Shown: one piece after another, positions 1-24,378 of the stretch | How positions within the stretch are numbered: position 1 is the stretch's first letter | Layout of the letters: each line of letters begins with the position of its first letter | Virus record (IMG/VR): IMGVR_UViG_3300036784_000044 | Span: 1-24,378 of that record | DNA: 24,378 nucleotides | Source: a virus | Lineage: Duplodnaviria; Caudoviricetes | Strand: one strand, 5' to 3' | The notes under the pieces: generated by a model | Databases searched by the model: none | What the model was told of the DNA's origin: nothing | What the model saw: the letters and a program-made list of their open reading frames with translations, nothing else | Translations under genes and position numbers: made by a program

Positions 1-528
1 TACAACGTGCCCCATTTCGTGGGATAGCGTCATGTCGATCAGCGAGTGCTGCGTGGCCGTGGGCACCCAGAAGCCCTCTTTTTCCTGATCCTTCTCCAGC
101 TTCCTGGCGTCCCCGTCGCCAATCACGTCGGTCGATCCTGGAGGGAGGAATATCGTGCCATTGGGCATGGTCTCGCCCAGCACAGAGGGATTACCGTGCG
201 CGTCGGGTATGTGGTTGGTGAAGGTGACCACCTGCTGGTCCACGATGCCGGGAATCAGCTTGCGCTGGCGCTCCAGGCTTTTGGCAACCTCGGCGGTCGC
301 TGCGGTCTTGATGGCGTCAGGCATGTACCTGATGTCGGACTTCTCGTCCGGCTCGCTCCAGTCGTCGTCGCCGTAGTAGCCGCCGTAGCCGTGACCTGGG
401 TCGAACCCGATCTTCTCCTCGCCGCCGCCGTCAGCCCCGTGCACCCAGCGACCGTCCGGGCCACGCGGCTCGTTCAGCCAGGCTTTCTCCCAGCCCAGAT
501 CCAGGAGCTGGGAGCTGAGCAGCGTCAC
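1..528 (-). CDS. Putative virion cargo protein with zincin HExxH metallopeptidase motif (3' end runs off the window)
   Basis: Not in the ORF track. GTG at 528 overlaps the TGA of the upstream gene (GTGA) and the frame is open to base 1: MTLLSSQLLDLGWEKAWLNEPRGPDGRWVHG...EGFWVPTATQHSLIDMTLSHEMGHVV. GC3-rich codons. Confidence 0.8.
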   Translation of the reverse strand, partial: MTLLSSQLLDLGWEKAWLNEPRGPDGRWVHGADGGGEEKIGFDPGHGYGGYYGDDDWSEPDEKSDIRYMPDAIKTAATAEVAKSLERQRKLIPGIVDQQVVTFTNHIPDAHGNPSVLGETMPNGTIFLPPGSTDVIGDGDARKLEKDQEKEGFWVPTATQHSLIDMTLSHEMGHVV

Positions 529-3038
529 AGCTTCGCTGCCTGCGCGGTGAGCGCAGCGGCCTGGGACAGAAGAGAGATGGCCTGCTTGGTCAGGGCGGCG
601 ATCTGCGTCTTGATCTGGGCCTGGGCTATGTGCTGCTGCATCGCCGCGATCTGCGCCGGGGTAACTGCCTTGCCAGCCGCCGAGATCATGGCGGCAACCT
701 GGCCCGCAGGGGTAGCTGCGGTCGCGGCCTTCGCCTTGGCTGCCGCCGCTACTCCGGCCGGGGTCTTGGCCGCTGCCGCCTTGGCTGCGGCTGCCGGGGT
801 AACGGCCTTCTTGGCGGCGGTCTTAGACCCGGCCTGCTTGGCGGTCTTGCCCTTGAGCGCCTTCTTCAGGAGCGCTATCTGCCGGGCCAGGCGTGCCGCC
901 TGCGCCCGGAGCCCGGCGGCCCGCTTGAGCAGCGCCGCCTTCTGGCTGGCCTTGGAGTTTGCGGCACTCTGAGCGCCCCCGCCGCCTCCGCCGCTGCCGA
1001 ACTGCCCTCCGGCCGGGGACCCCGCCGCGACGTGCGTGTCCTTGGCTGCCCCGGCCGCCGTGCCTACCAGCTCGATTGCACGCACAACTGCACTGACGTT
1101 TGCATGTGCATGTGCAATTGCCCGCTTGGCGTCCCAGTCGGTGTTGGTGGCCTGCGACGCGGAGCGGACCTCGGCGTGCTTGCTCGTATTCGCCCACTTG
1201 GCCGTTGACGCCTTGGCGATAGCGATGGCGTGGGAGAGATCCCTGGCCCGGCCCTGCCGCAGAATGGCGTGAGCAATGTTCTGGATGTAGGGCGGCAGCT
1301 CCATGCCCTTCTGGTGCCAGAGGCCGGGACCGCCGGGCTTGCCGAACGGGTGCGGCGTGGTCGCCAGGGCCGGGGTCTGCGCGGACAGCTCCAGAATCCG
1401 CCGCCCCAGCTCCTGGTTGGCTGCCTGGATCGTGCGCGACTTCCTGGCGTACGACCTGGCTGCTACGGTGCGCGCCTCGAACACCCGGGTCCTCTTCGGC
1501 TGCGCGGCCAGGCCCTGCCCGGTGTGCAGCAGGTCCAGCTTGTCGGCCGCCGCGTTCAGCCGAGCGGCAAAGTTGGGGTCGCTGTAGGACTCGCGGCTGG
1601 CCGCCTCGCGGATCGTGCCGGAGTGCGCGCGGGCCAGCGACGGCTGGCCCCGGTCGATCATGTCGGCGGCGCGCTTGAGAGCCCGGCTGGCCGGATTTTC
1701 CGGCGTGCTGTCCGGGTACAGGCCAGCGGCCATCTTCGACGCCGAACGGCTGAACGGCCCCTCCCTGGAGCCCACCAGGGCCGAGAAGTTCCGCCCCTGG
1801 TGGTAGTCCGACTCGCGGCCGAGCTGCCGCAGCTCCTCGGCGTGCGCGTGGCTGCCGATGCCGCCCTTCTGCATCCCCTTCGCCATAGCGCTGCTGTCGG
1901 CAACATGCCTGGCCACCGCCAGGCGGTCGGCAGATGCCATGCGCCCGGTCCACCGGCCGTGATGGTCGCGCGGCTGGAGCGGGTTGAACGCCAGCTCGAC
2001 CGCCGTGGTGAGATCGCCGCTCTGCGTCGCCGCCGCGACCTGCTTGGTCTCCCGCTGGCTGGTCATCTGCTGCGGCTTGGACACGTTGATGTCGATCCGT
2101 CCGATATTGGTGGTGTCCGGGGCGTTGAGCGCCTTGTCGCCGCCGGGCTGTCGCGCCGTGGGCTTGTCCGTCAGGTCGTTGCTGCCGTCGCTGGCCCCGG
2201 GCAGGTCGGCGTGCGGTAGCTGGCTGTTCTCCGCCTGCATGTCCTCGATGTCTTTGACCAGCAGCATGTGCCGGTGCACCGCGTCCATCGAGCGCTTGGC
2301 CGCGTCGTGCTGGTCATCGGCCAGCAGCCCGTGACGGCGCAGCGACTGCGGCGTCATGTTGCCGACCGCTGCGGTCAAGTGCCGGTTGGCGGCGCTCGGC
2401 ATGTTGTTGTCCAGTGCCCTGGCCGCGTCGCGGATGTGCTGGTGCGCGCCGAGGTCGGGGTGCCGTTCCTGCATCTGGTCGGCCATCTTGCGCATCGACG
2501 CGGAGACGGTCTTGCGCATCACGCTGGTCGGCTTGTACGCCGGGACCCGGGGCGGCCGGTAGGAACCGGCGGCGAACTCCATCGGGTTGGACAGCTCGTC
2601 CATGCCGCCGCTGTCGTAGCTGTCGGCCTGATTCAGGCTGGGACCGGAGGGAGTGTCCTCTTCGTTGGCCGCTTCCCGCTGCCGCCGCCGGACTTCCTCG
2701 GGGTGCGCCTTCTCCCAGGCCGTGGGCTCGAACGACTTGAGAGCCGCCTGGTCCTTGTAGTCCTGGACCTTCTGGTTGAACATGTCGATCGCTTGCTGCC
2801 GGATCTGGTTTGCCCGCTGCATGTCACCGGCTGCCTTCGCGGCCAGGAACTGGTTGTGCAGGCGCTGGACATCGGGGTGCCTGGCAGCCGACGCCTTGGC
2901 CATCTCGCTCAGCGAGCTGGGGTCCGGCGGCAGGTCCAGTGCATCCACGTAGCTGTTGCCGATGTTGTTGCTAGTCCACTCTCCGTGGGCGTCGCGCCGC
3001 TCCATCGGGTTAAAGTGGAACCCCAGCTCGACGGTCAT
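525..3038 (-). CDS. 837-aa multi-module head-associated protein with Ala/Lys-rich C-terminus
   Basis: Start reassigned to ATG 3038 (ATGA overlap with the MuF stop; CAGGAGGG RBS). Lies just after MuF. Repeated motifs FNPMERRDAHGEWT, FNPLQPRDHHGRWT, HVAAGSPAGGQF; histone-H1-like AAK/TPA tail. Confidence 0.75.
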   Translation of the reverse strand: MTVELGFHFNPMERRDAHGEWTSNNIGNSYVDALDLPPDPSSLSEMAKASAARHPDVQRLHNQFLAAKAAGDMQRANQIRQQAIDMFNQKVQDYKDQAALKSFEPTAWEKAHPEEVRRRQREAANEEDTPSGPSLNQADSYDSGGMDELSNPMEFAAGSYRPPRVPAYKPTSVMRKTVSASMRKMADQMQERHPDLGAHQHIRDAARALDNNMPSAANRHLTAAVGNMTPQSLRRHGLLADDQHDAAKRSMDAVHRHMLLVKDIEDMQAENSQLPHADLPGASDGSNDLTDKPTARQPGGDKALNAPDTTNIGRIDINVSKPQQMTSQRETKQVAAATQSGDLTTAVELAFNPLQPRDHHGRWTGRMASADRLAVARHVADSSAMAKGMQKGGIGSHAHAEELRQLGRESDYHQGRNFSALVGSREGPFSRSASKMAAGLYPDSTPENPASRALKRAADMIDRGQPSLARAHSGTIREAASRESYSDPNFAARLNAAADKLDLLHTGQGLAAQPKRTRVFEARTVAARSYARKSRTIQAANQELGRRILELSAQTPALATTPHPFGKPGGPGLWHQKGMELPPYIQNIAHAILRQGRARDLSHAIAIAKASTAKWANTSKHAEVRSASQATNTDWDAKRAIAHAHANVSAVVRAIELVGTAAGAAKDTHVAAGSPAGGQFGSGGGGGGAQSAANSKASQKAALLKRAAGLRAQAARLARQIALLKKALKGKTAKQAGSKTAAKKAVTPAAAAKAAAAKTPAGVAAAAKAKAATAATPAGQVAAMISAAGKAVTPAQIAAMQQHIAQAQIKTQIAALTKQAISLLSQAAALTAQAAKL

Positions 3039-3706
3039 GCTGCCCTCCTGTACCGGCCAGTGCCCGGGATTCCGTAACTCGGCAGCAGGCGGGCGCCGGG
3101 AAAGAGAGCACCCGCCCGGCACCGGCAGTGCGGGTGGACGGCTCCCGGGTACCCGATCAGCGGCATGTGATCAGCGTAGAAGTTCCTGCCATCTGCCTGC
3201 CTGCATTCTGCGCTGGTCCGCGTGTCATGTACAGTGTGCCAGCCCAGAAGAAGGCCGCGTGTCATTGCCTCGTTATCCACCTGGGCGCCTGCCTGGCTGC
3301 GCTGCCAGGTAGCCACCAGGTGCTGGGCGTAGAACCGGCGCTCGCGGTGTATCGCGCTGGCCAGGGCCGAGAGCTGGCTGGTGTTCCTGCTGCGGGCTGC
3401 GGCCAGGTCGGCGCCGATGCGCCTTGCTGCGGTCAGCACGAACGAGGCCCGGCGCTGGAGGTTCAGCCGCTCGGTCGTCATCGTCGCCGGGCCATAGAAC
3501 CCGGTCACGCCCGGCGGGTTGCTGATCGCGATGTCCAGCGCCGCGAGCACGGCCCGGGGCGGGACGCCCGCGAAGTACGCCGTCCCGGCCAGGCCAGCCA
3601 GGGCAGCAGAGGCAGACACGGCAGTGAGGAGCGCGGTGCCGACCGCCGCGACAGCAGCGGCGTCGGCGGCCGGGTTGACCGGCTGCGGCTGCTGCGGAGT
3701 GGTCAT
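3035..3706 (-). CDS. MuF-like minor head (capsid morphogenesis) protein
   Basis: C-terminal WHTVHDTRTSAECRQADG...YPGAVHPHCRC matches the MuF/SPP1 gp7 pattern (W..D.RT...C...G...P..HP.CRC); downstream of the portal. Confidence 0.85.
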   Translation of the reverse strand: MTTPQQPQPVNPAADAAAVAAVGTALLTAVSASAALAGLAGTAYFAGVPPRAVLAALDIAISNPPGVTGFYGPATMTTERLNLQRRASFVLTAARRIGADLAAARSRNTSQLSALASAIHRERRFYAQHLVATWQRSQAGAQVDNEAMTRGLLLGWHTVHDTRTSAECRQADGRNFYADHMPLIGYPGAVHPHCRCRAGALFPGARLLPSYGIPGTGRYRRAA

Positions 3707-4011
3707 GTGCCTTCATCCCTGCCTACGGCCTGTGTGCGCCAGATCATGAACGCCCGCCAGAGGATTACCGCGCCGGTCCCGAAGACGGCTGCCACCTGGA
3801 ACCAGGCCAGGAACGGCCCGTACGGCACGCCGAACATGACGTGCAGCGGGGCGGGTGCCAGGGACACCCAGACGCAGGACTCCAGCAGGACGATGTTCCA
3901 GCCCCAGTCGCTGCGCCACCACGGCCAGATCAGCGAGACGGCCGGGGTGAACAGGAAGCTGATCCAGAACGTCGCTACTGACGCGATTGCCAGCATGGTC
4001 GGGGGCTGCAC
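3703..4011 (-). CDS. 3-TM membrane protein, putative holin, paralog of 4013..4345
   Basis: Three hydrophobic segments; WPWWRSDWGWN motif; ATGA overlap with MuF. The start could be ATG 3996. Confidence 0.6.
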   Translation of the reverse strand: MQPPTMLAIASVATFWISFLFTPAVSLIWPWWRSDWGWNIVLLESCVWVSLAPAPLHVMFGVPYGPFLAWFQVAAVFGTGAVILWRAFMIWRTQAVGRDEGT

Positions 4012-4012
4012 A

Positions 4013-4345
4013 TTAACCGTCCCCTTGCCTATCGCGCTCGGCCCCGGCCTTCTGGTCCCGGTAGATGAGCACTGTGCGCCAGGCGATGACGAACGGGATC
4101 ACGGTGAGGGCGGCTACCTCGACCCACTCCAGGACCAGGCCGGGCTCGATGCCGAACTCCGTCTTGAGGACGGAAGCAAGCAGCGCCAGGGCGAGCATCT
4201 CGGTCTTGATGGCCATGTTCCAGCCCCACATGCTGCGCCACCACGGCCAGAACAGGCGGACGATGGCGGGCCAGGTGAAGCACACCCAGAATGTGACGCC
4301 GATCGCGTACGTAGCCCATTCCCGAAGGAACTGGAGCTGTGTCAT
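4013..4345 (-). CDS. 3-TM membrane protein, putative holin
   Basis: Three hydrophobic segments; WPWWRSMWGWN motif; charged C-terminal tail; ATGA coupling to the upstream gene. Confidence 0.6.
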   Translation of the reverse strand: MTQLQFLREWATYAIGVTFWVCFTWPAIVRLFWPWWRSMWGWNMAIKTEMLALALLASVLKTEFGIEPGLVLEWVEVAALTVIPFVIAWRTVLIYRDQKAGAERDRQGDG

Positions 4346-4551
4346 CCCCCGCCGTCCTTCAGTTCTCTTGCCCTCCGCTGTATCAGCATGTTCAGCCGGG
4401 GCGCGATGTGGTTCTCCTTGCGCAGGTCCGCGAGCGGGAGAGTCACGTGCTCGTGGTCGTGCGCCAGGCGCTGCTCAGCGGCGGCTAGCTCGCGCTTCGT
4501 CTCTGCGCGGTCTACTGCTACCACGGCCTTTCGCCTCCAGAAAAACCTCAT
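4342..4551 (-). CDS. Small basic helical protein of the type found in actinophage holin cassettes
   Basis: MRFFWRRK start, coiled-coil-like middle, RKENHIAP motif; abuts the upstream stop. Confidence 0.65.
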   Translation of the reverse strand: MRFFWRRKAVVAVDRAETKRELAAAEQRLAHDHEHVTLPLADLRKENHIAPRLNMLIQRRARELKDGGG

Positions 4552-4800
4552 TCACTCCAGCTCCTTGCGGAGACCGAGCATCACGTCCCTGACGATCTGG
4601 CCGGTGACTACCCCGGCGTCGGCCCTCGCCCTCTCCAGCTCAGCGATCCGCTTCCAGTCGTCGCGGTCATCTTTCATCTCCTGGTAGCGCCCCTTGGAGA
4701 CAATCTGGTCCGTGATAAACAGCGCGACGAATATCAGGCAGACGCCGACAACTCCGGCCCCAGCCCCGCCGAACAACTGGAACAGGTCCGCCGCCGTCAC
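4552..4800 (-). CDS. Single-TM membrane protein with coiled-coil tail (holin-cassette-like)
   Basis: CAGGAGGT RBS and GTG start; hydrophobic N-terminus followed by IVSKGRYQEMKDDRDDWKRIAELER. Confidence 0.7.
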   Translation of the reverse strand: MTAADLFQLFGGAGAGVVGVCLIFVALFITDQIVSKGRYQEMKDDRDDWKRIAELERARADAGVVTGQIVRDVMLGLRKELE

Positions 4801-4818
4801 CTGCTACCTCCTGAACTG

Positions 4819-6429
4819 TCATGCCATCCGCCCCGGGGGCGGCACCATCGGCGGCTTAGCGGGCGGGGTAGCCGAGCCGACCGCAGGCGGCCCGGCAGCA
4901 GCGCGAGCACCAGGCGGCGGCGGCCGGAGCCCGGCGCCGCCGTTCTGTGCTGCCGCGTGCTGGGCGATGCCGAACGCTGCGCCGGTCATGCCCTGGAGCG
5001 CCCCGAGGCTGCCCGCTGCCTCCGGCGGCATGCCCGGCGGCGGGTTGCCCGCGAGCTGGTCGGCCCGCTGGCTGGCCGTGGAGATCAGCGCGTTGTGCAC
5101 CTGGTCCACGTCGAGCTGGAGGATCGTCGCCATCCGCTCGGTGATCAGGTCGAACACCGGCAGCGGCACGTGCAGCACAGGAGCGGCGGCCATCTGGCCG
5201 AAGAGAGTCAGCAGCGCCTGGATCTGCTCATCCTGGAGCGGCCCGCACTTGATCTTGGGGAACGCGGCGTCGGACCCGAAGTTCAGGATGACCAGCGGCC
5301 GGGCCACGTCGTGAGAGAGCGACCCGGCTATCTCCTTGGACACGGCCTGGCGTGACTTCAGGTAGAAGCTGCTCTGGTCCTGAGACAGGGCGTAGCTGCC
5401 CTTGCCGCCGGTAGCCGAGCCGGTGAGCGCCATGAACCCGGCCAGCACGCTGTGCGTCTGCCAGCCCTCCAGGAACGACAGCGCGTCCAGGAAGAACTTG
5501 CCGTTGTCGCCGTGCGACTCCAGTACCTCGAACGTCTTGCCGTTGTCCGGCGGTCGCTCCAGGCCGACGACGCCCGAGGACTTCAGGGACGCGATGTTGT
5601 CGGCGCGGTCGTTGGCCTCGTTCTGGTCGTTGCCGTAGACGATGGTCCTGGGCAGCGCCTGGTTCTCCAGGAAGTGGTACCAGAGGTAGAGCAGCTTCAT
5701 CTTGGTCTGGTAGCACCAGTACGACACCTCCATCTCGGAGGTGCCGGTCAGCGGCTCCATGTCCTTGCCGTGCGTATAGATGTAGCTGCGGACCCGGGGG
5801 ATGTCCACGTACCCGGGGACCTTCTGCTTGGACGTCAGCGCCAGGTTGCCGCCGAACAGCCAGACCTGCTGGCGGAAGCCGTTCTGCTCGCCGCTGCGGT
5901 CGTTGTACCGGGCCTGGCAGGTGGCGGGCGGGCGGTAGGCGATCTTGTCATAGATGATCTTGTTGTCGTCTTCGCGGATCTTGTAGACCTTCTCGAAGAA
6001 CGACCGGCGGAAGATCTGCGCCGTGGTGACCTGGCCGATCAGGTCATGCCAAGGCGTCTGCATGCCGCCCTCGCTGTCGGGGGTCATCAGCACCGAGTGG
6101 ACGAACTCTGCCTCGCCCTTGTCGCCCCGGGCTGGCTCTATCGACCAGTCGGCCTCGCGGATCGGCAGGGTGAGCACCAGCTTGATCGCGTTGCAGATGC
6201 CGTCGCGCGAGAACATGACCTTCATGTCCCGCGCGCCCCACTCGCCGTAGTCGAAGACGTCGCCCTCGCCGTAGTAGGCGAACAGCCGCTGGCCCCAGTC
6301 GAACTGGGTGCCGATCTCCTGGCTCATCAGATCGCGCCTGCGGGCGCCGGGAGAGCCGGGAGGTGCCAGGTCGGGGAACTCTACGACGTTGCCGCCGCCG
6401 GAGATCTTGAACCCCTTGCCAGTCGCCAC
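4819..6429 (-). CDS. Portal protein (DUF935/Mu gp29-like)
   Basis: 536 aa between terL and MuF; N-terminal MFSRDGICNAIKLVLTLPIREADWSIEP and C-terminal GSYALSQDQ...ARPLVILNFG..AAFPKI resemble DUF935 portals; CAGGAGGT RBS. Confidence 0.85.
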   Translation of the reverse strand: MATGKGFKISGGGNVVEFPDLAPPGSPGARRRDLMSQEIGTQFDWGQRLFAYYGEGDVFDYGEWGARDMKVMFSRDGICNAIKLVLTLPIREADWSIEPARGDKGEAEFVHSVLMTPDSEGGMQTPWHDLIGQVTTAQIFRRSFFEKVYKIREDDNKIIYDKIAYRPPATCQARYNDRSGEQNGFRQQVWLFGGNLALTSKQKVPGYVDIPRVRSYIYTHGKDMEPLTGTSEMEVSYWCYQTKMKLLYLWYHFLENQALPRTIVYGNDQNEANDRADNIASLKSSGVVGLERPPDNGKTFEVLESHGDNGKFFLDALSFLEGWQTHSVLAGFMALTGSATGGKGSYALSQDQSSFYLKSRQAVSKEIAGSLSHDVARPLVILNFGSDAAFPKIKCGPLQDEQIQALLTLFGQMAAAPVLHVPLPVFDLITERMATILQLDVDQVHNALISTASQRADQLAGNPPPGMPPEAAGSLGALQGMTGAAFGIAQHAAAQNGGAGLRPPPPGARAAAGPPAVGSATPPAKPPMVPPPGRMA

Positions 6430-6485
6430 CGTCGCACCTCCTGACTGACAAGGTACAGGCAGGCAGGCAGACAGGCGAGCACCTC

Positions 6486-6932
6486 TTAGTCAGTGGCGGC
6501 CTCGATGGCAGGCTGCTGCTCGCCGTACGCCTGGTAGAGCGTCTTCTTCGGTTCTACCAGGACGTACGGCAGCATGATCTGCTCTATCTCGGCCAGGCCC
6601 GCCTCGATCATCGCGATCTGTACCTCAAGCCAGTCCTTGAGCACACGCCAGGTCACTCGCGCAGCCTGTTCGCGGGAAGCGAATCGCGGCGGAATGCCGC
6701 CGCTTGCCCGCGACGACCGCAGCAGCGCCTGGTACGTGCCCTCGATGTTGGCGGGCATGTCGAACGCGCGGTCACCCCAGCGGGTGGCGATCACGAACGA
6801 CAGGCCGATCGGCACCTTGTGCTCCATGTCAATGGAGATCTTGCGCGCCCCGGCGTTGGCCAGGATGCCCATGCACTCGGTGGCGGACTTGCTGGGGTCG
6901 ATGGTCGTGGTGTAGTTCAGCGGGCCTGGCAT
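6486..6932 (-). CDS. Conserved phage hypothetical protein
   Basis: Pattern LNYTT.I...K...E...IL...GA..I...EQA.RV.WRVLKDWLEVQ.A.IE.G......LPY, recognisable from many phages; TAGGAGG RBS. Confidence 0.8.
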   Translation of the reverse strand: MPGPLNYTTTIDPSKSATECMGILANAGARKISIDMEHKVPIGLSFVIATRWGDRAFDMPANIEGTYQALLRSSRASGGIPPRFASREQAARVTWRVLKDWLEVQIAMIEAGLAEIEQIMLPYVLVEPKKTLYQAYGEQQPAIEAATD

Positions 6933-6941
6933 GACTGCCTC

Positions 6942-7859
6942 CTACTTGCCGGTGCTGAGCGCCAGGCCGCTGCCCGAGCCGGGGAAGCACTGGAACCCGG
7001 CCGGTAGCTGCCCGGCCTCGGACTTGACGTCGGTCAGGCACTGCGCGACGAGCTGCGCCACGGTGGGCGTGCCCAGCTTGGCGAACGCCGCCGCGTTCTC
7101 GGTGTTGACCTTGACGTTCTCCGTCGCGATGGCGTCGTTGGCGAATGCCTGCTGGATGGCTTGCAGCTTGGCCTCCACCGAGTCGGAGAAGTGCGCGTAC
7201 GGCATGAGCACCGACTTGACCTGGATGTCGGCGCCGATGTCGGTCTCCATCTGTGCCAGGATCTGCGGGCCGAACGACGTGAACTGGCTCGACGCGGTGT
7301 TCGTGCCGGTCACGTTGCTGACGTCGGTGATCGGGTTGTAGTCACCCAGCACCTGGTTGACCACCTGCTTGAACTCGCGCACCACCACGGCGTCGGTGAT
7401 CACGGTCATGAAGTCGCCGTGGTTGGCGTAATTGCTGTACAGCGTGCCCGCTGCTCCCGGCAGGATCTTCCACTGGATCGTGGTGTCCACGCAGGCCGTC
7501 TGCTGGCCGCCGATGCGCACGGTCAGGCAGTTCCTGCCCTCGAAGGTCGTGGTCTGCACGGTCTCGTCCACGTGGACGACGTTCAGCCACGGCTCCCAGG
7601 TCTCGTGCATGCCAGGGCCGAACACGCCCGAGCTGACCGCGCCGAAGGACACCGGCACGCCGATGTTCCTGGTGGGCACCGACTTGACCCCGGCCAGGGC
7701 GAACAGGCCCAGCCCGAGGATGACGCACAGCGCCGCTGCGCTGCCCGATATGCCACGGATGCTGACGCCGCCCTCGGTCTTGCCCGAGACGAACACGGCG
7801 ACGATGGCGAGTATCACCGCCGCCAGCCAGAGCATGATGGCTAGAACGAACCATCCCAT
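6942..7859 (-). CDS. SPFH (band 7/prohibitin) domain membrane protein
   Basis: Start reassigned to ATG 7859 (MGWFVLA). Two N-terminal TMs, then SVPTRNIGVPVSFG...GPGMH..EPW, VDTTIQWKI, IQVKSV...FSDSVEAKL and a coiled coil. Confidence 0.8.
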   Translation of the reverse strand: MGWFVLAIMLWLAAVILAIVAVFVSGKTEGGVSIRGISGSAAALCVILGLGLFALAGVKSVPTRNIGVPVSFGAVSSGVFGPGMHETWEPWLNVVHVDETVQTTTFEGRNCLTVRIGGQQTACVDTTIQWKILPGAAGTLYSNYANHGDFMTVITDAVVVREFKQVVNQVLGDYNPITDVSNVTGTNTASSQFTSFGPQILAQMETDIGADIQVKSVLMPYAHFSDSVEAKLQAIQQAFANDAIATENVKVNTENAAAFAKLGTPTVAQLVAQCLTDVKSEAGQLPAGFQCFPGSGSGLALSTGK

Positions 7860-8095
7860 TTGCGTTGCCTCTCCCTCTCCCTTGCAGCCAGTCGCTCCAG
7901 CTCCGCCGGAGTCTTCGCCTGGCCGAGGTTTGCCAGGTACGCCGTGGTGGCGTCCCGGTCTTCCTGCTCCAGCAGCCCACGAGCACCCTCGCGCACGAGC
8001 CGCTGCTTTCTGCCTTTCACGACGACCACCACGGTGACCACGGCAGCAGCCAGCGTCGCCACGAAGGCGAACAGCAGCAGCAGCAGGTCTGTCAT
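7841..8095 (-). CDS. Single-TM membrane protein, 84 aa
   Basis: AGGGAG RBS 6 nt before ATG 8095; MTDLLLLLFAFVATLAAAVVTVVVVVKGRK. Confidence 0.7.
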   Translation of the reverse strand: MTDLLLLLFAFVATLAAAVVTVVVVVKGRKQRLVREGARGLLEQEDRDATTAYLANLGQAKTPAELERLAARERERQRKWDGSF

Positions 8096-8114
8096 GATCA
8101 TCTCCCTCGTAAGC

Positions 8115-8225
8115 ACGCGGGGCGGCGGGGTTCGAACCCGCGATCTCCGACCCGTACCAGTTCGGTGAACGGAGAGCCCCTGGCTGGGCGCCGCTTGGCC
8201 TCTCCACGGCCCACGCACACCGCGT
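8115..8225 (-). ncRNA. tRNA-like structured RNA A (T arm and acceptor stem, non-canonical core)
   Basis: Fills the gap after the terL stop. T arm GCGGG-TTCGAAC-CCCGC; terminal stem ACGCGGTGTG/CGCCCCGCGT with one mismatch; internal helices TGGGC/GCCCA and TCTCCG/CGGAGA. No standard D arm or 7-nt anticodon loop. Confidence 0.45.
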
Positions 8226-8239
8226 ACTTGGCTACCAGA

Positions 8240-9916
8240 CTACCGCCAGGCGTGCACCGCCGCGCGCTGTCTGCGCGGCCGGTCCTCGTCGTCCGCGCCG
8301 TCCTGCGGGTTGAGGAAGTTGTCGCTGTCTTTCGGTGCGAATCCCTCCAGGTCCCAGTCGCCGCCGGAGACATCGAGCAGCCCGCCGTGCGCGCCCTTGA
8401 GGCGGCGCCGGGACACCGCCTGCGACGGTGAGATGCCGATCGAGTCCAGCTCCTCGGCCGCCGCCCAGCGCCGCACCCCGGCGCGCACCGGGTTCTCCTC
8501 GAACGTGGCGTTGAGGAACGGCGTGCACGCCCAGACCAGGCTGTCCAGCCGGTCGGGGGACCGCTCGTCGGCCGCGCCCGTGAACGTGGCCATCTGGTCC
8601 TCCAGCTCGGCCATCTTCACGATGTCGCGGTGCCAGGTCTTGGCCAGGCTGTCCGGGTCGGTGATCTCGTACGTCTGGCCGTCATAGCAGTGCTTGACCA
8701 CGCCGCGCTCGTACAGCGCCGAGACCGGCTCGGCCCGGGTGCGCTTGCCCTGGTTGCGCCCGGCCCACACCTTTTCCACAGCCGGGATCTGCTCGGCCCT
8801 GATGACCCCGCTCTTGACCAGATCCTTGATCACCTGACGGAACACTGTGACTAGCCACTCGCCGCCGTGGTTCTTCTCCACCACGATCCTGGCGTGCCAC
8901 TGGACCGCCTCCAGCACGACACGCTTGGCGAAGGCCGCAGGAGCCTCCTGGCCGCCCCAGTTCTTGGCGACGTACAGGTAGCCCAGGTGCATGCCCGCGA
9001 TCGTGTACGCCTGCTCGTCGCTGGTCTCCTGGCCGTCTGACGGGTCCACCCCGATGACCGTCCGGGTGAGGAACGGTGGCCCGCCTTCCTGCCCGACCAT
9101 CGGCACCTGGATCTCGTCCAGCAGGTCCCGGGTCCACAGGGCATTGGCCACGTCCTCCAGCAGCTCGCCCTCCAGCTCCTGGCGCTCCAGCCTGGTGCCC
9201 TTGGCTGCACCGACGACTGCCCGGTAGAACGCGCTGGACAGGTTGGCCACGTTGTCGATGGTGCGCAGCTTGCGGACGATGACGCCGCCCTCAGACGGCT
9301 CGTTGCGGATCAGCGAGCGGACCAGGGCGCGAGCCGGGCGCGACGCCTTCGGAGTGCCGGTGGCGATGATGACCGAGGAGCCCATGCGCACCGCGTACCG
9401 CAGCGACTCGTTCCAGGTGGTGTCCCACTTGTCCCAGAGACCCACCTCGTCGCACCAGGCGGCGCGCAGGTTGCGGCCCTGGATGCGCAGCCCTCCCTCA
9501 GCGGCGGAGTCGGCGTAGACCACGATGCCGTTGTGCAGGATCACCTGGCCGTAGGTCCGCCAGGCGCTGCGGACGATCTTGCTCTTGTGGTCCTTGATCT
9601 GGCCCATCGACGTGCCTAGTGCCCTCAGCAGGCCGGACTCGCCCTCCACGCACTTGGTCCAGGCATCGGCGTAGGTAGGCGCGACGATCGCGTACTCGCC
9701 CTCGCCGCTGGTGTCTTCCATCACGAGGTCGGCCAGGCCCTGCGCCCCTGCCCTGGTCTTGCCTGACCCGCGCCCGCCCTGGAGATAGAACACGCGCCAC
9801 TCGCCGGTTCGCTCGGGCAGGATCTGCTCCGGCCGCGCTACCTTCCGCCAGCGCAGCCGTGGGTCCTCCGGCAGGACGTCCAGCCGGGAACCGAACTCCT
9901 CCCAGAGCGTTCTCAC
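8240..9916 (-). CDS. terL: Terminase large subunit
   Basis: RPEQ adenine-binding motif, Walker A GGRGSGKT, VAPTY, Walker B AWCDE, TGTP coupling motif, RQELEGE, nuclease IGVDP, VVEKNHGG, SPDRLDSLVWA. Confidence 0.95.
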   Translation of the reverse strand: MRTLWEEFGSRLDVLPEDPRLRWRKVARPEQILPERTGEWRVFYLQGGRGSGKTRAGAQGLADLVMEDTSGEGEYAIVAPTYADAWTKCVEGESGLLRALGTSMGQIKDHKSKIVRSAWRTYGQVILHNGIVVYADSAAEGGLRIQGRNLRAAWCDEVGLWDKWDTTWNESLRYAVRMGSSVIIATGTPKASRPARALVRSLIRNEPSEGGVIVRKLRTIDNVANLSSAFYRAVVGAAKGTRLERQELEGELLEDVANALWTRDLLDEIQVPMVGQEGGPPFLTRTVIGVDPSDGQETSDEQAYTIAGMHLGYLYVAKNWGGQEAPAAFAKRVVLEAVQWHARIVVEKNHGGEWLVTVFRQVIKDLVKSGVIRAEQIPAVEKVWAGRNQGKRTRAEPVSALYERGVVKHCYDGQTYEITDPDSLAKTWHRDIVKMAELEDQMATFTGAADERSPDRLDSLVWACTPFLNATFEENPVRAGVRRWAAAEELDSIGISPSQAVSRRRLKGAHGGLLDVSGGDWDLEGFAPKDSDNFLNPQDGADDEDRPRRQRAAVHAWR

Positions 9917-10647
9917 CCTGCCAGCTCACCCTGGATGACCCTGATGTTGGCGCGGAAGGCGGTACGCGCGCTGATCTGCCCGTCGAGGCCGACGTGGGAC
10001 GCCTCCAGGGCCATGTTCAGCGCCTGTTCCAGCATCCTGAGCTGCTCTTCGCGGATGCCCTGGAGCCGGTCGTCAATGTTCAGCTTGGAGATGTCGAGCA
10101 GCAGCTTGGCGTACCGCTCCAGGGCGCGCTCGTACAGCAGGATCTCGGCGCGGAACTGCTCACCGGCCTTGCTGTGCGCGTACCGCAGGGTGCCGCGCTG
10201 GACCATCGCGGCCACCGTGTCGCGCAGCATCTCCTTCATCGCCTTGATCTCGGCGGCCAGCTCCAGCAGCTCATCGAGCGGGCTGCCGATGCCAGGGGGA
10301 TTGAGCAGCCTGTCGCCGTGCGCGGCCATGATCTCCTGGAGCGTGGCCGCTGCCCGGTTCTCCACGCCCCTGACCGCCGAGAACTCGCGGGTGATCGAGC
10401 TGCCAGCGCCGTGGACGGTGCACATCGGCGGGATGCTGTCGGACACCGCGTACTTCCGGCAGGCGTCAGGAGCGCCGAACTGGCGGCGGCAGCGCTTCGC
10501 CCCGGTGATGTCCTCGGCCTCTTCCAGGAGATCATCGGGGACGTGCAGGAGGCAGGCCCCGAGGCCGTCCACCTCGTTGTTCTGGCACGGGGCGCCGTTG
10601 ACGGTCTCGCCTCCGCACTTCCTGTCCCCGGAGCCGGGCAGTTTCAC
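9913..10647 (-). CDS. terS: Putative terminase small subunit with two N-terminal CCCH Zn fingers
   Basis: GTGA-coupled directly upstream of terL. C-x9-C-x10-C-x2-H and C-x9-C-x12-C-x2-HG fingers (HGGxSTG-like), then helical EQFRAEILLYERALERYAKLL..ISKLNIDDRL. Confidence 0.65.
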   Translation of the reverse strand: MKLPGSGDRKCGGETVNGAPCQNNEVDGLGACLLHVPDDLLEEAEDITGAKRCRRQFGAPDACRKYAVSDSIPPMCTVHGAGSSITREFSAVRGVENRAAATLQEIMAAHGDRLLNPPGIGSPLDELLELAAEIKAMKEMLRDTVAAMVQRGTLRYAHSKAGEQFRAEILLYERALERYAKLLLDISKLNIDDRLQGIREEQLRMLEQALNMALEASHVGLDGQISARTAFRANIRVIQGELAG

Positions 10648-10937
10648 GTGGAACCTCCGTCATGGTGGCTGACCAGCAGGGCAGTAGTGAAGAACGAGAA
10701 TACCGCCGACCACAGCGGGATCATCAGCACCATCGCGGCCAGGGCCAGTCCGTACTGGAGCCGCCCGTGCAGCGCGATATCGCAGCCGTCCGTGGTCGCC
10801 AGGCCCGCCGTGCAGTAGACGCCGTGGATCGGGCCGGTGCGCGTCACGGTGCCCATCAGCCAGCCGAGCACCACGACCAGGACGACGGTCACGCCGAGCA
10901 GGTACAGCGCCCGGTGGTGGTGCTTGTTCAGTGCCAC
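10644..10937 (-). CDS. Minimal 2TM-1P potassium-channel-like protein, 97 aa, atypical filter
   Basis: GGAGGAG RBS 8 nt before GTG 10937. TM1 - pore helix IHGVYCTAGLATTDGCD - TM2 LALAAMVLMIPLWSAVFSFFT aligns by eye with KcsA ALWWSVETATTVGYGD...VAVVVMVAGITSFGLVTAALAT. Confidence 0.7.
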   Translation of the reverse strand: MALNKHHHRALYLLGVTVVLVVVLGWLMGTVTRTGPIHGVYCTAGLATTDGCDIALHGRLQYGLALAAMVLMIPLWSAVFSFFTTALLVSHHDGGST

Positions 10938-11149
10938 TCGTCGCACTCCTCCAGCTCCTCGATGACCTCGGTCACCGCCTGCCTGACCCGCCAGAACACG
11001 TGCGCGAGCCAGGCACCGGCCAGGGTGTAGGCGATCACCGGGTGCCGCCTGGACAGCTCGGTGACCTTGGGCAGCGGGGTGAAGCAGGCGACGCCCTCCC
11101 ATGCGACGATCGTGATCAGCGCGCTGCCAGCGGCGGTGTCGCGGCTCAC
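10928..11149 (-). CDS. Small 2-TM membrane protein, 73 aa
   Basis: GTGA overlap with the upstream stop; two hydrophobic segments flanking PKVTELSRRHP; acidic tail. Confidence 0.65.
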   Translation of the reverse strand: MSRDTAAGSALITIVAWEGVACFTPLPKVTELSRRHPVIAYTLAGAWLAHVFWRVRQAVTEVIEELEECDEWH

Positions 11150-11529
11150 AGCCGGTCCTTGAGCACGGTGAGGATCTGGTCCAGCAGAATGCCGTTGTCG
11201 ATGATCAGCTCGCTGACCGGCTTCTCCGGCCGGGCCAGGGCGTGGTGGACGTTGCACCACGGCGTGCCGTCCACCCGGTGCCTGCCGAGCCGGTAGCACC
11301 CGGGCTGGTGGCAGTTGTGTCCGTGCCACATGCCGGTGATGATGGTCGCCATGCCGATGCCGGTCAGGATCATCGGGCCGATGCCGGAGGTGAACCCGTA
11401 CTGCGGGGTGACCTGCGACTCGAACCCGGTCAGCCTGCATATCTCGAAGCAGGCGTACCAGAACAGGCAGAACCCGATGAGCGCGGCAGAGAAGATCGCC
11501 GCCGCCTGCCAGAGGCCATTCATGCGCAC
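11146..11529 (-). CDS. 2-TM membrane protein with Cys/His Zn-binding tail
   Basis: Two TMs followed by HNCHQPGCYRLGRHRVDGTPWCNVHH; apparent leaderless GTG start (alternative ATG 11523). Confidence 0.75.
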   Translation of the reverse strand: MRMNGLWQAAAIFSAALIGFCLFWYACFEICRLTGFESQVTPQYGFTSGIGPMILTGIGMATIITGMWHGHNCHQPGCYRLGRHRVDGTPWCNVHHALARPEKPVSELIIDNGILLDQILTVLKDRL

Positions 11530-11541
11530 GGCTCAAGTATG
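11530..11541 (-). promoter_or_regulatory. Candidate -10 element for a leaderless transcript
   Basis: CATACT-N6-GTG(11529); no Shine-Dalgarno upstream. This geometry is typical of actinobacterial leaderless mRNAs. Confidence 0.4.
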
Positions 11542-11543
11542 CA

Positions 11544-11584
11544 GCGAGCCGGGCCTGATCGGGGGGCAACCAGGCCCGGCTCGC
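11544..11584. terminator. 14-bp GC-rich inverted repeat (probable terminator or RNA end)
   Basis: GCGAGCCGGGCCTG-N13-CAGGCCCGGCTCGC in an intergenic gap; no U-tract. Confidence 0.6.
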
Positions 11585-11680
11585 CGGGACGTATGGCTTA
11601 CGGCCTTTGACCGCTCCAGCCGTCCCTCATCGGCAGCAGGGCACCATAGGAGGGGCTGGCCTCCACCCTGGCCGGAAACT

Positions 11681-12097
11681 CTATGCTGGCACGCACTCCA
11701 GCTCTGCGGTGATCCTCTGCGCAATGAACGAGTCGGTGTCGGCCTTCTGCTTGCGCATGAACTCCGCCGCGTCGGCCTCGGGGTCGTAGGCCACCAGGTC
11801 GGTGCCGAAGAAATGCCGGGTGGCCTCGCCCTCTGCTGGCCAGTCCTGCTGCTGCACGTAGCTGGCCAGCTCCGCGTACCGCTCGAACTCCCAGCCGGGC
11901 TCCGGCGGGGTCCAGGACATGCCGTTCCAGGGGGTGTCGCGAAGAGGACGGAGATCCACGAGGGTTTTGTCCCAGTCCACTCGCGCCTGCCGGTCGCGGG
12001 CCTTGTCAACCTGCTCCCAGACGAAGACCGCGACGGCGATGATCCCGAGGAACGCCCCGAAGGCGAGGATTGCGTACCCGATGGCGTGGTGCGTCAT
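11681..12097 (-). CDS. Single-TM membrane protein, 138 aa
   Basis: AGGGAGA RBS and ATG 12097; N-terminal TM IGYAILAFGAFLGIIAVAVFVW. Confidence 0.75.
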   Translation of the reverse strand: MTHHAIGYAILAFGAFLGIIAVAVFVWEQVDKARDRQARVDWDKTLVDLRPLRDTPWNGMSWTPPEPGWEFERYAELASYVQQQDWPAEGEATRHFFGTDLVAYDPEADAAEFMRKQKADTDSFIAQRITAELECVPA

Positions 12098-12107
12098 GAT
12101 CGTCTCC

Positions 12108-12878
12108 CTATGTGACCCGGTAGAACGCGGACGGCGCGTAGCCGCCGCCGTAGGGGTGGTATCCGACGACAGTGCCCGGCGACTGCGCGCCGAACGTCTC
12201 GCCCGCGTGCACGTAGAACTCCACGTGACCCGAGCCGAAGAACGCCAGGTCCCCGTAGGACGGTTCGGAGACCTGGACAAGCAGCCCGGAGCTGACGCCC
12301 TGGGCGAGCATCGAGTACGTGTCGCGGGGCATTGAGCTGATCCCGAGCTGGAGTGCTGCCCAGTAGACCAGGCCAGAGCAGTCAAACCCGCCAGGGGTGT
12401 CGCCGCCGTAGACGTAGGGCACGCCCTGCATCGAGAGGGCCTTGTTGAGCAGCTCCGCTCCGGCCCCGCTGCCAGGCCCTGCTTGCGGGCTGGCCGTGAC
12501 AGTGCTTGCAGTGGGCTCCGGGGCCGGAGCAGATGTCTGGACCGGCGCCGTCGCAGTGCTTGGGAGCGTCGTTGCCGATGGCGTCGGCGCCGGAGTCGTG
12601 GGGGTGGCCGCCGCAGCAACGACGGCCATGTGGTGCTGGTGCGCCGCGTGCGTGCTGGTCACGGCAAGCACCGGATGCGGGCGCGGCTCGCCGTAGCCGA
12701 CCGGCAGCGACGGGGCGGAATCCGTCACTGCCGGAGTCGTCGGCGCCGTCACCGGCAGGCTGATGGCCGCCGCTGCCGCCGGAGCCGGGCCGGACGGCAG
12801 CCCGGCGTACGCGGCGCCCGTGATCATGCACGCGCACGACACGCAGGCCAGGGCCAGCGCCCGGCGGCTAGCAGCCAT
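12108..12878 (-). CDS. Secreted NlpC/P60 (C40) peptidoglycan endopeptidase
   Basis: Signal peptide, Pro/Thr/Ala linker, then QGVPYVYGG...GFDCSGLV, MPRDT, GDLAFF, GHVEFY (catalytic Cys and His present). Confidence 0.92.
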   Translation of the reverse strand: MAASRRALALACVSCACMITGAAYAGLPSGPAPAAAAAISLPVTAPTTPAVTDSAPSLPVGYGEPRPHPVLAVTSTHAAHQHHMAVVAAAATPTTPAPTPSATTLPSTATAPVQTSAPAPEPTASTVTASPQAGPGSGAGAELLNKALSMQGVPYVYGGDTPGGFDCSGLVYWAALQLGISSMPRDTYSMLAQGVSSGLLVQVSEPSYGDLAFFGSGHVEFYVHAGETFGAQSPGTVVGYHPYGGGYAPSAFYRVT

Positions 12879-13506
12879 CGTAGGGCGCCCAGTCGCTGTA
12901 CCCGCGCGCAGCGACCGCGTTGTAGAAGACCTGCGTCTGCTCAGCCGCCGAGGCGTTGCCGAAGTCGGCCGGGTTGCCTCCTGACGCGGCCCAGGTGCCA
13001 GCGCTGAACTGGTAGAGGCCGTAGTGCCCGCTGGCGTTCCAGATGTTCACCTGACCGCCGCTCTCCCGGCTGATGATGCACTGCTGCATTGCGCCGGAGC
13101 CGGTGTACGTCACGGCGACGGGGGCCGGGGCGGGAGCACTTCCAACAGAAGGCCCGCTCTGGTTGGAAGTTGGCTGCGAACTTCCAACTCCGCTTGACCC
13201 CAGGGCCAGGAGCTGCTTCGGGTCGTCGCACTTGATGGCCAGCTTCTGGCCAGGCAGGATCAGATTCGGGTTCGCGCCGATCGTCGCGCGGTTCGCCTGG
13301 TAAATGCCGGTCCAGTCGTTGACCTGGCCGTGGCAGTACTGCGCGGCCAGGCCGGACAGCGTGTTGCCGGGGTGAACGGTCACCACCAGGCCGGTGACGA
13401 TGGCCGGAACCGCGAGAGCCGCGAAGAGCGCACCGCGATGGCGGGGCGTGCTGCGGGCTACGTACTGGTCAAAAAGACGGTCCAGAGTGCTGCGCAGGGC
13501 GCCCAT
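12868..13506 (-). CDS. LysM + Rpf-like lytic transglycosylase
   Basis: Signal/TM segment; LysM VTVHPGNTLSGLA...IYQANRATIGANPNLILPGQKL; catalytic domain CIISRESGG...YGLYQF...TW...ASAAEQ...GYSDW. Confidence 0.9.
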   Translation of the reverse strand: MGALRSTLDRLFDQYVARSTPRHRGALFAALAVPAIVTGLVVTVHPGNTLSGLAAQYCHGQVNDWTGIYQANRATIGANPNLILPGQKLAIKCDDPKQLLALGSSGVGSSQPTSNQSGPSVGSAPAPAPVAVTYTGSGAMQQCIISRESGGQVNIWNASGHYGLYQFSAGTWAASGGNPADFGNASAAEQTQVFYNAVAARGYSDWAPYDGC

Positions 13507-13591
13507 GCTGGTCTATCCTTTGCTCGGACGATTTGAGCCAGCAGCGGGTCTACTTGCCAGGGTGCGCCCTCTGTCCGGCGTTCGATCCAAG

Positions 13592-13620
13592 ACGATAACA
13601 GGCTCAGCTCTCTATGTCCC
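13592..13620 (-). promoter_or_regulatory. Candidate housekeeping-sigma promoter of the Rpf-NlpC/P60 operon
   Basis: GGGACA-N17-TATCGT with extended -10 (TGT-TATCGT), placed right after a terminator and about 85 nt before the ATG. Confidence 0.5.
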
Positions 13621-13633
13621 TGACATTCGTCGC

Positions 13634-13676
13634 AAAAAAGTGACCGCCCGCAGCCGTCATCTGACTGCGGGCGGTC
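13634..13676 (-). terminator. Intrinsic terminator
   Basis: GACCGCCCGCAG(TC)-loop-(GG)CTGCGGGCGGTC followed by ACTTTTTT; the upstream gene's stop codon lies in the loop. Confidence 0.9.
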
Positions 13677-13899
13677 TGCCTGCCTGGTATAAGTCCGCCG
13701 TGTACCTGGGCTGACTGTCGCTGTCCAGGCCCGCGTACCTCAGCTTCTTCACGGACCACTGGTCGCCTCCGCCGACCCGGTAGCTGAACTTGCTGTCGGG
13801 GAAGTGGGCCAGGTCATCGAGGATCTGCTGGGCGTCGTTGACGCCGCGCCCGGAGTCCTGGAGCGCCTGCCGCGCTTCCCGCCAGCTCATGTCGCTCAT
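13657..13899 (-). CDS. Hypothetical protein, 80 aa
   Basis: ATGA-coupled start at 13899 (MSDMSWREARQ). Confidence 0.65.
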   Translation of the reverse strand: MSDMSWREARQALQDSGRGVNDAQQILDDLAHFPDSKFSYRVGGGDQWSVKKLRYAGLDSDSQPRYTADLYQAGRPPAVR

Positions 13900-14105
13900 G
13901 GCGTATCCACCCGGCGGAGCAGGGCAGGCACAATCCGGTGGACCCGGCCCGTCCTGTCCAACTTGACGTGCACCTTGGTCCGGCCGACCTTGACCACATC
14001 GCCGTACCGCGCGCCGCGTATCCACAGGTCGGTGGCCGGGTGCAGCTCGACTCGCGCTCCCTCGTGGAAGTCCCTGACCTCGTTGCCGTAGTAGTTGTCG
14101 CTCAT
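13896..14105 (-). CDS. Small SH3/KOW-like beta protein, 69 aa
   Basis: ATGA-coupled; FHEGARVELHPATDLWIRGARYGDVVKVGRTKVHVKLD. Confidence 0.7.
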   Translation of the reverse strand: MSDNYYGNEVRDFHEGARVELHPATDLWIRGARYGDVVKVGRTKVHVKLDRTGRVHRIVPALLRRVDTP

Positions 14106-14383
14106 CCCTCGGTCCTCTCCGTGCGCTTCAGCACGTACTCGGTGAGCAGCCATTCGCCTCTCGTCTTGCGCTCGCGGGCCTCCCAGGTGGTGGTGGTCCT
14201 GCTCGACCTCAGCTTGCCGAGCTGGCTGGTCTGGGTCTGGAACTGCACCGTCTTGGTGTCGCTTTCAAGCAGCTCCGCTACGAGCTGCTCGGCCGCCACT
14301 TTGCTGATGCCGCCGACGCCCGCGATGGTCCGCGCTAGCGCCCCGGTGCTGGCCACCGTCCAGGTCGGGTCCGGCATGGTCAT
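14102..14383 (-). CDS. Hypothetical protein, 93 aa
   Basis: CAGGAGG RBS; coupled at both ends. Confidence 0.7.
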   Translation of the reverse strand: MTMPDPTWTVASTGALARTIAGVGGISKVAAEQLVAELLESDTKTVQFQTQTSQLGKLRSSRTTTTWEARERKTRGEWLLTEYVLKRTERTEG

Positions 14384-14772
14384 GACGTGGCCTCCTGCCA
14401 GTCGAAATAGACGCGCGGGCTGTGCTTGAACTCCAGCGTGCCGCGCTTGCCGTCGCTCTTGCGACGAACTGCGACGAGCGGCGCCCGGAACCCGAGCACA
14501 TCGAAGTCCTGCTGGAGCTGCTCGGTGGTCCAGGTCTGCTGTACCGCGTGCGACGGGTACAGCGGGTGCTCGGCGTCCGGCCCGGCCGGTGCGCTCTTGC
14601 AGATGGCGGACGCGGCGCCCTGGTCCGGGTAGCGGGCGAACAGCGCGCCCTCGAACTCGTACAGCTCCTTGCCGCAGTAGCGGCAGGTGCTGACTGCCTC
14701 GGCCAGGTCTGCCCCTGGCTGGCCGGTCGCGATCATCTCGCGGCGGGCGGCCTCGGTGGGATCGTTGCTCAT
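14380..14772 (-). CDS. Conserved hypothetical protein with internal CxxC..C..H segment, 130 aa
   Basis: AAGGGAGAAG RBS and ATG 14772; DPTEAARREM...WTTEQLQQDFDVLGFRAPLVAVRRKSDGKRGTLEFKHSPRVYF. Confidence 0.75.
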   Translation of the reverse strand: MSNDPTEAARREMIATGQPGADLAEAVSTCRYCGKELYEFEGALFARYPDQGAASAICKSAPAGPDAEHPLYPSHAVQQTWTTEQLQQDFDVLGFRAPLVAVRRKSDGKRGTLEFKHSPRVYFDWQEATS

Positions 14773-14783
14773 GATCTTCTCCC

Positions 14784-15095
14784 TTAGATGAGCCGCCCGC
14801 CGAGCAGCGGGCGGTTCGCGTACCTGATGATCTCGTCTATCTGGAAGTCCGGGCTGAAGCCCCCGGCGGTGACCTGGACTGCGGTGACGCCCTCGCTCTT
14901 CAGCTTGCGAAGCCACGAGAGGCTCACGCGCTTGCGGTAGGTCTGCGGGCGCCAGCCCCTGCCGTTGCGGTACTCGGCGGTGATCACCGGGTGCTCTTCC
15001 ACGTCCGGGTGGTGGGCCTGGAAGTACTCCGCGATCCGCCCGGGGACCTGGGCCTGGTGGCCTGCCCGCTGCCGGTAGCTGGTGCTCATCTTCAT
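14784..15095 (-). CDS. Hypothetical basic protein, 103 aa
   Basis: AGGGAGAAG RBS; phage-like codon usage. Confidence 0.7.
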   Translation of the reverse strand: MKMSTSYRQRAGHQAQVPGRIAEYFQAHHPDVEEHPVITAEYRNGRGWRPQTYRKRVSLSWLRKLKSEGVTAVQVTAGGFSPDFQIDEIIRYANRPLLGGRLI

Positions 15096-15115
15096 CTTCT
15101 CCCTGTAGTGCCTTG

Positions 15116-15151
15116 CACTTCTGTCAACACCACAAGGCGGCCGGGTATTCC
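15116..15151 (-). promoter_or_regulatory. Repeated 16-bp box plus SigR/SigH-type promoter consensus, copy 1
   Basis: GGAAT-N18-GTTG overlapping GGTGTTGACAGAAGTG; the box is 15/16 identical to 18587..18602. Confidence 0.55.
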
Positions 15152-15177
15152 CCGACCGCCCCCTGGTGCGGACTGTC

Positions 15178-15768
15178 TCAGACGGTCCAGGTGGCCGCCC
15201 CGCTGTTGAAGCCGGGCTGCCACTGCACTGACGTGACCTGCTGCCCTGCGGGCAGCTCGAACGTCACCCAGCCGCTGACTACCTGGCCTGGGCTGACCTT
15301 GAACTCGCCGTAGCTGAAGTTGCCGCCGTCAGCCGTGCTGACGGAGCTGAACGAGTACTCGGTCGTGTCGGTACCGATCGTCACGGCGTCGGTGTTGGCG
15401 TCGTCACTCTCCTGGCCGCTCACGCCCTTGATCGTGAACCGCACGGCAGCCAGGTGGTCCGAGCCGTTGGTCAGCGACTCGTACGCGCCGAGCGGCGCGT
15501 GCTGGTCAACCTTGGTAGCCGTCACGTCGTACGTGACATTGGCGCCGTTGTTGTCCTGTGTCGTCACCTCGAACGAGGTGCCGAGCGGCCCGGTGTTGTC
15601 CACCGTCTGTGACGTCGGGGCATCAGTCGCCGGGGCACTGGCGCTGAACGGCGGCGCGGTGTACGACGTGCCGGACGGCGTGCTGGCCGTCTTGATGACC
15701 GGTGCCGTCGCGCAGCCCGCCAGGGCTACCACGCCGAGTGCCAGTGCTCCTATCACTGTCTTTCTCAT
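15178..15768 (-). CDS. Lipoprotein with DUF4352/MPT63-like Ig fold
   Basis: Lipobox LAGC after a basic and hydrophobic leader; Thr/Pro linker; beta domain ending VSPGQVVSGWVTFELPAG. Confidence 0.8.
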   Translation of the reverse strand: MRKTVIGALALGVVALAGCATAPVIKTASTPSGTSYTAPPFSASAPATDAPTSQTVDNTGPLGTSFEVTTQDNNGANVTYDVTATKVDQHAPLGAYESLTNGSDHLAAVRFTIKGVSGQESDDANTDAVTIGTDTTEYSFSSVSTADGGNFSYGEFKVSPGQVVSGWVTFELPAGQQVTSVQWQPGFNSGAATWTV

Positions 15769-16097
15769 GATCTCTCACCTCCCTCCGTTCCTGTGTAGTC
15801 GGCGTCGTACTGGCCGAACCGGCTCGCTACCGGCTCGGGTGGCGCCCATTCGACGGGCTCCTTCAGTGTGGGCTGCGGTCCCATCGAGGTGATCGTCACG
15901 ATGGCGTTGTCGAAGCGGACTGACCGCCACGTCCCGGCGACGTACTCCGCCACCTTGGTCCGTATGCCGCCCCGCCAGGCGTAGACAGCCAGGGTGCCGC
16001 TGATGTGGGTCCAGTCGTATCCCCGGAGTCTCTCGGCTACGTACGTCTCGTGGTCGCTGTCCCTGGCCAGGACCGTGATCTTGGTGTTCTGCTTCAT
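15765..16097 (-). CDS. Hypothetical protein, 110 aa
   Basis: AAGGGAGAAG RBS and ATG 16097 (MKQNTKITVL). Confidence 0.7.
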   Translation of the reverse strand: MKQNTKITVLARDSDHETYVAERLRGYDWTHISGTLAVYAWRGGIRTKVAEYVAGTWRSVRFDNAIVTITSMGPQPTLKEPVEWAPPEPVASRFGQYDADYTGTEGGERS

Positions 16098-16112
16098 GGT
16101 CTTCTCCCTTGT

Positions 16113-16170
16113 GCTAGTACTGCTGGGCTGCTGCCCCGGCGCGGGGGCCGGGGCAGCAGGCAGGACTAGC
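16113..16170. terminator. Long intergenic hairpin
   Basis: Perfect 13-bp core CTGCTGCCCCGGC/GCCGGGGCAGCAG extended by CTGC/GCAG and GCTAGT/ACTAGC; begins just after the TOPRIM gene stop. Confidence 0.55.
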
Positions 16171-16177
16171 CGGTACT

Positions 16178-17104
16178 TCACAGCCCGGCGTCGTCCAGGT
16201 GGGTGATGATGTCGGCTCGCTCGGCGTCGCCGCGCTCCTCGACCTGATCGGCCACGTCCTGGTCGTAGACCAGCTCGCAGGCGTCGCGGATCTCCTGGGC
16301 CAGGACGTCAGGCGGCAGTGCTTCAGCCTGGACCGTCTCGTCCATCTGCTCACCGCGCCGGTCGGTCGCCTTCTGCGGCGCCGTGGGCAGGCTGAACCGC
16401 TCGATCTGCTCCGGGGTCACGACGATGCGCCGGAACTCCAGCTCGCCGCTCACCATCTCGCGGGTGAACGCCTCCACGTCGGCCGCCAGGCTGTCGATGA
16501 TCGCCAGGCCGCTCGGGTCGTAGTCGCCCACGTGCAGCACCACGACCGGCTTGTAGCGCATCTCGGCGGCCAGCCGCTCGGCGGTCTCGTACTTGTCGGT
16601 CAGGCCGTTGAAGCCCCCGGCGCTGTAGACGTCGATGCCGAAGTCGTGCGCGACGGTGGCGGCCTGCGGCACCATGCCGGTGGCCTCCACCCACAGCTCG
16701 GTGTAGACGGGCTGGTCCAGCGCCTTGTCCAGCGAGAAGTGCTCCCCTGAGTAGCGCACCGCCCGCCAGAACTGGTCAGCGTCGCGGTAGCCCCCGGCCG
16801 GGCGGCTGGTGGTCCCGTCGTCGCGGATGTACTCGAACGGGATCAGCCTGGCCCGCCGCGCCCGGTTCAGCATCTCGCACAGCCGTGCGTACGCCTTCTC
16901 GGTCTTGTCGTAGCCGTGGGCGCCGACTAGCCGGTAGAAGATCTGCCGGTTGGTCAGCGGGAGCTGCGCGCTGTACTCGCGGAAGATGCCCTGCACCTGG
17001 TTGAGCAGGACGTAGGTGTCCTCCCGGGGGTTCCACGGCGCGAAGCCGCGCACCCTCGTGGCGGTGTACTCCCGCCCTGAGATCGTGCTTTCCTGGACGG
17101 CCAT
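16178..17104 (-). CDS. Topoisomerase VI-A/JetD-like wHTH + TOPRIM protein
   Basis: LTNRQIFYRLV (5Y-CAP-like Tyr), ELWVEA (TOPRIM Glu), GDYDPSGLAI (DxD), QIERFSLP, AEALPP; AAAGGAGG RBS. Confidence 0.8.
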   Translation of the reverse strand: MAVQESTISGREYTATRVRGFAPWNPREDTYVLLNQVQGIFREYSAQLPLTNRQIFYRLVGAHGYDKTEKAYARLCEMLNRARRARLIPFEYIRDDGTTSRPAGGYRDADQFWRAVRYSGEHFSLDKALDQPVYTELWVEATGMVPQAATVAHDFGIDVYSAGGFNGLTDKYETAERLAAEMRYKPVVVLHVGDYDPSGLAIIDSLAADVEAFTREMVSGELEFRRIVVTPEQIERFSLPTAPQKATDRRGEQMDETVQAEALPPDVLAQEIRDACELVYDQDVADQVEERGDAERADIITHLDDAGL

Positions 17105-17131
17105 GGCCGTCCTCCTTTCTCGTCACCTGGC

Positions 17132-17377
17132 TCAGGTGTTGGCCAGGCGAATTGTCCAGTAGAGGCTGATGAGGATGCCCCAGCAGTACAGCACCGGCAT
17201 GTGCACGCCGACGCTGGCCAGGGCATGGCTGACGATCGCGGCGAAGATGACGAGCACGAGCATCGACACGACAGGCAAGATCCACGCCGCCAGCCGGTCG
17301 GTGCGGGCGCGCTCGGCTGCTGCCTTCGCACGCAGGTCAGCGATGTGCTGGCGCCGGTTCGGTGTCTCGGTCATCAC
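17132..17377 (-). CDS. 2-TM membrane protein, about 81 aa
   Basis: Basic N-terminus and two hydrophobic segments; GTGA coupling. Confidence 0.7.
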   Translation of the reverse strand: MMTETPNRRQHIADLRAKAAAERARTDRLAAWILPVVSMLVLVIFAAIVSHALASVGVHMPVLYCWGILISLYWTIRLANT

Positions 17378-17565
17378 CGCTCACCCCACTCGTGCACCTT
17401 GATGACGTTGGACGGCGGGTAGCGGAACACGCCCCGGTTGTTGTCCAGCGTCACCACCAGCCAGCCGCCCGCGTCGTAGCCCATCCTGGCGGCCTTGTAC
17501 GTGTCGATCTGCTCCTCGCTCTGGTTGCCCCGGTAGTGCACGGTCAGCTCCTTGATCCAGTTCAC
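17374..17565 (-). CDS. Hypothetical beta-rich protein, 63 aa
   Basis: GAGGAGGT RBS; GTG 17565 (MNWIKELTVHY). Confidence 0.7.
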   Translation of the reverse strand: MNWIKELTVHYRGNQSEEQIDTYKAARMGYDAGGWLVVTLDNNRGVFRYPPSNVIKVHEWGER

Positions 17566-17720
17566 GCTGGCACCTCCTCGGCGGGCTCCGGGGCGGGGGC
17601 GATCGTCTCGTGGGACCGGGCGCGGTGATCGAGCAGCCTGCCACGGCTGTCGAACACCCGCTTGCAGTCGCCGCACACGTGGTCCCGGCCGTCCGGCTCG
17701 TAGGGGTTACGCGGAGGCAT
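17562..17720 (-). CDS. 52-aa single classical C2H2 zinc-finger protein
   Basis: Not in the ORF track. MPPRNPYEPDGRDHVCGDCKRVFDSRGRLLDHRARSHETIAPAPEPAEEVPA; fills the gap and overlaps both neighbours; GGAG RBS. Confidence 0.8.
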   Translation of the reverse strand: MPPRNPYEPDGRDHVCGDCKRVFDSRGRLLDHRARSHETIAPAPEPAEEVPA

Positions 17721-18051
17721 CGCGCACCTTCTCCCCGGCGCCGCGAAGCGCCTCCAGCATCACGTACTCCCTGCTGTCATTGATCCCCTTGGACCAGGCG
17801 GCCAGGGCGTCGTGGATGCTGGTTCCGTCGTACAGCTTCTCGTAGGGTGTGCCAGGGCTGCTCACGCCCTCTACCCGGATGTGGTAGCCAGTCTTGGCTG
17901 CCGCGTCGTTGCGCTCCAGCAGGTTCGCCAGGCGCTCGGCGTCGGCCGGGCTGATCTCCACGACGGCACGCCAGTTGGTGGCCTGGAGACCCAGGCTGCG
18001 CAGCCGTGCCGCGACTTCCTCGGCGTACGTGCTCGCTGAAAAGTCAGGCAT
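17707..18051 (-). CDS. Hypothetical protein, 114 aa
   Basis: TGATG coupling at 18051 (MPDFSASTY). Confidence 0.7.
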   Translation of the reverse strand: MPDFSASTYAEEVAARLRSLGLQATNWRAVVEISPADAERLANLLERNDAAAKTGYHIRVEGVSSPGTPYEKLYDGTSIHDALAAWSKGINDSREYVMLEALRGAGEKVRDASA

Positions 18052-18563
18052 CAGACCATCGCCTCCCTCTCCAGCCGCTCCAGGATCTGCTCCCAGGTGT
18101 GGGCGCCGACCTTCTTGTCTGTCATGAGGTAGCCCAGTTCGCCCAGGCGTGCGGCGATGCGCTCCCAGCGGGCGGCTTCGTCGGCCTTCTCGCGTGCCTT
18201 GTCCTGGTACGCCTGGACCGTCTCGTCCCACTTCGCGATCGTGTAGTAGGTGAGGCTGCGGACGTAGAAGCCGCTCGGTCCCCGCATCTTGTCCCTCGGG
18301 CTGGCCCGGCGGATCTTGCCCTCGTCGGCCAGGGCCTTGAGCGCCCGGTCCACGCGGCCGGTGAACTTGTCCTGCTCCTTCGGCCGGTCCCACTGGTAGG
18401 TGGACCGCAGGTTGCCCATGCTGGAGCCGAGGCGCTTCGCGACCAGCTCGTACGTCTGGTAGTGGACGGTGAGAATGCCCTGTTCCTGCACCTCAGCCAG
18501 GGCGGCTTCCCTGATCTTGTCCGGCTTGAGGTCGGCCAGGTAGATGTCCTTGCTGTCTGTCAT
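18051..18563 (-). CDS. Hypothetical protein, possible winged-helix, 170 aa
   Basis: AGGGAGAAG RBS; TYELVAKRLG...RVDRALKALADEGKIRR resembles a wHTH recognition helix and wing. Confidence 0.7.
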   Translation of the reverse strand: MTDSKDIYLADLKPDKIREAALAEVQEQGILTVHYQTYELVAKRLGSSMGNLRSTYQWDRPKEQDKFTGRVDRALKALADEGKIRRASPRDKMRGPSGFYVRSLTYYTIAKWDETVQAYQDKAREKADEAARWERIAARLGELGYLMTDKKVGAHTWEQILERLEREAMV

Positions 18564-18586
18564 CTTCTCCCTCTTTCCTGTGACGA

Positions 18587-18634
18587 CACTTCTGTCATCA
18601 CCTCACCGAACGCCTATGCGTCGGTCCATATTCC
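18587..18634 (-). promoter_or_regulatory. Repeated 16-bp box plus SigR/SigH-type consensus, copy 2
   Basis: GGAAT-N18-GTTC (18634-18608) followed by GGTGATGACAGAAGTG (18602-18587). Confidence 0.5.
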
Positions 18635-18874
18635 GCCCTGCCGTACGAACTCGCGGCCGGTGCCAGCGACCCGCAGCCGGTCCCCGTCGCGGACGTCGCT
18701 GCTGGCCTGGAGATGCGCCAGGCATTCAGCTAGGTGCTGCTCGCCGGGCACGATATGCACCCGGTAGTCGCCCCGCGCGTCCTCGCGTGCTTGCAGCTCC
18801 GCTACCTGCTCGCGCAGCTTGCGGATCTCCGTCGCCTGCGCCTGGATCAGCTCGTCGGCGCTGTCGGCGCTCAC
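18614..18874 (-). CDS. Hypothetical protein with N-terminal coiled coil, 86 aa
   Basis: GTGA-coupled start at 18874 (MSADSADELIQ). Confidence 0.65.
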   Translation of the reverse strand: MSADSADELIQAQATEIRKLREQVAELQAREDARGDYRVHIVPGEQHLAECLAHLQASSDVRDGDRLRVAGTGREFVRQGGIWTDA

Positions 18875-19122
18875 GGCTTCGGCTCCGAGGTGACTATGCC
18901 GGAGCTGTACGTGCCAGGGGGCGGGGGCGTGAGGCTCGGCGGGTTGACGGTCATCTTGTACATCGGCGGCGAGGTCGGCACGACCTGGAAGCCGAGGATG
19001 CCGAGTGTCAGGACCGCGATGGCGATCCAGTGCACCTCCGGGTAGTACTGCTGGGTGGCGATCAGGACGGCCAGGGCGGCTGTCCCCAGGTGGCGGACCA
19101 CTGCCCACCGGCCGGGGCTCAC
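18871..19122 (-). CDS. 2-TM membrane protein with Pro-rich tail
   Basis: Two short hydrophobic helices; coupled at both ends. Confidence 0.65.
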   Translation of the reverse strand: MSPGRWAVVRHLGTAALAVLIATQQYYPEVHWIAIAVLTLGILGFQVVPTSPPMYKMTVNPPSLTPPPPGTYSSGIVTSEPKP

Positions 19123-19343
19123 GGCCGGGCCTCATTGCACGCGATGGCCGCGTTAGCCCACATCACGGCCTCACGGACCTTCGTCAGCGCCTGCTCCTTC
19201 TCCGGGCTGTCCGGGGCCAGCTCCTCGATGACGGAGACGAACATGCCGCCCCGCTGCCGGATCTCCTGGTACCTCTCGGCCTGGTCCCTGATGGGCGGGT
19301 GGTACGTAAACCAGTTGTCCAGGCGGCTCTCGTCTAGTGCCAT
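19119..19343 (-). CDS. Acb2/Tad1-like helical-hairpin protein (candidate nucleotide-signal sponge)
   Basis: WFTYHPP...QAERYQEIR...IEELAPDSPEKEQALTKVREAVMWANAAIACN. The SxEKxxAxTxxxEAxMW hairpin resembles the C-terminal hairpin of Tad1 as I recall it. Confidence 0.6.
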   Translation of the reverse strand: MALDESRLDNWFTYHPPIRDQAERYQEIRQRGGMFVSVIEELAPDSPEKEQALTKVREAVMWANAAIACNEARP

Positions 19344-19371
19344 CTGTCTCCCTCGGGCTTAAACTTGGCCT

Positions 19372-19626
19372 GTGACGTCGCCCTATGTGCCTGTGCTCAT
19401 GACGGCTCTGACGCTGCTCCAGCAGACGGCGTGGTCCGGGCGCCTCCCTAATGTACAGCCGGGCGCTACTTTCTGGTGCAAGCCCGTGGATGTGGCGCCG
19501 CTGACTTCCGCCGGGTACGCCAGGGCCTGGCAGGCAGGCGACCCGCCTGCCCCGCCGTGGGAGCCGCCGTGGACGGTGCACGGCTCGCCGGGGCTGGCGG
19601 CGGGCACCACCAACGCGAGCCACTGA
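19372..19626 (+). CDS. Hypothetical protein, 84 aa; only plausible plus-strand gene, leaderless
   Basis: Fills a gap lacking a credible minus-strand gene; GC3-rich codons; TAAACT (19360-19365)-N6-GTG. Confidence 0.6.
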   Translation: MTSPYVPVLMTALTLLQQTAWSGRLPNVQPGATFWCKPVDVAPLTSAGYARAWQAGDPPAPPWEPPWTVHGSPGLAAGTTNASH

Positions 19627-19706
19627 CCCAAGCCGGAGGAGTACTTACCGGATTAGGCCCGCCCCGTGGTGCTTGCGGGGTTCCAGGGCCAGCAGCTCGC
19701 GCGCTT

Positions 19707-19765
19707 TGGTGGAGGAGACGGGGCTCTACGCCCCGGCCAGCAGCATGGCTTCGCGCGTCTCCCCC
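19707..19765 (-). ncRNA. 59-nt tRNA-Ala-like mini-RNA with encoded ACCA end
   Basis: GGGGGAGAC/GTCTCCTCC-ACCA 9-bp stem with a G3:U wobble; adjacent hairpin GGGGC-GTAGA-GCCCC; inner hairpin GCCA-TGCTGC-TGGC. Confidence 0.35.
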
Positions 19766-19802
19766 GTGAGGCCGCCGTGATCGGCGGCGGCCTGCTGCAT
19801 CG

Positions 19803-19922
19803 TGCCGGGCAGCGGAATCGAACCGAAGTCTCCTCACCGGCCCTGCTGGTACTTTCCCCTCGCGATAGGGATTTCCCAGGTCATCGGAGCGGATCGGGGC
19901 TCTGCCACTGAGCTATCCCGGC
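19803..19922 (-). ncRNA. tRNA-like RNA B with about 50 extra nt in the anticodon/variable region
   Basis: GCCGGGA-TA-GCTC-AGTGGCA-GAGC (textbook D arm)...71 nt...CGG-TTCGATT-CCG-CT-GCCCGGC-A; acceptor stem 6/7 paired, T stem 3/5 paired. Confidence 0.55.
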
Positions 19923-19930
19923 CTGGTCTC

Positions 19931-19968
19931 CCGGCCCTGCCCATCCGCTGCCACGGAAGCAGGGCCGG
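19931..19968. terminator. GC hairpin between the upstream stop and tRNA-like RNA B
   Basis: CCGGCCCTGC...GCAGGGCCGG 10-bp inverted repeat with inner CCG/CGG. Confidence 0.5.
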
Positions 19969-19971
19969 AAG

Positions 19972-20310
19972 CTAGAAGGGGCGCGTGCTGGGCGTGCCCG
20001 GTCCCATGATCGGGTACGCCGACGCGCTGTATGGGTAGGCGCTGGCGGGCTGCGGGTAGGTGCCCGGCGGCAGGCCGGTCTCCCAGATCTGCCGCACCGC
20101 GTCCGCGTCCGCGAACGCCGACTTGACGCCCTGCGCGTACTGCTGCGACAGGCCGAGGCCGCCGCTGCCGGTCGCCTGGAGGTCAGCGACCGAGATCCCG
20201 GCCAGCAGGCTTTGCAGCTCCTCGATGCCCTTCAGCGCCTGGTGGAACTCCCACAGCCGCTGGGCAGCCATCGCGATGAGCTGCACTGGGGTGATGTTGT
20301 CGGTGATCAC
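19972..20310 (-). CDS. Hypothetical protein, 112 aa
   Basis: GTGA-coupled; helical composition. Confidence 0.7.
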   Translation of the reverse strand: MITDNITPVQLIAMAAQRLWEFHQALKGIEELQSLLAGISVADLQATGSGGLGLSQQYAQGVKSAFADADAVRQIWETGLPPGTYPQPASAYPYSASAYPIMGPGTPSTRPF

Positions 20311-21044
20311 GGCTGCGAACCGGGCTCGGGCTCGGCCTGAGCGTCCTGGGCCGAGGCGCCGACCGGGGCGGCCCCGCCCTGCTCGTTGACGCGCTCAGCG
20401 ACCGAGATGGACGACTTGAGGTCGGCGGCGAGGAAGCGCGCGATCTCAGGGTGGCGCGCGGCCCAGTTCTCGACCGCCTCGTAGATGTCCTTCAGCCGCA
20501 CCAGCGTGGACGGGTGCACCGCGAGGCTGGAGATCGGGTCGCCCGTGTCCCCCATCGTCGCCTCGGCCATCGTGACCGGCACGCCGCTCTCGTTCGAGGT
20601 GGCCGGGCGCCACTCGGGCGCACCGTGCGGCGGCATCTCCAGGAGCTGCGGCCCGTCAGATGAGCCGGACCCAGCTTCCGTCCCTGGCTCCGATGGCGGC
20701 GTAGGTGACGGGTCCGTAGACGACCCGGCAGTAGGGTCCTGCGCGAGCGGCGTGATGATCACCGGCTCGTCGGCGCGTATCTCACCAGTGCCGCTCAGGG
20801 ATGCCTCAGTAGTTGTGCCGCCAGGGGCATCTGGCGTAGAAGCGGCATCCGTCTCCGCAGGCGTAGCAGACTGCGTAGGGTCCGGCTCAGAGGGCTCCCC
20901 CGGGCCAGGCGACGATGAAGTTGCCGGTGCTCCTGGTGATGCAGAAGGAGTAGTGGGCGCCTCCGGCTGCTCCGCAGGAGATGCAGGAGGCGCGTCCACC
21001 GGAGTTGTCACGTTGCTCGTCGGGTAGAACGGCTGGTCGCTCAT
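20307..21044 (-). CDS. Acidic Pro/Ser/Thr-rich largely disordered protein, 245 aa
   Basis: GGAGG RBS before ATG 21044 (MSDQPFYP); short helical C-terminal domain. Confidence 0.7.
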   Translation of the reverse strand: MSDQPFYPTSNVTTPVDAPPASPAEQPEAPTTPSASPGAPATSSSPGPGEPSEPDPTQSATPAETDAASTPDAPGGTTTEASLSGTGEIRADEPVIITPLAQDPTAGSSTDPSPTPPSEPGTEAGSGSSDGPQLLEMPPHGAPEWRPATSNESGVPVTMAEATMGDTGDPISSLAVHPSTLVRLKDIYEAVENWAARHPEIARFLAADLKSSISVAERVNEQGGAAPVGASAQDAQAEPEPGSQP

Positions 21045-21127
21045 CGCGGTCCTCCAGGGCTCGCCGGTCGTCTGAGCTGAATGGTCCCATAACTTCCCCG
21101 CATCTGCCTGCCTAAGCCAGGGCGTGT

Positions 21128-21220
21128 CTAGCGCCCGGCCTTGATGCAGGTGGCGCACTTCTGGCCCTCGCTGCTGGTGTTGCCGCCGCAGCTCGGGCAC
21201 TTCGGCGGGTCGTTCGGCAT
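21128..21220 (-). CDS. 30-aa CxxC-x10-CxxC Zn-ribbon microprotein
   Basis: Not in the ORF track. MPNDPPKCPSCGGNTSSEGQKCATCIKAGR; ATG 1 nt after the upstream stop; AGAGGGG RBS. Confidence 0.7.
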   Translation of the reverse strand: MPNDPPKCPSCGGNTSSEGQKCATCIKAGR

Positions 21221-21221
21221 G

Positions 21222-21341
21222 TCAGCCCCTCTTCCTGTTGCTGCCCGGCCGCTTGAAGCCAGGCAGGTTGGCTACCGCCGCGTACGCGGCGATCCGCGCC
21301 GCCAGCCGCTTCGCTGACTTGCGCCCCTTGACTCCGCCCAT
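21222..21341 (-). CDS. 39-aa highly basic microprotein
   Basis: Not in the ORF track. MGGVKGRKSAKRLAARIAAYAAVANLPGFKRPGSNRKRG; strong GGGGAGGT RBS. Confidence 0.7.
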   Translation of the reverse strand: MGGVKGRKSAKRLAARIAAYAAVANLPGFKRPGSNRKRG

Positions 21342-21346
21342 GTGTG

Positions 21347-21697
21347 TCACCTCCCCGGCATTGCCAGGCCGCTGCTGCCGTTGCCGCCGGGCAGCAGGTT
21401 GGTGACCTTGATGCCCATGCAGTGCGTCCAGCAGAGCTGCGACACCTGGTTGTTCAGCGTGAACGAGATGCCCATGCCGACCGATAGCTCGGGCAAGTCC
21501 ACGCCGGGCGCCAGGTCGATCATGTTCATCCTGCTCGGCCCGTCGCCGCGCTCGGCCCTCTCCAGCTTCTCGCGGACGCCCGGCTGGTTGAGCACGCTCT
21601 CCTTGTAGAACCCGATGCAGACCATGCAGAACGTCCGCCCGTTGGGCGGCTGCGGCCCGTCCAGGATCACGGCCACCGGTTTGATCAGCTCGGCCAC
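21347..21697 (-). CDS. Hypothetical protein with CxxC...CxxH
   Basis: FCMVC and LCWTHC; AGGGAG RBS. Confidence 0.7.
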   Translation of the reverse strand: MAELIKPVAVILDGPQPPNGRTFCMVCIGFYKESVLNQPGVREKLERAERGDGPSRMNMIDLAPGVDLPELSVGMGISFTLNNQVSQLCWTHCMGIKVTNLLPGGNGSSGLAMPGR

Positions 21698-21698
21698 A

Positions 21699-22187
21699 TC
21701 AGCTCCCTAGTATCTCCACCTTGATGATTCTCGCATCGCTGACGATAGCAAGCGCCTCCCAGCAGCGCTGGCAGTGCAGGACAACGCTGGCGTCCATCCG
21801 CCCGGCGTGCTCCTCGCACATCGAGGACTTGTCCAGGTGCTCGCCCACCGTGCAGCCGATCCACACCAGGTGCGTCGCCTCCCGGCCGCACCGCGCGGCG
21901 CCGGAGAACATCACGCACCGGCCGTCCGGGTGCTTGTTGTCGTCCCGGTTCAGCCACTGCGGCGCGGGCAGGCCGAACATCTTCTCCATCATGTCCAGCT
22001 TGCGCGGGTGCCTCTCCGCCAGCCGCTCCGCGTCTCCGCGCCGTCCGCCGAGGCCCGGCGGCTCAGCCAGCGGGTCTGCCTCGGCCACTGTCCCGGGGAA
22101 CGGCGGCCCCTGCGGGCCGTACTTGCGCCGCAGGTACTCGTGCATGTACCGCCCCGACGCTGCGGGGTCGAATCTGTAGCCGTTCAC
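21699..22187 (-). CDS. Hypothetical Cys/His-rich protein
   Basis: C-x8-C, C-x4-H, CEEH and CQRC in the C-terminal half; GTGA coupling. Confidence 0.7.
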   Translation of the reverse strand: MNGYRFDPAASGRYMHEYLRRKYGPQGPPFPGTVAEADPLAEPPGLGGRRGDAERLAERHPRKLDMMEKMFGLPAPQWLNRDDNKHPDGRCVMFSGAARCGREATHLVWIGCTVGEHLDKSSMCEEHAGRMDASVVLHCQRCWEALAIVSDARIIKVEILGS

Positions 22188-22297
22188 TTGCCCTTCTTCG
22201 GCGGCGGCTCTCGGCCCTGCTCCTTCGCTTCCTTCTCGGCCGCCTTGTGCAGGGAGCTGTCGTGGCCTATGACAAGACCGCAGGTCGGGCAGGCCAC
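22184..22297 (-). CDS. 37-aa CxxC/His microprotein
   Basis: Not in the ORF track. MACPTCGLVIGHDSSLHKAAEKEAKEQGREPPPKKGK; GGAGG 6 nt upstream; stop coupled (GTGA) to the next gene. Confidence 0.6.
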   Translation of the reverse strand: MACPTCGLVIGHDSSLHKAAEKEAKEQGREPPPKKGK

Positions 22298-22584
22298 AGC
22301 TCGCCTCCGTCCAGCACCTCTTCGGTGACGATCGCCAGCCGCCAGGTGCCGGTCGGCAGCTCGCGGCTCAGCACCACCGGCACGCCGAACTTCCCGGCCA
22401 GCATCTCGGTGATGGTCTTGGTGCCGTCTTCGGTCGTCCAGCCGATGTCGTTGCTGGTGTACAGCAGGTTGGCGGCCAGCGGGTGCAGCTCCAGCCGCAG
22501 GCCCTCGGGCATGCCGTGGCCGAGGTAGTAGTGCTCGCGCAGGTACGCCGTGACGTGCGCCAGCAGCTCGCGCTCCTGGCTCAC
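22267..22584 (-). CDS. Hypothetical protein, 105 aa
   Basis: GTGA-coupled start. Confidence 0.7.
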   Translation of the reverse strand: MSQERELLAHVTAYLREHYYLGHGMPEGLRLELHPLAANLLYTSNDIGWTTEDGTKTITEMLAGKFGVPVVLSRELPTGTWRLAIVTEEVLDGGELWPARPAVLS

Positions 22585-22862
22585 AGCAGGTCGCCGGTCG
22601 GCACGGCCTCGGACTGCGGCACGTACGTCGGCATGCTGCCGGTGCCGTTGCCGTTGCCGCGCTCCACCGCCGCGTCGCGGGCGCTTTCCAGGCGGGCGGT
22701 CAGCGCCTCCTCCTGCTCAGTCTCCCGGCGCAGGCTCGCCAGGAACATCGAGGTGACCTTCAGCAGCCCGTGCTCCGCCAGCCACATGTAGTCCTGGCTG
22801 CCCTGCACGAACATCGCCTGGACTTCCTTGTCCACCGGCTCGGTTATCGGGGTCTGCACCAT
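22581..22862 (-). CDS. Hypothetical protein, 93 aa
   Basis: AGGGAG RBS before ATG 22862 (MVQTPITEP). Confidence 0.6.
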   Translation of the reverse strand: MVQTPITEPVDKEVQAMFVQGSQDYMWLAEHGLLKVTSMFLASLRRETEQEEALTARLESARDAAVERGNGNGTGSMPTYVPQSEAVPTGDLL

Positions 22863-23235
22863 CGGGGGTCTCCCTTCCGTGCGCCGGGCCGTCCATGACC
22901 CGGCCGCTGATCGCCTTGCGGCCTGCCAGCCGCCTGTCCACCGCGTCTTGCAGCTCTGCTTCCTCCGTCTTGGCGCGGTCGTGGTTGGCCCAGATCTCGA
23001 ACGCGCGGGAGAACGCCTCGCCCCAGGTCGCCGCGTCGATGACCAGCACGTTCTGCATGGAGGCGTCCACATGCCAGGCGGTGCCGTGCTTCGCCTCGCG
23101 CATCCCCCAGAACAGGTCCGGCAGCTCGCGGCTGGCGTAGAGGCGCACCCCGCCGCCCGGCCGGTCGATACCGGTCATCACGAAGACGGGCTTGCCGGTG
23201 CTCGGCAGCCGCACCCCGTGGTCGCTGCCGCTCAC
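22717..23235 (-). CDS. Hypothetical protein, 172 aa
   Basis: GTGA-coupled start at 23235; the last ~48 codons overlap the next gene. Confidence 0.6.
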   Translation of the reverse strand: MSGSDHGVRLPSTGKPVFVMTGIDRPGGGVRLYASRELPDLFWGMREAKHGTAWHVDASMQNVLVIDAATWGEAFSRAFEIWANHDRAKTEEAELQDAVDRRLAGRKAISGRVMDGPAHGRETPDGADPDNRAGGQGSPGDVRAGQPGLHVAGGARAAEGHLDVPGEPAPGD

Positions 23236-23681
23236 TTGGGCACCACCTCGTAGTCCACGCGCTGCACGATGTCCACGGTCACCGGCTCGCCGGGCACCAC
23301 TGTCCACATGCCGTCGATGCCGTTGGACTTCGCCGCAGCCAGGGCGGCCTCCTGCGGGCTACCGGCGGTGACCGTCTCGGTGTAGACCGCCTCACGGTAC
23401 TCGATGTAGCAGTGCCACCTCTGCGCTGTCTGCGCCAGCGTCCTGACCACCGTCACCCTGTGCTCGTCCTCGCTGTTGGGGCAGAAACCGCCGTGCCCGC
23501 CGCCGCCGTAGGCGCCGCAGTACACGCACACCGCGATGAGCGGGCTAGGCCCGCTGCCGCCCTCGCCTATCTCGACACCGAGAGACGCGCGCACCGCCGC
23601 CCGCACCTCGGCCGGGCTGCCGCCGCGCGCTATGACCGGCGCCGCGAACGCCCTGATGTTGGCTCGCATGGTGTCGCTCAT
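23232..23681 (-). CDS. Hypothetical protein with CxxC-x8-H-x3-C motif
   Basis: CVYCGAYGGGGHGGFC; coupled at both ends. Confidence 0.7.
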   Translation of the reverse strand: MSDTMRANIRAFAAPVIARGGSPAEVRAAVRASLGVEIGEGGSGPSPLIAVCVYCGAYGGGGHGGFCPNSEDEHRVTVVRTLAQTAQRWHCYIEYREAVYTETVTAGSPQEAALAAAKSNGIDGMWTVVPGEPVTVDIVQRVDYEVVPK

Positions 23682-23881
23682 CGCCGCGTCCGTCCGGTCG
23701 CCGTCACGCCGCTGGCGATGACCTGCCTGATCTGGCGCAGCGTCTCGGCGCCGTGGGTGACCTCGCCGCTGCCGTCGCGCAGGGCGCCGTTGGCGACCAT
23801 CCGCAGCGCTTTGCGCCGGGCGTAGGCCAGCCGCACCCTGCGCATGTCGTAGCCCGGCCGCAGCTTCCGCTTGTTGCTCAC
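23678..23881 (-). CDS. Small basic protein, 67 aa
   Basis: CAGGAGG RBS; coupled at both ends. Confidence 0.65.
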   Translation of the reverse strand: MSNKRKLRPGYDMRRVRLAYARRKALRMVANGALRDGSGEVTHGAETLRQIRQVIASGVTATGRTRR

Positions 23882-24102
23882 ATCGCCCTCCTGCTCCCTA
23901 GTTCCAGCGGCAGATCCTCCGGCCAGTTGCGGGCGTCGTACTCCGCGACGGTCGCCATGATTACCGACTTGCCGCTCTGCCTGGCCATGTGCGGCAGCGC
24001 GAGGATGCCGTGGCCCAGCGCCCAGCGGCGCACGTCGCGCACGATCGCCGCCTGCTTCTCTGTCAGCTCGATGACCTCGCCGTCCGGCGTGACGCCCTTC
24101 AC
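23878..24102 (-). CDS. 74-aa protein with Q-motif and Walker A only
   Basis: LTEKQ...MARQSGKSVIM; coupled at both ends. Confidence 0.65.
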   Translation of the reverse strand: MKGVTPDGEVIELTEKQAAIVRDVRRWALGHGILALPHMARQSGKSVIMATVAEYDARNWPEDLPLELGSRRAM

Positions 24103-24378
24103 GGCGTGCCGCCTGCCTTCAGGATGGCCGCCCGCTCGTGGTGCGGGCAGTCGCAGCCGATCTCACAGCGATCAGGGCGGCAGTGCACCAGGTGCAGCGC
24201 CCAGCCCGGCTTGCCGCCCCACATGCCGGGGACGTCTTCGCCTGGCCACCAGTCCGGCATGCCGGGCGGGCGCGGCTCCTGCCGCTCCGGCGTGAGGGCG
24301 CCGATGAGCCGGTCGATCTCAGCGGCGGCCAGGGCGCCGCTGGTGCGCAGCGCGTCCTCGATCTCGGGATAGCCTGCC
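24099..24378 (-). CDS. Partial hypothetical protein (5' end outside the window)
   Basis: Not in the ORF track. ...LRTSGALAAAEIDRL...HLVHCRPDRCEIGCDCPHH...; stop overlaps the next GTG. Confidence 0.7.
   Translation of the reverse strand, partial: AGYPEIEDALRTSGALAAAEIDRLIGALTPERQEPRPPGMPDWWPGEDVPGMWGGKPGWALHLVHCRPDRCEIGCDCPHHERAAILKAGGTP

Follow-up and report, generated by a model that had tools for sequence, protein, structure and literature searches.

The 24,378-nucleotide stretch of soil-phage DNA (Caudoviricetes) analysed here (IMG/VR record IMGVR_UViG_3300036784_000044, positions 1 to 24,378, hereafter the window) encodes a 97-aa pore-loop channel protein on its minus strand (10644–10937), and homology of this protein to the potassium-channel pore-module superfamily is solid on sequence comparison and structural modelling. 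In its selectivity filter, a cysteine pair and a one-residue deletion replace the canonical potassium filter, and this combination is the trait of a large family and not the quirk of one copy. On the sequence, the models, the neighbouring genes and the analogy with an engineered channel, the protein may be a non-selective cation pore whose depolarising effect triggers lysis, a reading given a probability of about 0.45.

The minus-strand translation of 10644–10937 gives 97 aa from a GTG start, which lies about 10 nt downstream of a GGAGGAG motif and at a position common to the relatives ([M/V]ALNxHHH), while its stop codon and the GTG that opens the following gene have 4 nt in overlap. The gene is enclosed in a longer ATG frame (10644–11102, 152 aa), the 5' end of which is regarded as spurious because GC3 is 0.90 within 10644–10937 versus 0.45 in the upstream extension (10938–11102), and because this extension runs over a real 73-aa gene (10928–11149, minus strand, GC3 0.95); the original prediction, which placed the channel gene inside a longer spurious frame, is borne out by this contrast. 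Comparison of the channel with its closest relative yields a dN/dS of 0.41 over 94 codons, and 459 database proteins match the channel-family profile at E ≤ 0.001. A chance frame or a decaying gene might be suspected, as the protein taken alone matches no family, but the GC3 value, the relatives, the dN/dS, the conserved synteny and the confident fold rule this out and leave it a negligible probability. A terminator-like match is present inside the gene at 10703–10718, the only one on the minus strand in the promoter and terminator scan.

The AF2 model of the channel (pLDDT 87.2) places one TM helix on either side of a re-entrant pore helix and its filter loop, with TM1 at residues 5–32, the pore helix at 36–48, the loop at 49–58 and TM2 at 59–92; TM1, the pore helix and TM2 fill the entire 97-aa length. 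In a VIA-align comparison with 48,161 chains, KcsA was the first match (rmsd 2.3 over 93 residues) with a Z of 10.4, which falls short of the value of about 13 below which the program advises caution with helical proteins, and the best 30 rows were all tetrameric cation channels. In Foldseek, no match reached E 0.001 or better, and the rows shown for the model were all pore-loop channels, with a best E of 0.028. KcsA and NaK were the best structural matches of the model, and the TM domains of AMPA receptors were among the matches of both programs. At the sequence level, BLASTP against the syntenic protein of locus L011 gave 38/94 identities (40%, E 7e-19), and the only gap in the alignment comes directly behind the filter cysteine; the L011 protein has a canonical TSVGYGD filter and matches PF07885 (Ion_trans_2) at E 3.4e-11 with 43.3 bits, the curated cut-off being 22.5 bits. 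PF07885 is also matched by 5 of 32 close relatives, one of them above the cut-off (P0029, 25.7 bits), while the channel protein alone matches no Pfam family at E ≤ 10 and no NCBIfam or PHROG channel model, so that PF07885 membership comes through relatives only. The two-TM pore-loop protein of the potassium-channel superfamily anticipated from the DNA is thus recovered by the L011 alignment, the AF2 model and the KcsA match, and the proposed Ion_trans_2 search succeeded for L011 and P0029 and failed for the protein itself. In addition, the channel-family profile finds the engineered channel NaK C-DI in the PDB (E 6.7e-6), and this entry is the top PDB match by both profile and Foldseek. Assembly as a tetramer is predicted; a four-copy complex prediction scored 0.21 (mark 0.42), which has no bearing either way on tetramer formation. 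An Atlas search returned unnamed clusters, mostly from Actinomycetota and viruses.

The filter, TTDGCD, occupies residues 48–53 (10779–10796, minus strand) and is one residue shorter than T-x-G-Y-G-D in the translation and alignment; the signature T-[VI]-G-[YF]-G-D is absent, the channel reading T-D-G-C-D at this point. Relative to the canonical filter of L011, D replaces V, C replaces Y, and a single residue behind the cysteine is gone, exactly as had been claimed. The predicted pore helix (residues 36–48; 10794–10832, minus strand) contains H38 and the pair Y41-C42, and C42 is coupled by co-occurrence with the filter residue C52: both cysteines are present in 101 of 127 relatives and exactly one in none of the 127, the filter being GYGD in 20/127, GAD in 4/127 and something else in 2/127. 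It can be seen that the two cysteines indeed occur as a pair and that the homologues sought with this filter type are abundant, while the rewriting is not specific to this copy. Nor is this copy a decaying singleton among GYG homologues, and the testable claims of the original prediction all held. The cysteine pair and the deletion probably have a single origin. The V-to-D change is at a labile site, occupied in the 101 two-Cys members by V (53), D (32), A (9), E (4), N (2) or L (1), and the residue changed 13 times or more on the family tree. H38, four residues before the first cysteine, is found in 97/101 two-Cys members versus 0/26 others, and since it co-occurs with the cysteine pair, a metal site is as plausible as a disulfide.

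Many relatives naturally carry the filter TTVGCDI (for instance, P0019, P0029 and P0032). It has been reported that NaK C-DI, in which TTVGCDI was engineered to mimic AMPA receptors, conducts monovalent cations at about 66 pS and is non-selective among them, with K+, Rb+ and Cs+ at S3/S4 and a wide outer vestibule, as far as the source describes the construct (bioRxiv 10.1101/2022.08.08.502946). Across the 127 sequences, T48, T49, G51, D53, the pore helix and the P74-L75 motif of TM2 are nearly invariant, as expected of a working pore.

A homolog of the partner gene (11146–11529, minus strand) is directly upstream of the channel in all 12 loci with upstream DNA. The partner has 127 aa and is modelled (AF2 pLDDT 78.7) as a pair of TM helices followed by a small Cys3-His hairpin and a helix at the C-terminus, and C73, C78, C92 and H95 are invariant; family-model searches gave no match, and Foldseek on the model gave only insignificant zinc-finger rows at E ≥ 3. 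The two-TM, N-in/C-in layout seen in this model is common among holins. From the invariable pairing, this holin-like layout and the unusual Asp in the filter of the window's copy, it could be proposed that the channel is non-conducting, either as an antiholin or scaffold for the partner, which would then be the real holin, or as a dominant-negative poison of host KcsA-type channels; the near-invariance of the pore residues and the conduction described for the identical TTVGCDI filter in NaK argue against it, and such a role is considered unlikely.

The 73-aa frame lies between the partner and the channel and overlaps both, and its homologs occur only in L002 and L004. Upstream of the partner on the minus strand are a 138-aa protein with one N-terminal TM segment (11681–12097; hydropathy 2.6 at residues 9–27; homologs in L002, L005 and L007), an NlpC/P60 cell-wall endopeptidase whose N-terminus includes a hydrophobic, signal-like segment (12108–12878; PF00877 E 4.2e-14; hydropathy 1.85 at residues 7–25), and a cell-wall hydrolase recognised by Pfam as LysM plus transglycosylase-like (PF06737), with an N-terminal TM segment (12868–13506; hydropathy 2.38 at residues 26–44). 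Downstream, a 244-aa gene at the position of a small terminase (9913–10647, minus strand; putative, syntenic in 7 loci) overlaps both the channel stop and the start of the terminase large subunit (8240–9916, minus strand; Pfam Terminase_6N E 7.7e-11; PHROG 38 and PHROG 2), and, starting with the partner, successive reading frames overlap one another past the channel and as far as the terminase genes. Between the hydrolase block and the partner gene, a gap of 151 nt holds a 19-bp GC-rich hairpin (11543–11585, minus strand), and the fold of 11525–11690 has an energy of −91.4 kcal/mol (z −4.3; 0/200 shuffles equally stable); the hairpin is possibly a terminator or processing site. As a strong hairpin it sets the hydrolase genes apart from the partner–channel block, which counts against the lysis link. 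The repeat scan of the window revealed no shared promoter-like motif, and a sigma-70 scan of 9500–13000 found no promoter. It also speaks against the channel as the lysis trigger that the window has other candidates for a holin, namely a pair of PF23778 genes, the partner, and the membrane proteins of 73 and 138 aa.

LysM-transglycosylase and/or NlpC/P60 genes are located upstream of the channel in L002, L003, L005, L006, L007 and the window, while L009, whose architecture is unrelated, has the order tail fibre, partner, channel, endolysin; a wall hydrolase lies within about 3 kb in 7 of the 10 loci with enough flank, the window included. Six of these hydrolase-linked loci, those with terminase synteny, come from a single phage lineage, so the lysis link is drawn from only two independent architectures. 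In L004, L010 and L011, none of the ORFs scanned was recognisable as a wall hydrolase; the neighbours in L004 and L010 are methyltransferases and sugar-modifying enzymes, and L011 has a canonical-filter (GYGD) channel within the same partner–channel gene pair. These three loci, together with the label of potassium transporter borne by PHROG 14690, which matches relatives, would suit a conducting channel that serves host physiology as an auxiliary gene, keeping K+, turgor or the cytoplasm favourable late in infection. However, the potassium-selective filter is given up in 101/127 members, the filter of the NaK C-DI type is described as not K+-selective, and the gene pair adjoins wall hydrolases in two architectures, so this role is held to be somewhat improbable. 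For the depolarising lysis trigger, the L011 arrangement means that the role need not strictly require non-selectivity, as GYGD relatives stand in the same gene pair.

Among 185,579 species genomes there is no relative of the channel, and the family therefore looks phage-only. Similarly, GenBank phage records gave no match, either by megablast of 8000–13000 or by tblastn of the channel, and no cultured carrier was found; in PADLOC, no model matches the channel, the partner, the neighbours or the relatives. Among sequencing runs, the sequence is listed for four soil-metagenome DNA data sets and for no RNA data set. A depolarised cell can be harder for the DNA of other phages to enter, and the original prediction proposed as an alternative that the pore depolarises the host for superinfection exclusion; this alternative, or one of early host takeover, is faced with a channel gene that overlaps packaging genes and comes after wall hydrolases, with the lack of a PADLOC model match, and with the lack of a prophage copy, the usual place of exclusion genes, in the species genomes searched. 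The gene context favours lysis timing over exclusion, and a role in exclusion or early takeover is judged quite unlikely.

In the proposed lysis-trigger mechanism, the shortened filter would keep the two lower ion sites and open a wide outer vestibule, by analogy with NaK C-DI. Late in infection, cations passing through the pore would run down the membrane potential, and its loss would set free or activate the two wall hydrolases with signal segments, so that the channel, probably with its partner, would time lysis in the manner of a pinholin. Behind the filter, the His38/Cys42/Cys52(/Asp53) cluster would be a disulfide or metal site that replaces the aromatic cuff, and the invariant histidines where the two TM helices end on the cytoplasmic side (H6/H7 and H91) may be a gate sensor. 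Position 50 of the filter is an Asp, a residue of no tested precedent there, and it could make the pore narrower or occlude it. The fullest version of this scheme is that phages of soil actinobacteria turned a KcsA-like channel into a lysis clock, in which the deletion ends K+ selectivity, an inter-subunit Cys-Cys-His cluster (disulfide or metal site) replaces the cuff, the zinc-finger partner gates or times the pore, and depolarisation unleashes secreted Rpf-like and RipA-like hydrolases; it is put forward tentatively, as a possible account that is somewhat less probable than the lysis-trigger role itself.

In the literature searched, no natural TTVGCD-type channel and no channel-derived holin has been described, and the TTVGCD motif appears only in the paper on engineered NaK. 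The family carries the upper-filter sequence that was grafted into NaK to imitate AMPA receptors, and adds an unstudied Cys/His cluster at the position of the aromatic cuff of potassium channels. It would thereby offer a compact natural system, simple to express, in which to examine how a potassium filter turns non-selective. If the lysis-clock reading is true, the channel would be a natural counterpart of the CDI filter of AMPA receptors and would provide the first function of holin type to be built on a tetrameric ion channel of the pore-loop kind. Lysis-timing proteins would then include a new class that descends from a true ion channel, in high-GC soil phages with poorly understood holins. 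The partner and the channel make up a defined two-gene module for testing.

Among known systems, KcsA and the prokaryotic two-TM potassium channels (PF07885) share with the phage protein the succession of TM1, pore helix, filter loop and TM2. Unlike KcsA, the phage channel has a filter one residue shorter with Cys for Tyr, has Cys for a pore-helix aromatic and is without the C-terminal cytoplasmic bundle; its gene belongs to a phage and has that of a zinc-finger-like membrane protein as its partner. The filter belt of KcsA consists of W67, W68 and Y78 (PMC6328603), and its proton sensor of H25/E118 (PMC3840921). Conserved histidines of the channel lie where TM1 and TM2 end on the cytoplasmic side, at about the place of H25/E118, a correspondence that applies to the ends of the structural ranges only. 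A residue-level match of H91/D93 to the KcsA proton sensor was dropped because the profile and structural registers of TM2 are about 4 residues apart.

NaK C-DI (PDB 7OOR and 7PA0) has a TTVGCDI filter identical to that of many natural relatives and, as far as its description goes, demonstrates that a filter of this type folds and conducts monovalent cations; it differs in being man-made, in having Phe in the pore helix where the phage family has Cys, in being without the His four residues earlier, and in having Val where the window's copy has Asp. The AMPA receptor (QQ...CDI) shares the G-C-D-I upper filter and, as described, non-selective cation conduction, but it has QQ in place of TT in the lower filter, an inverted membrane orientation, large ligand-binding domains and an extra helix, and its kinship is at the superfamily level only.

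Among viral proteins, the Kcv channels of chloroviruses belong to eukaryotic giant viruses and act from the virion membrane at entry. Like the phage channel, which has 97 aa, consists of the pore module only and lies on a virus contig, Kcv is described as a virus-encoded pore module of under about 100 aa with no sensor domains (PMC12332018), while, compared by description, it keeps the canonical potassium filter; phages, prokaryotic viruses and metagenomes go unmentioned in the full text of that paper on miniature viral channels. Small channel-like phage families are already catalogued as PHROG 14690 ('cAMP-dependent Kef-type K+ transporter') and PHROG 7872, which match relatives (L011 protein, 1.8e-12; L012 protein, 1.6e-9; P0029, 9e-9) but leave the window's channel unmatched, and their labels are annotation only, with the GC-D subfamily and the gene pairing unrecorded. 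Pinholins of the phage 21 type are small two-TM late proteins that form heptameric pinholes by a different mechanism. The pair of pinholin and signal-anchored endolysin is a functional analogue only: there too a small two-TM protein adjoins secreted or tethered wall hydrolases, and the role proposed for the channel is likewise depolarisation and not the making of large holes, but there is no homology between the two, and the channel's role is read from gene context alone.

The window (24,378 bases, about 68% G+C, estimated 29% complete) has all its convincing genes on the minus strand, including the channel gene at 10644–10937 (−), which starts with GTG and is translated into the 97-residue protein P0001. 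The original prediction nested this gene in a longer, spurious ORF, and codon composition bears this out: GC3 is 0.90 within 10644–10937 and 0.45 in the upstream stretch of the longer ATG ORF (10644–11102), and this stretch overlaps a separate 73-aa gene (10928–11149) with a GC3 of 0.95; thus, the longer reading is spurious and the short gene correct. The GTG is preceded, at a distance of about 10 nt, by a GGAGGAG motif, and the start residues of P0001 are those of its relatives. The filter had been located exactly, residues 48–53 reading TTDGCD and mapping to 10779–10796, with Y41-C42 upstream.

Taken alone, P0001 has no NCBIfam match, no match among GenBank phage records, and against PHROGs only one stray match (phrog_16562, unknown function, E 0.37). 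A first homolog search gave five relatives with 49–78% identity; the profile built from them reached 32 proteins, and a wider profile reached 459 proteins at E ≤ 0.001 among 7100 candidates, the best 120 of which are listed. Five of the 32 relatives match PF07885 (Ion_trans_2) at E ≤ 1, and one of them, P0029, scores 25.7 bits, above the curated cut-off of 22.5. The syntenic channel homolog of the viral-contig locus L011 keeps the canonical filter TSVGYGD and matches PF07885 at E 3.4e-11 (43.3 bits); P0001 shares 38/94 identities with it (E 7e-19), and the sole gap, of one residue, falls immediately after the filter Cys, so that all three predicted filter changes (V to D, Y to C and one residue lost) are seen in one alignment. 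The proposed check against Ion_trans_2 therefore divides: P0001 itself has no Pfam match at E ≤ 10, whereas P0029 and the L011 protein lie above the cut-off. Homology of P0001 to K+-channel pores, as first claimed, is regarded as settled through these relatives, with a probability of about 95%. Profile A3, the sequence profile of the family, matches NaK C-DI F92A (E 6.7e-6), NaK C-DI (1.1e-5) and the KvLm pore (6e-3) in the PDB, and 38 distinct sequences at E ≤ 1, nearly all of them pore-loop channels. A profile of P0001 with 20 GYGD relatives, which is dominated by canonical members and speaks mainly for those, matches 234 distinct PDB sequences at E ≤ 0.01, and the 60 matches listed are all K+ channels. 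Since PHROG 14690 and PHROG 7872, two small channel-like phage families, match relatives of P0001, the occurrence of K+ channel relatives in phages is in itself already catalogued.

The predicted fold agrees with the proposed TM1-pore helix-TM2 protein. The AlphaFold2 model from a 32-row alignment (mean pLDDT 87.2, pTM 0.73) has a helix at 5–32, a short helix at 36–48, a loop at 49–58 and a helix at 59–92, a modelled layout of TM1, pore helix, filter and TM2. In a Foldseek search of the PDB no hit reached E ≤ 0.001 (best 0.028); the matches listed are all pore-loop cation channels (NaK mutants, KcsA, MthK, a Kv pore module and AMPA receptor TM domains), with TM-scores of about 0.44 to 0.71, at least 0.6 for the two-TM channels. 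VIA-align, an independent search of 48,161 chains, ranked KcsA first (2h8p_C, Z 10.4, rmsd 2.3, 93 aligned residues), NaK second (2q67_A, Z 10.3, rmsd 3.4, 89 residues) and the KvLm pore third (4h33_A, Z 9.6, rmsd 1.9, 88 residues), where Z below about 13 may reflect a generic helical arrangement. Its top 30 are tetrameric cation channels without exception, and the fold is assigned because of the uniform match list and the sequence link, not the Z value alone.

The channel with a GC-D filter is a real feature, and across the alignment the rewritten filter emerges as a family trait. In a census of 127 family proteins (130 minus three unrelated window proteins), 101 combine a pore-helix Cys with G-C-[D/P/S/Y] and no extra residue, 20 combine a pore-helix Phe or Trp with GYGD, four a pore-helix Tyr with GAD and two a pore-helix Tyr with GNS; homologs with the same two-Cys filter, which the original prediction said to look for, are thus the majority, and none carries one Cys of the two alone. 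His38, four residues before the first Cys, occurs in 97/101 two-Cys members and 0/26 others. A tree computed with the trait columns left out requires two changes for the two-Cys state and is compatible with one origin; therefore, the pairing is probably one old event kept since, not repeated co-evolution. Position 50 behaves differently. It is V in 53 two-Cys members, D in 32, A in nine, E in four, N in two and L in one, changes at least 13 times on the tree and tracks position 46 (46–50 pairs T-V 50, L-D 23, F-A 8, F-D 6), so the V-to-D change is present but not special to P0001, and Asp50 appears as one common state at a labile site.

In KcsA, Y78 makes its contact with the neighbouring subunit. 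Through the canonical relatives, the two Cys align with KcsA W68 and Y78, which upholds the placing of the second Cys at the aromatic cuff; in KcsA, W67, W68 and Y78 make up an aromatic belt around the filter (PMC6328603; PMC6470172). A disulfide had been suggested for the pair, and a metal site is an equal candidate because His38 co-occurs and Asp53 adjoins Cys52. A literature search outside subscription journals, largely of abstracts, found no natural TTVGCD-type filter, no Cys/His cluster of this type and no pairing of a channel with a zinc-finger membrane protein at lysis-adjacent sites. Column 21, in mid-TM1, is Asp in 82/101 two-Cys members and 20/26 others, a buried acidic residue in a pore module; residue 21 of P0001 (10875–10877) is Val, as in its near relatives. 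The homolog at L015:4947–5630 apparently is without TM1, with 227 aa, a long low-complexity tail and the filter TTVGCDP; gene fusion, a wrongly called start or degradation of the copy could explain it.

Along transcription, from high to low coordinates and all on the minus strand, the window encodes a LysM and transglycosylase-like (PF06737) hydrolase with an N-terminal TM segment (12868–13506), an NlpC/P60 endopeptidase with an N-terminal signal-like hydrophobic segment (12108–12878), a 138-aa single-TM protein (11681–12097), a 151-nt gap (11530–11680), the 127-aa partner with two TM helices, an invariant C73/C78/C92/H95 hairpin and a C-terminal helix (11146–11529), the 73-aa ORF, the channel, a 244-aa gene at the small-terminase position (9913–10647), the large terminase (8240–9916), an SPFH-domain protein (6942–8207) and a Mu-type portal (4819–6429). 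Because all junctions from partner through terminase overlap, by 4 to 10 nt, the order indicates one tightly coupled unit, putatively expressed with the packaging genes. The hydrolase pair resembles actinobacterial RipA/Rpf cell-separation enzymes more than typical cytoplasmic phage endolysins. Judged from source names and Atlas taxa, the hosts are probably Actinomycetota. The gap holds a GC-rich 19-bp hairpin without a U tail (11543–11585, −), with a computed fold of −91.4 kcal/mol (z −4.3) for the surrounding 166 nt, which could be a terminator, attenuator or processing site before the partner-channel-terminase block. The SPFH/Band 7 protein (421 aa, Pfam E 4.5e-10, PHROG 200 'lipoprotein') lies between large terminase and portal, where a membrane scaffold protein is unusual; proteins of the SPFH type are known to associate with membrane proteases and channels. 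A 74-aa protein at 19119–19343 (−) with an Acb2/Tad1 hairpin domain (Pfam E 1.6e-17) is likely an anti-defence sponge for cyclic-nucleotide signals.

Context was surveyed at 15 viral-contig loci, of which L001, L013 and L014 have no upstream DNA; in 12/12 of the others the gene immediately upstream of the channel homolog is a homolog of the partner, a constancy that would also suit a rival reading of P0001 as a non-conducting regulator of the partner. The 244-aa gene and terminase follow the channel in L001 (the same phage as the window), L002, L003, L005, L006, L007 and L012, and a different terminase lies just downstream in L008. The LysM-transglycosylase gene is upstream in L002, L003, L005, L006 and L007, and the NlpC/P60 gene in L002 and L005. 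L009, an unrelated phage of 56% G+C, has the order tail fibre, two small genes, partner, channel, endolysin (PHROG 291, 3084, 6219) and convergent DNA polymerase, by gene order a textbook lysis site at the end of the late operon. Among the ORFs scanned in L004, L010 and L011, no wall hydrolase was recognised, the neighbours being methyltransferases, sugar enzymes, a head-tail adaptor and an RNA ligase. The gene right after the channel in L004 (5375–5815) matches PHROG 4786 'cysteine dioxygenase' (E 1.7e-28), curious beside a Cys-pair channel and perhaps a coincidence. A search of 185,579 prokaryote species, each represented by one genome, yielded no relative, so the family looks confined to phages.

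What is observed is a pore module of the K+-channel type with a Cys filter shortened throughout the family, together with a constant membrane partner, late-gene coupling and nearby wall hydrolases with export signals. Wall hydrolases of Gram-positive bacteria are activated by loss of membrane potential, through which pinholins also act. P0001 would assemble as a tetrameric pore for cations without K+ selectivity; its late opening would collapse the membrane potential, and hydrolases that are secreted or tethered to the membrane would thereby be released or activated. If K+-selective, the pore would hold the voltage close to the K+ equilibrium potential; a non-selective pore would depolarise the cell. 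This difference offers a rationale for the loss of GYG by four fifths of the family members. GYGD members in the same gene pair with the partner show that GYG can also be kept, and such members would fit a physiological K+ or cation channel. A role as lysis trigger is held tentatively, at somewhat under even odds. Against it, the link to lysis comes from no more than two independent architectures, the very stable hairpin at 11543–11585 parts the hydrolases from the partner-channel block, and the window has other holin candidates, namely the partner, the 73-aa and 138-aa proteins and two PF23778 genes; an exclusion device is a further rival to the lysis trigger. The PF23778 genes (3703–4011 and 4013–4345, −) are tandem paralogs with an 80-nt direct repeat of 74% identity; on 'Putative phage holin family 2', one of the two scores 32.6 bits (just above the cut-off of 32) and the other 23.2 bits. 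They are flanked by the portal region and a Mu F-like gene, well away from the wall hydrolases.

Outside the filter, the family has an N-terminal motif N-x-H-H-[KR]-R-A (H6 in 121/127, H7 in 123/127), invariant G25 and P74, L75 in 122/127 and a nearly invariant T84, and at the cytoplasmic end of TM2 H91 in 126/127 and D93 in 108/127. His at both cytoplasmic helix ends recalls the KcsA proton sensor, H25 and E118 (PMC3840921); this likeness is positional only, because sequence and structural alignments of TM2 with KcsA differ by about four residues. An experimental analogue is NaK C-DI (PDB 7OOR, 7PA0), in which TTVGCDI was grafted into NaK to mimic AMPA receptors, the same filter that occurs in many phage relatives, including P0019, P0029 and P0032. 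As described for NaK C-DI (bioRxiv 10.1101/2022.08.08.502946), the filter, one residue shorter, straightens, the unaltered TTV stretch forms the narrowest point, S3 and S4 are occupied by K+, Rb+ and Cs+, the upper vestibule is wide, and single-channel conductance is about 66 pS compared with about 35 pS for wild-type NaK. Because NaK C-DI conducts, a pore of the P0001 type would, on balance, be expected to conduct cations non-selectively, although the analogy does not extend to Asp at position 50. P0001 itself falls short of the PF07885 model score and lacks the signature filter, both of which its relatives have; it appears to be descended from KcsA/NaK-type two-TM K+ channels and is predicted to work like them.
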